Assembly (NCBI GenBank): GCA_037443365.1 | Contig: JBBIOM010000002.1 | Span: 61,331-125,330, forward strand | Length of the DNA: 64,000 nucleotides | Direction of reading: 5' to 3' | From: Armatimonadota bacterium | GTDB taxonomy: Bacteria > Sysuimicrobiota > Sysuimicrobiia > Sysuimicrobiales > Humicultoraceae | Shown here: in pieces, positions 1 through 64,000 of the stretch | Layout: the number at the start of each line of letters is the position of its first letter | Numbering within the stretch: the stretch's first letter is position 1 | The notes under the pieces: generated by a model | What the model was told of the DNA's origin: nothing | The model's input: only the letters and a program-made list of their open reading frames with translations | Databases searched by the model: none | Program-made: the position numbers and the translations under genes

Positions 1-34
1 CGGTCCAGGGCGTGGTGAGTCGCTTCGGGTTCAT
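1..34 (-). CDS. Fe-S hydro-lyase (fumarate hydratase class I) beta subunit, N-terminal fragment running off the window edge
   Basis: Reads MNPKRLTTPWT with GGAG upstream, just downstream of the alpha subunit. xxLTTP is a typical beta-subunit start. An alternative in-frame ATG is at 43. Confidence 0.6.
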   Translation of the reverse strand, partial: MNPKRLTTPWT

Positions 35-53
35 GGTTGCCATCTCCATCGCC

Positions 54-896
54 TCAGAGTTCGGCGCGAGCCACGCGCGCCGCGTGACACTGCAGGTTCA
101 CGGCCACCGGCAGGCTGACGATGTGGCATGGGTAGACCTCGACGCGCACATCCAGCGCGGTGGCCAGGCCCCCGTACCCCATAGGGCCCACGCCCAGCGA
201 GTTGATCGCCGCCAGGAGTTCCTCCTCCATGCGGGCGTAGTATGGGTCCGGGTGGCGCTCTCCCGCCTTCCGTATCAGGGCTCGCTTGGCAAGGAAGCCG
301 ACGGTGTCGAAGGTGCCGCCGATCCCCACGCCAACAACCACGGGCGGGCAGGCGTTGGGCCCCGCCTTCTCCACGGTCTCGATCACGAAGGCACGCACAC
401 CGGCCTCACCGTCCGCTGGGGTCAGCATGGTCATCCGACTCATGTTCTCGGCCCCGCCGCCCTTGGGCAGGAGGGTCATGCGCAGGCGATCGCCCGGGAC
501 CAACTCGATGTGCACCACGGCAGGGGAGTTGTCTCCGGTGTTCCGGCGCCGCAGCGGGTCAGCCACCATCGACTTCCGCAGGAACCCCTCCGTGTACCCG
601 CGCCGAACGCCTTCGTCCAGCGCGTCGCGCAGCGACCCGCCGGTCACGCAGACCTGGTCGCCCAACTCAACGAACACAAACGCCGTCCCGGTGTCCTGGC
701 AGATGGGCACGGCCTCGGTCGCGGCTATCCTGTTGTTCTCAAGGATCTCGTCCAGCACGCGCTGCCCGAGTGTTGAGGGTTCGCGTTCCCGGGCGGAGCG
801 AAGCAGCGAGAGCACATCCCCCCCCAGGTAGACGTTGGCATCAATGCACAGCCGCCTTGCGGCTTCTGCTACGTCCTGGTACTGGATCGTCCGCAT
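54..896 (-). CDS. Fumarate hydratase class I / tartrate dehydratase alpha subunit
   Basis: Motifs PICQDTG, GFLRKSMV, NTGDNSP, KGGGAEN, GPNACPP and VNLQCHAAR. Start re-placed at ATG 896 with a GGAGGGG RBS. Confidence 0.92.
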   Translation of the reverse strand: MRTIQYQDVAEAARRLCIDANVYLGGDVLSLLRSAREREPSTLGQRVLDEILENNRIAATEAVPICQDTGTAFVFVELGDQVCVTGGSLRDALDEGVRRGYTEGFLRKSMVADPLRRRNTGDNSPAVVHIELVPGDRLRMTLLPKGGGAENMSRMTMLTPADGEAGVRAFVIETVEKAGPNACPPVVVGVGIGGTFDTVGFLAKRALIRKAGERHPDPYYARMEEELLAAINSLGVGPMGYGGLATALDVRVEVYPCHIVSLPVAVNLQCHAARVARAEL

Positions 897-951
897 GTCC
901 CCCTCCGTCCTCTCCGACCATGGTCGTCTGCGCTCGGCACCCGCGCAGAGG

Positions 952-3840
952 TCACGTCTCGCCTCCGGCAGTGCCAGCGCGTTCGGCGCGCAGGCGTTCC
1001 AGCCGCACCGCCGCGAACTTGAACTCAGGCGTCTTGGCACCGGCATCCAGGCCGTCGGCGTGTGTAAGCAGGTTGGCCGCGGCCTCGCGGAAGTGGAACG
1101 GCATGTAGATCATGCCCTGCGGCACGACATCCCCCACCCTTGCCTGGACGCGAACGCTGCCGCGCCGGCTGCTAACGAGGCACGCCTGACCATCGCGCAC
1201 GCCCGCGCGTGCGGCATCCTCGGGGTGGATCTCGGCGTAGGCCCTCGGTTCGCGCCAGTCCAGGGGCGCGGCGCGCCGCGTCATGGGCCCGCCGTTGTAG
1301 TGGTACAGCATACGACCCGTGGAGAGCACGAGCGGGTAGGTCTGGTCGGTGGGCTCGAACGGGGGTGCCGGAGAGGTCGCGTGGAACCGCCCCCTGCCCC
1401 GCGAGAACTGCCCCTCGTGCAGGTACACCGTTCCAGGGTGCTCACTGGAGGTGCAAGGCCACTGCAGCCCCACCTTCTCAAGCCGATCGTGCGTGATGCC
1501 GCCGAAGATCGGGCAGAGCGCGGCCACCTCGCGCATGATCTCGGCCGCTGAGTTGTACTCCCAGCGCAGCGGGCGGCGCAGTCTCTTGCCCAACCGCTTC
1601 CCAACCTCGCAGAGAATTTCCCAATCGGGCCGGGCCTCGCCCGGGGCGGCCGCAAACGGGCGAACGAGCTGCACCCGCCGCTCAGTGTTGGTGAAGGTTC
1701 CGCTCTTCTCGGCGAACGACGCCGCGGGCAGGACCACGTGCGCCAGTTGGGCGGTCTCGGTCAGGAAGATCTCCTGCACGACCAGGAACTCGAGCGAGCG
1801 CATGGCCCGCTCCATCAAGGTGGCATCGGGGTTGGTCATCATGAGGTTCTCGCCCATGATGTACATCGCCCGAATCCTCCCGTCGGCGGCGGCACGGATC
1901 ATCTCGATGAAGGTAAGCCCGGGCCTATCGGGCAGGGTCAGTTCGCGGCCGGCCCTGGATCGGCGCTCCCCCCAGGCGCGCGCGAACTTGGCGCGCACCG
2001 CGGGGTCGGAGACCTGCTGGTAGCCGGGGTAGACGTTGGGCAGCGAGCCCATGTCGCAGCCACCCTGCACGTTCACCTGCCCCCGCAGCGGGTTGACCCC
2101 GGTAGAGAGGCGGCCGATCTGCCCGGTCACCATGGCCAGGTTGGCCAGCGTCTTGACCAGCTCGGTGCCGTTGGAGCGTTCCGTTATGCCCATCCCGTAG
2201 AGGATCGTTGAAGCCCCGCGCCTCGTCGTGTTCGCGGCCTCTTCCGCAGTGACCCGGCGCAACCCCAGCGCATACATCCGGGCTGCCTCGACGATCTGCT
2301 CGGCGGGCACCCCGCAGGCCGCCGATGCGGCCTGCGGGGTCCAGGCCTCCAGGGATTGGGCAAACACGTCGAAGCCCTCAGTGCGGGCGGCGATGAACTC
2401 CCGGTCGAGCCAGCCGTTGGTCACAATCGCGTTCAGCATCCCCAGGTACAGGGCGTGGTCGGTGCCAGGTGACGGCCGGAGGTGCAACGCAGCGTGCCGG
2501 GTGAGACTGATCCTGCGAGGGTCAATCACTATCAGCGTCGCCCCACGCCTTGTTGCGCGGACCACCTCGTAGGAGATGACCGGGTGCGCCTCGCCGGTGT
2601 TGGAACCGGTCACCAGGATGCAATCGGCATCCCTGATCTCCCGGATGCTGTTGGTCATTGCTCCACTTCCGAAGGCGGCGGCCAGACCGGCCACCGAGGG
2701 AGCGTGTCAGACCCTGGCGCAGAGATCCACGTTGTTGGTGTCCATCACCCCGCGCACCAGTTTCTGGAAGGCGTAGTTGTCCTCGTTGGTGCACAAGGCC
2801 GAGCCGATCCCGGCAAAGGAGTCGGGGCCCGATTCCCTCACGATCGCGGCCAGACGATCGGCGACCAGGTCCAGGGCGACCTCCCAATCCACCTCGACGT
2901 GCGTCTCCCCGGCAGCCGGCGGGCGGCCCAGCGGCGAACGGCCCAGCGCCGCGGGCGGAGGCGTGTCCACGAGTCCGACGGAGTGGGCCAGATCACGCCG
3001 GACCAGCGGTCGGCGCAGCCGGTCCGGGTGTCCCACGAACCCCAGGCCGAATCGGCCCTTGGTGCAGAGGAACTCGCCGTTGGCAGGCGCGCCGTAGCCC
3101 GAAACGGACACGGCCTCGCCCCCACGAGTGGCTACCTCGATGCCGCAGCCCGTGCCGCAGTACGGGCAGACGGTACGGGTGCGCACAAGATCCCATTCGC
3201 GTCCCTTGCCGATGCGATCCACCGGTACCAACGCCGCGGTCGGGCAGACCTGCACGCAGTTGCCACAGAAGGTGCACGGTGTCTCCACCAGGGGCGCGTC
3301 GAACGGCGTAGCCACGAGCGCCCCAAACCCGCGCTGCGCCACCTCTATCGCGCTAGCCCCAACTACCTCGTCGCAGACCCGCACGCAGCGCGTGCAGAGA
3401 ATGCAGTACTGGTGATCCCGGATGAGGAAGGCGTTCTCGTCCTGGTAGAGCGTGCGCGCGATCTCCTTCTCGTGGCTGCTCTCGGCGAGACCAAACTCGT
3501 AGGCGTAGCGCTGCAGATCGCAGGCGCCGGCCTTCTCGCAGATGACGCAGTTCAGGGGGTGGTCGGACAGCAGCAGGTCGAGGACCTCGCGACGCTGCGC
3601 CGTGAGTTGTTCGCTGTGCGTGGTGACCACCATGCCGTTCTTGACGGACAGCCCGCAGCTTGGCATGGCAGCAGCGTGCCCTTCGACCTCGACCAGGCAC
3701 AGTCGACAGCCACCCCAGGCAGTCAACTCTGGATGGTCGCAGAGACGTGGGATGTCAAACCCCGCCGCGAGCGCAGCCTCCAGCACGGTGGCCCCTTCTC
3801 TCGCTTCCACCGTTCGTTCGTTGATCGTCAAGGTCACCAT
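952..3840 (-). CDS. fdhA: Selenocysteine-containing Mo/W-bisPGD formate dehydrogenase alpha subunit with NuoG-like N-terminal Fe-S domains (~962 aa)
   Basis: ORFs 2707..4107 and 952..2694 are in the same frame, separated by one TGA (2707-2709) in the active-site motif DLCARV-U-HAPSVAGL. N-terminal [2Fe-2S], HxxxCxxC and 2x[4Fe-4S] motifs, then CPYCGTGC. C-terminal KTPEFK. Confidence 0.95.
2677..2709 (-). promoter_or_regulatory. Bacterial SECIS element following the UGA-Sec codon
   Basis: Minus strand TGA CACGCTCCCTC GGTGGCC-GGTCT-GGCCGCC forms a hairpin 11 nt after the UGA, resembling the E. coli fdhF SECIS. Confidence 0.85.
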
Positions 3841-3845
3841 CGCCA

Positions 3846-5540
3846 TCACCTCAATGCCTCGCACGCCCCGGCCTGACAGTGCCGGTCCTGAACATGGGCC
3901 GCGTACTCGTCTCGAAAGTAGCGAAGCGTTGTAACAACAGGATTCGGGGCCGTGAGCCCCAGGCCGCAAAGCGAGGAGGTGCGCACGGTCTGGGCTACCT
4001 GCTCCAGCCGGCCAATATCGTCGGGCCTGGCCTCGCCACTGGTGATTCGCGTGAGTATTGCCAGCATCTTGCGGGTCCCAACCCGACAGGGCACGCACTT
4101 GCCGCAAGACTCGTCCTGCGTGAAGCTCAAGAAGTAGCGCGCCAGATCAACCATGCAAGTGGTGTCGTCGGCGACGACAAGCCCACCCGAGCCCATGATG
4201 GCTCCGGTCGCCCCCAGATCCTCATAGTCCACAGGGGTGTCGAGCATGGAGGCAGGAAGGCACCCGCCAGAGGGTCCTCCTATTTGCACGGCCTTTATGC
4301 GGCGTCCTGGGCGCGGGCCGCCTCCGATGTTCTCCACCACGTGTCGTAGCGAAGTGCCAAGCGGCACCTCTACCAGGCCGGTGTTCTGGATGGCTCCGGT
4401 CAAGGCGAACACCTTGGTTCCCCCGCTGCCGTGTGTTCCGAGGCCGGCATACCAGTCTGGGCCCCGCATGATGATAAGCGGGATCGTGGCAAGCGTCTCG
4501 ACATTGTTGATGCAGGTCGGAAGACCCCAGAGCCCGAGCTCGCTGGGGTACGGAGGACGCATGTAAGGAACGGCCCTTTCGCCCTGGATGGATCGGATCA
4601 GGGCGGTCTCCTCTCCGGACACAAAGGCCCCTGCGCCCTCGCGCAGGTGGATCTGGTACGCGAACCGAGTCCCCAAGACCGACGGGCCAAGCAATCCCCA
4701 GGCCGTTGCCTCCTCCACCGCTCGTCTCAGCCGCCGCACGGCCAGGGGATACTCGTGCCGTACATACACGTACCCCTCCGAAGCACCGACGGCATACCCC
4801 GCAAGGAGCATTCCCTCGATGACCGCATGGGGATCTCCTTCCATGATGCTCCGGTCCATGAAGGCGCCAGGGTCACCCTCGTCCCCGTTGCAGATGATGT
4901 ACTTCCGCGCTCCGGGCTGTTGACGGGTCAGTTCCCACTTCGTGCCGGTCATGAAACCGGCGCCGCCACGTCCGCGCAGGCGTGATCTGGAAACCGCTCG
5001 AATGACTTCTTCTGGGCTCATGCGAAAGAGCGCGCGGTCCAGGGCGGAGTAGCCGCCCCTGGCGAAGTAGGTCCGTATGTCCTCGGGATCTACAACCCCG
5101 CAGTTGTGCAGCGTCATTCGCCTCTGGTGGTGATAGAACGGGATGTGGCGCTCCAGGAGGTGCGCCTGGCCGGTCAGAGGGTCGTGGAAGATCAGATCCT
5201 CCGGCGGGTCTCGGCCGGCGTCAAGTCGCGCAACGAGGTCGGGGACACGCTCGGGGCGAACTCCAGTAAACAGGAACCCGTGTGGTTCAGACCGCACCAA
5301 CGGGCCTCGAGCACAGAAGCCGTGGCATCCGGTGATGCTTACGGGCGAGGAGGTTGCCCTGCCCAGGGCTTCGGCAACCTGCAGGCTGCCGTTGGATACG
5401 CATCCCGTTCCGGCGCACACCTGGAACCGCCGTGGCGTTGCGGCCACCATCTCGGCAAACAGGCGTTCAGCCCGCAGTACGGCCCCCTCCCCTCTCAAGG
5501 GCGGCGCTATGGTGGGGGCGTGACTTCCGGTCTCGTTCAT
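3846..5540 (-). CDS. NuoF/HydB-like FMN/NAD(P)H-binding subunit of the formate dehydrogenase complex
   Basis: Motifs LRGRGGAGF, ICNGDEGDPGAFMDR, GAGAFVSGEET, QIGGPSGG and ESCGKCVPCRVG. N-terminal thioredoxin-like [2Fe-2S] (CAGTGC...GCHGFC). Confidence 0.93.
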   Translation of the reverse strand: MNETGSHAPTIAPPLRGEGAVLRAERLFAEMVAATPRRFQVCAGTGCVSNGSLQVAEALGRATSSPVSITGCHGFCARGPLVRSEPHGFLFTGVRPERVPDLVARLDAGRDPPEDLIFHDPLTGQAHLLERHIPFYHHQRRMTLHNCGVVDPEDIRTYFARGGYSALDRALFRMSPEEVIRAVSRSRLRGRGGAGFMTGTKWELTRQQPGARKYIICNGDEGDPGAFMDRSIMEGDPHAVIEGMLLAGYAVGASEGYVYVRHEYPLAVRRLRRAVEEATAWGLLGPSVLGTRFAYQIHLREGAGAFVSGEETALIRSIQGERAVPYMRPPYPSELGLWGLPTCINNVETLATIPLIIMRGPDWYAGLGTHGSGGTKVFALTGAIQNTGLVEVPLGTSLRHVVENIGGGPRPGRRIKAVQIGGPSGGCLPASMLDTPVDYEDLGATGAIMGSGGLVVADDTTCMVDLARYFLSFTQDESCGKCVPCRVGTRKMLAILTRITSGEARPDDIGRLEQVAQTVRTSSLCGLGLTAPNPVVTTLRYFRDEYAAHVQDRHCQAGACEALR

Positions 5541-6085
5541 CGTGGTGCCTCCGCCTCCAGTACCCTGTACATGTCGAGAATCTCGCCTGCTCTATTCAGG
5601 CCCACCGTTCCGTGCACATTCTGATTGACCACAATGGCCGGCGCCAGGCTGCAGCACCCGATGCACGCAACGGTCTGCAAGCTAAACATCCCATCGGGGG
5701 TGCTCTCGTCCTCCGAGATGTTCAGCTCCTTCCTCATGGCGCTCAAGATCGCGGCGGATCCGGCGACGTGGCACGCGGTGCCGCGGCACACGTGAATCGC
5801 GTAGCGCGCTGGCGCGGTGAAGCGGAACTGGTTGTAGAAGGTGGCCACGCCATACATGCGTGCCAGAGGAACACCCAACTCGCGGGCAGCGTACCGCACG
5901 GCTCGCTCGGGAAGGAAACCGTAGCGCTCTTGAAGCGCCTGCAGCACGGAGACAACGGAATCACTGCGACCCCGATACGGATCAAGGAGAGAAAGCAGGT
6001 CTGGTGCGGGCGGCTCGGAGAGCGGGTCGCCCAGGTATACCGTCTTGCGCGGCCGTCCAGCGGTGGTCGAAGGGGCAGTCGGCAC
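5537..6085 (-). CDS. NuoE/HydC-like [2Fe-2S] subunit
   Basis: Motifs GVATFYNQF, CRGTAC and VACIGCCSLAP. Confidence 0.92.
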   Translation of the reverse strand: MPTAPSTTAGRPRKTVYLGDPLSEPPAPDLLSLLDPYRGRSDSVVSVLQALQERYGFLPERAVRYAARELGVPLARMYGVATFYNQFRFTAPARYAIHVCRGTACHVAGSAAILSAMRKELNISEDESTPDGMFSLQTVACIGCCSLAPAIVVNQNVHGTVGLNRAGEILDMYRVLEAEAPR

Positions 6086-6086
6086 G

Positions 6087-7010
6087 TCAGGCCCTCCCCG
6101 CCGCCCGGACTACGTTACGCATCAACAGGATGTTGGTGACCGACCCGACCCCTCCGGGCACCGGGGTAATGGCGCCGGCAACCTGGCAGACCTCATCGAA
6201 TGCCACGTCGCCCACGGTCTTGCGCTTCGGACGACCGCGTTCATCCAGCACCGGCTGGCCCGCCGAGTCGAGCACCGGCTTCATGTTGATCCCCACGTCC
6301 ACGACGATCGCGCCAGGCTTGACCATCTCGGCGGTGATGAACTCGGCCTTCCCCATTGCGACGATCAGGATGTCGGCCCTGCGCGTGTGCGCGGGCAGGG
6401 TGCCGGCCCTGAACGTGAACGAGTGCACGGTGGTGGCCGTCGCGTTCCTCTCCAGCGCCAGGAAGTAGGCGGGCTTGCCCACGATGTTGCTGCGTCCCAC
6501 GATGACCAGATCCTTACCCTCGAACGCGGCCTTCGGATCCATGCCTTCGCGGGCGAAGAACCGTTCCAGCAGCACGTAGCATGCCCACGGGGTCGCCGGG
6601 TACACCGTGGGCTGCCCCAGGGCAAGCCGGCCGGCGTTGACCGCGTGGAGGCAGTCGATGTCCTTGGCAGGGTCTATCGCTTCGAGAACGGGCGCCTCGG
6701 GCATCCCCTTGGGGAAGGGCCGTAGCGGGAGAATACCGTGCACCCCCGCGTCCTGGTTGAGCGAGTGCATGCCGCCGATCACGTCGGCGAGCGTGGACTC
6801 GGCAGGGAGCGAGACGTCCCTGTAGGCGAGCCCTATCTCGGCCGCCACGCGCTCAACCTGGCGCCGGTACATCTTGGCGCCGTAGTCGTCTCCGATCAGA
6901 AGCGTGGCCACGCCTGGCGTGCGCCCCGCTTCTCGCATCCTCGCGATCTCGGCCGCGACTTCGGACTTGATCTCCTCGGCAATGACGTTCCCGTCAATGA
7001 TCTTAGCCAT
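6087..7010 (-). CDS. folD: Methylene-THF dehydrogenase/methenyl-THF cyclohydrolase
   Basis: Motifs AKIIDG, KDIDCLH, PATP, VGRSNIVGKP, VDVGIN and ITPVPGGVG. Confidence 0.95.
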   Translation of the reverse strand: MAKIIDGNVIAEEIKSEVAAEIARMREAGRTPGVATLLIGDDYGAKMYRRQVERVAAEIGLAYRDVSLPAESTLADVIGGMHSLNQDAGVHGILPLRPFPKGMPEAPVLEAIDPAKDIDCLHAVNAGRLALGQPTVYPATPWACYVLLERFFAREGMDPKAAFEGKDLVIVGRSNIVGKPAYFLALERNATATTVHSFTFRAGTLPAHTRRADILIVAMGKAEFITAEMVKPGAIVVDVGINMKPVLDSAGQPVLDERGRPKRKTVGDVAFDEVCQVAGAITPVPGGVGSVTNILLMRNVVRAAGRA

Positions 7011-7016
7011 CCGCGC

Positions 7017-7643
7017 TCACCCGAGCCTCTCATAGGTGATCTTCACGACCTCGTCGCGCACCGCACGTATGTCCGCAAGGGTGGCCTGAATCCCGGCCCA
7101 CAGCGGTTCGGTGAACGCGGGATCACCGATCGGTCCAAGGTTGATCTTGACGTTGAGGGCGGCGCTCTGAGCGGCCGAGTCGGCCAGCAGAGCCGCGATT
7201 GCGGCGTCGGTTATCACCTGGGGGTTGCCCTTCTCGGTCGTCACCTTGCTCCAGCGGGCGACCTCTTCGCACAGGCGGATCACCCCGGCCGGGACCTCGG
7301 ACGCCTCGCGGAGGGCCTGCTGGATCGCCGCCTTGCGGGCGGCCTTCTGTTCATCGGTGTCGCGGGGGTGCTTGTAGGCATCCATCACGCGCCGGAACGA
7401 CTCGGCGTCCCTGTCAATGGCCGCGAGGAACTCGGCGCGCAGCGCTTCGGCCCTGTCCCTGGCCTGCTCCATCTCGGCCTGGACCGCCGCGTACTTCTCG
7501 CGGCCCACCGTAAGGTTGGCCACCATGCTGACCAGGGCAGCCCCGGTAGCGCCTGTCAGGGCCGCGGCGGCTCCACCTCCTGGCTCTGGGGCTGCCGACG
7601 CCAGCTTGGCTAGGAACTCATCAATTGGCTTCTCCGGGTACAT
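7017..7643 (-). CDS. fchA: Cyclodeaminase/cyclohydrolase family (FTCD_C; methenyl-THF cyclohydrolase FchA-like)
   Basis: Motifs LASAAPEPGGGAAAA, LVSMVANLTVG, GNPQVITDA and LNVKINL. Located beside folD, as in acetogen clusters. Confidence 0.85.
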   Translation of the reverse strand: MYPEKPIDEFLAKLASAAPEPGGGAAAALTGATGAALVSMVANLTVGREKYAAVQAEMEQARDRAEALRAEFLAAIDRDAESFRRVMDAYKHPRDTDEQKAARKAAIQQALREASEVPAGVIRLCEEVARWSKVTTEKGNPQVITDAAIAALLADSAAQSAALNVKINLGPIGDPAFTEPLWAGIQATLADIRAVRDEVVKITYERLG

Positions 7644-7659
7644 GGCTACCTCCCTGTTG

Positions 7660-9024
7660 TCAGATCTTGCCCGCAGAGCTGGTCAGCCCCCGCATCTGAA
7701 GCAGCGGGCGCGGATCGGTGATCAGCCCCCCGAGGCCTGCGGCCTTCTCCTGGAGACCGAACGCGATCGCCATCAATTGCGTGAAGTAGAACGCCGGCAT
7801 GGGCGGAAGCCCGGCCGCGCGTGCCGCCTCCTCCTGCCTGGCGTCGAGGTTGTTGTGGCACAGCGGGCAGGCCACCGCGAGCGCCTCGGCGCCGGCCGCC
7901 TGAGCGTCGCGCAGGATGCGGCCGGTCAACTCGACCACGAGGTCCGGGCGCACTACCGCGTGGCCGGCCCCGCAGCACTCGGTCTTGTGCGACCAGGCCA
8001 CCGGAACCCCGCCCAGCGCCGAGATCAACCTGTCCATCTCCATCGGATTTTCGGGCCGCGCCGCACCCGTGACCGCGGGCGGCCGCGTGAGCAGGCAGCC
8101 GTAGTAGCAGGCCACCCGGAGCCCGCGCAGCGGGTTACGCGCCTGCGCGCGGATTCCCTCGAGCCCGCCTTCGAGCAGCGTGTGCAGGATGTGCTGTACG
8201 CGCAGCCCTTCGGGCGACCGGTCAGGAGCGTCCACCTGCGCGTGACGCAGGCGGGAGAAGCAGGCGGCGCAGGGCGCCGTCACCGCGGTGTGCCCCGCCC
8301 GCGCCGCCAGGCTCAGGTTGGCCAGCGGCAGTTCCAGCGCGAGATCCGCGGAGGTCTGGTGTGCCGCCGTCGCCCCGCAGCACCGCCACGCTTCGATCTC
8401 ACGCAGCCGCACCCCGAGGGCCGCGGCCACGCCGCGCGTCGAGGCATCGTATTCCCTGGCGCTGGCGTGCAGCGCGCAGCCGGGGTAGTAGGCGATCTCG
8501 CCCGGCTCCGCCCGCCGGCCCGAACGGCGGTTCGGGAGGCCGGGGATCAGCCGCAGCTTGCCGGCGCGGAACAGCCTGAGCGCGAACCTGCTCTGGCGGA
8601 GCGGCTGGCGCATCCGCATGTTCACCTCCAGGCCTACCCCCGCCTCGAAGAGGCGCCCGAAGAGACGGATGCTGCGGATCGCCGCCTGCGTGAAGACCGG
8701 CGCCTCGGGCACGCGCGCCGGGATGCGCCGCGATGAAGCCACGATCCTGAGCGCGTCCATGACGCGGGCCACGTCGATCCCCTGGGGGCAGCGAGCCGTA
8801 CAGGCCTGGCAGGAGGCGCACAGCCAGAAGGTGTTGCCCCGCAGCAGCCGATCGTCGAAGCCGAGCTGCAGGGCGCGCATGGCGGCATGAGGCGCCAGAT
8901 CCATCTCGGCGGCCAGCGGGCATCCGCTCGTGCACACCTTGCACTGGAAGCACAGTGCGGGGTCCTGGCCGCTCTCCTGCGCGACCTCCCGTGCCAGCAT
9001 CGCGCGCGTCGCTGTCTGTTCCAT
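7660..9024 (-). CDS. Heterodisulfide reductase HdrC-HdrB fusion
   Basis: N-terminal CFQCKVCTSGCP and CASCQACTARCP (HdrC), then two CCG domains (YYPGC..CCG..CAAC; YYGC..CCG..CPLC). Start re-placed at ATG 9024. Confidence 0.9.
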   Translation of the reverse strand: MEQTATRAMLAREVAQESGQDPALCFQCKVCTSGCPLAAEMDLAPHAAMRALQLGFDDRLLRGNTFWLCASCQACTARCPQGIDVARVMDALRIVASSRRIPARVPEAPVFTQAAIRSIRLFGRLFEAGVGLEVNMRMRQPLRQSRFALRLFRAGKLRLIPGLPNRRSGRRAEPGEIAYYPGCALHASAREYDASTRGVAAALGVRLREIEAWRCCGATAAHQTSADLALELPLANLSLAARAGHTAVTAPCAACFSRLRHAQVDAPDRSPEGLRVQHILHTLLEGGLEGIRAQARNPLRGLRVACYYGCLLTRPPAVTGAARPENPMEMDRLISALGGVPVAWSHKTECCGAGHAVVRPDLVVELTGRILRDAQAAGAEALAVACPLCHNNLDARQEEAARAAGLPPMPAFYFTQLMAIAFGLQEKAAGLGGLITDPRPLLQMRGLTSSAGKI

Positions 9025-9494
9025 CACGGGGCATCTCCGATCTTCGCCCGCCGAAGCGGCGTCGGTCCCAACGCCGTGATGCGCTCGGTCATCTCCCGGG
9101 CTATCTCGGCGAACCGCGGGCCCTGGGCCGACGACAGGTTGAACATCTCCAGGCGCGCCCCCCCGATGCCGGCCTCGTCGAGACGCTCCTTGAGGTACCG
9201 CACACGCGCCTTGGCATGGTAGTTGCCGGCCTGGTAGTGGCACTGCCCCTCCAGGCACCCGGCCACGAACACCCCGTCCGCTCCTGCCTCGAAGGCGCGC
9301 AGGATGTAGATCGCGTCAATCCCGCCGGTGCAGGGCAGCAGCACGACCTTCACATTGGGCGGATACGGCAGGCGCATCACGCCTGCAAGGTCTGCCGCCG
9401 CGTAGGCGCAGTAGAAGCAGCAGAAGGCCACTATCTCAACCGAGGCCTTGGACGCCTCCGATTGCGCTGGGGCCACGGTAAGGTCAGCCGACAC
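9024..9494 (-). CDS. mvhD: MvhD/FlpD [2Fe-2S] subunit
   Basis: Motifs FCCFYCAYAAADLAG, LPCTG, GADGVFVAGCLEGQCHY and LGPTPL. Confidence 0.92.
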   Translation of the reverse strand: MSADLTVAPAQSEASKASVEIVAFCCFYCAYAAADLAGVMRLPYPPNVKVVLLPCTGGIDAIYILRAFEAGADGVFVAGCLEGQCHYQAGNYHAKARVRYLKERLDEAGIGGARLEMFNLSSAQGPRFAEIAREMTERITALGPTPLRRAKIGDAP

Positions 9495-12400
9495 GCGCCC
9501 CCTCCATCTCGCCCAGCAGCGCCTCGATCTTGGCGATCATCTGATCGCGCGAGTAGTGCCCCAGGCTGAGCGCGCTGCCCGGGCACACAGACACGCAAAG
9601 GCCGCATCCCTGGCAGCGTGTGGGTTCGACGACGGCTATTCCGTCGCCGTCGAACGATATGGCGTCGTAGGCGCAGACCCGGAGGCATGTCAGGCACGTC
9701 GTGCAGCGGTCGCGATCCACCTGGGTGACGACGCCTCCGACCTCCAGGCTATCACGCCACAGCAGGGTGCTTGCCCTGGCCGCCGATGCCAGGGACTGGG
9801 CGATCGCCTCGTCCAGCAACTTGGGGTAGTGCGCGCCGCCGCAGAGGAACAGGCCTTCGCTGGCGAAGTCCGCCGGGCGCAGCTTGACGTGGGCTTCCAG
9901 GAAGAAGCCGTCGGCCGACGCCGGCACCTTGAAGATCTCCGTCAGGCCGCAGGCGCCTTCTGAGGGCACCTGAGCCGGCGCCACCACCATCAGCCCGGCA
10001 TCGAGCGTGATCTCCTCGCCGAGCGCCTGGTCCCGCAGGGTAACGCGGACGGCCTCTGGAGTGCGCGTGACTTGCGGGGGCTCATCCGGCGAGTGGCGGA
10101 ACACCACGACCCCGGCCTGCCGCGCCTGCGTGAAGAGCACCTCGGATGTCCCGTAGGTCCGGATCTCGCGCGCGATGACCGTGACCGGGACCTCGGGATG
10201 GGCCCGTTTGAACGCCAGCGCGGCGGCCATGGACTGGGCGCAGCACGTGCGGCTGCAGTAGAAGGGCATGCGGTCCCAGGGGCCCGCGCAGAGCAACATG
10301 ACCACCGAGGCCGGGACCTCAACGGGCGCCACAACCGGAGTGAGACGCGCCTCAAACTCTGAGAGCGTTATCACGCGCGCATCCTCGCCGACCCCGTAGG
10401 CGGCGGGCTTCCACTCCTGCAGGCCGGTGGCGATGACGGTAACCCCGTGCGAGATGGTGTGCTCGCCGTCCGGGCCTGCCACGGTTGTCTCGAAGTTGCC
10501 GACCGTGCCGTGGGAGGACCCGATCGTGCAGCCGGTCAATACGCGCACGCGGGGATGGCTGGTTGCGCGTTCGGCCAGCTCCCTCAGCAACTCCGCGGGC
10601 GCGGTCCCCCCCCCCAGGCCAGAAGCGGTGAACGCAGCCGGCCGCCAAGCGTCTGCGACCGCTCCACCAGCGTGACCGGGAATCCCTGCTCGGCCAGGTT
10701 GAGGCTGGCGGTCAGGCCCGCGACGCCTCCGCCGATGACAAGCGCTTCGCGCCGCATCGGCACCAGCACCTTGTGAAGCGGCGACAGGCGCGCGGCGCGA
10801 GCGACGGCCGCCGTGATCAGGGCCTGCGCCTTCTCCGTGGCGCCAGCGGGATCATCGCGGTGAACCCAGCTACACTGATCGCGGATGTTGGCCATCTCGA
10901 ACAGGTAGGGGTTGAGCCCGGCCTCGCGCAGCGTCTCGCGGAAGATGGGTTCGTGTGTGCGCGGGGTGCAGCTGGCCACGACCACCCTGTTCAGGTGCGC
11001 TTCGGCCACGGCCTCCTTGATGCGTATCAGGGTGTCGGCCGAGCAGGTGTAGAGGGACGTCTCGGCCAGGACCACGCCCGGCAACGTCTTGGCATGCGCG
11101 GCCAGGCCGGCCACGTCCACGACGCCGGCGATGTTCGATCCGCAGTGGCACACGAACACCCCTATGCGCGGCTCCGGATCCAACAGCATCTCAGGAGGAT
11201 AGACCTTGGCTGAGATCTGGGTCCCGCGGGCCGACCCGATGATGGCCATCGCCGCGGCGGCCGCGCCGCTGCCGTCCGTGACTGAATCTGGAATGTCCCT
11301 GGGTCCGCGGAATCCGCCGGCCACGAACACGCCGGGGCGGCTGGCCTGCATAGGCGCAGAGGGCACCGTGGCGGCGAACCCGTGCTCGTCGAGGGCTATG
11401 CGGGCGGCGCAGGCAAGGGCTGCGGCACCCTTGGGCGGGGTCAGGCCCACGGCCAGCACAACCAGGTCGGCCTGCTCCTCGCGCACTGCGCCGTTCTCCT
11501 CGACGCGGAAGTGAAGCGACCGGGTCTGTGCGTCTTCCCGAAGGGCCGCCACGCGCGTGCGCACGAACCGGATCTGTTCGCGGCTGGCCCGTTCGACGTA
11601 GGCGTCGAACCCCTTGCCGAAGGCGCGCATGTCCGCGTAGTAGACAGTGCATTCGGTGCCCGGAGCGTGCTCGCGGGCGAGTATCGCTTCCTTGGTTGCG
11701 TACATGCAGCACACCGAGGAGCAGTACCGGTTCTGCTGATCGCGCGAGCCCACGCACTGCAGGAACGCTATGCGCTTGGGTTCGGCGCCGTCGGAGGGAC
11801 GAGCAACGTGTCCCTGCGTCGGCCCCGACGCCGACAGGAGCCGCTCGAACTGCGGGCCGGTGAGGACGTTCGGGAAGCGGCCCGCGCCGTAGGCGTCGGC
11901 AAGCGCGGCGTCGAACGGCTCGATGCCAGGAGCCAGGATCACGGCGCCGACATTCAGCGTCTCCTCCCGTTCGGTCTCGGCATGGTTGATCGCCTCACGG
12001 CGGCATGCCTGCACGCAGGCCAGGCACTCGGCGCACACGCCGCAGGACAGACAGCGCGCAGCCTCAAACCGCGCCTCTTCTTCGGTCAGCCCCTCGTCCA
12101 CCTCGATGAACGAGGCGCGCCTGACCTCTGCCGGGAGTTCGTGAACGCCTTGGCGCGGCTGCGGCCGTATCTGACCGCGCGCCAGGCGGTCCTCGACCTC
12201 CTCCAGCGTGAGTCTGGCGACCTGGGGTTGCGGGTCGGCCTGCAGGAACGTTCCGCGCAGGTACGCGTGAATGCCTTGTGCGGCCCGGCGGCCCGCGGCG
12301 ATGGCGTCCACGATGTAGGCCGTGCCAGTTGCCAGGTCCCCTCCGGCGAACAAACCGGGGTAGCCCGTGGACTGCGACTCCGCGTCCACCTGCAGCGCCC

Positions 12401-14654
12401 CCCAGGGCGTGGTTACGAGGCCGGGCAGATCAGAGAAGATCTCGTTCTGCGGGGCCAGGCCTATCGCGAAGACAATCGTGTCCGCCTCTATCAGGTGCTC
12501 GCTACCCTCGATGAGTTCGAGGTGCAGCCGCCGGTTCTCGTCGAAGTGCATGGAGCGCACCCCCCGGCACTCCATGCCCGCGGCGCGGCCGTCCCGTTCC
12601 ACGACGCGGACGAACGACGTGGAGGGATACACCCGCACGCCCTCTTCTTCGGCCGCTGCCACCTCCCAGGGGTGAGCCGGCATGGCCCCGCGCGCCTCGG
12701 GACATGCCAGGAGCACCTCGGCGCCGAGCCGCACGCATGTTCGGGCCACATCGATGCCGACGTTGCCGCCTCCCAGCACGAGCACCCGCCGACCCAGAGA
12801 GACCGGTTGCCCCAGCCGGGCGTTCTGCAGAACGTCGGTGCTGACCAGGACGCCCGGCAGATCGGCCCCAGGGATGGGGAGCTTGCGGGCCCGGTGGGTT
12901 CCGGTGGCCAGGAAGATCGCGCTGTACCCTTGCGCGAATAGCTCGCGCACGTGCGAGACGCGGCTGGAGGTGCGTATCTCGACGCCCAAGGCAGCGATTG
13001 CCGCGACCTCGCGCTCAACTATGCTCGCCGGCAACCTGTGCTCCGGGATGCCGACGCGCATCATGCCTCCCGGAACAGGCAGCGCCTCGTGGACGGTCAC
13101 GCGGTAGCCCAGCACGGCCAGATCCCGGGCCGCCGTCAGCCCGGCGGGGCCTGAGCCTACAACCGCCACGCGTTCGGGGTGCGCCGGCTCCACCTGCGCC
13201 GGAGGCTCGCCCGGCCGCGCATATGCCCAGTCGGCCACGAACCGCTTGAGCGCAGCGATGTTCACGGCCCCGTCAACGAGCGAACGCGAGCAGGCGTCCT
13301 CGCACCGGTGGTTGCACACTCGGCCGCAGATCCCGGGAAACGGGTTCTCCATCTGGATCACGCGGAACGCCTCTTCGTAGCGTCCCTGGGCCACCAGCGC
13401 CACGTACCCCTGCGCCCTCTGGTGAATGGGACAGGCGTCGCGGCAAGGTGCACGCCCCCGCTTGTCAATGGCGTATGCGCCTGGAACGGCCTGGGCATAG
13501 GAGCGGTATATGGCACTGCGCGCGGCCAGCCCCGCGTTGAACTCGCTGGGCACGCCCACAGGGCACGCCGCGGCGCAGTCACCGCAGCCTGTGCAGCGGA
13601 GCGGATCCACGAAGCGGGGGCGCTGCCGTATGGTGGCGGCGAAGTCCCCGGCGCTCCCCTCCAGACTCTCCAGCTCGGCCAGCGTGTGGATCTCGATGTT
13701 AGGATGCAGCCTGACACCCGACAGCTTGGGCGACAGGATGCACATCGCGCAGTCGTTCGTGGGGAAGGTCTTGTCGAGCGTGGCCATGCGACCGCCTATG
13801 GCTGGGCCGCGCTCGACCAGGTGCACCTTGATGCCAGCGTCCGCCAGATCGAGCGCAGCCTGGATTCCCGCGATCCCGCCGCCGACCACCACGGCCGCGC
13901 CCACCACGCCGTCGCCGGTCTCCTCGGGAGGCCCGGCCGGTCTTGCCTCCTCGATCGCGGTGGCCACGCGGGCTGCCCCCCCGGGGGCCGGGCCTTCGTC
14001 GAGGTCGTCGCGCGCGGCCGCGGGCACTCGCACCATGCGGTCCAGCAGCTCGATCTGATCGGCCAGCCGCTGGCGGCAGCGCACAAGGATGTGCCGCTGA
14101 TCATCGGTGAGATCGCCGGCCGTTCCCGCCAGCATCGCCTCCAGGTAGCCGGCCACCCTGGCGGCGGGAGACCGCAGGTCGTACGTGGCCACCGCCTGCA
14201 TCTGGGTCAGTCGGGCTCGCACCTGCGCCATGCGCGATTCGATGAGGTCCACTAGACCGGCCATTATGGGATACCCGATCTCCCAGTCCAGCGATATCAA
14301 CCTGCGCAGAACCGGGCCGCTGATGGCCACCAGAACCGTGGGCTCGACGCTGACCGCAGACATCGTCAGCACAAACGGCGGCACAAGGGCAGACCATCCG
14401 AGGCTCTCGCCCGCCCCGAGCACGGACACGACGACCGACCTGGGCAGGTCCCCTTCCTGCTCCGGTGTTCGCATCTCCAGGGCCACCCGGCCCGTGTGGA
14501 TCACGAAGAAGTCGCGGGCCTCGTCCCCTTCAGAGAAGATGCGCTCCCCCGGCTGGAAGGAGACAACGGTGCCCAGCGAGGCCACCAGGTCTCGGGCCGA
14601 TGGGCTAAGCCCTGCGAGAAGGGCGCACCGGCCCATGGCTTCACGCTGGATCAT
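9484..14654 (-). CDS. hdrA: Large HdrA/HdrL-type flavoprotein (HdrA + inserted GltD/NfnB-like module + second HdrA repeat) with N-terminal cNMP-like/pseudo-HisKA extension; frameshifted at a G10 tract (10606-10615)
   Basis: ORF 10584..14654 has VVGGGIAG, LDKTFPTNDCAMCILSPK, APCRDACP..CGRVC, FLQCVGSRD..YCSSVCC, VFVCHCG, ASCTPRTHE and ANIRDQCSWVH. ORF 9484..10590 continues the second HdrA repeat (YCSRTCC, EAHVKLRP, CTTCLTC, CQGCGLC). One extra G would join them into ~1723 aa. Confidence 0.88.
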
Positions 14655-15837
14655 CGGCAGATGTCTCCCCCTGCCCCACCGGCGGCGAATCGCCGGGGGG
14701 GAGTTCGACGGCGAGGGCCCGGGGTATCGAGAGCGTGAAAACCGCGCCGCTTGTCTCTCCTGGAGGCGGGCTCTCTGCCCAGATCTGACCGCGGTGGGCC
14801 TCGACGATCCTCTTCACGAGGGACAAACCCAGCCCCAACCCCTTCGACTGGGCCATCTGCCCCCTGTAGAACTCGTCGAAGATGCGGGGCAGATCGGACG
14901 GCGCTATCCCAGCGCCGTTGTCGCGCACCTGCACCCGGATCTCATCTCCCCGGTCCAGGGCGGACACGACGACTTCTCCGCCGGAGGGCGTAAACTTCAC
15001 GGCGTTGTCCAGGAGGTTGGTAATGGCTTCCTGCATGCGCAGCGGCGCCATCAAGAGCGACGGCATGCCCCGAGGCACCAGCGCCTCCAGGCGCACTCCC
15101 TTTGCCCGGGCCGCGGCCGCCACGTTCTCCACGGCCTTCTCAATGATATCCTGCATGGATGCGACGCCCAGCTCCGCGGAGAAGTCGCCGGTCTCGATCC
15201 GGGAGACCCGCAGAAGGCTGTTGATGAGCTCGATCAGCTCCTGCACACGGATGCTGCACCGCTCCAACATCTCTCGCTGCCGGTCAGCGACCTCCCCGGC
15301 GTAGCCGCCCAGCATCACCTGAAGGTAGCTCTCCACGGCCGCCAGGGGCGCCTTCAGTTCGTGTGACACCATTGCGATGACGAAGCCCAGCTTGGCCCTC
15401 GCCTCCTGGAGGCGGCTTCCCACCAGCTGGGCCAGGCCGCGCATCAGGAGGGCCCCGGCCCGAGGGTCCTCGGCGATCAGTCGTTCCAGCATCTCGCGCT
15501 CGAATGCCACGACCGTCGTGGGCTGAATTGCCACGGCCGACATGGTGCGCGTGTGAGGAGGCACGAGCGCGGACCAGCCGAAGCAGTCGGGGGGACCAAG
15601 CACCGCGGCGAATGTGCGCCGCTCGCCCGCCTCGGACCTGCCGATCTGCAGGTCCATCTCGAGGGCGACGCGTCCCCGCTCAATGATGCACAGGTGTGTG
15701 GCGCCCTCCCCCTCCTCGAAGATCCGCTGCCCGGGCTCGAACGATCGCTGCTCACCCATAGCCGCCAGGCGGCGCAGAAGCGCCACGGGCAGGTCCTTGA
15801 ACAGGGACGAGCGCTCCAGGGCCGCCTGGCTGGCCAT
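14641..15837 (-). CDS. Soluble sensor histidine kinase, cNMP-binding-like domain + HisKA + HATPase_c
   Basis: N-terminal FEPGQRIFEEGE..GRVALE..FGWSAL..RTMSA. H-box SHELKAP, N-box NLLDNAVKF, G-boxes DNGAGI and GLGLGL. Confidence 0.92.
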   Translation of the reverse strand: MASQAALERSSLFKDLPVALLRRLAAMGEQRSFEPGQRIFEEGEGATHLCIIERGRVALEMDLQIGRSEAGERRTFAAVLGPPDCFGWSALVPPHTRTMSAVAIQPTTVVAFEREMLERLIAEDPRAGALLMRGLAQLVGSRLQEARAKLGFVIAMVSHELKAPLAAVESYLQVMLGGYAGEVADRQREMLERCSIRVQELIELINSLLRVSRIETGDFSAELGVASMQDIIEKAVENVAAAARAKGVRLEALVPRGMPSLLMAPLRMQEAITNLLDNAVKFTPSGGEVVVSALDRGDEIRVQVRDNGAGIAPSDLPRIFDEFYRGQMAQSKGLGLGLSLVKRIVEAHRGQIWAESPPPGETSGAVFTLSIPRALAVELPPGDSPPVGQGETSADDPA

Positions 15838-15838
15838 G

Positions 15839-16723
15839 CTACTCCACTCCCGGAGCCGCCAGGCCGCCGGCCTCGAGCACGCGCGGCAGCAGGTGATCCC
15901 ATCCCATGGCCATCAGGTGGATGCCCTGGCACAGCGGCCGCAGTTCCCGGATCAGCCCGGCGGCCACGCCCACGCTGGCCTCCTGGCGGTCCTTGGCTGT
16001 CTCCATGATCTCGATGAGGCGGCCGGGAACGTGCACGCCCGGGACATTCCGGTTCATGAACCGGGCCATACCGGCGGACTTCAGCATGATGATGCCTGCC
16101 AGTACCGGCTTGCCCACGGGCCGGGCGGCTTCCATGAAGCGGGCGAAGCCGTCCGGGTCGAAGATGGCCTGGGTCTGGAAGAAGTCGGCGCCGGCCTGAG
16201 CCTTCTTCGCCATCTTGAGCAGTTGGGGCTCAACCGGATCCGCGCCCGGGCTGACGACCGCGCCCAGGAGGAACTCGGGGGCGCCGTCCAGTTGCTTCCC
16301 CGCCATGTCCTGCCCCTGCTCCAGCCCGACCGCGGCGCGCAGCAGGGAAACCGAGTCCAGGTCGAACACGGGCTTGGCCTGCGGGTGGTCACCAAGCTTC
16401 ACGTGGTCTCCCGTAAGGCACAGCACGTTCTCGATGCCCAGCGCCGCCGCGCTCAGGAGATCCGACTGCAGCGCAATCCGGTTTCTGTCGCGGCAGGTGA
16501 CCTGGAAGATGGGCTCGAGGCCCCGCTCCCGAAGCATGTGGCAGAGCACCAGCGAACCCAGGCGCATCACCGAGCTCTGCTGGTCGGTGACGTTGAACGC
16601 CTGCACCCGTCCCCGCAGGCGCTCGGCTTCCTGAATGGCTCCTGCCACGTTGATTCCCTTGGGCGGGGAGGCCTCGGCCGTCACCACGAACCGGCCTCCG
16701 GTCAGGGCCTCTCGCAGGGTCAT
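15839..16723 (-). CDS. metF: Methylene-THF reductase MetF (copy 1)
   Basis: Motifs VTAEASPPKG, NVTD, QVTCRDRNRIALQSDLL, LCLTGDH, VFDLDS, QTQAIFD and GIHLMA. Confidence 0.92.
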   Translation of the reverse strand: MTLREALTGGRFVVTAEASPPKGINVAGAIQEAERLRGRVQAFNVTDQQSSVMRLGSLVLCHMLRERGLEPIFQVTCRDRNRIALQSDLLSAAALGIENVLCLTGDHVKLGDHPQAKPVFDLDSVSLLRAAVGLEQGQDMAGKQLDGAPEFLLGAVVSPGADPVEPQLLKMAKKAQAGADFFQTQAIFDPDGFARFMEAARPVGKPVLAGIIMLKSAGMARFMNRNVPGVHVPGRLIEIMETAKDRQEASVGVAAGLIRELRPLCQGIHLMAMGWDHLLPRVLEAGGLAAPGVE

Positions 16724-17145
16724 GGCGTCTCAGAGCCTCCCTCGGACCGGCCGCGGCGTGCCAGCAGCTTCTCCACCCTTTCTAGGAGCAGGCCCGGAGG
16801 AGCGGGCTTGTCGAGATAGTCCTCTGCCTCCAGGCTGAGCCCTGCGCTGACCGGAAGGCCGGACTCCCCGTGGCGCTCGGCGAACGAGGTGAGCATGATG
16901 ACAGGCACCGAGGAGAGCACCGGGTCGCGCTTCAGCTCCTCGCAGACCGTGAAGCCGTCCTTGAACGGCATGATCACGTCCAGGATGATCAGGTCGGGCG
17001 GATCCTCGCGCGCCAGACGCAGCCCCTCAACGCCATCCAGCGCCGCGGTCACCCGATAGTTGCGGCTCTCCAGCACCGTCCGGGTGGTCTCGACCAGGTC
17101 CGGGTCATCGTCAATGAGCAGAATGCGCTCCTGGGTCTTAGCCAA
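16720..17145 (-). CDS. Single-domain response regulator (receiver only)
   Basis: Motifs ILLIDDD, PDLIILDVIMP, IMLTS and DYLDKP. TTG start at 17145 with a GAGAGGTG RBS. Confidence 0.88.
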   Translation of the reverse strand: MAKTQERILLIDDDPDLVETTRTVLESRNYRVTAALDGVEGLRLAREDPPDLIILDVIMPFKDGFTVCEELKRDPVLSSVPVIMLTSFAERHGESGLPVSAGLSLEAEDYLDKPAPPGLLLERVEKLLARRGRSEGGSETP

Positions 17146-17149
17146 GGTC

Positions 17150-17566
17150 CTACACCTCTCCGGGGTTGCCCGATCGCTTGCCGCGCCTGTCCAGCACCTT
17201 GCGGACACGATGCAGCAGATCCACCGGCCGCACCGGCTTCTCGACATAGTCGTCCACGTCCATGGCCAGCCCGGCCTCGAGTTCGTACCTGCGCCGGCTG
17301 GCCTCTTCGCCCACGGCAGAGAAGATCACAATCGGAATGGTCGCCCAGCGGGGTTTCTCCTTCAGGGCCCGCACCACGGCGTATCCGTCCATCCTGGGCA
17401 TCATCATGTCCAGGATGATCAGGTCGGGGGCCTCCCGGCGTATGCACTCGAGCCCCTGCTCGCCGTCGGGGGCGGTCTCGACACTGTAGCCAGCAGCCTC
17501 CAGTACCATCCGGACCGCCACGGTGATATCCTGATCGTCGTCCACCACCAGGATCCGAGGTTGCAT
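17150..17566 (-). CDS. Single-domain response regulator (receiver only)
   Basis: Motifs ILVVDDD, PDLIILDMMMP, IFSA and DYVEKP. Confidence 0.9.
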   Translation of the reverse strand: MQPRILVVDDDQDITVAVRMVLEAAGYSVETAPDGEQGLECIRREAPDLIILDMMMPRMDGYAVVRALKEKPRWATIPIVIFSAVGEEASRRRYELEAGLAMDVDDYVEKPVRPVDLLHRVRKVLDRRGKRSGNPGEV

Positions 17567-17598
17567 TCAGGCCAGCCCTCCTTCTCACGCCTGTTGCG

Positions 17599-18516
17599 TC
17601 ATATCAGCGGCCGAGGCAGAAGCCCGGCCCTCTCCGCCAGAACGGGGACGACCTCTTCCCACCCCACGGCCATGATGTGCACACCCCGCACGCCTGGTAT
17701 GTCGCGCACGGCGTCAATGATGTCCACCGCGATGGCCATTCCCTCGGCCTTGGGATCCGAGGCATCTTCCATGCGCGAGACCACGCCGTCAGGAACGACA
17801 ATGCCGGACACGTAGTCCCGCATGTAGCGCGCCATACCAACCGATTTCAGGGGCACGATTCCGGCCAGGATCGCCGTCTTCTCGTGCAGCCCCCGCGCCC
17901 TGACCTGGGCCATCCAGCGCGCGAAGATCTCGAGATCATATACGGCCTGCGTCTGTATGAAGCTGGCGCCCGCGCGCACCTTCTTCGCCAGGCGCACCAC
18001 CCGGTATGGAAGCGGGTCGGCGAACGGGTTGGCCGCGGCCCCGATGAACATCGAAACGTCGCCGGTGAACTCATCGCCACTCTGGAACCTGCGCGCATCG
18101 CGCATGCCGGCCAGCACCTGTATCAGCTGGATCGAGTCGAGATCGAAGACGTTCTTGGCCCCCGGGTGGTTGCCGAACTGCTGGTGGTCCCCGCTCAGGC
18201 ACAGGAAGTTGCGCACTCCGGCCCCCACGGCACCCAACACGTCCGACTGCAGCGCCAGGCGGTTCCGGTCGCGGCACGTCATCTGCATCACGGGGTCCAG
18301 ACCCATGCGGCGCAGATGGATCGCGCAGGCCAGGCTGGACATGCGCACGATCGCGGTCTGGTTGTCGGTCAGATTGATGGCGTCACAGCAGTGCCGGAGG
18401 ATCTCGGCCTTGCGCTCCACGACGCCCAGGTTCGTGCCCTTGGGCGGGCCCAGCTCGGCGGTCACAGCGAACCGCCCAGCGGCCAGCACGACCTCCAGGT
18501 TGCTGCCCGCGGGCAT
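17599..18516 (-). CDS. metF: Methylene-THF reductase MetF (copy 2)
   Basis: Motifs VTAELGPPKG, NLTDNQ, QMTCRDRNRLALQSD, LSGDHQQFGNHP and GVHIMA. Confidence 0.93.
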   Translation of the reverse strand: MPAGSNLEVVLAAGRFAVTAELGPPKGTNLGVVERKAEILRHCCDAINLTDNQTAIVRMSSLACAIHLRRMGLDPVMQMTCRDRNRLALQSDVLGAVGAGVRNFLCLSGDHQQFGNHPGAKNVFDLDSIQLIQVLAGMRDARRFQSGDEFTGDVSMFIGAAANPFADPLPYRVVRLAKKVRAGASFIQTQAVYDLEIFARWMAQVRARGLHEKTAILAGIVPLKSVGMARYMRDYVSGIVVPDGVVSRMEDASDPKAEGMAIAVDIIDAVRDIPGVRGVHIMAVGWEEVVPVLAERAGLLPRPLI

Positions 18517-18521
18517 GGCCG

Positions 18522-19199
18522 CTACACCTCCTCCTCGACCATCTCGCGCAGGTCAGGCCGCGTGATGCGGCGCGGCCCGCCGGAGTGGCTCGCCTTCCAG
18601 TCCCGGGCCGGGATGATCTCCTCGAGCTGGTCCAGGCGTCCCTGCGCTTCCAGGCGCTCGTGGATCAGAACCCAGGCGCAGGGATTGTCTACCGACAGCT
18701 CGCAGTGCCCATCCTGGGGCCCTCCGCAGGGGCCGTTCAGGAGGCTCTTGGCGCACCTGGCCACCGGACAGATCCCTCCGGTGCGGTGCAGGAGGCAATC
18801 ACCGCAGGCCATGCACCGCTCACCCCATATCCCAGGGGCCTCGGTCAGCCCCATGAAGGCGGTGTTGAGCCCAGGCAGCGCGATCACACCTCCGTAGCGC
18901 TCCCCTATTCCCTGCACACCCACCCCGCATCCCAGGGACAGCACGGCATCGGCCCGGCGCACCGCCTCGCCGACCTGATCCAGGAACTCCCACTCGCACT
19001 GCCGCTGAACCACGGCCTCCCCGATCTCGACCTCTGGGCCCAGCACCGAGCGCAGCGCGGTGGCCACCACGGCGACTTCCTTCTCTCCCCCGGCAAAGCA
19101 GACAGTCGTGCACGTTCCGCAGCCGAGCACCAGGAGGCGGCGGAACCCGCTCACCATCTGCCGGATCTCGTCCAGGGGCTTCTGTTGTGCAACAATCAC
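18522..19199 (-). CDS. metV: MetV (MTHFR small Fe-S/Zn subunit)
   Basis: Motifs MIVAQQKPL, GCGTCTTVC, RQCE, GCGVG and CMACGDC..GGICPVARCAKSLLNGPCGG. Directly upstream of metF. Confidence 0.9.
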   Translation of the reverse strand: MIVAQQKPLDEIRQMVSGFRRLLVLGCGTCTTVCFAGGEKEVAVVATALRSVLGPEVEIGEAVVQRQCEWEFLDQVGEAVRRADAVLSLGCGVGVQGIGERYGGVIALPGLNTAFMGLTEAPGIWGERCMACGDCLLHRTGGICPVARCAKSLLNGPCGGPQDGHCELSVDNPCAWVLIHERLEAQGRLDQLEEIIPARDWKASHSGGPRRITRPDLREMVEEEV

Positions 19200-19215
19200 G
19201 GCCAGACCGCCTTCC

Positions 19216-20085
19216 CTATACGGCCAGCGCTTGGATCACCGGCCGGACCTCCACCAGGTGCCTTCCGAACCCCAAGCGTCGCGGACTCGCTCCCAGCGCG
19301 AGCGCGGTCAGTTGAGTGAAGAACACCACCGGGAGGGGACGCTCGAACCCCGCCCTGGCGGACGTGGCGCCCTGCAGCAGATCCAGGTTGAGCTGGCACA
19401 GCGGACAGGCAGTGGCCAAGCAGTCGGCGCCCGCTCGGTGGGCCTGCTCCAAGATGCGGCCAACCAGATCCGCGGCAAGATCGGGCGCCGTGGCGGCCAG
19501 GCTGGCGCCACAGCACCAGGTCCTCCCCTGCCACTCGACCACGTCGGCCCCACACGATCCGAGCACGCGCTCCATGATCCTCGGGTTCTCCGCATCGTCT
19601 ATCCCACCACACCTGGGCACGCGCACGAGCAGGCAGCCGTAATAGCACGCCACCTTCACTCCTGCCAGAGACCGCCGGACCCGCGCGGAGAGGTCGATCT
19701 CGTCCAGGACCGAGAGCAGGTGCCGCACCCGGACCCCACCGCCGTAGGCGAGGCCCGCCTGCGCGGCTGCCTGCGCCGCCTCCGCCGAGGCGCCAAGCTC
19801 GTGCTCTGCCTGAACCAGCCTGTGGTGACAGGCGGCGCACGCGGTCAGCACGTCGGTCCCGCGGGCCTGGGCAATCGCTAGGTTGCGGGCGGGCAGCAGG
19901 ACCGCCAGGTCCGCGTCCACGAAGTGGGCCGAGCTGGCGCCGCAGCAGTTCCAATCCGGCAGTTCCTTCACCTGCATCCCCAGGGCGCGCAGCGTCTCAC
20001 GCACGGAATCCAGATAGGGGGAGCCGGTGCTCTGCAATGAACAGCCCGGGTACAAGGCGAGCGGCCTGGCCGGCGCATTCTGCAT
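19216..20085 (-). CDS. hdrB: Heterodisulfide reductase subunit B (two CCG domains)
   Basis: Motifs YPGCSL, WNCCGAS, CAAC, YYGCLL, CCGAS and ACPLCQLNL. Start re-placed at ATG 20085. Confidence 0.9.
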   Translation of the reverse strand: MQNAPARPLALYPGCSLQSTGSPYLDSVRETLRALGMQVKELPDWNCCGASSAHFVDADLAVLLPARNLAIAQARGTDVLTACAACHHRLVQAEHELGASAEAAQAAAQAGLAYGGGVRVRHLLSVLDEIDLSARVRRSLAGVKVACYYGCLLVRVPRCGGIDDAENPRIMERVLGSCGADVVEWQGRTWCCGASLAATAPDLAADLVGRILEQAHRAGADCLATACPLCQLNLDLLQGATSARAGFERPLPVVFFTQLTALALGASPRRLGFGRHLVEVRPVIQALAV

Positions 20086-20657
20086 CAGCGCCCACCCCCC
20101 TTGCCGGTCGTCCGGAACAGGCGGCGGACCTCTTTGCGCCCCCGCACGAGGTGGGGCAGCAGCGCAAGCCGGCGGTGCCGCACCAGCGCCAGGCCCGTGG
20201 CCAGGTCCTGCCGGAGGCGTCCCTGCTGCAGGCTGTGCCCGGCCGAGAGCAGACCCTCGTGGGCCCGACCGAACATCCACACGGTGCGCAGGAACCACCG
20301 GTGGAATCCGAGGATGCCCGCCCTGGGGGGAGGCCCTCCCCTGGCCAGGGAGGCCTGCCGCACCGCGTCCATCACCCGGGCGACGTCAATCCCGTTCGGG
20401 CACCGGATGGCGCAGGTCTCGCACGCCACGCACAGGTAGGGCGCCGCGGCTTCGAGGACACGCTCCCGGAGGCCCAACTGCACCGCCTTCATCAGGCGGC
20501 TCGGAAGGATGTCCATCGCATGAGCCAGCGGACAGCTCCCGGTGCAGACCCCGCACCCGTAGCAGAGCCGCACGCGCTCCCCGCTGGCCGCCTCTATGGC
20601 CAGCGGCCAGGAGGAATCCCGCGGGGACGGCTGCGTGGGCGCCTCATGCTGGGGCAT
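20085..20657 (-). CDS. hdrC: Heterodisulfide reductase subunit C
   Basis: Motifs CYGCGVCTGSCP and CVACETCAIRCPNGID, then FGRAHE. Confidence 0.9.
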   Translation of the reverse strand: MPQHEAPTQPSPRDSSWPLAIEAASGERVRLCYGCGVCTGSCPLAHAMDILPSRLMKAVQLGLRERVLEAAAPYLCVACETCAIRCPNGIDVARVMDAVRQASLARGGPPPRAGILGFHRWFLRTVWMFGRAHEGLLSAGHSLQQGRLRQDLATGLALVRHRRLALLPHLVRGRKEVRRLFRTTGKGGGR

Positions 20658-22464
20658 GCGATGCCACCTTCAGGGAGTCGTGCGGCGCATTGAGAAGCGC
20701 GCTCATCCTGTGCCAATCGACCGGGGCCAGCGAGGCAACCTGGATTGACTCGGGATCGAGGCCGAGCGTCCCTGCCAGCGCGCGGGCACGGTCCACCATC
20801 CTGCGGGCCGAGGCCGGCCCCACCAGGTGCTCACAGCTCCGATCGTAGCAGCCGCAGAGAAGGACACGCCGCGCCCCGGCAGCCAGCGGCCGCACGCAGT
20901 GAATCGGCTCCAGCCGCCCCAGGCAGGGCACCGGGACAACCAGCACGGACGCGGGGTAGGACAGGCGCAGCCGTCCCATGGCCCCAAGGGTGGGAACCGC
21001 GGAGTTGACGCAGGCAAGCACGACCGTCACGGCCCCGCCCAGAAAGGGGCCCTGCATCAGCGCGTCGATCTCGGCCAGGAGCCGGCGGTTGGGGCTCTCC
21101 GCGACCTGGATCGCTCCGGCAGGACAGGCCGCTGCGCACACCCCGCACCCCTGGCATGCTGCCGGCAGCACCCGCATGCTTCCGCCCAGAGCCGTGGTCA
21201 CGGCCTGGTGAGGGCACAGACGCAGGCATGTCAGGCAGAAGGCACACTTCTCGGTGTCGATGCACGCACGCCCCGCGATCGCCAGCGTGCCCGGAGCAGC
21301 CACGGCGAGCGCGGCCATGGCCGCTGCCTCTCCCTGGCGTGCCGCCTGGACGGCGGTGTACGGGCCGCGCGCGCCGCCGATCAGGAACACGCCGTTTCGC
21401 TCGGTCGCTATGGGCTCCAGGAAGATGCGCTCCCTGGGTGCCCAACCGCCCTGCCGGGGCGCCACGCCGAGTGCGTCCGCCAGTCTGCGCGCGCCCTGGC
21501 GAGTGGCCGCGGCGCCGCCAAGTATCGCATCCACGGTCTCGGTGACAGGGCCCAGCCCAGGCACGTCGGCGGTGACCACCCATTCGCCGTCAACCTCGCA
21601 GACCTGGGGTGGTGCGGCCTCCACGCGGATGAACGTGACTCCCTGCCCCCGCGCCTCGGTGTAGAGTTCCTCCAATCCGGGTCCGGCAACTCCCATGTCG
21701 CGAAAGAGCACGAGCACGCGGCACCCGCAGTCCCGCACCAGGTGCAGGGCGGCCTGCAGCGTTGACTCGGTCTGTGAGGGCCAGGGATCGCCGTCCAGCA
21801 GAAAGGCCACCCTCCTGCCGAACGGGAACTCGGGCAGACCGGGAGATGCGTCGCCGGCCGCGATCACGGCGCCCACCGTGTGGCGCTCGCTTCCCTCACC
21901 GGTCCGGAGCGTGGCCTCGAACTCGCCCGCCTGCCCAACAAGGCGCTCGAGCGTTCCCGCGGCCGGCACCACCTCGCAGCCCAGCTCCTCGAGGCGCGCC
22001 GCCGCTGCCCCGGAGCCCGGCCCGGTTCCAACCAGCAGCACCCGCCCCGTGGACGTGATCTCGGAGCAGGCCGCAGGAGGTTGGCCGGCGGCGACGCCGG
22101 CCGCGCCCGCGGCCACCATCCTCTGCGCCTTGGCCGTGGCCTGGTCAGGTCGCGGGTGAACCCATGCACACCCTTCCCTCACATCTACAAGACAGGCACG
22201 GTGTCCTGCTACCCCTGCACCTTCGAGCACTTCCGCGAGCGCCTGCGTCGCGGACGGGATCCCGCATGCCGCCACCACCAGGCCGTCGGATGCGGTCTCG
22301 CGAAGCCAGGCAGCGACGCGCATCCGGCCCGGGCCTGAGCAGAAGTCGTGCGTGATCAGGGCCGAGGCGAATCCTGGGGCCGAGGCGATGCGCTCAGGCG
22401 CAATGCGGCAGCACAGCGTACCGCCGCATGTGCATACGACCAGGGCCGTCCGCGCGGCGCTCAT
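20644..22464 (-). CDS. Degenerate HdrA-like polypeptide fused to a C-terminal MvhD domain
   Basis: N-terminal CTCG..FCS..VAACG..VREGCAWVH (HdrA N-domain). Ferredoxin motifs CAFCLTC and CQGCGVC. MvhD-like ACVNSA..PCLGR..GCYDRSC. Start re-placed at ATG 22464. Confidence 0.82.
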   Translation of the reverse strand: MSAARTALVVCTCGGTLCCRIAPERIASAPGFASALITHDFCSGPGRMRVAAWLRETASDGLVVAACGIPSATQALAEVLEGAGVAGHRACLVDVREGCAWVHPRPDQATAKAQRMVAAGAAGVAAGQPPAACSEITSTGRVLLVGTGPGSGAAAARLEELGCEVVPAAGTLERLVGQAGEFEATLRTGEGSERHTVGAVIAAGDASPGLPEFPFGRRVAFLLDGDPWPSQTESTLQAALHLVRDCGCRVLVLFRDMGVAGPGLEELYTEARGQGVTFIRVEAAPPQVCEVDGEWVVTADVPGLGPVTETVDAILGGAAATRQGARRLADALGVAPRQGGWAPRERIFLEPIATERNGVFLIGGARGPYTAVQAARQGEAAAMAALAVAAPGTLAIAGRACIDTEKCAFCLTCLRLCPHQAVTTALGGSMRVLPAACQGCGVCAAACPAGAIQVAESPNRRLLAEIDALMQGPFLGGAVTVVLACVNSAVPTLGAMGRLRLSYPASVLVVPVPCLGRLEPIHCVRPLAAGARRVLLCGCYDRSCEHLVGPASARRMVDRARALAGTLGLDPESIQVASLAPVDWHRMSALLNAPHDSLKVASHAPA

Positions 22465-23663
22465 CCCAGACCCTCCAGAACCCGAAGCGCGGCCCCCGCG
22501 GCACGGAGCCCATCCCCGATGGCCTCTGGGATGCTGGCCGGGCCCCCACACGCGCCGGCCGCCACGATGCCTGGAGCAGAACCCGACGCCGGTCTCTCAA
22601 CCAGCGGCGGCGCGCCCGCGGCTGCCGCCGCAGCATCCATGCCCACCGCCAGAACCACCAGATCGAACACCCCCTGGCGCCTTGCGGCGGTGGCGACATC
22701 CTCGTATACAAGCATCAGCCCCTCGGGCTCGCCGAGCACCTCCGCAGGGATACCGCGCACAAGGCGGATCTCTGGAGGCAGGTCATCGAACAGCCGGGCG
22801 ACCCCTGGGGCTGCTCGCTGCAGATCCATGTAGAAGAGCGTGACCTCAAGGCCCGGCATCTCACGCGCCATGCGGCTGGCCAGGCGCAGCACGGTGGGAC
22901 AGCATACCTGAGAACACCATCCCCTGCCGGCGGCCAGGTCCCTGGAGCCGACGCAGTGGATCATGGCCACGCGCCGGCGCGCCGGCATCAGGCGCGTCAG
23001 GTACGCGAGGCCGTGCTGCCACAGGCCCTTTTCCAGGTCCATGGTTGTGATCACGCCCGGGTGCCGGCCGTAGCCGAACTGCCCCTTGCGGGCCGCCGGG
23101 AACGGCTCGAACCCCGTGGCCAGCACCACCACGTCCGCGGTCACCAGTTCTTCGCGCTGAGAATCATCCAGCGACATGGCGTCGAAGGGGCATGCTTCAC
23201 TGCAGACCGCGCATTCCTCGCCCCGGGCGCGCAGACACGCCGTGGGGTCGACAACATAAGCCACAGGCAGGGCCTGGGGGTGCGGTTGGGCTATCGCGGA
23301 GGCCGGACAAAGTTCAGCGCATCTTCCGCACCCGGTGCAGCGCGACACGTCCACGCCCCGGGGCCTGTGGGCCAGGCGAACGGCGAATTCGCCCGGCCCC
23401 CCTTCAATCCCCAGCACGCGCGTGTCCACGCTCAGCGTTATCCCGGCATCCGCGTGCACCGCCCTGGAGGCGCGAAAGGCCAGGCATACCCCGCAGAGAG
23501 TGCAGTCGGAGTCGGCCTTGCAGGCGTAGCCTGCTGCCCATCCGCCGACCGAGGGCCCCTGCTCGGCCAGCAGGACGCGAACCCCCCGGGCAGCCAGAGC
23601 CTGCGCTGCCGTAAGGCCGGCGGGCCCGGCCCCCACCACGACCGCGCTGCGTGTGTCGCTCAG
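22461..23663 (-). CDS. Short HdrA-like FAD/Fe-S subunit
   Basis: Motifs VVVGAGPAG, CTGCGRC, CAVCSEACP, ATGFEPF, YGRHPGVIT, IHCVGSRD..WCSQVCC, FYMD and DLVVLAVG. Start uncertain: GTG 23639 truncates the Rossmann strand, whereas CTG 23663 overlaps the fhs stop. Confidence 0.85.
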   Translation of the reverse strand: MSDTRSAVVVGAGPAGLTAAQALAARGVRVLLAEQGPSVGGWAAGYACKADSDCTLCGVCLAFRASRAVHADAGITLSVDTRVLGIEGGPGEFAVRLAHRPRGVDVSRCTGCGRCAELCPASAIAQPHPQALPVAYVVDPTACLRARGEECAVCSEACPFDAMSLDDSQREELVTADVVVLATGFEPFPAARKGQFGYGRHPGVITTMDLEKGLWQHGLAYLTRLMPARRRVAMIHCVGSRDLAAGRGWCSQVCCPTVLRLASRMAREMPGLEVTLFYMDLQRAAPGVARLFDDLPPEIRLVRGIPAEVLGEPEGLMLVYEDVATAARRQGVFDLVVLAVGMDAAAAAAGAPPLVERPASGSAPGIVAAGACGGPASIPEAIGDGLRAAGAALRVLEGLG

Positions 23664-25369
23664 AACAGTCCCACCACCTTGCCTGTCTTCAAGTCGATGT
23701 CCACCCGGACGGCGGCCGGCGTCTTGGGCAGGCCGGGCATGGTGCGCATCTGCCCGCAGAGCGGGTAGAGGAACCCTGCTCCCACCGAAGCCCGGATGTC
23801 CCGCACCGTCACGCGGAAGTTCCTCGGCCGGTTCTTGAGCGCCGGGTTGTCCGACAGCGACAGGTGCGACTTGGCCATGCAGATCGGGAGCTTGTCATAG
23901 CCCAGCTTGGTGTAGAGCTTGAGCTTGGCCTCCGCGGCCGGCTCGAAGTCCACACCGTCGGCGCCGTAGACCCGGGTGGCGATGGTCTCGATCTTCTCGC
24001 GGATCGGCATCTCCAGCGGGTACAGGAACTCCATGGCGCCTGGGCCTTCGGCGGCCCGGACCACGGCCTTGGCAAGCTCGAGCGCGCCTTCCCCGCCGCG
24101 GGCGTGGTGATCGCTCGTGACGGCATCCAGGGCGCCTGCGGCCAGCGAGGCCTCACGCACCGCCTCGATCTCGCGCGCGGTATCGGTGGGGAAGAGGTTG
24201 ATGGCCACCACGACGGGCAGGCCGTGCATCCGCATGTTCTCGATGTGCTTCTGGAGGTTCTCGCAGCCGCGCGTGACCGCCTCGACGTTCTCACTCACGA
24301 GCTCAGGCGGAAGCGGCCGGCCCGGGACCACGCGACCCACGCCTCCGTGCATCTTGAGGGCCCGGATGGTTGCCACCACAACCGCCGCGTTCAGCTTGAG
24401 CCCGGAGTAGCGGCACTTGACATTGAGCATCTTCTCGGCGCCAATATCGGCCCCGAATCCGCTCTCCGTGACCACGTAGTCGGCCACCTTGACCGCGATC
24501 TTGTCGGCGACGATGGAGTTGTTGCCGTGGGCGATGTTGGCAAACGGCCCGGCGTGCACGATGACCGGGGTGTTCTCAACGGTCTGGATCAGCGTGGGCA
24601 TCAGGGCGTCCTTCAGCAGCACCGCCATGGCACCCGCCGCCTTGAGGTCCTCGGCGGTCACAGGGTCGCCGTCCTCGTTGGTGCCGATCACGATCCGCCC
24701 CAGGCGCGCCCGCAGGTCGTTCAGGTCGCTGGCCAGTGCCAGGATCGCCATCACCTCGGAGGCCACGGTTATGTCGAAGCCGGTCGCCCGCGGCCGGCCG
24801 TCGTCCTTGGTGCCCAGGCCGATGACGATGTTGCGCAGGGCCCTGTCGCTGATGTCCATCACGCGCGGCCACGTGATCGAGTAGGGGTCGATGCGCAACT
24901 CGTTGCCCTGCGAGATGTGGTTGTCAATCATCGCCGCGAGCAGGTTGTGGGCGACACCGACCGCGTGAATATCCCCTGTGAAGTGGAGGTTGAAGTCCTC
25001 CATGGGGACAGCCTGCGAGTAGCCGCCACCGGCGGCGCCGCCCTTGATGCCGAAGGTTGGCCCCATCGAGGGCTGGCGGAGGGTGTTGATGGTCTTGTGA
25101 CCGAGCTTGTTGAGCGCCATCCCAAGGCCGATCGCGGTCGTGGTCTTGCCCTCCCCCAGCGGCGTCGGCGTGATAGCGGTGACCATGACGTACTTGCCGC
25201 TCGGACGGGCGTCCAGGCGATCCATCACGTCGAGATGTACCTTGGCCTTGTACTTCCCGTACATGTCCAGGTCGTCCTCGGTAAGGCCCAGACGCTTCGC
25301 GATCTCAAGAACCGGAAGAAGCCTGGCCTCCTGGGCAATCTCAAGGTCGCTTCCGATCTTTCTGCTCAT
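23660..25369 (-). CDS. fhs: Formate--tetrahydrofolate ligase
   Basis: Motifs SDLEIAQ, TAITPTPLGEGKTT, GIKGGAAGGGYSQ, HAGPFANIAHGN and MRTMPGLP. Start re-placed at ATG 25369. Confidence 0.97.
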   Translation of the reverse strand: MSRKIGSDLEIAQEARLLPVLEIAKRLGLTEDDLDMYGKYKAKVHLDVMDRLDARPSGKYVMVTAITPTPLGEGKTTTAIGLGMALNKLGHKTINTLRQPSMGPTFGIKGGAAGGGYSQAVPMEDFNLHFTGDIHAVGVAHNLLAAMIDNHISQGNELRIDPYSITWPRVMDISDRALRNIVIGLGTKDDGRPRATGFDITVASEVMAILALASDLNDLRARLGRIVIGTNEDGDPVTAEDLKAAGAMAVLLKDALMPTLIQTVENTPVIVHAGPFANIAHGNNSIVADKIAVKVADYVVTESGFGADIGAEKMLNVKCRYSGLKLNAAVVVATIRALKMHGGVGRVVPGRPLPPELVSENVEAVTRGCENLQKHIENMRMHGLPVVVAINLFPTDTAREIEAVREASLAAGALDAVTSDHHARGGEGALELAKAVVRAAEGPGAMEFLYPLEMPIREKIETIATRVYGADGVDFEPAAEAKLKLYTKLGYDKLPICMAKSHLSLSDNPALKNRPRNFRVTVRDIRASVGAGFLYPLCGQMRTMPGLPKTPAAVRVDIDLKTGKVVGLF

Positions 25370-26055
25370 GCGGTCGCCTCCTCGACGGGTGCTTTGACGT
25401 CCTCTCGAACAACCTGCCGCGGCCGTCCGGTCGCGGCGACTGACCAGTCCTTCGGATCCATGATGACGCGCAGGGACTCCATCTCTCCCAGTGCCTGGAG
25501 CCGGTTGTAGATCAGCAGCCAGGCGCAGTCCACCGAAGCATCCACCTCGCACTTGCCGTCGCGATAACCCCCGCACGGCCCGTTCAGCAATCCCTTGGAG
25601 CAGCGCGCTATCGGGCAGATTCCGCCCGTCCGATCAAGAACGCACTCGCCGCACCCGCGGCAGCGCTCGGCCCACACCCCAGGCTGAAGGGTGATACCCA
25701 TGAACCTGGTGTCGAGCAGCGGGAACACACGGCGGTGGGGGAAGGTCTCGGCCATCAACTGAACCCCACACCCGCACCCCATCGAGAACACCGCCTCGGC
25801 CGCCTCCACCTGGGGAGCCAGCGGCAGGATGAACTCTTGATCGCACTGGCGGTGCACCGTGGCCTCGATCGTCTCGACCGGAGCGCCCTGGGCGCGGCGG
25901 GCCAGCCGCGCCAGCGAGCTGAGCACGGAGACCTCGCGCTCGCCCCCGGCGAGGCAGACCGACACGCAGCTGGCGCAGCCGACGACCAGCACCCGCCCGT
26001 ACGGTGCCATCATCTTGAGGACGGCCTCCAGCGGCTTCTGCTCGGCAACAATCAT
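25366..26055 (-). CDS. metV: MetV (second copy)
   Basis: Motifs MIVAEQKPL, GCASCVSVC, RQCD and CRGCGEC..GGICPIARCSKGLLNGPCGG. Confidence 0.9.
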   Translation of the reverse strand: MIVAEQKPLEAVLKMMAPYGRVLVVGCASCVSVCLAGGEREVSVLSSLARLARRAQGAPVETIEATVHRQCDQEFILPLAPQVEAAEAVFSMGCGCGVQLMAETFPHRRVFPLLDTRFMGITLQPGVWAERCRGCGECVLDRTGGICPIARCSKGLLNGPCGGYRDGKCEVDASVDCAWLLIYNRLQALGEMESLRVIMDPKDWSVAATGRPRQVVREDVKAPVEEATA

Positions 26056-26064
26056 GGCGCCCTC

Positions 26065-27399
26065 CTATCCCGCCCGGAGCGCGGGGGTGGCGGCCAGGTG
26101 GGCGAGCACCGGGCCGGCCACGTGGAACGAGCCGGTCACACAGACAACATCCTCGGGGGAAGCGGCTTCGAGCGCGCACTCGAGCGCGCCTACCGGGTCC
26201 TCCACGATGCGAACGTCGGAAACGCCTGCGCAGAACGCGAGCGCCACGTCGGCCGGCGGCAGCGCCCGGTCGTCGTCGGCCCTTGTCGCGACCACGACCG
26301 AGGCCCTGGGCGCGATGATGCGGGCGATGCCCGACAGGTCCTTGTTGCCGAGCACCCCGATCACCAGCACGACACGGCGCCCCGAGAAGACCTCGTCCAG
26401 CACGCCGCGCAGCGCCCTGAAGGAGACGGCGTTGTGCGCCACGTCCACTATCAGCGTGGGGCGCCACGGCCGGACCACCTCGATCCGCGCGGGCCAGCGC
26501 AGGCCGGCGAGACCTGCCCGCACCGCCTCCTCGCCGACCGCAAACCCGGCGCCGGCAAGCCCCTCGGCCGCGCCGATGGCCGTCGCCGCGTTGAGGGCCT
26601 GATGCCGCCCGAGAAGCGGTATGGCAAGGTCCCGGTAGGAGCGCAGCCCTCCGCTGACGGTGACCCTGATCCCCGCCATCGAGGAGCTAAGCGTCCGGTA
26701 GCGGATCTCGCGGCCCACCCTGACAAGCGTGGCACCCCTGCCGGCGGCGGCCTGCTCGATCACCTCTCTGGCCGCCTCCGCCTGCGGAACGGTCACGGCC
26801 AGGCCGCCGGGGCGGATGATCCCGGTGTCCTCCTCCGCGATGCGCCGGAGGCTGTTGCCCAGCAGGTCGGTGTGGTCGTACCCCACCGTGGTGATGACCG
26901 AGACGAGCGGGTTCACCACGTTGGTGGCGTCCAGCCGCCCCCCGATGCCAACCTCCACGACGGCCAGGTCCACGGCCTGCCGCGCGAAGTGCATGAACGC
27001 GACCGCGGCCGAGGCGTCAAAGTAGGTCGGAGGCCAGCCCGGGCCGCCCTGCCCGCGATCGATCGCATCGCGCACCTCGGCCACGAGGAGGGACAGGTCA
27101 CCCTTCGATATCAGCTCGCCGTTCGTGCGCACACGCTCCCTGAAGTCCACCAGGTGAGGCTTGGTGTAGAGGCCTACCCGGTGGCCGGCCGCCTGCGCCA
27201 TCGCGGCGATCATCGCGGCCGTGGAGCCCTTGCCCTTCGTTCCCGCAACGAGCACCGCGGGGAATCGCTGCTCGGGGTCCCCGAGCAGTTCGCAGAGGCG
27301 CCGCATGCGCTCCAGCTTGACGGGCGTGTACGGAGCCGGCTGAGAGAACCGGCCGGCTATCAGCCCGTTGAGATAGGCGATCGACTCCTCGTAGTTCAT
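26065..27399 (-). CDS. folC: Folylpolyglutamate synthase/dihydrofolate synthase
   Basis: Motifs VAGTKGKGS, YTKPHL..ERV, VEVGIGGRLDATNV, WPARIE, DVAHN and VTGSFH. Confidence 0.92.
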   Translation of the reverse strand: MNYEESIAYLNGLIAGRFSQPAPYTPVKLERMRRLCELLGDPEQRFPAVLVAGTKGKGSTAAMIAAMAQAAGHRVGLYTKPHLVDFRERVRTNGELISKGDLSLLVAEVRDAIDRGQGGPGWPPTYFDASAAVAFMHFARQAVDLAVVEVGIGGRLDATNVVNPLVSVITTVGYDHTDLLGNSLRRIAEEDTGIIRPGGLAVTVPQAEAAREVIEQAAAGRGATLVRVGREIRYRTLSSSMAGIRVTVSGGLRSYRDLAIPLLGRHQALNAATAIGAAEGLAGAGFAVGEEAVRAGLAGLRWPARIEVVRPWRPTLIVDVAHNAVSFRALRGVLDEVFSGRRVVLVIGVLGNKDLSGIARIIAPRASVVVATRADDDRALPPADVALAFCAGVSDVRIVEDPVGALECALEAASPEDVVCVTGSFHVAGPVLAHLAATPALRAG

Positions 27400-27414
27400 C
27401 CCGGCTCCCGGCCG

Positions 27415-28200
27415 CTAGCCAGTCCGCACCTGTAGGTAGTTGTCGCAGTAGATCTCCCGGTTGAGGAGCACGTTGGCGGTCCGCAGCGCATCCATCAGCT
27501 CCTGATCGAGCGGGTCCAGGATGGCTGCGTCCAGACCCATGGCCATGGCCATCGTCAGGAAAGTGCGATTGACCAGGCCGCGGTTGGGCGCGCCCTGGGA
27601 GACGTTGCTCAACCCGACGATGATGTGCGGGGTGGGCTCGCACAGTGACAGGAACGACGGGATCGCCCGCAGGGCTTCAGGGCCCTGCGCCTGTGCGGCG
27701 TTCACCGGCAGCACGATCGGGTCCAGGTACAGCCGATCGGTCGGCAGGCCCGCCTCCATGGCCCGCGCAACGATGTTGAGCGCGATCTCGGCGCGCGCCT
27801 GCGCGTTGCGCGGGATGCCGCGCTCGTCAATCGTGAGGCCTATCAACCCGGCGTTGTGCTCCACCGCCAGCGGCAGCAGCGCGTCGAGCTTCTCCGCCGC
27901 GCCTGTCGTGGAGTTGATGATGGCGGGACGCCGGCACGCGCGCAGCCCCGCGGCGATCACCGCCGGCTTGGGGCTGTCGAGCGAGAGCGTGGCATCCACG
28001 GCGTCCTGGACGGTCTCCACCAGCCAGGTCATCACCTCTGCCGGGTCCTCGCCCGTGGGCCCGGTGTTCAGGTCCAGGGCGTTGGCCCCGGCGCTCACCT
28101 GCCTCCTGGCCAGGTCGGCGATCGCGGCCGTGTCGCGCTCGCGTATCGCGCGGGCCACCGATCGAAACATCCCGTTGATCCGCTCACCCACGATGTACAT
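27415..28200 (-). CDS. acsE: Methyl-THF:corrinoid/Fe-S protein methyltransferase
   Basis: Motifs MYIVGERINGMF, ALDLNTG, IINST, DPIVLP, GLSNVSQG and GLDAAILDP. Confidence 0.95.
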   Translation of the reverse strand: MYIVGERINGMFRSVARAIRERDTAAIADLARRQVSAGANALDLNTGPTGEDPAEVMTWLVETVQDAVDATLSLDSPKPAVIAAGLRACRRPAIINSTTGAAEKLDALLPLAVEHNAGLIGLTIDERGIPRNAQARAEIALNIVARAMEAGLPTDRLYLDPIVLPVNAAQAQGPEALRAIPSFLSLCEPTPHIIVGLSNVSQGAPNRGLVNRTFLTMAMAMGLDAAILDPLDQELMDALRTANVLLNREIYCDNYLQVRTG

Positions 28201-28214
28201 CTGGCTCCTCCTTG

Positions 28215-29186
28215 TCAGGTCGTGGCCGCGCAGAGGTCGGCGATAGCGCGCCTCGTAGCCGCCACGGCTTCGGGATGCATGAGCACAAGGATGTCCGTCC
28301 CGGCCAGCAGGAAGGAGGTGGCCGTGATCGTCTCCCAGGCCGGCCCGCGCCGGGCCTCCGATCCCCAGACTGGCTGCGCGGATGCGGGCAGCTTGGCCTC
28401 CTTGGCCTTCCAGGACTCCTCGGCCGAGAGGGTAAGCATGGGCTGCGCCAGCATCCTGTCGCCCTGCAGGCCTGCTATGCGAATCCGCTCCATGATCGAG
28501 TACTCGTACTCCAGGCCGTAGCCCAGCGAGGCGTTCCCCGGATGGATCACGATCCGGTCAGGAGAAAGCCCCATCTCGGTGATGAGGATGTTGAGCTGCT
28601 TCTGGATGTTGACGTCAATCGGCGATTCGGAGAGAACCGCATGCCCGTCAGCCAGGCAGGAGACCACCAGTGTCTTGTAGTTCTCCGGAGAGGCCACGCC
28701 GATCAGGCACCGCTCGCCCCGAGTCGCCTCGGTCACGCGCGGCCAGACCTCGTTGTCCTTGTCGGCCTGCCCGCAGCCCAGAATGATCAGGGGCACGGGC
28801 ACGGCCTCCAGCACCGACCGCACCGTGGCGACCGCGGCGTCCGGAGAGGCGTCGAGGACGTCGGGGTGCGTGCTGTTCAGGCGGAGGCAGATCAGCCCCG
28901 CCCCGTAGGCCTCCACGCACTTGCGCGCCCAGGCCGCGGGCGAGCCCATGACATCGCCCAGCTGCGACTTGAGGGCTTCGGGCCAGTCCTCAGGCACCGC
29001 GTCCAGCACCTCCATCGCCACAACCGGGGGGTTGGGGCTGCGAGCATCCCCCGGAAGGAACGGCAGCGCGGCGTGCCCTCCCACGGTCACGGTGTGGGTG
29101 CGCGTGCCGCCCTCCGCGGGCGTGGCACCGAGCGTCACGGAGAAGATCTTGCCAGGCCAGGTCTCTCGCACCAGCTCAACGGTCAC
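28215..29186 (-). CDS. acsD: Corrinoid Fe-S protein small (delta) subunit
   Basis: Motifs GATPAEGGTR, ALPFL, SPIDVNIQKQLN, LGYGLEY..MERIR and WETITA. GTG start at 29186 with a GGAGGG RBS. Confidence 0.93.
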   Translation of the reverse strand: MTVELVRETWPGKIFSVTLGATPAEGGTRTHTVTVGGHAALPFLPGDARSPNPPVVAMEVLDAVPEDWPEALKSQLGDVMGSPAAWARKCVEAYGAGLICLRLNSTHPDVLDASPDAAVATVRSVLEAVPVPLIILGCGQADKDNEVWPRVTEATRGERCLIGVASPENYKTLVVSCLADGHAVLSESPIDVNIQKQLNILITEMGLSPDRIVIHPGNASLGYGLEYEYSIMERIRIAGLQGDRMLAQPMLTLSAEESWKAKEAKLPASAQPVWGSEARRGPAWETITATSFLLAGTDILVLMHPEAVAATRRAIADLCAATT

Positions 29187-29808
29187 CTGAATCACCCTCC
29201 TTGCGTATGCGGTTGACTGCTGCCACCAGCCGCCGCGTCGTATGCTCAGCCAGCGCGGTGAGCACCTCGGCATCGAGGTACCCTCGAACCGACGAGTCGA
29301 ACACCACCGAGACGCTGGGCGCGAACTCCTCATCGCCCTTCCACATGAGGTACGCCACCGGAACCCTGGGAAGCGCCGGAATGCAGACCGAGACATCGCC
29401 CTGCCCGAGCGGTTCGCCGCCGAGTTCCCTGCCGGCCTCAAGCAACAGCGAAGGATCCGGGCCGAAGGCGCGAAGGATCGGCGAGACGACCCGGCCGCGG
29501 AACGAGGCCAGGTATCCCGGGCCGCCTGGAAGCTGCTCGAACGAGATCCACCTGCCCTCTTGTGGGCCCCCGGTGGCCTCGAGCAGGTAGAGCAGCAACA
29601 GGATGGCGACGCCCACTTCGGCGGGCTGGCCCTCTGCGTCCAGCACGACGCCCTCCGGGTGGGCTATCGTATAGTCGCGCCCAACGCACCGCAGCCCGAT
29701 CAGATTCGGGCCAAGCAACTCTGCGCCGCTGCGGGCGACGAGCGAGTCCACGGCGTGAGCGCCGATCTTGACGCGAAGCCCGTCGTAGGTCCCTTGATAG
29801 ATGCTCAT
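29176..29808 (-). CDS. DUF3786-family protein (acs-cluster associated)
   Basis: Motifs ILLLLYL, WISFEQLPGG..Y..SF, ALPRVP..WKGDEEF and FDSS..YLDAE. Position inside the acs cluster. Confidence 0.8.
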   Translation of the reverse strand: MSIYQGTYDGLRVKIGAHAVDSLVARSGAELLGPNLIGLRCVGRDYTIAHPEGVVLDAEGQPAEVGVAILLLLYLLEATGGPQEGRWISFEQLPGGPGYLASFRGRVVSPILRAFGPDPSLLLEAGRELGGEPLGQGDVSVCIPALPRVPVAYLMWKGDEEFAPSVSVVFDSSVRGYLDAEVLTALAEHTTRRLVAAVNRIRKEGDSGDR

Positions 29809-30572
29809 CGCCGCGCCGCCTCCGGCAGGCCGACCTCCGCCAGGATCTCGGCAACCGCCCGCGCGGCCGGGGAGTCGTCCGGTAGTTCCAGCAGAGGCCG
29901 GCCCTCCAGTTCGTAGGCCGCGACCAGCGGGTCCTCGGGCACCACCCCGCCCAGGCGGATACCTCCCTCGCCGAAGACGCGCTCTACCGCCACGGGGACC
30001 GCGGACGCGCGGTTGACGACGAGCGCGATCTCCCTGACCGAGAGACCGAGCTCCTGCACGAGGTCCTGGATGCGCCGCGCGGCCTTCACCCCGGCCAGGC
30101 TGGGGTCGCTGACTATCAGGAGCAGCCCGACGTCGCGCGTGGTGCGCCGGCTGAGATGCTCCATCCCGGCCTCGTTGTCCATGACGACGAAGGGGTAGCC
30201 GCCCATGAGGCGGTCCAGGTAGTCGCGCAGCAAATGGTTGGCCGCGCAGTAGCAGCCCGCGCCCTCCGGCCTCCCCATCACGATCAGGTCGACGCCCTCC
30301 CCCTCGGCCAGGCAGTCCTCGAGGTGGTACTCCAGGTAGGTCGCGCGCGGAAGGTTGCCGGGCACTTCGCGCATCCCGCGGGTCTCGTGCAGCACGTCGG
30401 AGATCGCCCGGTTGGGCCGCAGCCCCAGCGCCGCGTCCAGGTTCGTGTTCGGATCTGCATCCACGGCGAGGATTGGGGTTCTTCCTGTGCGGCGCAGCGC
30501 TCGAATGACCAGCCCTGCCATGGTCGTCTTACCCGTTCCGCCCTTGCCGGCCACCGCCAACACAAACGGCAT
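29805..30572 (-). CDS. acsF: CooC/AcsF nickel-insertion ATPase
   Basis: Motifs AVAGKGGTGKTT, DADPN, MGRPEGAGCYC and DNEAGMEHLSR. Confidence 0.9.
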   Translation of the reverse strand: MPFVLAVAGKGGTGKTTMAGLVIRALRRTGRTPILAVDADPNTNLDAALGLRPNRAISDVLHETRGMREVPGNLPRATYLEYHLEDCLAEGEGVDLIVMGRPEGAGCYCAANHLLRDYLDRLMGGYPFVVMDNEAGMEHLSRRTTRDVGLLLIVSDPSLAGVKAARRIQDLVQELGLSVREIALVVNRASAVPVAVERVFGEGGIRLGGVVPEDPLVAAYELEGRPLLELPDDSPAARAVAEILAEVGLPEAARR

Positions 30573-30585
30573 CCTCGCGCCCTCC

Positions 30586-32505
30586 TCAGTCCTGCCTGCC
30601 CAGCTGCGCGCAGGCGCGGGGGAACCTCGTGCAGTCCGTGTGCGGGAGGAACGTGGCCGAGACGTATTCCTCCATGAAGCCGGCGTCGGTGCTGAGTTCC
30701 CGGTAGGTCATCTTCGCCGCCACATCGGCGGCCCGGCGCCAGGTCTCATGGGAGAGCAGCGCCATCTTGGAGCCGGCCACCGACCCGTTGCCTATGAAGG
30801 TCACGCGCTCTACCGGCACATCAGGCAGCAGGCCGATGAGGATGGCCTTCGAGATGTCGAGGTAGGTGCCGAAGCCGCCCGCCACATAGATGCGCTGGAT
30901 GTCGCGGATGTCGATGCCCAGCCGCCGGGTGAGGAGCGAGCCGCCGGCGTAGACCGCGGCCTTCGCCCTCAGGAGGTTCTCGATGTCCGCCGAGGTCAGA
31001 ACGATGTCGCGCCCCGCGGCGCTCTCCTGGGCCGGGACGATCACCGCCTCAAGGCCGTCCGGGCCCTGGCGCACCACGGGCGCATCGGGCCGCAGCCGGC
31101 CAGCCCGGTCCAGGTACCCTGCCGCGAGCAGCTCCGCGAGGAGGTCAACCAGGCCCGAGCCGCAGATGCCCCTGGGCCTTCTGCCTCCAACCGTGGACCA
31201 GGAGAGCCCTCCATCGGGATTCACCTTCACGCGCTGCACCGCCCCCATGGCCGCGCGCATCCCCCAGGTGATGCCACCCCCTTCAAACGCCGGGCCGGCT
31301 GAGCAGGCGCAACACACGAGGAAGTCGCGGTTTCCCACAACGGTCTCGCCGTTGGTGCCCACGTCAACCAGCATGCCGAGCTCGTCGGCTTCATCCAGGC
31401 CGGCGGCCAGCACATCGGCGGTGATGTCCCCTCCCACATAGCTGCTGACCCCGGGCATCCAGAAGACCGCCCCGTGGGGATTCACGCGCAGCCCAACCTC
31501 GGCGGCGTGGAAGACCGGGGGTACGGAGATCACCGGGATGTAGGGGTCCCGTCGTATCTCGGTCGGGGGAAGTCCAAGGAAGAGGTGCAGCATCGTGGTG
31601 TTGCCCGCCAGCACAACGCCGACGATCTCGTCTCGAGAGGCGCCCTGCGCCTGCGCGAGCCCGCCGATCAGCGCGTTGGCCCCGTCCAGCGCGGCGTCCC
31701 TCAGCCTCTGGAGCCCACCTGGCTCGTCGGCGTGAACGATGCGCGAGATCACGTCATCTCCGTAGGTGGCCTGCCGGTTGAGCGCGGCCGCGGCTCCCAG
31801 CGTGGCTCCGCTCGCCAGGTCGACCAGGTGCGCCACGATCGTGGTGGTGCCCACGTCCAGTGCCACGCCGTACAGCCCGGACGCGGCAGCGCCGGGCCGC
31901 AGCGCGACGAGACCGTGGGTGCCGTCCGTACGTGCCAGCACCGCGGTGACCTCCCAGTTGGCGTCACGCATCACCTGTGGCGCCGCGCGGAGCACCTCAA
32001 GGGGAACAACGAGGTCCTGGATGCCGCTGATCCGCCGCAGCTCACGGGTCAGGCGGCCGAGGTCGCTCAGGTTGTCATGGATGGTCGGCTCCGGCAGTTG
32101 CAGCGGAAGGGCGAACACCAGGGGATCGGCGGGAGCCGGGGCGGCGTACTCCGGAGGCCTGCCCACGGCCTCCTCGGGGGTCGGAACGAACAAGCCATTC
32201 CTCTCGGCCCCGGTCAGGATCTGCTCGCCCTCCAGCCGGGAGAGCTCGGAGACATCCACGGTGACGTCGCCGGTTATGCGGCAGAGGCAGGCCAGGACCT
32301 CCCCGCCGCCAGGGATGCGGCCGCCCTCCTCGACCTCGGCCCCGCCCGCAACGATCCGAACCCGGCACCTCCCGCAGATGCCTCTCCCGCCGCAGACGCT
32401 GTTCAGCGCGATCCCGGCCGCGAACGCCGCGTCCAGGATGGTCTGCCCTGGCTCGGCCGCGACGGCGCCCGCATCCGGCTGGAATCTGACGATAGGCGCA
32501 GGCAC
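30586..32505 (-). CDS. acsV: Reductive activator of corrinoid protein (RACo/AcsV; 2Fe-2S + ASKHA domain)
   Basis: Motifs CGGRGICGRC, DVGTTT, GDDVISRI, DVGTNGE, SAGPAFEG, GICGSG and AGGFG. GTG start at 32505. Confidence 0.92.
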   Translation of the reverse strand: MPAPIVRFQPDAGAVAAEPGQTILDAAFAAGIALNSVCGGRGICGRCRVRIVAGGAEVEEGGRIPGGGEVLACLCRITGDVTVDVSELSRLEGEQILTGAERNGLFVPTPEEAVGRPPEYAAPAPADPLVFALPLQLPEPTIHDNLSDLGRLTRELRRISGIQDLVVPLEVLRAAPQVMRDANWEVTAVLARTDGTHGLVALRPGAAASGLYGVALDVGTTTIVAHLVDLASGATLGAAAALNRQATYGDDVISRIVHADEPGGLQRLRDAALDGANALIGGLAQAQGASRDEIVGVVLAGNTTMLHLFLGLPPTEIRRDPYIPVISVPPVFHAAEVGLRVNPHGAVFWMPGVSSYVGGDITADVLAAGLDEADELGMLVDVGTNGETVVGNRDFLVCCACSAGPAFEGGGITWGMRAAMGAVQRVKVNPDGGLSWSTVGGRRPRGICGSGLVDLLAELLAAGYLDRAGRLRPDAPVVRQGPDGLEAVIVPAQESAAGRDIVLTSADIENLLRAKAAVYAGGSLLTRRLGIDIRDIQRIYVAGGFGTYLDISKAILIGLLPDVPVERVTFIGNGSVAGSKMALLSHETWRRAADVAAKMTYRELSTDAGFMEEYVSATFLPHTDCTRFPRACAQLGRQD

Positions 32506-32530
32506 TACGCCACCACTTCCACACGGTTCC

Positions 32531-33889
32531 TCAACTGCTGGCTGCGGCGCTTGCAGCCTTCCATTGCGTGCGCATGAAGGCCGGAATGCCCGCCGATTCG
32601 CGCGGCCCAACCATGATCTGCCAGCCACTCAGCTCCTCGAGCTTGCCGCTGAGGGCCGCTATCCCACCGGGAATCACCGCGCGGCGGTGGCCGACGCGGT
32701 CGGCGATTTGCGAGTCCGCGATCGCCTTGGCGATTGACTCGGCGTTGAACTTGTCGGCCGCCCAGGCGGTCATCACGGATTGGCCTTCGGTGTTCACCAC
32801 CACGACCCAGGCCGGCGTCCGGCTGGTCTCGGTATCGGCTTCCACCGTGAAATAGGTCAGCGAGAAGTTGGTCGTGACCAGTACCGGCGAGGCGTCGTCG
32901 GGTGTCCCGACGGTATGGATGCCCGGCTCCACCTGAATCGGCTTCTGCGGGTCGGTGTATATGTTCTGGCGAGCGGTGACCAGTGCCAGCGCCTGCCAGG
33001 GCTCCAGTTCCTCGGTCACCACCAGGGCCGCGTACTTGCAGACGTACGCGCACGCCTGCACGAGATGGTCCAACGGGTCGTCGGCGGTGGCGAACGCCAT
33101 CGCAGGATACCCCAGCGGCCGGAAGGTCTTGCGCAGCGCCAGGCGCCGGATCTGCGTGAGATCCTGCAGCGTCGCCGCAGGCGTCCTGGCCCCGCTATCA
33201 ATGACCAGGTCGCTGACCCCGGCGGCGGCGATGCGCGCCGTAAGGTCGGCCAGCTCGTCGAGGTTACCCCCGCGCACAGCCAGCGGGCAGCCGCAGCTCT
33301 TGGCGAGCTTTGCCATCGCCTCCCAGTTCTCGGCGGTCGCCGCGTAGAGCAGCGGCCGGTTCGCCCGGACGGCGGAGGCGGCCGCGCCGAGCGCTTCGAT
33401 CGAGGGGCTCACAAGGAGCAGGGCAAGACCCATCTCGTCGGCCAGCCTGGCCGCTGCCGCGAACCGCTCGGGCTCGCCGGTGGCGTCTTCGAGCGCAACC
33501 ATCTCGATGCGCACGTGCTGGCCGACGCGATCGAACTGAAGCGCCTGGACGCGCTGGAAGGCCGCGCGCAGCTCCTCCGCGGAGCGGTCGGTGCGGACGC
33601 GCACGGCCACGGCCGTCGGGTGATAGAAGGTCTCCTCGTGCCGGAACAGCACCGTCTCCTTCCCCATGACGATGCACTGCTTCTCGGGCCCGACGCTGAC
33701 CAGCCGTATGGGCGGCGCTGCCGCGCCGGCCAGTGTGGCCTTGGTGTCTTCGCTGGCGTACGGGCAGGCGTCAATGGCCACCTTCTTGGTGGCCAGCTGC
33801 ATGGCGAACGCCAGGCAGGTGGGGAAGGCGCACTCCCCGCAGTTCGTCTTGGGCAGGAGCTTGTAGATGTCAAGCGCTGTGAGCGGCAT
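32531..33889 (-). CDS. acsC: Corrinoid Fe-S protein large (gamma) subunit
   Basis: Motifs IYKLLPKTNCGECAFPTCLAFAM, RQNIYTDPQKP, TTNFSLTYF and VGPRES. Confidence 0.96.
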   Translation of the reverse strand: MPLTALDIYKLLPKTNCGECAFPTCLAFAMQLATKKVAIDACPYASEDTKATLAGAAAPPIRLVSVGPEKQCIVMGKETVLFRHEETFYHPTAVAVRVRTDRSAEELRAAFQRVQALQFDRVGQHVRIEMVALEDATGEPERFAAAARLADEMGLALLLVSPSIEALGAAASAVRANRPLLYAATAENWEAMAKLAKSCGCPLAVRGGNLDELADLTARIAAAGVSDLVIDSGARTPAATLQDLTQIRRLALRKTFRPLGYPAMAFATADDPLDHLVQACAYVCKYAALVVTEELEPWQALALVTARQNIYTDPQKPIQVEPGIHTVGTPDDASPVLVTTNFSLTYFTVEADTETSRTPAWVVVVNTEGQSVMTAWAADKFNAESIAKAIADSQIADRVGHRRAVIPGGIAALSGKLEELSGWQIMVGPRESAGIPAFMRTQWKAASAAASS

Positions 33890-33903
33890 CGTGTCTTGAC
33901 CCC

Positions 33904-36090
33904 CTATAGCAACGCTGGCATCTGGAGCGCCGGGTGACCCACTCGCTCCAGGTGTGCGACGAGTTCCTCGACCGTCGTGGCCATTGTCTCATCCGCGATC
34001 TTGTCCACAAAGCCTTCGTCGCCGATGTCCTTGGCCCGGACCGCGAGCTTCTCGCGAAGGGCGTCCTTCAGCTCCTTGGGCATCCACACCAGGCGTTGCA
34101 GCCCGCCGTCGGCCGGGATGAACTTGCGGCTGGCCATGTACAGGCGCCCAACCCCCAGGAAGCCCGGAGTCTGAACGCCTCCGCCCACCATGCCCGCCAG
34201 CGTGCTGAAGGTCATGCCCAGCGGTGTGAGGCCAGCAAACTCCCGGTTGACGATGATGACACCGTTCGCCTCGGGCACCAGGCCCATGATGCACTCGAAA
34301 CACCCGCACGACGTCATCGGCGAGTGAATCATCGAGTAGAGACTAACCTGCTCTACCGTCTTGTTGGTCTTGTTGTAGACGAAGGCGTTGATGCCCTCGT
34401 ACATTCCAAGGTTGGCGTCCAGGCACGCGCCCTTCTCGATCGGCTGGTTGGGACCCGCGGAGTTGATCTCGTAGCTGGCCTTCCCGTCAAGCCAGTTGTA
34501 AGCGCCGCACAGACCAAGCCGCTCCGGCGAGATTACGCAGACGTGGTTGGGCGCGTAGGACTGGCAGAGGGTGCAGGAGTAAAACACGTCCACCGTCTCA
34601 TCGGTCATGCCGGCCACGCGCGCGTCGCGCTCGTCCCAGACCTTGCGGGCTTCCTCGATGATCTGCGAAACCTGCTCAGCCTCCGAGTAGATGGTGACCG
34701 CGACCTTGTCAACCAGTGCCGGGAACTCCTCCAGGTACTTGGCATGGAGGATCTCGCCGAAGTGACGGAGCCGGAACCCGGCGGCCACCGCATCCTTGCT
34801 GACCCTTATCCAGGGCATGTCGCGCTGGCCGATGTGCATGACTCCCATGGCCCCGTTGATCAGCCGGTGAATCTGCCGTTCCAGGATTGGCTCGAAGTCC
34901 TTCTGGAGCTTGCGGCCGGCAACGTCAATCAGGATGCCGAGCGGCATCACGCCGCCGGGGGAGACCGTGTCCATGTCGGGCCCGATCACCTCGATCCGCC
35001 CGTCCTCGACCTCGTGCAGCTCCCTCCCTCGCAGGAACTCGAACGCGGGCGAGACCTGGCGGCCAAACTCGACGTGGAGCTGCTCCTTGCGCACGCGTTC
35101 GCCCTCGAACGCCGCGCTGTAGGATACCGGGATCGGAATCTTGGTGATCTTGAGCTTCAGTCCCCGCACCTCCACCGCCTTGGCTACCATGCGGTCGTGC
35201 GGGATGTTGCTCACCACGTGTTCGTAGGTGCAGATGCCGGTGGGGAGTATCTGGGGGATGTCGGTGTCCGCGATGACGGGGAAGCCGAAGTTGATGGCGC
35301 CCGCGGCTGTGGCGTACTTCTCGTCGTCAACCTCACCCAGGGCCAGCACAAAGGCAAACACCCGCTCCTTGTTGTAGAGCAGGATCTGCCTCCCGCGGGC
35401 CAGGTCGCCTGGGGCGATACCGCCGAACGTCATGGCTGCACGGGCGGCGAAGTTGAGCGCGTACACGGCGGCGCTGGTCTCCCGGCCGTAGGGTACCAGG
35501 TATGTGTCCCAGGACATCTCCACGCCGGCCTCGGCCAGCTGCTCGGCCATGCTGTGTCCATCGGTGCTGCTGGCCAGGAAGACCAGGATGTTGCGCTCCT
35601 GCAGCTCGCGGGCCAGCTTGACCGCGGCCTCGGTGGTCGGCATGGCGCCCACGCACGCGGCGAATCCGGGCATGCGGCCGTCCACGAGCTTGATTCCCTG
35701 TGTGCGCAGGATCGCGTCGTCGGTGAACCCGAGGAACACCCCATCGGGCTGAGTACCGTTGGCGTACCGCAGGGCCTCTATGATCTCCTGAGACATCAGC
35801 GTGGCGACCCCCGCGTCGAGCGCACCTCCCAGGTAAGGAAGCCACGTCTTGTCGGTGGGCACGGGCGGAAGCAGGTTCCGCGCGATGCGCAGCGGCTCCC
35901 ACGCGTCCCCGAACGTCTTGACCCTGATCCCGGTCAGGGCCAGGATCAGGGGCAGGTTGAAAGCGGTGTTGGGAAACTCCAGCCGATGGCCGGCGCCCTT
36001 GGACTCGATGGCCTCAACGAGCTTGCCCTCGGCCTCGGCCACGTACTTGTGCGCCCCTCTGATCGCAGCGGTGGCGATGATGCGTGACAT
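33904..36090 (-). CDS. acsB: Acetyl-CoA synthase, bacterial type
   Basis: Motifs MSRIIATAAIRGAH, AFEGER, YSCTLCQSYAPNHVC, GLCGAY and PMTSCGCFE. Confidence 0.97.
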   Translation of the reverse strand: MSRIIATAAIRGAHKYVAEAEGKLVEAIESKGAGHRLEFPNTAFNLPLILALTGIRVKTFGDAWEPLRIARNLLPPVPTDKTWLPYLGGALDAGVATLMSQEIIEALRYANGTQPDGVFLGFTDDAILRTQGIKLVDGRMPGFAACVGAMPTTEAAVKLARELQERNILVFLASSTDGHSMAEQLAEAGVEMSWDTYLVPYGRETSAAVYALNFAARAAMTFGGIAPGDLARGRQILLYNKERVFAFVLALGEVDDEKYATAAGAINFGFPVIADTDIPQILPTGICTYEHVVSNIPHDRMVAKAVEVRGLKLKITKIPIPVSYSAAFEGERVRKEQLHVEFGRQVSPAFEFLRGRELHEVEDGRIEVIGPDMDTVSPGGVMPLGILIDVAGRKLQKDFEPILERQIHRLINGAMGVMHIGQRDMPWIRVSKDAVAAGFRLRHFGEILHAKYLEEFPALVDKVAVTIYSEAEQVSQIIEEARKVWDERDARVAGMTDETVDVFYSCTLCQSYAPNHVCVISPERLGLCGAYNWLDGKASYEINSAGPNQPIEKGACLDANLGMYEGINAFVYNKTNKTVEQVSLYSMIHSPMTSCGCFECIMGLVPEANGVIIVNREFAGLTPLGMTFSTLAGMVGGGVQTPGFLGVGRLYMASRKFIPADGGLQRLVWMPKELKDALREKLAVRAKDIGDEGFVDKIADETMATTVEELVAHLERVGHPALQMPALL

Positions 36091-36147
36091 GGCTTCTTCC
36101 CTCCTAACGTTTCTATGGACCAGGGGTCCAGCATCAACAGACCAGGG

Positions 36148-38082
36148 CTACGCCCCGACCAGAACGGCATCGTGCATCATGGGCCGCAGCTTGAGGGCCT
36201 CGCGCTTCTTGTTCAGGTGGGCCACGATGAGGCCGGCCCCCTTGATCGGGTCGGTCTCAAACGCGAACCGGCCCCCGGTTGCGCCCTCGATCTCCTCGGT
36301 CACGTAGCGGGTAACCGTGTCGCTCCCCAGGATGTTGAGAGGAGAACCCAGCACGGTCAGTATGCCGGAGGCGACGGCGTAGAACCCAATCGCTATCGCC
36401 TTCTCTGACCACCAGCCAGGGGCGGCCGCGGCCACGGGCAGCTCGGAGAAGTCGCGTCCGATCCCGCCTTCCTTCACCATCTCGACGCAGGCGGTGAGGA
36501 TCCGGCTGTTGTCCACGCACGACCCGGCGTGCAGAACCGGCGGGATTCCCACGGTCTCGCAGATCTCCTGCAGGCCCCGGCCGGCGTACTTGAGGGCCGC
36601 CTCCGGACGCAGGAGCCCGATCTTGCCGCAGGCAATGGCGGAGCACCCGGTCTGCACCACAAGCACATCGTGCCGGAGCAGCTCGGTCACCAGGTCGAGA
36701 TGGCACTGGTCTTGGATCTGCTTCGGGCTGTCGCAGCCCACGACCCCTACCACGCCCCGGATACGGCCGGCGATGATGGCGTCGTTCAGAGGGCGCCACC
36801 CTCCGCGGTAGACGCCTCCCAGCATGTGCGTGATGGACTCGGTCGTGAACCCTGCCACGACGTCCATCCTCTGGTCCGGGATAACGACCCTGGAGCGATC
36901 CCTGCGCGCGAAGTTCTCTACTGCCCGCCCGACGATCTCGCGCGCCGATTCAACGGCCCGGTCCTCGTGGAACGGGATGTGCCTGGTGCCCGGGATGCGG
37001 GCCTTCTCCGAGGTCGCGATGATCTCCGAGTGGAAGCATGAGGCCGCCTCGACAAGGCCGGGCATTATGCACTGAACATCCACCAGGAACGCGTCCACCG
37101 CCCCGGTTATCATTGCCAGCTCCTGCTGCAGGAAGTTGCCGGCGATCGGAACGCCGCGGCGCATCAGAACCTCGTTGGCCGTGCAGCATATCCCGGCGAC
37201 GTTGATTCCCGTCGCGCCCAGCTCCTTGGCCCGCTCTAGCAGCGCCGGGTCGGCGGCGGCGTCAACGATGGCCTCGGCCAGCATCGGCTCGTGGCCGTGC
37301 ACGAGGACGTTCACCTGATCGGCCCGCAGCACGCCCAGGTTCACCTGGGCCCGCAACGGGACGGGGGTCCCGAAGAGGACATCCTGGAGGTCGGTGGCGA
37401 CCATCGAACCGCCCCACCCATCTGCGAGCGAGCTGCGGATCCCGCCCAGGATGAGGCTCTTGTAGTCGGTGTCCACGCCCATGTTGGTGCGGTGCATCAC
37501 GTCCACGACCTCGCGATCCACACCGCGCGGGGTGACGCCCAGCCTGCGCCATGCTTCCTGCTGCTTGGACGGCGCGCGGCGGACGAAGGCCAGCTCGCCT
37601 TCCTGCTGCCCGAACTGCGCCAGACAGGCCTGGGCCACCTCCTCGGCGATCTCAGCCGCGCTGCGGCCATCCAGGGCGACCCCGAGTTCCGCGGCCAGCG
37701 CGCGCAGCTTGCCCTCATCCTTGATGCCGTAGCCCGGCGCCTTTCCACGCGCCGCCATGAGAAGCAACTGGGCCACCGACCGGCCGTGATCGGAGTGGGC
37801 GGCCGAGCCCGCAGCCATGTCGCGCGCCAGCCTCCGCGCGGCGACGGTGTCTATGTTCGCGCCGCATACGCCTATCTGGGGCCGCTTGCTGCCGGGCAGC
37901 CCCAGGTTGCACGGCCCGAGATGGCAGACGGTGCAGCAAATCCCCAACTCGCCCACGCGGCACTGGGAGCCCAGGGCTTCGTAGCGGTCCCAGATCGTGC
38001 TGATCTTCTCGGCCTTGGCGCGCCCCCGCATCTCCACGCTGGCAGGATCCGTGCGGCCCGGTTGCTGGGCAGTGTCACTCAT
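36148..38082 (-). CDS. cooS: Anaerobic Ni-Fe carbon monoxide dehydrogenase
   Basis: Motifs QC..G..GICCTVCHLGPC, AAHSDH, DGWGGS, HGHEP, ICCTAN, DVQC, TGC, GSCVDNSR and SEKA. Confidence 0.97.
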   Translation of the reverse strand: MSDTAQQPGRTDPASVEMRGRAKAEKISTIWDRYEALGSQCRVGELGICCTVCHLGPCNLGLPGSKRPQIGVCGANIDTVAARRLARDMAAGSAAHSDHGRSVAQLLLMAARGKAPGYGIKDEGKLRALAAELGVALDGRSAAEIAEEVAQACLAQFGQQEGELAFVRRAPSKQQEAWRRLGVTPRGVDREVVDVMHRTNMGVDTDYKSLILGGIRSSLADGWGGSMVATDLQDVLFGTPVPLRAQVNLGVLRADQVNVLVHGHEPMLAEAIVDAAADPALLERAKELGATGINVAGICCTANEVLMRRGVPIAGNFLQQELAMITGAVDAFLVDVQCIMPGLVEAASCFHSEIIATSEKARIPGTRHIPFHEDRAVESAREIVGRAVENFARRDRSRVVIPDQRMDVVAGFTTESITHMLGGVYRGGWRPLNDAIIAGRIRGVVGVVGCDSPKQIQDQCHLDLVTELLRHDVLVVQTGCSAIACGKIGLLRPEAALKYAGRGLQEICETVGIPPVLHAGSCVDNSRILTACVEMVKEGGIGRDFSELPVAAAAPGWWSEKAIAIGFYAVASGILTVLGSPLNILGSDTVTRYVTEEIEGATGGRFAFETDPIKGAGLIVAHLNKKREALKLRPMMHDAVLVGA

Positions 38083-38849
38083 ACCCTTACCCTCCCCTTG
38101 AACCTGGTCTCCAGTGCGTCGGTCAGCCGGGCCACTGCGGCGGCCACGGCGGCATCGTCCGTTTCAGCCTGTCTTCCCGTGCGTTCGGCCTCTGCTAGGA
38201 CTTCGCTATATGGAATCGTCCCGATCAGTTCGAGACCATCGAGGTGCTCGGTCATGAAGGCCTCGTCGGTGGAGCCGCGTACTCGGTTGGCCACACCCAG
38301 CACCTCGGCGATCCCTATCTCGCCGGCCAGGCGCCTGATACGGCCGGCCGTCTCCAGGCTCGCCCGGCTGGGATCCAGCACCACCAGCAGGGCGTCGGCC
38401 GCGTGGGCGCTGCGCCGCCCCAGGTGTTCGAGCCCGGCCTCCAGGTCAACCAGGAGGGCCTGGTCGCGCTCCAGCGCCAGGAACTCGATCACGCGACGCA
38501 GCAGAACGCTCTGAGGGCACGCGCACCCGGCTCCGCCTCGCGTTATGGCGCCCGCCACCACGAGACGGATGCCCCGGTGGGTCACCGCGACCCGCTCCAC
38601 TAGGTCGTCCACCTTGGGGTTCAGCCGCACGATGCCGTCGGCGCCGCCGACCCGCTGCTCGATCTCCTCCCGCAACTCCAGCAGGGGCGTCATAGGCAGA
38701 GGCGGCAGCCCCAGGGCTGCCGCCAGGGTGGGGTTCGGGTCGGCGTCTATGACGGTCACGCGGTAGCCGCGCTCCGCCAGAGATGCCGCCAGAAGGGCCA
38801 CCAGGGTAGTCTTGCCAACCCCCCCCTTCCCTGAGACAGCAAGCTTCAT
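38079..38849 (-). CDS. cooC: CODH nickel-insertion ATPase CooC
   Basis: Motifs KLAVSGKGGVGKTT, DADPN, LNPKVDD, GGAGCACP and DLEAGLEHLGR. An alternative upstream start is at 38879. Confidence 0.92.
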   Translation of the reverse strand: MKLAVSGKGGVGKTTLVALLAASLAERGYRVTVIDADPNPTLAAALGLPPLPMTPLLELREEIEQRVGGADGIVRLNPKVDDLVERVAVTHRGIRLVVAGAITRGGAGCACPQSVLLRRVIEFLALERDQALLVDLEAGLEHLGRRSAHAADALLVVLDPSRASLETAGRIRRLAGEIGIAEVLGVANRVRGSTDEAFMTEHLDGLELIGTIPYSEVLAEAERTGRQAETDDAAVAAAVARLTDALETRFKGRVRV

Positions 38850-38984
38850 GGGTGTAGTAGGCGCCATCTTCCCCTGCATTATCCGAAAACCCCCCTGGGG
38901 GGAGGCATCGGGTGTGGAGTGGATTCTTCGACTGCCCGCCCGATGACTCGCCGCGAGCGCCCGGATCCGTGGGCTTCTCGGGCC

Positions 38985-40061
38985 CTACAGCATCGGCACC
39001 CGTTGCATCAGCCGCCCGGCGACGCGATCGAGGATGTCGTCCAGGTCGGGGCCCGTGATGGTCAGGCCGTGATTGCGCAGGCCGATCACGGCGCGGCCAG
39101 GATCAGGGCTCTGGCGCACGAGCTCGGCCACCGCCTGGGCAAGCTGATAGGTGCCGCACGGGTACTGCACCTGTGTCGAGGCGACGCCCTCCATCCACGC
39201 GTGGACATGGATGATGGCGCCGACCCCGGGGTGCTCCGTGTAGATCATCCAGTGCTCGATCGCGTCCACCGACACGCGGCGCGGCTCGATCCCGGGAGGA
39301 ACGCTCAGCAGTATGACGTTGCGTTCCTGGTCGTATCCCTTGACCATGAGGATGTCGCGACCCACTACGCGCATCGCGGCCTTGTTCACCCCGCTGGCGC
39401 TCATCCAGTAGCGCCGGGCGTCCTTGCGCGCGCTGAGGTTACCGTACGACAACCCCCCCAGGCCAAACAGCCGCCTGACGTGCTCGAGATCGCGCGGTGG
39501 GAGCAGTTCCTCGATGGGAAACGCCGCCGGCAGCAGGTTGAGCGCGTCGAGATGCGCTCCGGCCTCACCCAGCGCCGCGGTGAGCTCATCTCCCCCCCAG
39601 AGCTCCTCCTCCAGGTCCGTGTGGAACTCGTTGGCAATGACGAGTTGCGCCGATGCAAGTGGGTACATCCTGGTGAAGATGCTGTCGAAGAACTCCTCCT
39701 CGCCGGCCCCATCCACGGCGAAGTAGCCCTGCTCCAGCGTCACGACGTAGGCGCGCGCCTCGCTTCCCTCCGGCAGCAGGTATATAACCATGTTGCTGAG
39801 CGTGCGCACCAGCAACGGGTACAGCGCCGGCAGGATCTCGCCCTCCGGAAGCGGGCCCTCTATCACCGAGACAACGAACGTTGCCTGCGCCCTGCGACGG
39901 AAGGGGCGGGGAGCCTCCAGGCTCACAAGGTGCAGTACGACCCTGGGCGCCTGATCCGCTGAGGTCTCGTCGAGTCCTCGCGCCAGGAGCACCCGCCGCA
40001 TCCCATCGGCGAACCACTTCTGCCTGCTGGTCCGCGGGTGACCGAAAGTGGCGAAGTTCAT
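38985..40061 (-). CDS. Class II aldolase/adducin-fold protein with an uncharacterised N-terminal domain
   Basis: The C-terminal half has YGNLSAR, MSASG, IIHVHAW, YPCGT and LRNHG (metal-binding His triad). Confidence 0.8.
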   Translation of the reverse strand: MNFATFGHPRTSRQKWFADGMRRVLLARGLDETSADQAPRVVLHLVSLEAPRPFRRRAQATFVVSVIEGPLPEGEILPALYPLLVRTLSNMVIYLLPEGSEARAYVVTLEQGYFAVDGAGEEEFFDSIFTRMYPLASAQLVIANEFHTDLEEELWGGDELTAALGEAGAHLDALNLLPAAFPIEELLPPRDLEHVRRLFGLGGLSYGNLSARKDARRYWMSASGVNKAAMRVVGRDILMVKGYDQERNVILLSVPPGIEPRRVSVDAIEHWMIYTEHPGVGAIIHVHAWMEGVASTQVQYPCGTYQLAQAVAELVRQSPDPGRAVIGLRNHGLTITGPDLDDILDRVAGRLMQRVPML

Positions 40062-40088
40062 AGGCCCCCACCCCCTGAGTTTCGTGCC

Positions 40089-40745
40089 CTAGGGTTCGAT
40101 GAGTCCCTTCCTGATCGCGTATCGAACCAGTTCGGTGCGATCGTGAAGCCCCAGCTTCTCAAAGATGTGCGCGCGGTGCGTCTGCACGGTCTTGATGCTG
40201 ATGTAGAGGCGGCTGGCGATGCCCTGATTGGTCAACCCCTCTGCGATCAGCGCCAGGACTTCGCGCTCGCGCGAGGTCAGCCCGTCGAATCGCCTGCGCT
40301 CGGTCTCCCCGCTGTCCAGGCGCCTCAGGTAGTCTTGAACCACGGTCCGGGCAACCGATGGGTAGAGAAACGCCTCGCCCCGGCTCGCGGCCCGAACCGC
40401 GTCCACCAGGTCGGTGGCCGCCGCACGCTTCAGCACGTACCCGGACGCCCCGGCGCGCAGCAGCTGGAAGACGTAGTGCTCGTCCTCGTGCATCGTGAGC
40501 GCCAGGACCCGGACGCCCGGCATTCGTTCCCGAATCCGCCGGGTGGCCTCAATGCCGGTCATGCCGGGCATGCTGATGTCCATCACGACGACATCGGGGC
40601 ACACCGACGCGACCAGTGCGATCGCCTGGGGTCCGGTTCCGGCCTCCGCCACTACCTGGATGTCGGGATGCGCCGCCAGGATCATGCGCACACCCTCGCG
40701 GACGATTGTGTGATCGTCCACGACTACCACGCGGATCCGCTTCAT
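40089..40745 (-). CDS. NarL/LuxR-family DNA-binding response regulator
   Basis: Motifs VVDDH, MDISMP, GASGYVLK and LTSREREVL..IKTVQTHR. Start at ATG 40745. Confidence 0.93.
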   Translation of the reverse strand: MKRIRVVVVDDHTIVREGVRMILAAHPDIQVVAEAGTGPQAIALVASVCPDVVVMDISMPGMTGIEATRRIRERMPGVRVLALTMHEDEHYVFQLLRAGASGYVLKRAAATDLVDAVRAASRGEAFLYPSVARTVVQDYLRRLDSGETERRRFDGLTSREREVLALIAEGLTNQGIASRLYISIKTVQTHRAHIFEKLGLHDRTELVRYAIRKGLIEP

Positions 40746-42523
40746 TGATCCGCCCCCGCGTCGCGCAGCGGCAGCGCGGCCGTGATTATCGTGCCTGCCC
40801 CGGGCCTTGAGTGCGCCTCCCAATGGCCTCCCACCAGCTCAACCCGTTCGCGCATGCCAATGAGACCGAACCCGCCGTCGCTGCCGGCCGTGCGGATCCT
40901 CTGGACGTCGAAACCCTGCCCGTTGTCTTCAATGCGGACGCGCAACTCCCTCCCGGCGAGCGCCAGGCTCACGGTCACGGCGGTGGCCCTGGAGTGGCGC
41001 TGCACATTTGCCAAGGCCTCCTGCACGAGCCGAAACACCACGGTCTCCATGGAGGGCGGGAGGCGGCCCGCCAGGCCGCTGACCGTAAGACTCCAACTGA
41101 TGCCGCGGGGATCGAGAAGCGACTTGGCGTACCAGCGTAGCGCCGCGACGAGACCCAAATCGTCAAGGATAGACGGGCGCAGGTCGTATATCAGACGGCG
41201 GATCTCGGCCAGCGTTCTCTCGGCAAGATCACGCAGCTGGACAATGTGTGCCCGCACGCGCTCGGGCGATTCCTCCTGCGCGGCGAGCTCGAGGTTCACG
41301 ATCAGCGCCGTCAGGGCCTGGCCGGCCTCGTCGTGCAGTTCGCGGGCGATGCGCCTGCGCTCGTCCTCGTGCGCGGAGATCAGCTTGTCGAGCAGTTCCC
41401 CACGGGCCCGCTCCTTGGCGGCGACCTCGTCGAAGAGCGAGCCGCGCTCCACGGCCAGACCGATCTGGTGTCCCACCGTCGAGAGCATCTGGAGCTCGCG
41501 CTCGCTGAAGGTGCGCCGGCCGGGCAGGACAAGGTTCATCAACCCCAGGGTGCGCGCGCCCACGCGCACCGGAACGGTAGCGTGCCGCGTGTGGGCAATC
41601 CCAGCCCTTGCCATTCGCTGGCATTCCACGGCGTTGGCGGCAGGCGGCAGCCGATCCTCGGCCAGCATGCGCAAGCAGTGACAGTCTCCGCTCTCACCCG
41701 GGCTGGCGTTGACGACCAGCTGCGCCGCTCGCCCAAAGGAGGCGGCAAGGGTAGCACCATCGCCCTGGCGCAGGAAGACCCATCCCGACTCGACGCCTAG
41801 CAGCCGGCCTACCAGCCGCAGCGCCTCCTGAACCGACTCCCGAACGTTGGTCAGGCGGTTCAGGGCACCGGCGATGGCGTTCAGCAGCTCAAGCTCGCGC
41901 GTGTCGCTCCACGAACGCAGGACCGCCCCTGCCCCCAGCATGAGGGTGAAGAGCCCTGCCAGCACGGTGCCGAGGTCCCCGCCCCACTCCAGCGACCGCA
42001 CGAACGGAGAGCCCACGGCCAGCAACCCGGTCAGGGCGAGTCCCCCAACGATCAGGTGGGTGCCCGGGTCACGCCTGCGCTTCTGCGCTCGATGGTATCG
42101 CGCCGCGGATGCGACGAACAGCGCTCCGGCGACGAGCGCCGGTGGCAGCGCGCTCCAGGGCGGGACGCTTCCTGAGGCTCCTGGCAGGAAGGACGCGGAA
42201 GCAGCCATCAGGGCCGCCGCCGCTCCCCATCGGAGAAGAGGTCGGTGGGCCTGAAACGACCCAAACAGCATCAGGGCGGCCGCCAGTCGCAGTGCGTGCA
42301 TTGCGGCCGCCAGCGCCGGGGGAGCGGCCGCACCGATGATCGCGTCGGCCACCGCGTGCGCGGTGAGGAGCGTGTATGCCGCCGCCCACCACAGGACCAC
42401 GCGCCCGCGCGTGTCGGCGTAGCGCAGCAGCATGAGCAGGGCCACGGCCAGGTGCGCGCCCACGCCGAAGGCGCCGGCGGCAGGCACCACTTGCAGCAGG
42501 CTGGAGCTCGACACGCCCGACAC
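40742..42523 (-). CDS. Membrane-bound GAF-domain sensor histidine kinase (HisKA_3 type)
   Basis: Hydrophobic multi-TM N-terminus, then a GAF domain, EDERRRIARELHDEAGQ, QEALANV, EDNGQGF and GFGLIGMRER. Confidence 0.9.
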   Translation of the reverse strand: MSGVSSSSLLQVVPAAGAFGVGAHLAVALLMLLRYADTRGRVVLWWAAAYTLLTAHAVADAIIGAAAPPALAAAMHALRLAAALMLFGSFQAHRPLLRWGAAAALMAASASFLPGASGSVPPWSALPPALVAGALFVASAARYHRAQKRRRDPGTHLIVGGLALTGLLAVGSPFVRSLEWGGDLGTVLAGLFTLMLGAGAVLRSWSDTRELELLNAIAGALNRLTNVRESVQEALRLVGRLLGVESGWVFLRQGDGATLAASFGRAAQLVVNASPGESGDCHCLRMLAEDRLPPAANAVECQRMARAGIAHTRHATVPVRVGARTLGLMNLVLPGRRTFSERELQMLSTVGHQIGLAVERGSLFDEVAAKERARGELLDKLISAHEDERRRIARELHDEAGQALTALIVNLELAAQEESPERVRAHIVQLRDLAERTLAEIRRLIYDLRPSILDDLGLVAALRWYAKSLLDPRGISWSLTVSGLAGRLPPSMETVVFRLVQEALANVQRHSRATAVTVSLALAGRELRVRIEDNGQGFDVQRIRTAGSDGGFGLIGMRERVELVGGHWEAHSRPGAGTIITAALPLRDAGADQ

Positions 42524-42535
42524 CCTCCCCGGCCC

Positions 42536-43531
42536 TCAGCGGGTCCTGTCCACCACGAACTGCGACAGGCGCAGCAGGCTGGTCCGGGCCGGACCGCCCG
42601 GCAGCACATCGAGGGCGGCGGCGGCCGCAACCGCGTGTTCCGCAGCGGCGTCCACCGCGTGCCGGAGCCCGCCGAGACGAGCAAGCAGGCCCCGCGTCGC
42701 GGCGTGCGCGTCGGCATCCCGTGGCCGCCGCAGCATGTCAAGCAGGAGCTCGCGGTCGGGGCCCGACGCGTTGCGCAGCGCCGCGATGACAGGCAGCGTG
42801 ATCGTACCCGTGGCGATGTCGCTCCCTGTGGGCTTCCCGAGCGACTCGAGATCTCCGACGAGATCGAGGATGTCATCGGTGATCTGAAACGCCAGCCCCC
42901 ACCTGTGCCCGAACTCGGCCATCGCCGCGGCCATGGCAGGCGGTGCGCCGGCCAGCAGCGCGCCGCACCGGCACGCGGCGGAGAACAGGGCCGCGGTCTT
43001 GCCCCCGATGATCGAGTAGTAGCGCGCCTCGTCTTCGTGCATCTGGGAGCCGGTCTCGGCCGCCATGATCTCCGCCCGGCTCATCAAGACCGAGGCCTCG
43101 GCAATCGCCGGCGCAACCTGCGGGTGGCCGATGCGGCTGATCATACCGAAGGCCGTGGCGAACAGGTAGTCGCCAGCCAGGACCGCGATCTGGTTGCCCC
43201 AGCGGGCGTTCACGGTCCTGGTGCCCCGTCGCAGGTCGGCCGCGTCAATGATGTCGTCGTGGATGAGCGAGGCCACGTGCACCAACTCCACGGCGCCGGC
43301 CAGCAGGATCCGCTGCTCGCCGGCGCCCCCGCAGGCGTGCGCGCAAAGCAGCGCCAGCGCCGGGCGGATGAGCTTTCCCTTCGCTGACAGCACGTGATCC
43401 ACCAGCCCAGAGATGAACGGGTCGCCGGACGCGAGCTCGCGGCGCAGGGTGTGAGCGAGCGCGTCCAGGTCCGCGGCCACCGGCGCGTAGATGCTATCCA
43501 GATCGTTTCCTGCGCGCGACGTCCCGGACAT
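42536..43531 (-). CDS. Trans-polyprenyl diphosphate synthase (hepta/octaprenyl type)
   Basis: Motifs GKLIRP, HVASLIHDDIID..RRG, GKTA and AFQITDDILD. Start at ATG 43531. Confidence 0.93.
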   Translation of the reverse strand: MSGTSRAGNDLDSIYAPVAADLDALAHTLRRELASGDPFISGLVDHVLSAKGKLIRPALALLCAHACGGAGEQRILLAGAVELVHVASLIHDDIIDAADLRRGTRTVNARWGNQIAVLAGDYLFATAFGMISRIGHPQVAPAIAEASVLMSRAEIMAAETGSQMHEDEARYYSIIGGKTAALFSAACRCGALLAGAPPAMAAAMAEFGHRWGLAFQITDDILDLVGDLESLGKPTGSDIATGTITLPVIAALRNASGPDRELLLDMLRRPRDADAHAATRGLLARLGGLRHAVDAAAEHAVAAAAALDVLPGGPARTSLLRLSQFVVDRTR

Positions 43532-44433
43532 CAGCGGCCTCCCTGGCGCAGCACGGCCCAGGCCAGCCCCAGGGTCAGCAGGCCGGCGAGCGTCGCGGCC
43601 GCCGCCGGCGCCGGCCATTGCCGCAGCACCGGCACGCCCTCTACCGTCAGGAGAAGATCGCCTGCGGGTACGGCGCGCGCGGCCGCGCGCGTGTAGGTTC
43701 GCCCCCCGGTGGTCAGCGGCGGGACCTGCGCCAGCAGCGGGGAACGCGCCTCGGCGGGGGCGGTGACAAACAGCTCCAGGCGTTCAGCCGAAAGCGGCAG
43801 CCTGCGCCCCAGGTCCACTTCGCCTGAGCCAGCCACGCTGTAGCCGTACGCGACCTGGTGAGTGCCAGGCCGCACCGTGAGCCTGTCCACGATCGCACCG
43901 CCCTCCAGCCCGGGCGCGTGCAGCCCGTCAAAGAAGGAAACGTACCTGGCTCCTGCGGGCAGGGGCAGGATCACGCGGCCCAAGAAGGTCGCTCCTCCCG
44001 TGTTCCTGATGTGGGCGGCTTCGGAGACGCGCACGTATCCGGACCTGACCTCGACCGCGATGCCCAGAAGCGAGAGGCGAAGCGGCACCCGGTCCGAAGC
44101 ATCGTACACCTGAATGACGGTCTCCTGCGGCATCCCGCTCCCCACAAGGGCGTGCGCCGCGTAGGTCACCCCGTCACGCACGCACTGCACGAGATATCGC
44201 CCCTCCGGCAGGCCGCGAAACTCAAACCTCCCGCGCGCGTCGCTGCGCGTCCGACCCGCCTGCACGGCGCCGTCCGGGCCGACCAGGAGGAGCGTCACCT
44301 CGGTCCCCGGGACAGGCTTCCCGGTGGTGGCGTGCCGCACCAGCCCGGAGGCAACCCCGCCCGCGGGCGCGGCAGCGACTAAGCCCTCCGGGACACCAGC
44401 GAGCAGCAGTGCGGCCAGCAGGAGTGCCCTCAC
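43531..44433 (-). CDS. Exported, C-terminally membrane-anchored protein with carboxypeptidase-regulatory-like (Ig/Cna-B) domain
   Basis: Signal peptide MRALLLAALLLAG, SDARGRFEFRGLPEGRY beta-sandwich motif and a C-terminal TM helix. Coupled to the ccm operon. Confidence 0.72.
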   Translation of the reverse strand: MRALLLAALLLAGVPEGLVAAAPAGGVASGLVRHATTGKPVPGTEVTLLLVGPDGAVQAGRTRSDARGRFEFRGLPEGRYLVQCVRDGVTYAAHALVGSGMPQETVIQVYDASDRVPLRLSLLGIAVEVRSGYVRVSEAAHIRNTGGATFLGRVILPLPAGARYVSFFDGLHAPGLEGGAIVDRLTVRPGTHQVAYGYSVAGSGEVDLGRRLPLSAERLELFVTAPAEARSPLLAQVPPLTTGGRTYTRAAARAVPAGDLLLTVEGVPVLRQWPAPAAAATLAGLLTLGLAWAVLRQGGR

Positions 44434-44588
44434 TGGCCTGCCCCTGACCCGGGCATCTGGCGGGGGATATGCGCGGCCTCGAGCGCATCGCGCGGGTCAG
44501 CCTCTGCAATCCGCGTCGCCCGGAACACCGGCGCAAGCAGGTATGCTGCCAGAAGGACCGCCGTGACGAAGAAACCCGCCTCGATCAT
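44430..44588 (-). CDS. Small single-TM protein, possibly a truncated CcmI/CcmH-like fragment (52 aa)
   Basis: Sequence MIEAGFFVTAVLLAAYLLAPVF... It has an ATGA overlap with the ccmF stop and a GTGA overlap with the next gene. Confidence 0.5.
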   Translation of the reverse strand: MIEAGFFVTAVLLAAYLLAPVFRATRIAEADPRDALEAAHIPRQMPGSGAGQ

Positions 44589-46528
44589 TGCGCCCTCAAC
44601 CGTCGTTCGGGCAGGACCGCGAGCGCCGCCCCGAGCGCTGCCACGGCGCCCCCGGCCCAGAGCCACGATACCATGGGATGCACGAGTACGCGGATCGTCC
44701 CCGCACCATCCGGCGTCCACTCTGACAGGATCATGTAGAGATCTTCGCGCGGCGTCGAGCGTACGGCGACATGGTGCACCGGCTGCTCCTGCGCGCGATA
44801 GTAGTACCGCCCCGGCGTGTACGCCCCCAGGTACTTGTCGCCGGCCCAGACGCGCAGCGTTGCCTCGGTGACTTCTGTGCCCGGGAGATCCCTGTGGCTG
44901 AGGCCTCCGTACTCGATGGTGTAGCGCCCGATGCTCATGCGCTCCCCCGGGCGCAGCGTGTCGCCGGCCTGGGTGTCGAAGACGCTGCTTGCCGCGGTCC
45001 CTGCGAGCAGCAGGAGGATACCGAGGTGCGCCACGTGGCCCCCGTAGCGGCGCCGGTCCTGTGCGAACAGCCTCGCCAGGGCTACGGGCGCGGCCTCCCC
45101 CTGTCGCACGCGAACCCACGTGCCCAGGACGGCCTCCTGCACGATCGTGCCCAGCACGAACAGGGCGGTGGCAAGCACGAGGAGAGCGCCCGCGTGACGC
45201 ACGCCGAGCAGGCCCAGCACCAGTGCGCAGAGCACCGCCGCGGCCGCCGGGAGCGCGAGGTTCCTGGCAAGCCGGCCGGGCGACGCCTGGCGCCACGGCA
45301 GCAGCGGACCGATCCCCATCAGCAGCAGCACGCCTACGCCGATGGGCACCATCACCGTGTTGAAGTAGGGTGGCCCGACGTTGATCTTGACGCCGCCCAG
45401 GGCCTCTGTCAGGATCGGGAACAGCGTGCCCAGCAGCACAACGAAGGCCGCGGCCACAAACAGCAGGTTGTTGGCAAGAAAGGCCGTCTCCCGGCACAGA
45501 ACCGACTCGACGGTTCCCCGGCCGCGCAGGCTCTCCCACCGCCAGGTGAGCAGGCCGAAGGAGGCGAGCAGCAGGATCGCCAGGAAGCCCAGGAAGAGAT
45601 AGCCTACGAGGGGCGCCTCGGCAAATGCGTGGACCGAGGACAGCACCCCGCTTCGCACAAGGAAGGTGCCGAGAACCGTCAGCCCGAAGGTGAGCAAGAC
45701 CAGGGCCATGTTCCACGCCGCCAGCATTCCACGCCTCTGCTGGACCTGGACAGAGTGGATGAACGCCGTGGCCGTCAACCAGGGCATGAGCGCCGCGTTC
45801 TCAACCGGGTCCCACGCCCAGTAGCCACCCCATCCCAGCACCACGTACGACCACTTCGCCCCCAGCAGCAGGCCCAGCGTAAGGAAGATCCACGGCACGA
45901 TGACCCAACGCCGCGAGAGCGCCACCCAGGTCTCGTCCAGGCGGCCCGTGATGAGCGATGCCACCGCAAGCGCGAACGGCACGCTCATGCCGACGAACCC
46001 CAGGTAGAGCATCGGAGGGTGAACCAACATCCACGGGTTGCGCAGTAGGGGGTTCAACCCCTGCCCATCAGGGGGCGGCGGAACCAGCGGCGAAAACGGA
46101 TTGCTCGCGCCCGCCAGCAGGATTGAGAAGAAGACGGCCACGAACAGCAGCGTGGCGGTCGCAGGGCCCTGAAGGTCGGGGTGCGAGCGCAGGCCCCAGA
46201 CCGCCGCGACCATGTAGCCCGCCAGGATGAGGGCCCACAGCAGCAGCGCGCCGTCGTGCCCGCCCCAGAAGGCCGCAATCGTCTGCCCAAGGGGCTGTGC
46301 TGAGTCGCTCACCAGCGCGACGAAGCGCACAGAGAAGTCCCGGGTGAGGAACGCGGTCAACAGCGCGGCCGAAGCCAGCGCCACCAGGAGCGCCCAGACC
46401 GCCACGGCCCGACGCCCGCTGGCGAGACACCCGCCGTGGCGTAGCGCGATGCCCAGCGTCGTCGCCGCGAGGCCGTAGAGGGCGACAACAAGACCGGCCA
46501 GCAGGGCGAACCTGCCGATCTCACCCAC
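44585..46528 (-). CDS. ccmF: Cytochrome c biogenesis heme lyase
   Basis: Motifs GQGLNPLL, HPPMLYLG, LGWGGYWAWDPVENA and RSGVLSSVHAF. Confidence 0.96.
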   Translation of the reverse strand: MGEIGRFALLAGLVVALYGLAATTLGIALRHGGCLASGRRAVAVWALLVALASAALLTAFLTRDFSVRFVALVSDSAQPLGQTIAAFWGGHDGALLLWALILAGYMVAAVWGLRSHPDLQGPATATLLFVAVFFSILLAGASNPFSPLVPPPPDGQGLNPLLRNPWMLVHPPMLYLGFVGMSVPFALAVASLITGRLDETWVALSRRWVIVPWIFLTLGLLLGAKWSYVVLGWGGYWAWDPVENAALMPWLTATAFIHSVQVQQRRGMLAAWNMALVLLTFGLTVLGTFLVRSGVLSSVHAFAEAPLVGYLFLGFLAILLLASFGLLTWRWESLRGRGTVESVLCRETAFLANNLLFVAAAFVVLLGTLFPILTEALGGVKINVGPPYFNTVMVPIGVGVLLLMGIGPLLPWRQASPGRLARNLALPAAAAVLCALVLGLLGVRHAGALLVLATALFVLGTIVQEAVLGTWVRVRQGEAAPVALARLFAQDRRRYGGHVAHLGILLLLAGTAASSVFDTQAGDTLRPGERMSIGRYTIEYGGLSHRDLPGTEVTEATLRVWAGDKYLGAYTPGRYYYRAQEQPVHHVAVRSTPREDLYMILSEWTPDGAGTIRVLVHPMVSWLWAGGAVAALGAALAVLPERRLRAQ

Positions 46529-46548
46529 GGGGCTCCCCGATCATGCGC

Positions 46549-46941
46549 TCACCGCCGCGGGCGCTTCTCCTTGTACTCGACCGGGTGCGTAGAGATGACT
46601 TGCGAGGCCTGCAGGACCCCGTCGCTGGCCAGCCGTCCCTCCACGAGCACGTCCTTGCCCTCAGCGAACAGGTCGGGCAGCGGCCCGCGATAGCGCACCT
46701 CCAGGCGCGCGGCCTCGTCGGCGATCACGAACCGGGATTCGCCGCCGAACCTGACCACGGATCCCTCCGCCACCCTCCCGGCTATCCTGACCCGGGCCGC
46801 GCGCAGTTCCGTCCGGGCCGCGAACTCGGAGGTGGTCAGGTAGTACACCAGGGAGGACCGGGCGCCCTGGTAGGCCGCGAACGCCAACCCCAGCACGATG
46901 ATCGCTCCGCCGGCGAGCAGTTTGCGGCGCGCCGGGATCAC
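46549..46941 (-). CDS. ccmE: Heme chaperone CcmE
   Basis: N-terminal TM helix, YYLT, YRGPLPDLFAEG and an HxxxY motif (HPVEY). Confidence 0.9.
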   Translation of the reverse strand: MIPARRKLLAGGAIIVLGLAFAAYQGARSSLVYYLTTSEFAARTELRAARVRIAGRVAEGSVVRFGGESRFVIADEAARLEVRYRGPLPDLFAEGKDVLVEGRLASDGVLQASQVISTHPVEYKEKRPRR

Positions 46942-47069
46942 CGGCGAGCCCCCCGCGCGCCGGTCGCGTCCCGAAGGTCGGCGATCAGGCGCTGCCGCGC
47001 CACGAGCGTGGCGGCGTACCCCGCCAGCAGCAGGACCATGACGATGTAGGCCGCGGCCACGTATCCCAC
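46938..47069 (-). CDS. ccmD: CcmD-like heme exporter small subunit
   Basis: 43-aa VGYVAAAYIVMVLLLAGY... (TM helix plus charged tail) between ccmC and ccmE. Confidence 0.72.
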   Translation of the reverse strand: MGYVAAAYIVMVLLLAGYAATLVARQRLIADLRDATGARGARR

Positions 47070-47071
47070 CC

Positions 47072-47731
47072 CTACGCGTCCTCCTCCAGGGCCTCCGACA
47101 GCGCGTCCAGGGTCCGTTCCTGCCCGATGCGCAGAAGGAGCAGCGCGGAGAAGAAGACCAGGAACGCGGCCAGATTGACCAGGAGCGGGATCAGCATGCC
47201 AGCAGGCAGCGCAGGCCCCTCGACGCGGAAGACCGTCGGCTGCGGGTGAAGCGTGCGCAGGATACGGGCCGACCAGTGAATGACAGGGATGTCCAGCACT
47301 CCCACGATTCCAATGACCGCGGCCGCGCTCGCGCCGCGGACCCCAGGCGCCCAGGCGCGCACCATCAGGTACCCTACGTAGATGAACCAAAGAACCAGCG
47401 TGGTGGTCAGGCGCGCGTCCCAGGTCCACCAGGCGCCCCAGACCGCCCTCCCCCAGATAGCGCCCGAGAGCAGGGTAATGGAGACGAACAGCACACCCAG
47501 CTCGGCCGCCGAGCGCGCCAGGCGGTCCCAACGAGGGTCGCGACGAGACAGGTACAGCACGCTCCCGACAAACACAACGAGCAGCGCCACGTAGGCGGTG
47601 ATCACGCTGGGCACGTGCACGTACATGATCCGCTGCGGGGCGCCCTGAAACAGTTCGATGGGCGCCACCAGCAACGCCCAGGCGACGCCCACGAGCAACA
47701 GCGCGCCTCCGAGGAACAGCAGCACCCTCAC
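47072..47731 (-). CDS. ccmC: Heme exporter CcmC
   Basis: Motifs RIMYVHVP, WGRAVWGAWWTWDARLT and RTLHP. Start approximate (GTG 47731). Confidence 0.93.
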   Translation of the reverse strand: MRVLLFLGGALLLVGVAWALLVAPIELFQGAPQRIMYVHVPSVITAYVALLVVFVGSVLYLSRRDPRWDRLARSAAELGVLFVSITLLSGAIWGRAVWGAWWTWDARLTTTLVLWFIYVGYLMVRAWAPGVRGASAAAVIGIVGVLDIPVIHWSARILRTLHPQPTVFRVEGPALPAGMLIPLLVNLAAFLVFFSALLLLRIGQERTLDALSEALEEDA

Positions 47732-47759
47732 CCGTATGCTCCCCCCGGCGACCGGCCGA

Positions 47760-48407
47760 TCATTCCTCAACGACGTACTCGAACAGCAAGAAACTCGCCG
47801 TGACGAAGATGATATCAAAAGCCAGTAGCAGCCGCAATTCCGAGCCAACTGCTCGAAGCGGCAGGCCTTCGAGGATTCCGGCCGTCGCGCCCACGGCCGC
47901 GATCACAAGGGGGAGCACGACCGGGAGCATGAGGATCGGCAGGAGCGCTTCCCTCAGGCGAGCCTGCACGACGAGCGCCCCGAGCAGGGTTCCCACGGCG
48001 GCTAGACCGATCCCGCCCAGCAACAGGGGCAGGGCAAGCGCGGGAAGATGCCTCCAGATAGCCTCGGTAAACAGCGCGCCGAGCAGCGGCAGGGACAACA
48101 CCTGAACGACCACCAGCCCGAGCCAGTTGGCCAGCGCCTTGGTCAGGAAGATCAGCCCGCGGTCCAGCGGGGCAAGCAAGAGCCCGGCCAGGTGGTCGCG
48201 CTCTATGACGAAGGTGCGAGCAAACCCCAACGTTGCGCCGAAGGCGTAGGTCACCCACATCGCCGAGGGCGCGGCATCCGCGCCCGACCGCGTGGCGCCG
48301 AGCACGATGGCCAGCAGCAGCGCAAGCAGGCCCATGACCGAGACGATCTCTCGGCCGCGCCACTCCAGGAGCAGGTCCTTGCCTACCAGCAGGCGCACGG
48401 CCTTCAA
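47760..48407 (-). CDS. ccmB: Heme exporter permease CcmB
   Basis: Motifs KDLLLEWR, GLLLAP..IFLTK and REALLPILMLP. The TTG start overlaps the ccmA stop. Confidence 0.9.
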   Translation of the reverse strand: MKAVRLLVGKDLLLEWRGREIVSVMGLLALLLAIVLGATRSGADAAPSAMWVTYAFGATLGFARTFVIERDHLAGLLLAPLDRGLIFLTKALANWLGLVVVQVLSLPLLGALFTEAIWRHLPALALPLLLGGIGLAAVGTLLGALVVQARLREALLPILMLPVVLPLVIAAVGATAGILEGLPLRAVGSELRLLLAFDIIFVTASFLLFEYVVEE

Positions 48408-49117
48408 CGCCGTCCCTCGCGAAGCCAGTCGCAGAGCATGCTTCTGTTCAGCCCCATCGCCGCTCCCACACCGGTGAGCCGCCCATCCAGCAGGATGGCG
48501 ACGCTGGCATCGAGCGCCTCGGCTCCGGCCGGGTCGTGCGTCGTCAGGATCACGGCGCAGCCGCGCGCCGCGCATGCGCGCAGCGTGGAGGTCAGACGCC
48601 CGGCTGCTCCCACGTCGAGCCCGGTGTACGGCTCATCCAGGATGAGCAGATCCGGGGCGTGCAGCAGGGCGCGTGCCAGATTGACCTGTTGACGCTGTCC
48701 CCTCGATAGCACGCGCACCCTCCGTGCGGCCAGGGGCGCCAGCGCGTGCTCGTCCAGAACCGACTCCACCCGGGAAGGCGCCACGGCGTACAGCCCCCCG
48801 TAGAACACGAGGTTCTCCCTCACGGTCAGCGAGTCGTAGAGCAGTGATTCGTGCGGGACAAGGCCGATTCGGCGCCTGGTCGCCTGCGGCGGCGCCGACG
48901 GGTCGCCGAACCAGGTCAGGCTCCCACGCGTGGGGGCAAGCAGGGTAGAGATCAGACGAAGCAGCGTGGTCTTGCCCGAGCCGTTGGCGCCCAGGATCGC
49001 CAGCGTCTCGCCAGGGCGCACGCGCAGGTCTATCCCCCGCAGCACTGGCCGGTAGTCGAAGACCTTCACCAACCGGTGCGCCTCCACGACCCACCCGGGC
49101 AGATTGCCGCCGCTCAT
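48404..49117 (-). CDS. ccmA: Heme exporter ATP-binding protein CcmA
   Basis: Motifs GANGSGKTT, LSRGQRQ, LILDEPYTGLD and TTH. Confidence 0.88.
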   Translation of the reverse strand: MSGGNLPGWVVEAHRLVKVFDYRPVLRGIDLRVRPGETLAILGANGSGKTTLLRLISTLLAPTRGSLTWFGDPSAPPQATRRRIGLVPHESLLYDSLTVRENLVFYGGLYAVAPSRVESVLDEHALAPLAARRVRVLSRGQRQQVNLARALLHAPDLLILDEPYTGLDVGAAGRLTSTLRACAARGCAVILTTHDPAGAEALDASVAILLDGRLTGVGAAMGLNRSMLCDWLREGRR

Positions 49118-50703
49118 CCGGGCTCTTCTCCTGTTCTGGGAGCGCCGCCCAGCCGGTCCACGAGATCGTCCACCGCCTCAACCGGGAAGAGGAGGAACGG
49201 GTAGCCGCGGTAGCCGACCACCTCGGCCTCCTGCTCGCGCCGGCTGTGCTGGCGGAGCGCCTCCTGTGTCGCCTCAACGCGATCGGCGACAGCGACGCGC
49301 ATGATGAGGTTGAGCTCGCGGATGCGCTGGGTTGCCGCCCTGCGCTCCCGCCGTGTCAGCCCTCCGGCGCCCTCGAGGTGCCGGATCAGCGCCCACTTCT
49401 CGTTCACGAGCGCGCTGTGAGGTCCATCACCCGGAGGAAGGAAGCGATCGGGGTTGTGCTGCAACTCGAGCAGCAGGCGACTCAGTTGGCGGCGCTCCTC
49501 CTGCGAGGGCGCGCCCTCGGGGAACGGCAGGTGAAGCGTCGCGGTCACCGTGGCGTAGGCCGGAGGGCGTACGCCGTAGAACGTCTCCATGATGGCGTCG
49601 GTCGCGCGGTCGTACCTCCCGCCGCTGATGCCGTGGATGAACAGGTCGCAGACAGCCAGCCGGGCAAACGCGGTAAGCGCCAGCGCGCGGGGGCGGATCG
49701 CCATCGCCGCGAGCGCCGGATCGTCCGGATCGTCGGGAACCGGGCCGGCGTCGCGGCCGTCGGCCCAAAACCTGCCGCCCGAGGCGACGAACAGCGCCTG
49801 CCTCACGCCTTCCGTCACCAGCCAGAACGGCAGTTCGGTCCGCCCGGGGTCTGTCTCCAAGTCCGGAAACGGCTGTGCGCCGGTGCGAATACCGTGGCGC
49901 GCGCGGTAGGCTGCAAGCGTCGTGTTGTGCGCCGCAGCGAAGCGGGCTGGATCACTGGCGATGGAGAGCACGAAGCGGCGGAACGCCCGCGTGCGGGCAA
50001 GCCATGAAACAGGCAGGTCAAGGTAGGGACGCCGTCCTTCCAGGGCTCGGCGCGCCGCGGCTATCGCTCCAGCAAGCCCCAGCCCCGCAGGCGGCGCCGG
50101 CAGGAGCCGGGCTCGGCTCCATCCCCTGGCCAGTTCAGCCCCCCCGGCGGTCCGCAGGCAAGCGTCAATGGCTTCCAGGAACGCCTGCCACTGCGCGGGA
50201 TCCGGTGATGGAAGACACTCCACAGGGACCTCGGGGGCGGCGGTGGCAAGCACGATCCGCTCGCGGCGAAGCAGGCCGTTGGCCCTGGGCACCTCCGCGG
50301 CAATCTCCGCAACCGCGTCGGTGTCCACGATCAGGTCGAGCCCCACACCCCCGGGCTGCACCAGGCGCGCCAGGGCCAGGTACTTGATCCAGATGCCCGG
50401 GTGCGCCAGCACGGGCTGGTGACCGGTGCACAGCACCTGCGCGTCGGCGTGCTCGGGCACCCCAAGCCCCAACCGGGCGGTGTAATCCGCGGCCAGGGCC
50501 AATGCCTCGGCGCGCGCTTCGCGCCTCAGCCCGCCCAGCGGGAGCCCGCCGACGACCGTGGTGGCGGCATCGAACTCGCGCCGGTTGTCCCTCGCCAGCC
50601 CGGGCCACACCGCGTAGTCCGGGCTCGCCACCGCCACCGGAGAGGTGGCAGGGATATCTATCTCGGCATCCGGCCATGTGAGCGGGTCCGCGGCAGCAGG
50701 CAT
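49114..50703 (-). CDS. Conserved hypothetical protein, divergent BshC-like (putative cysteine ligase fold)
   Basis: VLCTGHQP..HPG..IKY resembles the BshC TGQQ..GP..K motif. Also has IRPRAL and FIHGISGGRYD, and a C-terminal coiled coil. TGATG-coupled to bshB1. Confidence 0.55.
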   Translation of the reverse strand: MPAAADPLTWPDAEIDIPATSPVAVASPDYAVWPGLARDNRREFDAATTVVGGLPLGGLRREARAEALALAADYTARLGLGVPEHADAQVLCTGHQPVLAHPGIWIKYLALARLVQPGGVGLDLIVDTDAVAEIAAEVPRANGLLRRERIVLATAAPEVPVECLPSPDPAQWQAFLEAIDACLRTAGGAELARGWSRARLLPAPPAGLGLAGAIAAARRALEGRRPYLDLPVSWLARTRAFRRFVLSIASDPARFAAAHNTTLAAYRARHGIRTGAQPFPDLETDPGRTELPFWLVTEGVRQALFVASGGRFWADGRDAGPVPDDPDDPALAAMAIRPRALALTAFARLAVCDLFIHGISGGRYDRATDAIMETFYGVRPPAYATVTATLHLPFPEGAPSQEERRQLSRLLLELQHNPDRFLPPGDGPHSALVNEKWALIRHLEGAGGLTRRERRAATQRIRELNLIMRVAVADRVEATQEALRQHSRREQEAEVVGYRGYPFLLFPVEAVDDLVDRLGGAPRTGEEPG

Positions 50704-51386
50704 CAGATCAGGCCGTCCCACCGGGCGACCCCAATCTCCTCGCGGCAGACAAACGCCTCGCCGTACCGCCGGTGGATGAGGCCCCCCCAGTAGGCGCTGG
50801 TCTCCCGTATCAAGTCAAGGAGCGCCGCGTTGCCCCGCTCGTCGCCAAACTGCGAGGCGTAGGCCGCGATCGCGGCCATCTTGGTCTCGATGTGATCGGA
50901 GATGTCCACGATGAACGACGGCTTGACGTGGAGGCGGTAGTGCGTGCTGAGGAAGTGGTAGATGCGGTCGGGGTAGTGCGGATCGCCCCTCATCGGCGTG
51001 CGCGTGAGCTTGGCGGTGAAACGCGCGGCCTCGGCCAGTGCGCAGGCCGCGACGTGATCGGGGTGCGCGTCCACCCAGTACGGGATGAAGAGGACGTCGG
51101 GGCGCACCTCGCGGATCACCTCGGCCACCTGGAGCCGCGCCTCGATCGTGTCCTGAAGGAACCGGTTGGGCAGGCCAAGGGTCAGGCGGCGCCGCAGGCC
51201 CAGCAGGCGCGAGGCCTCCTCTGCCTCCGCGGCGCGGCGCTCGGGCGACCCTATGGGGGTGGGCTCGCCGTCGGTGAGATCGCACAGGACCACCTCGTGT
51301 CCCTGCTCCCGCAGCAGGCACACGGTTCCTCCCATGGCGATCTCCACATCGTCCGGGTGGGGGCTTATGGCAAGGACAACGGCCAA
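50703..51386 (-). CDS. bshB1: PIG-L family N-acetylglucosaminyl deacetylase (BshB1-like)
   Basis: Motifs SPHPDDVE..MGGT, DLTDGEP, DAHPDH, PSFIVDIS, AYASQF and YGEAF. TTG start at 51386. Confidence 0.85.
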   Translation of the reverse strand: MAVVLAISPHPDDVEIAMGGTVCLLREQGHEVVLCDLTDGEPTPIGSPERRAAEAEEASRLLGLRRRLTLGLPNRFLQDTIEARLQVAEVIREVRPDVLFIPYWVDAHPDHVAACALAEAARFTAKLTRTPMRGDPHYPDRIYHFLSTHYRLHVKPSFIVDISDHIETKMAAIAAYASQFGDERGNAALLDLIRETSAYWGGLIHRRYGEAFVCREEIGVARWDGLI

Positions 51387-52078
51387 CGCACCACCTCTCT
51401 CTCCAGCACCTCCTCGTAGTATCGCCGCCTGACGTCCACGTCGTCCAGCCCTCCCCAGAAGCGGCGCTTCGGGTTCTTGTAGATGCGCGGAACCCCAATC
51501 TCGACCACGCGCATCCGGTGGTGGGCGGCCTGAACCCACACCTGCAGCGGCAGCCCGTAGGAGGGCTCGGTCAGTTCCATCTTGCGCAGGGCTTCCGCGC
51601 GGTAGGCCTTGAAGCCGCAGAACGCGTCGGTGATCGCGTAGCCCGTGAGCGCGCGCAGGCGCCCGGTCATTTCCTCGTTCAGCGCACGCCGGTCGGCCGG
51701 AGGTTTGTCGCCGCCGATGCGCGGGTCCAGGTAGCGGCTCCCGGAGGCGATGTCGACGGCCTCCAGCGCGGATGTGAACTCGGGTATCTGCCTGGGCTCG
51801 TGCTGCTCGTCGCAGTCAAGCGTGACCACCGTGTCGTACCCGTGCGCCAGGGAATACGCGAAGCCGTCGATCAGCGACTGGCCGTAGCCCTCGTTATGCG
51901 CGTGGGTTATGACGGCGATGTCGGGGTAGGAGCGCAGCACCCCGGGGGAGCCGTCGGTCGAGCCGTCGTCCACGACGACCACGGATGCGCCCCCAGCCCA
52001 CCGCCGCACGCCGTCGAGCACACGCGCGAGTGTGGGCTCCTCGTTGAAAAGGGGTAGAACCACAGCTGTTCGGCGCAT
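51365..52078 (-). CDS. Glycosyltransferase family 2 (DPM1-like)
   Basis: Motifs LPLFNEE, VDDGSTD, NEGYG, TLDCDEQH, SGSRY and TDAFCGFKAY. Confidence 0.9.
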   Translation of the reverse strand: MRRTAVVLPLFNEEPTLARVLDGVRRWAGGASVVVVDDGSTDGSPGVLRSYPDIAVITHAHNEGYGQSLIDGFAYSLAHGYDTVVTLDCDEQHEPRQIPEFTSALEAVDIASGSRYLDPRIGGDKPPADRRALNEEMTGRLRALTGYAITDAFCGFKAYRAEALRKMELTEPSYGLPLQVWVQAAHHRMRVVEIGVPRIYKNPKRRFWGGLDDVDVRRRYYEEVLEREVVRWPLSLP

Positions 52079-52084
52079 ACACGG

Positions 52085-52774
52085 CTAGAGCAACTTGACC
52101 CCGTTTATCTGTAACTTGAAGCCGCACCCCAGAAATTCCGCGGCGCGGCGGCACATCAACATCCTGTCCAGGAAGATCTCGAAGTACTCCATGACCTGAG
52201 ACATCGTGGTGTCGATCGTCAGTTCCAGGGTGATGGTCTTGCTCTTCTCGTCCACTCGCAGGAACGAGTGCTCCGCGGCGTAGTTAACGCGGTCGTGGAT
52301 GTCAAAGTCCTTGGGCTCGGGGTTGCGCACCCGCGAGCGGTGGACGTCGGACTTGTCGGCCAGGATCACCGCGGCGCCCACGGCGCTGACGACGTCCCCG
52401 TGCCGTTCCTCGTGATTGCCTATCGCGCCCATCACGATGGCCCTCTCATCCGGCGGCATCTGCAGGCGCGCCAGGATGCGATCGGCCAGGATGGCCGAGG
52501 CCTGTTCGTGGCTCGTCCGGCTGACCAGGTTGCCTATGTCGTGCAGGTACGCCGCGATGGCCCCCAGCTCGACGGTCCTGGCATCGTGCCCCAGCCTGCG
52601 CAGGACGTTGGTGGCGATGTTGGCACTCAAGCTGGCGTGGCGCACACCATGCTCGGTGTAGCCGATCACGCCGGTGTACTCGTTGGCCTTGGTGACGAAG
52701 GCCTCGACTTCGGGATCGCGCTTGATTTCCTCCAGGGTCGGCGACCCGCCGGCGGGGCGCTGCTCCGTGGTCAC
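52085..52774 (-). CDS. HD-domain phosphohydrolase
   Basis: Motifs GYTEHG..H, YLHDIGN, GNHEE, LADKSDVHRSR and DIHDRVNYA. The GTG start overlaps the yajC stop. Confidence 0.88.
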   Translation of the reverse strand: MTTEQRPAGGSPTLEEIKRDPEVEAFVTKANEYTGVIGYTEHGVRHASLSANIATNVLRRLGHDARTVELGAIAAYLHDIGNLVSRTSHEQASAILADRILARLQMPPDERAIVMGAIGNHEERHGDVVSAVGAAVILADKSDVHRSRVRNPEPKDFDIHDRVNYAAEHSFLRVDEKSKTITLELTIDTTMSQVMEYFEIFLDRMLMCRRAAEFLGCGFKLQINGVKLL

Positions 52775-53070
52775 TCCTCTCCCTTCGGCTCGGCCTTCGA
52801 CCGCACGTAGCTCACGGCCCCGCGGTCGGCCTTGACGCGGAGGTTGGGGGCCAGGTCGAGGCTCAGGACGTCCTCCTTGATCTCGGCGATCGTGGCGTGG
52901 ATCCCGCCGATGGTGACGACGCGATCTCCCCGCCGCAGCGCATCGAGCATCTCCTTGCGCTTGCGCGCCTGGGCCCTCTGGGGGCGGATCATCAACAGGT
53001 AGAAGACAACGAAGATCAATACCCACAGAACAATCACCGCGACCTGCGACTGCTGTTGAGGCATCGGCAC
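52771..53070 (-). CDS. yajC: Preprotein translocase subunit YajC
   Basis: Motifs FYLLMIRPQ and GDRVVTIGGIH. Downstream of tgt. Confidence 0.93.
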   Translation of the reverse strand: MPMPQQQSQVAVIVLWVLIFVVFYLLMIRPQRAQARKRKEMLDALRRGDRVVTIGGIHATIAEIKEDVLSLDLAPNLRVKADRGAVSYVRSKAEPKGEE

Positions 53071-53133
53071 AACCCTCCTGCGTGATCAGGGGATGAGCAA
53101 CGGTTTCTCTCGTCCGGGCGCGTCTCCTCTAAG

Positions 53134-54246
53134 TTACCACCGCGCGAGGTGCCTCGCCAGTACCCCCAAGACCCATTGCTCGTAGCGGTCCTGGCGCAGT
53201 GCCGCGCGAGCCTCCTCGAGCAGCGCGCCCATGAAGGCCAGATTGTGGTAGGTGGCCAGGCGGGGGCCCAGCATCTCGTCGGCTGCAAAGAGGTGCCGCA
53301 GGTAGGCACGTGTGGTCCGCGCGCAGACGCGGCAGGGACAGTCGGGGTCGGGTGGTGAGAGATCGTCTCGAAAGCGCGCGTTCCGCAGGTTGATCCTGCC
53401 CGTGCGAGTCAGCAGGACCCCGGTACGGGCCACGCGTGTCGGCAGCGCGCAGTCGAAGAGGTCTATCCCGCGCCTGATGGCTTCCAGCACGCCCGGCGTA
53501 TCTCCCAGGCCCATGACGTACCGCGGCCGCTCTCCTGGCAGTTCGGCGACCGCGGCCTCGATCGCCTCCATCATGACCTGGCGGGGCTCACCGACGGCGA
53601 GCCCTCCCAGCGCGTAGCCCACGAAGTCCATCTCCGCGGTGCGCCGGGCCGCCTCGGCGCGCAGGACGGGATCGAACCCACCCTGCACTATGCCGAAGAG
53701 CGCTCCTGCTCCGCTCCTTGAGTGGTGCGCCCGTGAACGCGCGGCCCAGGCCAGCGTGGTCTCGAGCGCGGCCCTGTCCTCGCCGGGGTCGTGGGGATAG
53801 CCTAGGCAGACATCCAGCGGCATGACGATGTCGGAGCCGAGCCGCCGCTGGATGTCCACCACGCCCTCGGGCGTCAGCCGGTGCTGGCTGCCGTCTATGG
53901 GCGACCGGAAGACGACCCCCTCCTCGTCCACCGTCCGGGTCCTCGCCAGGCTGTGGACCTGGTACCCGCCGCTGTCAGTCAGGATCGGACCGGCCCACCC
54001 CATGAAGGCGTGCAGCCCCCCGGCACGCTCGATGATCACGGGCCCGGGTCTCAGGTAGAGGTGAAACGCGTTGGCCAGGATGATGCGCGCGCCGGTTTCG
54101 GCCACCTCGTCGGGGGTCAGGGCCTTCACGGTGGCGTTGGTGCCTACCGGCATGAACGCCGGGGTCTCCACCTCTCCCCGGGAAGTGCGAAGCCGTCCGG
54201 CGCGGGCGGCGCTGCGCGGCGCCTGGCGTAGCACCTCGAAGTCCAT
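53134..54246 (-). CDS. tgt: tRNA-guanine transglycosylase
   Basis: Motifs TPAFMPVGT, TDSGGYQV, GIVQGG, DLFDC..PTR, CPCRVC and HNL. Start at ATG 54246. Confidence 0.96.
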   Translation of the reverse strand: MDFEVLRQAPRSAARAGRLRTSRGEVETPAFMPVGTNATVKALTPDEVAETGARIILANAFHLYLRPGPVIIERAGGLHAFMGWAGPILTDSGGYQVHSLARTRTVDEEGVVFRSPIDGSQHRLTPEGVVDIQRRLGSDIVMPLDVCLGYPHDPGEDRAALETTLAWAARSRAHHSRSGAGALFGIVQGGFDPVLRAEAARRTAEMDFVGYALGGLAVGEPRQVMMEAIEAAVAELPGERPRYVMGLGDTPGVLEAIRRGIDLFDCALPTRVARTGVLLTRTGRINLRNARFRDDLSPPDPDCPCRVCARTTRAYLRHLFAADEMLGPRLATYHNLAFMGALLEEARAALRQDRYEQWVLGVLARHLARW

Positions 54247-54260
54247 GGCGGCGTGTGCGG

Positions 54261-55544
54261 CTACGGGTAGATCCCGCGTATCATCAGCGCCTCCGCCACG
54301 CGCTCCACCGCGCGCTGCATCGCGGCCAGCCGGTAGGAGATGCCCTGCGAGCGGGCCAGCTCGATCACCTCGCGCACGCTGCGGACCATTATGCGCTCGA
54401 GGCGCTGGTTGATGTCCTCCTCGCTCCAGAAGAACGACTGCAGGTCCTGCACCCACTCGAAGTACGACACTATTACCCCGCCGGAGTTGGCCAGGATGTC
54501 AGGCAGGACCGTCACGCCCTTTCGCTCCAGGATCGCGTCGGCGTCGGGCGTGGTGGGACCGTTGGCGCCCTCCACGATCACGCGGGCCTTGATGCGGTCG
54601 GCGTTGGCATCGGTTATCTGGCCTTCCAGGGCGGCCGGCACAAGATAGGTGCAGGGCAGCTCGAGCAGCTCCTTGTTGGAGATCGCGTCGGCTCCGGGGA
54701 ATCCCACGACGCTCTTGGTTTGCGCCACGTGCCTCAACAGCGCGGGGACATCGAACCCGGCGGGGTTGTAGATGCCCCCGTACACGTCGCTGGCGCCCAC
54801 TATCTTGCAGCCCTCGGCGTGCATCAGCGCCGCGGTGGCCGATCCGACGTTCCCGAATCCCTGCACGACCACGGTCGCTCCGCTCCAGGGAAGGCCGAGC
54901 ATGCGCGCCGCCTCGCGCGCGGAGATCATGCAGCCGCGGCCGGTCGCCTCCTTCCGGCCCACCGAGCCCCCGATCGAGACCGGCTTGCCGGTAACCACGG
55001 CGGACACCGAGTGCCCGGCATGCATGCTGTAGGTGTCCATGATCCAGGCCATGACCTGGTCGTTGGTGCCCACGTCCGGCGCCGGGATGTCGCCCAGGGG
55101 ATGCATCATAACGCTGATCTCGGAGGCGTAGCGCCGCGTCAGGCGCTCCAGTTCGCCGGCGGACAGCGTGGTGGGATCAACGACCACGCCGCCCTTGGCG
55201 CCGCCGTACGGCAGGTTCACCAGGGCGCACTTCCAGGTCATCCACATGGCCAGCGCGCGAACCTCGTTGAGGGTCACGTCCTGGTGGTAGCGTATGCCTC
55301 CCTTGCTCGGGCCGAGCACGGTGCTGTGGTGCACGCGGTATCCCGTAAAGATCCGGATGGACCCATCGTCCATCTTTACCGGGAAGTTCACGGTCAACTC
55401 GCGGTGCGGCGTAACCAGGTATTCCTTGATCCCGCGCTTGAGCGCCAGGCGTTCGGCCACCTGCCAGAACTGCTCCAGGGCCATCTCCCAGGGATCGTCC
55501 TTGATCTGTACCACGTTGGCGTCGCCCGCTTCCTTGATCACCAT
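54261..55544 (-). CDS. gdhA: Glutamate dehydrogenase (Glu/Leu/Phe/Val family)
   Basis: Motifs [34 protein letters not shown] and EGANGP. Start at ATG 55544 with a GGGAGG RBS. Confidence 0.95.
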
Positions 55545-55627
55545 CCACCCTCCCTTGTTCACCCCCTGCATCCTTCCGGCGAGGGAGCGCGTTTTCCTCC
55601 ACGACAGGCCAGGGATGTGCGGCCGCA

Positions 55628-55656
55628 TTGCCCGCCCCCTGGCAAGGCCGTAGAAT
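55628..55656 (+). promoter_or_regulatory. Putative sigma70 promoter (TTGCCC-N17-TAGAAT)
   Basis: -35 at 55628-55633, a 17-nt spacer and -10 at 55651-55656, followed by GGAGG (55676-55680) and ATG 55686. Confidence 0.65.
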
Positions 55657-55685
55657 GTGGGCATACACACCCCCTGGAGGCCGGA

Positions 55686-55988
55686 ATGCCTGAGGAAGAA
55701 GGCGCTGGTGCTCTGACTCCCCCTGAGGTCGCTGTTTCCTCGCTCAATCCCGGCGGGCGGCCGGCGGCCGCGATCCAGGCCCGCGCGGTCCAGGTGCACG
55801 ACACGCCCAACAGCGGCGTCGAGATCCGCGCCGGGGAGTCTGAGGACGAGAACATCAGGAGGCTGCTGGGAGGACTGGGAGCGTACCAGAACCCGCTGCG
55901 CCCGGGCGCCTGGCAGCTCGACCGCCGGTACCGCGCCGATGCGGTGCGCCGCCTGGAGACGGCCGGGTACGAGGTCGCCGGTCGCTAG
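55686..55988 (+). CDS. Hypothetical 100-aa protein
   Basis: Fills the gap between gdhA and queA and has its own promoter and RBS. Its stop overlaps the convergent queA stop (CTAG). Confidence 0.7.
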
Positions 55989-57016
55989 AGAACCAGCATC
56001 GCGTCACCGAAACTGTAGAAGCGATAGCGCTCCGCGACCGCCTCGGCATACGCTCGCAGGACCGCCTCGCGCCCGGCGAACGCGCATACGAGCATAAGCA
56101 GCGTGGTCCTGGGCAGGTGGAAGTTCGTCACCAACCCCTCTGTGGCGCGAAACGCGTGACCGGGCGTAATGAACAGGTCGGTCCACCCGCTGTACGCCTG
56201 TAGCCGGCCGTCCGGGGCCGCCGCGGTCTCCAGGGCGCGCACGGCCGAGGTGCCCACCGCTATCAGCCGGCCCTGGCGCGCGTTGATGGCCGCGGCGGCC
56301 TGCGGGGTCAGCGTCAGGTGTTCGGATTCCATTCGGTGCGTGCGCACATCCTCTGCGCGCACGTTCTGGAAGGTCCCCAGCCCGATGTGCAGGGTCAGCG
56401 TCACCAGCCCCACGCCCTGATCTTGCAGCCGAGCGAGCAGCTCGGGCGTGAAGTGCAGCCCGGCCGTGGGCGCTGCCACCGAGCCTTCCTCGCGGGCATA
56501 GACGGTCTGGTAGTCCTCGGGGCCAGAGCACCGATCCCGGATGTACGGGGGAAGCGGCACCTCGCCGCAGCGGCGCAGCAGGTCGAGCATGCTCTCACCG
56601 GAAGCCAGCCGCACGAGGCGGCGTCCGTGCGGCAGGCGGCCCACCACCTCCAGGAGTGTGCTGTCAGGGCCGACCTCTACGACCGCCCCAGGCCGAAGCC
56701 GGCGCCCGGGTCGCGCCAGTGCCTCCCAGACCTCCTCGCTCCCTGCTCCCCCACCCACTGCGCGCAGCAGCAGCAGCTCGGCCGCCCCGCCGCCCCCCCG
56801 GCGCCGCCCGCGCAGGCGCGCCGGAATCACGCGCGTGTCATTTGCCACCAGGACGTCTCCGGCGCGCAGGTAGTCGCCGATCTCGCGAAAGATGCGGTGC
56901 GCTACACGCTGCGTGGGGCGGTCGAGCACCAGCAGCCGCGATGCGTCGCGGGGCGAGGCCGGATGCTGCGCGACGAGTTCAGGAGGAAGCGTGTAGTCGA
57001 AATCCGACAGGCGCAT
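55985..57016 (-). CDS. queA: S-adenosylmethionine:tRNA ribosyltransferase-isomerase
   Basis: Motifs [40 protein letters not shown] and [10 protein letters not shown]. Confidence 0.97.
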
Positions 57017-58161
57017 CAGGGCCGCGCGGCAATCACGATTCCCGTGTAGTAGTGTCTAAGGATGGCGGTGTAGTCGCGGCCCGCCAGCGCCATTCCGCGG
57101 GCGCCCCACTGGCTCATTCCCACGCCGTGTCCGAACCCCCGTCCGGCGAGTTCGACGGTGTCCTCGGCAGGATAGGAGCGCACGGCGAACAGGGTGCTGC
57201 GCAGCACGTTGGGGTCCATGGCGGCGCGGAACTCACTGCCCCGCACCTCGCCTCCTCCGGAGGCGGCCACCAGCCGCAGGAGCATCACGCGCCCTGACGG
57301 ACTGGTGGAGGCGACCTCGAGCCGGGACAGGCCCCTCAAGGGACGGCCCGCGCGCCCAAGGCGCGCCTCGATCGCCGCCAGCTGCAGCCGGAGCGTCCAC
57401 TCATGGTTGGGCGCGTCCCTGGAGAAGGGATCGGGCACGCCGCGAAGATGAGGTGTCACGCTTCCCCATACGTACTCGCTGCTCTCCGTGGCGCCGCCCG
57501 AATCGGCGTGATACGCGGCGAACGCGGGCCTGCCGCCGTAGAGCAGCACGAGCCCGCGCGTGGCGTCCACCGCGGCCGATGTGCGGGCGTCCTCGGCGGC
57601 TATCCCGCCGTAGACCTGCGAATCGGTTGTCGAGCGCACATCGTAGCCCTCGGACGCGAACCTCCCGGCACTCCCGGCGGCCAGCGAGCGCGCGGCTATC
57701 GCCTGCGCCCGCAAGGCCTCGGGCGGCCAGCGCGGATCCATCTCGCTGCGCACGACGCCGTAGAGATACTCCTCGACGTCGAGCTCGTTGATGGCGGTCA
57801 CGCGCCCGGCCGCGGTGCGGCGCAGCTCGACGACGCCCCGGTATGGCCTGCCGCCGAGAGAGATAGGGACGCCCCGCGGCACCAGGCGGACCGTGGCGCC
57901 GTAGCCGATGCCTTCCATTTCGAGCCCTGCGGGCGCAGCGCGCACGCTCAGGCGGCCTGCCTCGAGCGTCTCGCGGCGTCCTGAGTCGACGTCTATCAGG
58001 TCGAACGGCGCGGCGCATGCTACGGTCAGGGACTCCTGGCCCAGCAGCAGCCCCACGCGCACCAGGTCCGCGGACTGCGCAGCGGCCTCGCCCGGGCCCC
58101 CCGGGACAAAGCAGGCGAGAAGCACCGCAACCAGCAGTCCGGCCAGCACGCCCGGGGACAT
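57016..58161 (-). CDS. SpoIID/LytB-domain protein (exported peptidoglycan hydrolase family)
   Basis: Signal peptide, then YRG..INE..EEYLYGVV.SEM, EALRAQAIAARS, QVYGG and GFGHGVGMSQWGA. Confidence 0.92.
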   Translation of the reverse strand: MSPGVLAGLLVAVLLACFVPGGPGEAAAQSADLVRVGLLLGQESLTVACAAPFDLIDVDSGRRETLEAGRLSVRAAPAGLEMEGIGYGATVRLVPRGVPISLGGRPYRGVVELRRTAAGRVTAINELDVEEYLYGVVRSEMDPRWPPEALRAQAIAARSLAAGSAGRFASEGYDVRSTTDSQVYGGIAAEDARTSAAVDATRGLVLLYGGRPAFAAYHADSGGATESSEYVWGSVTPHLRGVPDPFSRDAPNHEWTLRLQLAAIEARLGRAGRPLRGLSRLEVASTSPSGRVMLLRLVAASGGGEVRGSEFRAAMDPNVLRSTLFAVRSYPAEDTVELAGRGFGHGVGMSQWGARGMALAGRDYTAILRHYYTGIVIAARP

Positions 58162-59192
58162 CACTTCGTCCAAAGGCTCCCCTGCGCGCGCGCGCCCTCT
58201 GGAGCGGTCAGGCCCAGGTGGACGTAGGCGGCCGGCGTGGCGCGTCGTCCGGCAGGCGTGCGGGCGATGAGCCCGGCCTTCAGGAGGTAGGGCTCCACCA
58301 CCTCCTCGAGGGTATCGGTCTCCTCGTGCAGTGATGCGGCCAGGGCCTCGATGCCAGCAGGGCCGCCCGCGTACACCTGGATCAGGGTGCGCAGCAGGTC
58401 GCGGTCGAGGCCGTCCAGCCCCAGGTGATCCACACCCTCGAACTCGAGCGCCTCCTGCGCGACGGTCCGGGTCACGACGCCGTCGGCCCGCACCTGCGCG
58501 TAGTCGCGCACACGGCGCAGCAGCCGGTTCGCGATCCTGGGCGTGCCGCGCGAACGCCGCGCGATCTCCTCGGCTCCTCCCTGCTCCACCGGCACCTGCA
58601 GGATCCCGGCCGAGCGCAGCACGACCCGTATCAGATCCTCGACCGTGAAGAAGTCGAGGTGGTGGAATATCCCGAACCGCTCGCGTAGGGGACTCGACAG
58701 CAGCCCGGCGCGCGTCGTCGCACCCACCAGCGTGAACGGCCGGAGCTGGTAGCGCAACGTGCGCGCGTGCTGCCCCTTGTCCAGCACGAAGTTCACGCAG
58801 AAGTCCTCCATGGCGGGATAGAGCAGCTCCTCGATCCCGCGCGAGAGACGGTGGATCTCGTCGATGAACAACACGTCTCCGGCGCCCAGGTTGGTGAGGA
58901 TGCCCATGAGGTCGCCGCCCCGCTCCAGCGCCGGGCCGCTCGTGGCGACGAACTGCGCGCCCATCTCGCGGGCCACTACCGCAGCCAGCGTGGTCTTGCC
59001 GAGCCCGGGTGGGCCGTGGAGCAGGACGTGGTCGAGCGACTCGCTCCGCCCGCAGGCGGCGTCAATGCTGATGCGCAACCCCTCGATGACCCGCATCTGC
59101 CCGATGCACTCGGCGAGACGCTGAGGCCGCAGGCTGCGCATGACCTGCTCCTCCTCGCTCGAGGCCTCGGGGTCGAGGCGCTTGCGGCTCAT
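58161..59192 (-). CDS. ruvB: Holliday junction DNA helicase RuvB
   Basis: Motifs [27 protein letters not shown] and [17 protein letters not shown]. Confidence 0.97.
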
Positions 59193-59812
59193 TCGCCCTC
59201 GCTCCGTTCTATCCGGTAGACTTCCTGGAAGAGGGCGTCGGCCGAGTCCAGGTGCGGGGCGCGGCGCAGCGCCTCCTCCACCATCCGGCGGGCCTCGGCC
59301 GCGCGGTGCCCGAGCTGGCGGGTGAGCACGAGAACAACCTCCTCGCGGAAGTCGGCCTCCGGGGGCCTGGGAGGCCCGACGGCCTCGCGCAGCAGCGCGT
59401 ACTTGCCCATCTTGCCGTGCAGGGTGGCGATCACCTTCTCCGCGCTCCGTCCGCCGATGCCCGGCAGGCGCTGCAGGAAGACCGCGTCCCGGCGCTCGAT
59501 CGCGTCGGCTATGTCGTGGATCGAGCGCACCATGGCGCGCACCGCCTTGGTCGGTCCCAGGCCGTCCACCGTGATGAACCGCTCGAAGAACTCCTGCTCG
59601 ATTTCGCGCAGGAATCCGATCAGCACCGGCCGGGGCTGGTTGGCCGTCACGTGGTATGAGACGAACAGCTCGAGCGGTGCGTCCCCCTCACCGGAGGGCA
59701 GCGCGGCCTCCACCACGGGCGGCAGCGACACCTCGTAGCCCACGCCGCCCACATCGAGCACGACTACCCCCTCGCCTCGGCGCAGCACCTTCCCGCGCAG
59801 GAATCGGATCAT
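59189..59812 (-). CDS. ruvA: Holliday junction branch migration protein RuvA
   Basis: Motifs MIRFLRG, GGVGYEV, VDGLGP and LPGIG. Located between ruvC and ruvB. Confidence 0.9.
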
Positions 59813-60294
59813 CGCGGGCCCCTCCCCATTCGGGCCAGCCCGGCGCACGCCAACGCCAGGGCGTCGGCGGCGTGCTGTGAGGGCCGGCGGCGCAGCCCCA
59901 GCAGCGCGCGTACGGCCTCCTGGACCTGCGCCTTGGTGGCGCGTCCCGAACCCGTCACCGCTCGCTTCACCACGCTGGGTGCCAGGGCCATCATCCGTGC
60001 GCCAGAGGTGGCCACGGCCAGGCAGATCACGCCGCGCGCGTGTCCCAGCACGATGGCGGTCCTAGGAAACCGCGGATGCGCGAACAGGTCTTCCAGGACC
60101 ACCACTTCGGGCTGCACCTCGCGCAGCAGGCCAAGGACGTCCTCGTGCAGCTGCCGCAGGCGTGTCGCCAGGTCGCCCCGCCTGCCGGTCGTAAGCACTC
60201 CCATCTCCACGACCCTGGGGCGGGTGCCCCCGCCCTCCAGGACGCCGTACCCTGTGTGCTCCAGACCGGGATCAATCCCCATCACACGCGGCAC
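59809..60294 (-). CDS. ruvC: Crossover junction endodeoxyribonuclease RuvC
   Basis: Motifs GIDPGL..TGYG, LGHARGV, VKRAVTGSGRATK and HAADALALA. Confidence 0.94.
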   Translation of the reverse strand: MPRVMGIDPGLEHTGYGVLEGGGTRPRVVEMGVLTTGRRGDLATRLRQLHEDVLGLLREVQPEVVVLEDLFAHPRFPRTAIVLGHARGVICLAVATSGARMMALAPSVVKRAVTGSGRATKAQVQEAVRALLGLRRRPSQHAADALALACAGLARMGRGPR

Positions 60295-60295
60295 G

Positions 60296-61039
60296 TTACC
60301 CAGCCTGCTGCAGTATCTCGTCCGGGATGTCGAAGTTGGCGTGCACACCCTGCACGTCATCCAGCTCCTCGAGCGCGTCGAGCAGCCGCAGGACCTGCTG
60401 GGCCTCCTTGCCCTCGACGCGGACCGTGGTCTTGGGGTGCATGCGTATCTCGGCACCGGAGAGGCCCACCCCTCGCGCCTCCAGGGCCTGCTTGACCTTG
60501 AAGGTCGCCTCCGGCGCGGTGAGGACCTCATAGGCCTCGTCGGTGGTGCGCACGTCCTCGCCGCCGGCCTCGAGAGCGGCCAGGAGGAAGTCGTCCTCGG
60601 ACAGGCCGCCCTTGGGCGCGGTCACGGTGCCCTGGCGCTCGAACATCCAGGCAACCGAGCCGCCACCCAGGCTGCCGCCGTGCCGCGTGAAGACCGCGCG
60701 CACCTCGCCCGCGGTGCGGTTGCGGTTGTCGGTCAGCGCCTCCACCATGACCGCCACGCCGCCCGGCGCATACCCCTCGTAGACGACCGACTCGTAGTCC
60801 GCGCCGGCTTGTTCCCCACTTCCCCGTTGCACGGCCCGATGGATGTTGTCGTTGGGCATTCCGGCTTCCCTGGCCCGCTCGATCGCTGTGCGCAGGCGCA
60901 TGTTGGCGTCGGGGTTGCCGCCGCCCTCCTTGGCCGCCACCATGATCTCACGCGAGACCTTGCTGAACAGCTTGCCGCGCACGAGGTCTACCTTCTGCTT
61001 CTTTATCTTGATGTTGTGCCACTTGGAATGCCCTGACAT
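60296..61039 (-). CDS. yebC: YebC/PmpR family protein
   Basis: Motifs MSGHSKWHNIK, YEGYAPGG, LTDNRNRT and DDVQGVHAN. Confidence 0.96.
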   Translation of the reverse strand: MSGHSKWHNIKIKKQKVDLVRGKLFSKVSREIMVAAKEGGGNPDANMRLRTAIERAREAGMPNDNIHRAVQRGSGEQAGADYESVVYEGYAPGGVAVMVEALTDNRNRTAGEVRAVFTRHGGSLGGGSVAWMFERQGTVTAPKGGLSEDDFLLAALEAGGEDVRTTDEAYEVLTAPEATFKVKQALEARGVGLSGAEIRMHPKTTVRVEGKEAQQVLRLLDALEELDDVQGVHANFDIPDEILQQAG

Positions 61040-61055
61040 TACAGCGCCACCTCAC

Positions 61056-63407
61056 TCAGCGGCCGTGCTGGTCGGAGGCCGGTTCGACGACCTTGACCGT
61101 GCGCGAAGCCCGCGACCCGTTCAGCCCAATGGCCGTGACCGTGATCACGTACTGCGTGCCCGCCGCCCTGTAGGACGGCCGGAATTCGTATGCAAAGCGT
61201 CCGCCGGCCCCGGACTGCATCGAGACCTCCGCCGCCCGCGCCCCGCCGCCCGCGCCCTCGGCGGTCACGATGATCGTCACCATGGCCCCGGGAGCCGTGG
61301 AGCCCTCGATGACGAAGGGTGGCGAGAGCGCCGCGCCGTCGGATGGTGCCACGACGACGAGCGGGGTGGGCTCGGTGCTTCCACCAGCCAGACCGCCGCC
61401 GCTCAGATCGTATCGCGTGGGCGCCGAGGCGCGCGTGAACACCTCGCGACGCGGGTGGGGACACGCCGGCGTCGCCAGCTGCCATGTGCCGGCGCACACG
61501 GTGGTTACAACCACTCCCTCAGGGGGCTGCCAGTCATCGGGCGGGAAGCGCGCGCTGGCCTCGCGCATGAAGGCCGCCCAGATCTCGGAGGGCACCATGC
61601 CGCCGACGACCCGGCGCATCGGCGAGTTATCGTCGTTGCCGGTCCACACAACGGTCGCCAGGTGCGGAGTGTAGCCCACAAACCAGGCGTTGCGGTAGTC
61701 ATCGGTCGTGCCGGTCTTGCCCGCGGCAGGACGCCCGATCCCGGCGGCCACGCCGGTCCCGCGTTCGATCACGCCCTTGAGCAGGTCGGTCATGATGTAG
61801 GCAACCTCGGGCGAGAGCCCCACCTGCCGCCGGGACCGGTGCTCCTCCAGCACCTTGCCGCGGGTGTCGGTGATCTTGAGGATCGCCAGCGGCGCCGCGC
61901 GCAGCCCGCCGTTGGCGAGCGTACCGGCCGCGATTGCCATCTCAAGCGGCGTGACATCGGCCGATCCCAGGGCCAGGGAGAGGTGCGGCTGCAACGGGCC
62001 CTCGATCCCCATCGCGCGCGCGGCCTCGATGACCTTCTCGGGACCCAGCTCCACGAGCATGCGCGCTGCGGGTACGTTGATCGAGCGCTCCAGGGCGCGG
62101 CGCAGCGTCACCGGTCCCGAGAACTTGCCGTCGTAGTTCTTGGGGGTCCAGTCCGGCGCGCCGCGGATCTTGTACGTGATCGGCTCGTCCTCGAGGATGC
62201 GCGTGGGCGGGACGCCTGATGCGATGGCCGCCGCGTAGACGAAGATCTTGAACGCGGAGCCAGGCTGGCGGCGGGCCTGCCAGGCGCGGTTGAACTGGCT
62301 GGTCGTGAAGTCCACGCCACCGATCATGGCGCGGATCGCGCCCGTCTTCGGGTCGACCGCCACGAGAGAGGCCTGGCCCACGTTCAGTTTGCGGCGCTCG
62401 GCGCTGGCGATCCCGGCGCGCACGGCCTTCTCCGCGGCGGCCTGCATCTTGGCATCGAGCGTGGTGTGCACCTGGAGCCCGCCGCCGTAGACCAGCTGCT
62501 CGCCGTAGGTCTCAAGCAGGCGCGCCAGGATCATCGAGACGAAGTAGGGCGCGCGCATGCCCACCAGGCCGGCGTTGGACGGCGGGGCCAGGGGGATCTG
62601 TGCGTTGCGCGCGGCGGCGGCCTCCTGCGTGCTGATGTAACCCAGGGCTGCCATGCGCGAGAGCACGAGCGCCTGCTTCTCGCGGGCCACGGCCAGGTTG
62701 CGATGCGGCGAGTAGATCGAGGGCGCGCGGATAACCCCGGCCAGCATCGCGGCCTCGGGCAGCGTCACGTCCCGCACCGGCTTGCCGAAGTAGACGCGCG
62801 ATGCCATCTCGACGCCGTAGGCGCCGTGTCCGAAGTAGTACTGGTTCAGGTAGCGCTCGAGGATCTCTTCCTTGGTGAGGCGGCGCTCGATCTCAAGCGC
62901 CAGCAGCACCTCGGCGATCTTGCGGCTGAGCGCCTTCTCCTGCGAGAGGAAGAGCATGCGCGCGAGCTGCTGGGTGATCGTGCTGCCGCCCTCCACCAGC
63001 TCGCCCTCGCGCAGATTGCGCCACAGGGCGCGCGCGATCCCGCGCGGGTCCACGCCCCTGTGGCTGAAGAAGCGCTCGTCCTCGATGGCGAGCACGGCCT
63101 GCCGCATCACCGGAGGGATCTCGGTCAGCGGCACGATCTGCCGGTTCTCGCGGAAGAGCGAGGCGATCAGCTCGCCGTCGTGTCCGTAGATCCGCGTGGA
63201 CTGGCTGGGAGGTGCGTACAGCCGCGATACGTCGTGGACCTGCCGCCCAACGGCGACCGCCACCCCAAGCGCCACACCGCCGCCGAGCAGCAGCACGAGG
63301 CCCAGCAGCACGAGCAGCACGACAATGCCCTTCCAGGAAGACCGCCGGGGCCTGGGGCGCCGCGTACGGCTGCGATAGGGTTCGTAGGGCGGACGCCTGG
63401 GTGCCAT
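61056..63407 (-). CDS. Class A penicillin-binding protein (PBP1A family) with C-terminal Ig-like extension
   Basis: N-terminal TM helix. Transglycosylase motifs EDERF..H.GVD and GGSTITQQL. Transpeptidase motifs SAFK, SIN and KTGT. An alternative start is at ATG 63431. Confidence 0.93.
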   Translation of the reverse strand: MAPRRPPYEPYRSRTRRPRPRRSSWKGIVVLLVLLGLVLLLGGGVALGVAVAVGRQVHDVSRLYAPPSQSTRIYGHDGELIASLFRENRQIVPLTEIPPVMRQAVLAIEDERFFSHRGVDPRGIARALWRNLREGELVEGGSTITQQLARMLFLSQEKALSRKIAEVLLALEIERRLTKEEILERYLNQYYFGHGAYGVEMASRVYFGKPVRDVTLPEAAMLAGVIRAPSIYSPHRNLAVAREKQALVLSRMAALGYISTQEAAAARNAQIPLAPPSNAGLVGMRAPYFVSMILARLLETYGEQLVYGGGLQVHTTLDAKMQAAAEKAVRAGIASAERRKLNVGQASLVAVDPKTGAIRAMIGGVDFTTSQFNRAWQARRQPGSAFKIFVYAAAIASGVPPTRILEDEPITYKIRGAPDWTPKNYDGKFSGPVTLRRALERSINVPAARMLVELGPEKVIEAARAMGIEGPLQPHLSLALGSADVTPLEMAIAAGTLANGGLRAAPLAILKITDTRGKVLEEHRSRRQVGLSPEVAYIMTDLLKGVIERGTGVAAGIGRPAAGKTGTTDDYRNAWFVGYTPHLATVVWTGNDDNSPMRRVVGGMVPSEIWAAFMREASARFPPDDWQPPEGVVVTTVCAGTWQLATPACPHPRREVFTRASAPTRYDLSGGGLAGGSTEPTPLVVVAPSDGAALSPPFVIEGSTAPGAMVTIIVTAEGAGGGARAAEVSMQSGAGGRFAYEFRPSYRAAGTQYVITVTAIGLNGSRASRTVKVVEPASDQHGR

Positions 63408-63445
63408 GGTTGTTGATCCCGGCAAAACCATGCCGGATCCGCATT

Positions 63446-63454
63446 ATTGTACCA
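63446..63454 (-). promoter_or_regulatory. Putative extended -10 promoter (TGgTACAAT) for the pbp1A-yebC-ruv operon
   Basis: Minus strand TGTGTGGTACAAT just upstream of the PBP start codons. Confidence 0.5.
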
Positions 63455-63463
63455 CACAGGGTT

Positions 63464-63487
63464 GGCCGCCGGCGGCCGCCGGCGGCC
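63464..63487. repeat. 24-bp perfect GC-only palindrome
   Basis: GGCCGCCGGCGGCCGCCGGCGGCC equals its own reverse complement and is also ~2.4 tandem copies of GGCCGCCGGC. Confidence 0.75.
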
Positions 63488-63741
63488 GAGGTGGCAGGCG
63501 CCGGGGCGTGTCCCGAACGGCGCCGCAACAAGTCCGGGGACGCGCTCTGGGCTCCGCGTCCCCGGGCTCCATCTCGGTTGGTGGAGACGAGTGGAGCACG
63601 AAGTCTCCGGAGATCAGCCCAGCCGCCCTCCTGCGTTCGATCTCTGGGAGAACCCAGATAGCCATCATATGTTCAACGACGCGCCGCGACATTCCGTCAG
63701 GGAATTGAGGCGTTTCCATACCTTTACCGGGCCCGATGAGA

Positions 63742-64000
63742 TCAGGCCACCGGTGCCGCCCTCGGAGTCCTGAGGGCGCGAACCGCCGCCTCGTATTCTT
63801 TCCGCGTCAGCCGGATGTGACTGCGGCGCCGCATGAGCCTGCGTAGGTCGCGACCATCCACACTCAGGGTTTCCAAGGGCACACCGTCGTGAACGAAGTC
63901 GCAGCTGAGGTCAAGGCGGATGTCCACCCACCACGGGTACCGTGGTCGTCTGTCTGTATGCTCCTCGTAGGCGTAGCTGGTCACCTCCCCCTCATCGAAG
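63742..64000 (-). CDS. Hypothetical protein, C-terminal part (gene probably enters from the right window edge)
   Basis: Open frame ending ...RYPWWVDIRLD..VPLETL..HIRLTRKEYEAAVRAL, loosely reminiscent of EVE/PUA-like C-termini. Identity unconfirmed. Confidence 0.5.
   Translation of the reverse strand, partial: FDEGEVTSYAYEEHTDRRPRYPWWVDIRLDLSCDFVHDGVPLETLSVDGRDLRRLMRRRSHIRLTRKEYEAAVRALRTPRAAPVA

Follow-up and report, generated by a model that had tools for sequence, protein, structure and literature searches.

The Moorella complex is an acetogen methylene-THF reductase of the MetVF-HdrCBA-MvhD type. In another acetogen, Sporomusa ovata, the accessible text of Kremp et al. 2022 (PMC9430772) describes a MetVF-HdrCBA-MvhD system for which metV, metF, hdrA-like, mvhD and hdrC/B-like genes lie together in one cluster, and the accessible part of a 2009 report (PMC2702500) presents a large soluble HdrA-like protein that carries an NAD(P)H-type (GltD-like) insert and has an mvhD gene next to its own. 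Among signalling proteins, Caulobacter DivL, as covered by the available portion of PMC4211667, has a tyrosine at the phosphoacceptor position, keeps a dimeric DHp domain for binding and has single-domain receivers nearby. Here we analysed a window of 64,000 nucleotides from an Armatimonadota genome in which the same set of Met, Hdr and Mvh genes surrounds a two-component system, and in which the HdrA-like enzyme begins with what appears to be a copy of the sensor and DHp half of the adjacent kinase.

All features of this locus lie on the minus strand. Two receiver-only response regulators (16720..17566; ORFs 16720-17247 and 17150-17566, Pfam Response_reg at 81.8 and 92.6 bits) are followed by a second copy of MetF (15839..16723; Pfam MTHFR, E 2e-37), which sits directly upstream of the sensor kinase P0002, a 398-aa protein of the parent type with cNMP-like, HisKA and HATPase_c domains in Pfam (14641..15837). 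The kinase ORF overlaps by 14 nt with P0001, an HdrA-like ORF of 1356 aa (10584-14654), downstream of which are MvhD (9024..9494; Pfam FlpD) and an HdrC/B-like protein with two CCG domains and Fer4 in Pfam (7660..9258 as listed), whose true start is probably further in than the listed 9258 end.

P0001 matches Pyr_redox_2, Fer4_20 and Fer4 and has FlpD next door, as expected of an HdrA/HdrL flavoprotein. The initial annotation had called the enzyme HdrA; the HdrA-type flavoprotein part of that name stands, and by domain order the enzyme is assigned to the HdrL type, a protein of about 1725 aa made up of HdrA, a GltD-like insert and a second HdrA half. This assignment draws on the FAD domain and Fe-S motifs, the GltD-like insert and the adjacent mvhD, with electron bifurcation only putative. 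In this assembly the protein is split. The HdrL body, which in Pfam holds the HdrA FAD domain, the GltD-like Fer4_20 and Pyr_redox_2 insert and the beginning of a second HdrA-like FAD domain, closes with a premature stop (10584..13904), and the C-terminal 368 aa, comprising the remainder of the second HdrA half and a 2x[4Fe-4S] domain in Pfam, lie in another frame (9484..10590) that is collinear with residues ~1360-1725 of the relatives P0003-P0013, whose full-length HdrL proteins measure 1695-1738 aa. The cut, at residue 1356, is caused by a frameshift in a run of ten G (10606..10615), one of only two stretches of ten G or C in the whole 2.2-Mb genome, where relatives read TGGGGCGGCG. Among Logan contigs, only one from the likely source run reproduces the ten G, and in the contigs compared no sample besides the likely source covers them, X3 and X4 having just small shares.

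The initial annotation had aligned the N-terminus of this enzyme end to end with that of the kinase, and our comparison bears this out: by BLASTP, residues 1-237 of P0001 match residues 1-235 of P0002 with 93/240 identities (39%), 59% positives and 8 gap positions (E 9e-43), and every motif pair quoted earlier is found in the alignment. Restricted to the DHp part (75 vs 77 aa), the alignment retains 28/71 identities (E 4e-19), and identity between the module and the kinase together with its wider family (P0017-P0047) is 36-44%; these alignments mark the module as a genuine paralogue of the sensor and DHp half of the kinase. The ATPase domain is missing, as first noted: Pfam finds no HATPase_c in P0001 and the linker leads directly into the FAD domain, so that no HATPase_c follows the DHp hairpin as it would in a sensor histidine kinase. 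An AF2 model of the module (overall mean pLDDT 90.3) shows a beta-barrel and then a helical hairpin. In the PDB profile search and in Foldseek only the cNMP part found matches, and no kinase chain matched the hairpin. An exhaustive search of representative sequences with the module gave 3180 matches at E<=0.001; of the 150 best, those spanning both module halves are all kinase-sized (257-535 aa), and the absence of an HdrL-sized fusion from the same best 150 is uninformative on rarity, the fusion's 50%-identity cluster probably being represented by another sequence. Two short matches, P0021 (257 aa) and P0030 (289 aa), were considered as stand-alone sensor-DHp proteins; they end mid-domain and keep the His, and we read them as truncated kinases. 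A third, P0037 (311 aa), keeps the His and has no full HATPase.

The sensor occupies HdrL residues 1-123 (14286..14654), and the Pfam check proposed for it succeeded, with cNMP_binding (PF00027) matching residues 31-121 at 51.5 bits against a cut-off of 27.5. The same family scores above its cut-off in 11/11 modules. The AF2 strands of this cNMP-like beta-barrel run from residue 28 to 112, and in the PDB profile search and in Foldseek it matches proteins of the CRP and cNMP type, 3mdp among them. Modules and kinases share the signature WSA.VPP...T.SA without variation, and the cNMP cassette region reads GW...FVLT in the module and GW...HTRT in the kinase. Module and kinase both have Trp at the Glu position and the module has Leu at the Arg position, two sites that we take to be the phosphate-binding cassette residues contacting cyclic nucleotide. 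With these canonical contact residues absent, a cyclic nucleotide is no obvious candidate for the ligand. The replacement of Arg by Leu in the RTMSA motif, pointed out earlier as a feature of the copy, is real in this genome; the cassette Arg is missing from all modules, but also from 2/9 local kinases (G038 and G020) and from the outgroup kinase P0020. We also note that the automatic JGI name of three clusters, 'HdrA-like polyferredoxin/CRP-like cAMP-binding protein', shows the cNMP part to have been machine-annotated earlier.

The degenerate DHp (HisKA-like) hairpin that follows (residues 124-208, 14031..14285) is recognised by its homology to the HisKA region of the kinase and by the AF2 model, in which a long helix (124-175) continues the C-helix of the sensor and is followed by a loop and a second helix (184-208), at pLDDT ~86-94. 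Pfam HisKA (PF00512) scores the window's module below threshold, at 16.9 bits where the cut-off is 26.9, and none of the 11 orthologous modules reaches that cut-off: the other ten score 25.2, 24.8, 24.6, 20.2, 20.2, 19.0 and 12.2 bits, with three having no match. The suggested HisKA check thus failed at the Pfam cut-off, yet the alignment with the kinase (28/71, E 4e-19) indicates homology to a bona fide HisKA domain. At the phosphoacceptor position Tyr158 (TAC, 14181..14183) stands opposite the kinase's His159 (CAC, 15361-15363), as originally read, and in a second sample, X2, a contig matching 14003-14252 shows 0 differences, the Tyr158 codon included. The replacement of His by Tyr does not hold as a family trait. 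The acceptor column reads H6/Y1/F2/S2 across 11 genomes, six of which keep His, and Y2/H3/F5/S2 across 12 protein clusters, so that Tyr is private to one genome and one distant cluster; by comparison, His is invariant in 22/22 aligned kinases. Many surface-type residues are invariant across the 11 modules, namely R161, R166, E172, D185-L190, R194, R196 and Q200.

Every one of the 11 HdrL-bearing genomes from genera g1 and g5 carries this module fused in frame to HdrL, and the fusion is also present in 12 protein clusters out of a library of 5.8 billion, which answers the search for relatives that had been proposed. With the fusion recurring in 11 genomes, and with four sources contributing clusters that carry it, an assembly chimera is ruled out. 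The fusion is confined to uncultured genomes. The head is missing from the HdrL orthologues of 4/4 g3 genomes and of G038 (N-termini inspected in G019, G009 and G038). In the tree the fusion modules form one clade (100/100), showing a single origin, that is sister (96/85) to the locus kinases (100/99), and both clades nest within other cNMP-HisKA kinases; the stem branch of the modules is about twice that of the kinases (0.98 vs 0.45). Purifying selection, for which a check had been suggested, is evident: median dN/dS, from 50-55 of 55 pairs, is 0.186 for the cNMP part and 0.225 for the DHp part, with the enzyme body at 0.108-0.132. Three of the 11 genomes (G011, G031 and G033; 96, 84 and 88% complete) have neither a kinase orthologue nor an orthologue of the response regulator RR1, their best RR1 matches being 44-47% identical as against 74-87% in G020 and G002. 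The module nonetheless persists there at dN/dS 0.07-0.26, and because these genomes keep it under purifying selection without kinase or receiver, its conserved role is kinase-independent.

Between head and body lies an in-frame linker of 41 aa rich in Pro, Ala, Gly and Glu (residues 210-250, 13905..14027), close to the ~40 aa first estimated. Across the 11 genomes it measures 23-52 aa, changes length in frame in every one, and drifts, with a median dN/dS of 0.62 that rises above 1 against close kin. The HdrL start, ATG 14654, has its own GGGGGAG ending ~10 nt upstream. The initial annotation had raised translation mainly from an internal GTG near 13905 as one case against its reading, and GTG codons at 13907 and 13904 do come 12-15 nt after a GAGGAG, at the very point where the g3 HdrL begins (MIGAAMVVGGG). 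Against such a start, the conserved Val codon at the head/body junction is GTG in only 5/11 genomes and GTT or GTC in the other 6/11, and an internal scan for a Shine-Dalgarno-like (SD-like) core plus start (background of in-frame start-like codons, 47/357) found no such core within 4-12 nt of that codon in the 11 genomes.

We give about even chances to the reading that the N-terminal 210 residues of HdrL are a selectively maintained, ligand-sensing and dimerising head with a conserved job independent of the kinase and of phosphotransfer. The head arose when the neighbouring kinase gene was partially duplicated, in a single event that took along the cNMP-like domain and the DHp hairpin and left the ATPase domain behind, and a disordered tether of 23-52 aa connects it to the enzyme. 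Two heads may pair via their DHp four-helix bundle, and the HdrL/MvhD/HdrCB/MetFV complex would thereby gain a dimerising, ligand-binding head that could read the same signal as the kinase's sensor domain and act on the enzyme directly. Several points count against this reading. As the linker is long and evolves neutrally, no rigid relay of conformational change from head to enzyme is to be expected; headless HdrL orthologues work in g3 and in G038; and the canonical cNMP-contact residues are missing from the sensor. In addition, the module His is kept in 6/8 kinase-bearing genomes as against 0/3 kinase-less ones, a pattern that fits some phospho-role in g1 and is confounded by phylogeny.

Where the head and the two-component system occur together, the output of that system, which would have no DNA-binding arm, may be the enzyme itself, with a phospho-signal directly switching the Hdr-type methylene-THF reductase complex, a proposal that we find doubtful. 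The routes would be a kinase-head heterodimer, with possible trans-phosphorylation of the kept His, or phosphorylated receivers docking on the head.

The initial annotation had proposed that the pseudo-DHp could heterodimerise with the neighbouring kinase and tether it to the Hdr-MTHFR complex. In a RetS-GacS-like form of this idea the kinase would be either placed on that complex or silenced, and enzyme state or abundance would be coupled to phospho-signalling. The kinase gene is indeed directly upstream in 8/8 kinase-bearing genomes (8/11 fusion genomes), -14 to +16 nt from the fusion start in the six measured (G000, G001, G002, G005, G006 and G020), and a predicted kinase-module bundle, with an interface formed by the C-helix and DHp bundle, reached an ipSAE of 0.62 (runs 0.60, 0.62 and 0.62) against 0.00 for the best control. 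Contacts agree between runs to at least 84%, the partner has a pLDDT of at least 77, and that mark is reached by 116/157 solved complexes and 2/215 mismatched pairs. Contact through DHp domains between different kinases has a precedent in RetS-GacS, in the accessible part of PMC8498467. The modelled heterodimer is plausible, yet a pass is expected for paralogous DHp domains, in a family with many solved dimers, and is also obtained for near relatives of genuine partners. At many DHp positions the module and kinase clades are fixed for different residues, as might be expected had the two paralogues become insulated from one another. With the module under purifying selection in the 3/11 fusion genomes that have no kinase orthologue, the tether idea is not supported as the core function, and we judge it unlikely.

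That the head is a purely structural dimerisation handle, its sensor a dead passenger and its bundle merely stabilising the HdrL dimer, seems quite unlikely to us. The loss of the classical cNMP-contact residues and the dimeric state of HdrA in the solved archaeal complex would suit it; the sensor, however, is as constrained as the DHp part (0.186 vs 0.225) and keeps the family signature that it shares with the active kinase.

Very unlikely, in our view, is a DivL-like docking site at which a phosphorylated receiver binds the pseudo-DHp and modulates the enzyme, the head being the missing output. The locus does encode two output-less receivers, and Y170 and A165 of the module match the kinase at what are presumably receiver-specificity positions. 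DivL, with Tyr at the His site, binds DivK~P through its DHp docking face (available part of PMC4211667), but it retains the CA domain that the module is without. Other alpha-1 surface positions are fixed differently in module and kinase, H+11 varies among modules, RR1 orthologues are missing from G011, G031 and G033, and G038 possesses the kinase and both receivers alongside a headless HdrL.

Little or no function, whether as a decaying relic or because HdrL is made mainly from the internal GTG described above and the head is rarely attached, is most improbable given a module dN/dS of ~0.2, in-frame linker length changes throughout, the variable junction codon and the GGGGGAG ahead of the upstream start.

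We rate the sensor-DHp-HdrL arrangement as a new domain architecture assembled from known parts. Literature searches returned no description of it, no paper in a full-text search combined HdrA with a cyclic-nucleotide-binding domain, and papers bringing together HdrA, histidine kinase and fusion appear unrelated, judged by title. To our knowledge, post-translational control has been described neither for flavin complexes of the Hdr type nor for the step of the Wood-Ljungdahl pathway that methylene-THF reductase carries out. A conserved sensor head borne by the central flavoprotein would give a first handle on such control, and a kinase-derived head on an enzyme of a CO2-fixing folate pathway is a hint that enzymes of this class may be regulated directly. 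The genomes also offer a natural comparison set, in which the same enzyme occurs with head and kinase, head only, kinase only or neither, and the locus illustrates cleanly how partial duplication of a neighbouring gene can give rise to a regulatory domain.

Set against the system of the 2009 report (PMC2702500), whose accessible part does not describe a sensor/DHp head, the HdrL here stands in the context of MetF/MetV of the Wood-Ljungdahl methyl branch and not of sulfite reduction. Compared with the Sporomusa ovata cluster, as given in the accessible text of PMC9430772, the protein is of the long HdrL type with a kinase-derived head, and a two-component system is inserted in the cluster. DivL, in the available portion of PMC4211667, has a CA domain and a conserved Tyr and is a stand-alone signalling protein, whereas the module lacks a CA domain, has Tyr in 1/11 genomes and 2/12 clusters, and sits on an enzyme, which sets it apart from DivL-type pseudokinases; RetS and GacS, in the part of PMC8498467 at hand, are both complete kinases with no enzyme attached. 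The module shares the sensor signature and DHp hairpin with the neighbouring kinase and its family (P0017-P0047) and differs from them in having no ATPase domain, a variable acceptor residue, a HisKA score below the Pfam cut-off and a longer stem. CRP/FNR-type and orphan cNMP-like domains (for example PDB 3mdp, Gmet_1532) have the same fold and the same variant loop, but they are followed by a DNA-binding domain or by no further domain, whereas the module continues into a DHp hairpin.

The heterodisulfide reductase-like flavoprotein lies in a single gene cluster on the minus strand of the window, which runs from metV (18522-19199) through metF (17599-18516), two receiver-only response regulators (17150-17566 and 16720-17247), a second metF (15839-16723) and a 398-aa sensor kinase (14641-15837; cNMP_binding at residues 31-124, HisKA at 152-217, HATPase_c at 265-373) to a 1356-aa HdrA-like ORF (10584-14654), a 368-aa ORF with two 4Fe-4S motifs (9484-10590), mvhD (9024-9494) and an HdrC/B-like gene (listed at 7660-9258). 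The kinase stop and HdrA start overlap by 14 nt, and a GGGGGAG ends about 10 nt upstream of the ATG at 14654. The metF paralogues flank both receiver genes, whose ORFs overlap by about 100 nt as listed; because the Response_reg match starts at residue 42, the true start of the second receiver probably lies further in. The listed HdrC/B-like ORF begins with a GTG within mvhD, overlapping it by 235 nt, and probably starts further downstream in reality. The initial annotation called the flavoprotein HdrA; more exactly it is an HdrL-type protein, comprising HdrA, a GltD-like NAD(P)H-type insert and a second HdrA half, and the 368-aa ORF is the C-terminal part of its gene. Relatives reach a full length of 1695-1738 aa, whereas the window copy is broken after residue ~1345 by a frameshift within a ten-G run (10606-10615), where relatives read TGGGGCGGCG and where eight or eleven G's would be needed for one frame matching theirs. 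G/C runs of such length occur only twice in the 2.2-Mb genome, and ten G's are also present in a Logan contig from the probable source run, the one sample covering the site; sequencing error, strain variation and slippage are all candidate explanations of the ten G's. The HdrL type is defined in Desulfobacterium autotrophicum (PMC2702500).

The N-terminal module of HdrL was proposed to be a copy of the N-terminal half of the kinase, and this is borne out by BLASTP, in which HdrA residues 1-237 and kinase residues 1-235 share 93 of 240 positions (E 9e-43). The helical part by itself is identical at 28 of 71 positions (E 4e-19), so the likeness rests on more than the cNMP domain, and module and kinase are 36-44% identical in each genome having both. 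Pfam matches cNMP_binding as anticipated, but HisKA, at 16.9 bits, falls short of the 26.9-bit cut-off, as it does in every one of the 11 orthologous modules, and automatic names therefore give only the "CRP-like" part. From 37 sequences, AlphaFold2 predicts a beta-barrel (28-112) and a long helix (124-175) joined by a loop to a second one (184-208), with a mean pLDDT of 90.3.

HdrL orthologues, with bodies 78-89% identical, occur in 16 of 94 species genomes of the window's phylum. The module is present in frame in all 11 HdrL-bearing genomes of genera g1 (7) and g5 (4), and no match to it was found in the HdrL of the four g3 genomes or of G038, from another family. Headless HdrL starts with MIGAAMVVGGG directly after metF in G019, and about 20-35 aa ahead of that motif in G009 and G038. 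Across NCBI, JGI, ENA and Logan, the fusion was found in 12 protein clusters, the window's own included, two of which NCBI names as Armatimonadota MAGs; it is limited to two genera of uncultured organisms. The linker is free of stops and indels, window positions 10884-14800 being identical to a Logan contig from the probable source run (0 differences), and a contig from another sample agrees over 14003-14252, including the Tyr codon discussed below. Nor does the module evolve neutrally: among 55 pairs of the 11 fusion genomes (NG86; 50-55 pairs passing the dS filter), median dN/dS is 0.186 for the cNMP part, 0.225 for the DHp, 0.108 for the HdrA part and 0.132 for the GltD-like part. The linker has a median of 0.62, exceeding 1 against closest kin, and varies from 23 to 52 aa with all length changes in frame. 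An internal start had also been raised, and in the window GTG codons at 13907 and 13904 do follow a GAGGAG 12-15 nt upstream, but only 5 of 11 genomes have GTG as the equivalent Val codon, the other 6 using GTT or GTC; a short isoform is conceivable in the window genome but is not conserved.

Tyr158 of the module (TAC, 14181-14183) does stand opposite the phosphoacceptor His159 of the kinase (CAC, 15361-15363), but the change is not a conserved trait. The acceptor His is invariant in 22 of 22 aligned kinases, whose mean column identity is just 28%, whereas modules, 83% identical on average, read His in six genomes (G001-G006), Tyr in the window, Phe in G020 and G033 and Ser in G011 and G031, and Tyr, His, Phe and Ser in 2, 3, 5 and 2 clusters, respectively. 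Each of these changes takes one base, and Tyr is private to the window genome and one distant cluster, P0013. Since the residues neighbouring this site are invariant among modules, the acceptor site has been released from constraint. His is kept solely in kinase-bearing fusion genomes (6 of 8; none of the 3 lacking the kinase), a pattern that keeps alive a possible phospho-role of the head in g1 but is confounded by descent.

Head and kinase system can be had separately. In G011, G031 and G033 (96, 84 and 88% complete), the best kinase match is the fusion's own head (41-42%), and the remaining kinases match the DHp-CA part only (32-39%). Receiver matches there peak at 44-47%, compared with 74-87% for the G020 and G002 orthologues. 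In G038, conversely, the two receivers, metF and kinase stand immediately ahead of a headless HdrL. Genomes with both, either or neither of head and kinase system thus exist, so the conserved function of the head cannot depend on the kinase. The gene order in G011 is FTHFS, metF, fusion; because such loci and those of g3 are FTHFS-metF-hdrL without the kinase system, the latter looks inserted into a metV-metF-hdrL cluster.

These combinations bear directly on the proposal that the head tethers or antagonizes the kinase, which we consider unlikely: the three kinase-less genomes keep the module at dN/dS 0.07-0.26. A heterodimer can be modelled, with module residues 1-212 and kinase residues 1-222, each given a separate alignment, reaching ipSAE 0.60, 0.62 and 0.62, while the best control scored 0.00. 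Among solved complexes 116 of 157 attain that mark, and among mismatched pairs 2 of 215. At least 84% of contacts recur between runs, partner pLDDT is at least 77, and the interface comprises the C-helix and a four-helix bundle. Many histidine-kinase dimers have been solved, and because the chains are paralogous, this result reflects their resemblance and does not indicate that heterodimers are preferred. Cys193 (14076-14078) and its kinase counterpart Cys194, in the second DHp helix, are invariant in 18 of 18 fusion modules and 8 of 8 complete locus kinases. The model places Cys193 in the bundle core, where it could serve as a thiol redox switch, apt beside a disulfide-reductase-type enzyme.

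To place the head's origin, a maximum-likelihood tree was built from the N-terminal halves of 18 fusion modules, 11 further cNMP-HisKA kinases and 9 locus kinases, of which one is partial (38 sequences in all), leaving out P0003, P0004, P0010 and P0011, apparent duplicates of genome rows by length and N-terminus. All fusion modules group together (100/100; stem 0.98) as a clade sister (96/85) to a separate clade of locus kinases (100/99; stem 0.45), which points to a single partial duplication of the neighboring kinase, fast divergence of the copy and subsequent constraint. Locus L036 (G038:C122, 1-3706), from the other family, has the receiver-receiver-metF-kinase-hdrL order of the window with a headless HdrL. 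The G038 kinase clusters with its G020 counterpart (96/89) in conflict with taxonomy, a hint that the locus was transferred.

Our preferred reading, to which we give an even chance, is that the head is a kinase-independent sensing and dimerising device. Constraint on its sensor domain matches that on the hairpin, and the domain has the signature WSA.VPP...T.SA in common with the active kinase, from which we infer that it still binds the kinase's ligand; the residues that classically contact cyclic nucleotides are missing from both. Signalling across a floppy tether might then proceed by ligand-dependent docking of the head on the complex or by control of the complex's oligomeric state. A purely structural handle sits poorly with the equal constraint on the sensor domain and its retained signature, and is improbable. 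Still more doubtful is a docking site for phosphorylated receivers like that of DivL (PMC4211667). With both folded parts under constraint, a relic or bypassed domain is very improbable. The architecture is described in no paper that our literature search found, most subscription journals lying outside that search; its parts are known families, and it is their arrangement, a head on HdrL, that is apparently undescribed.
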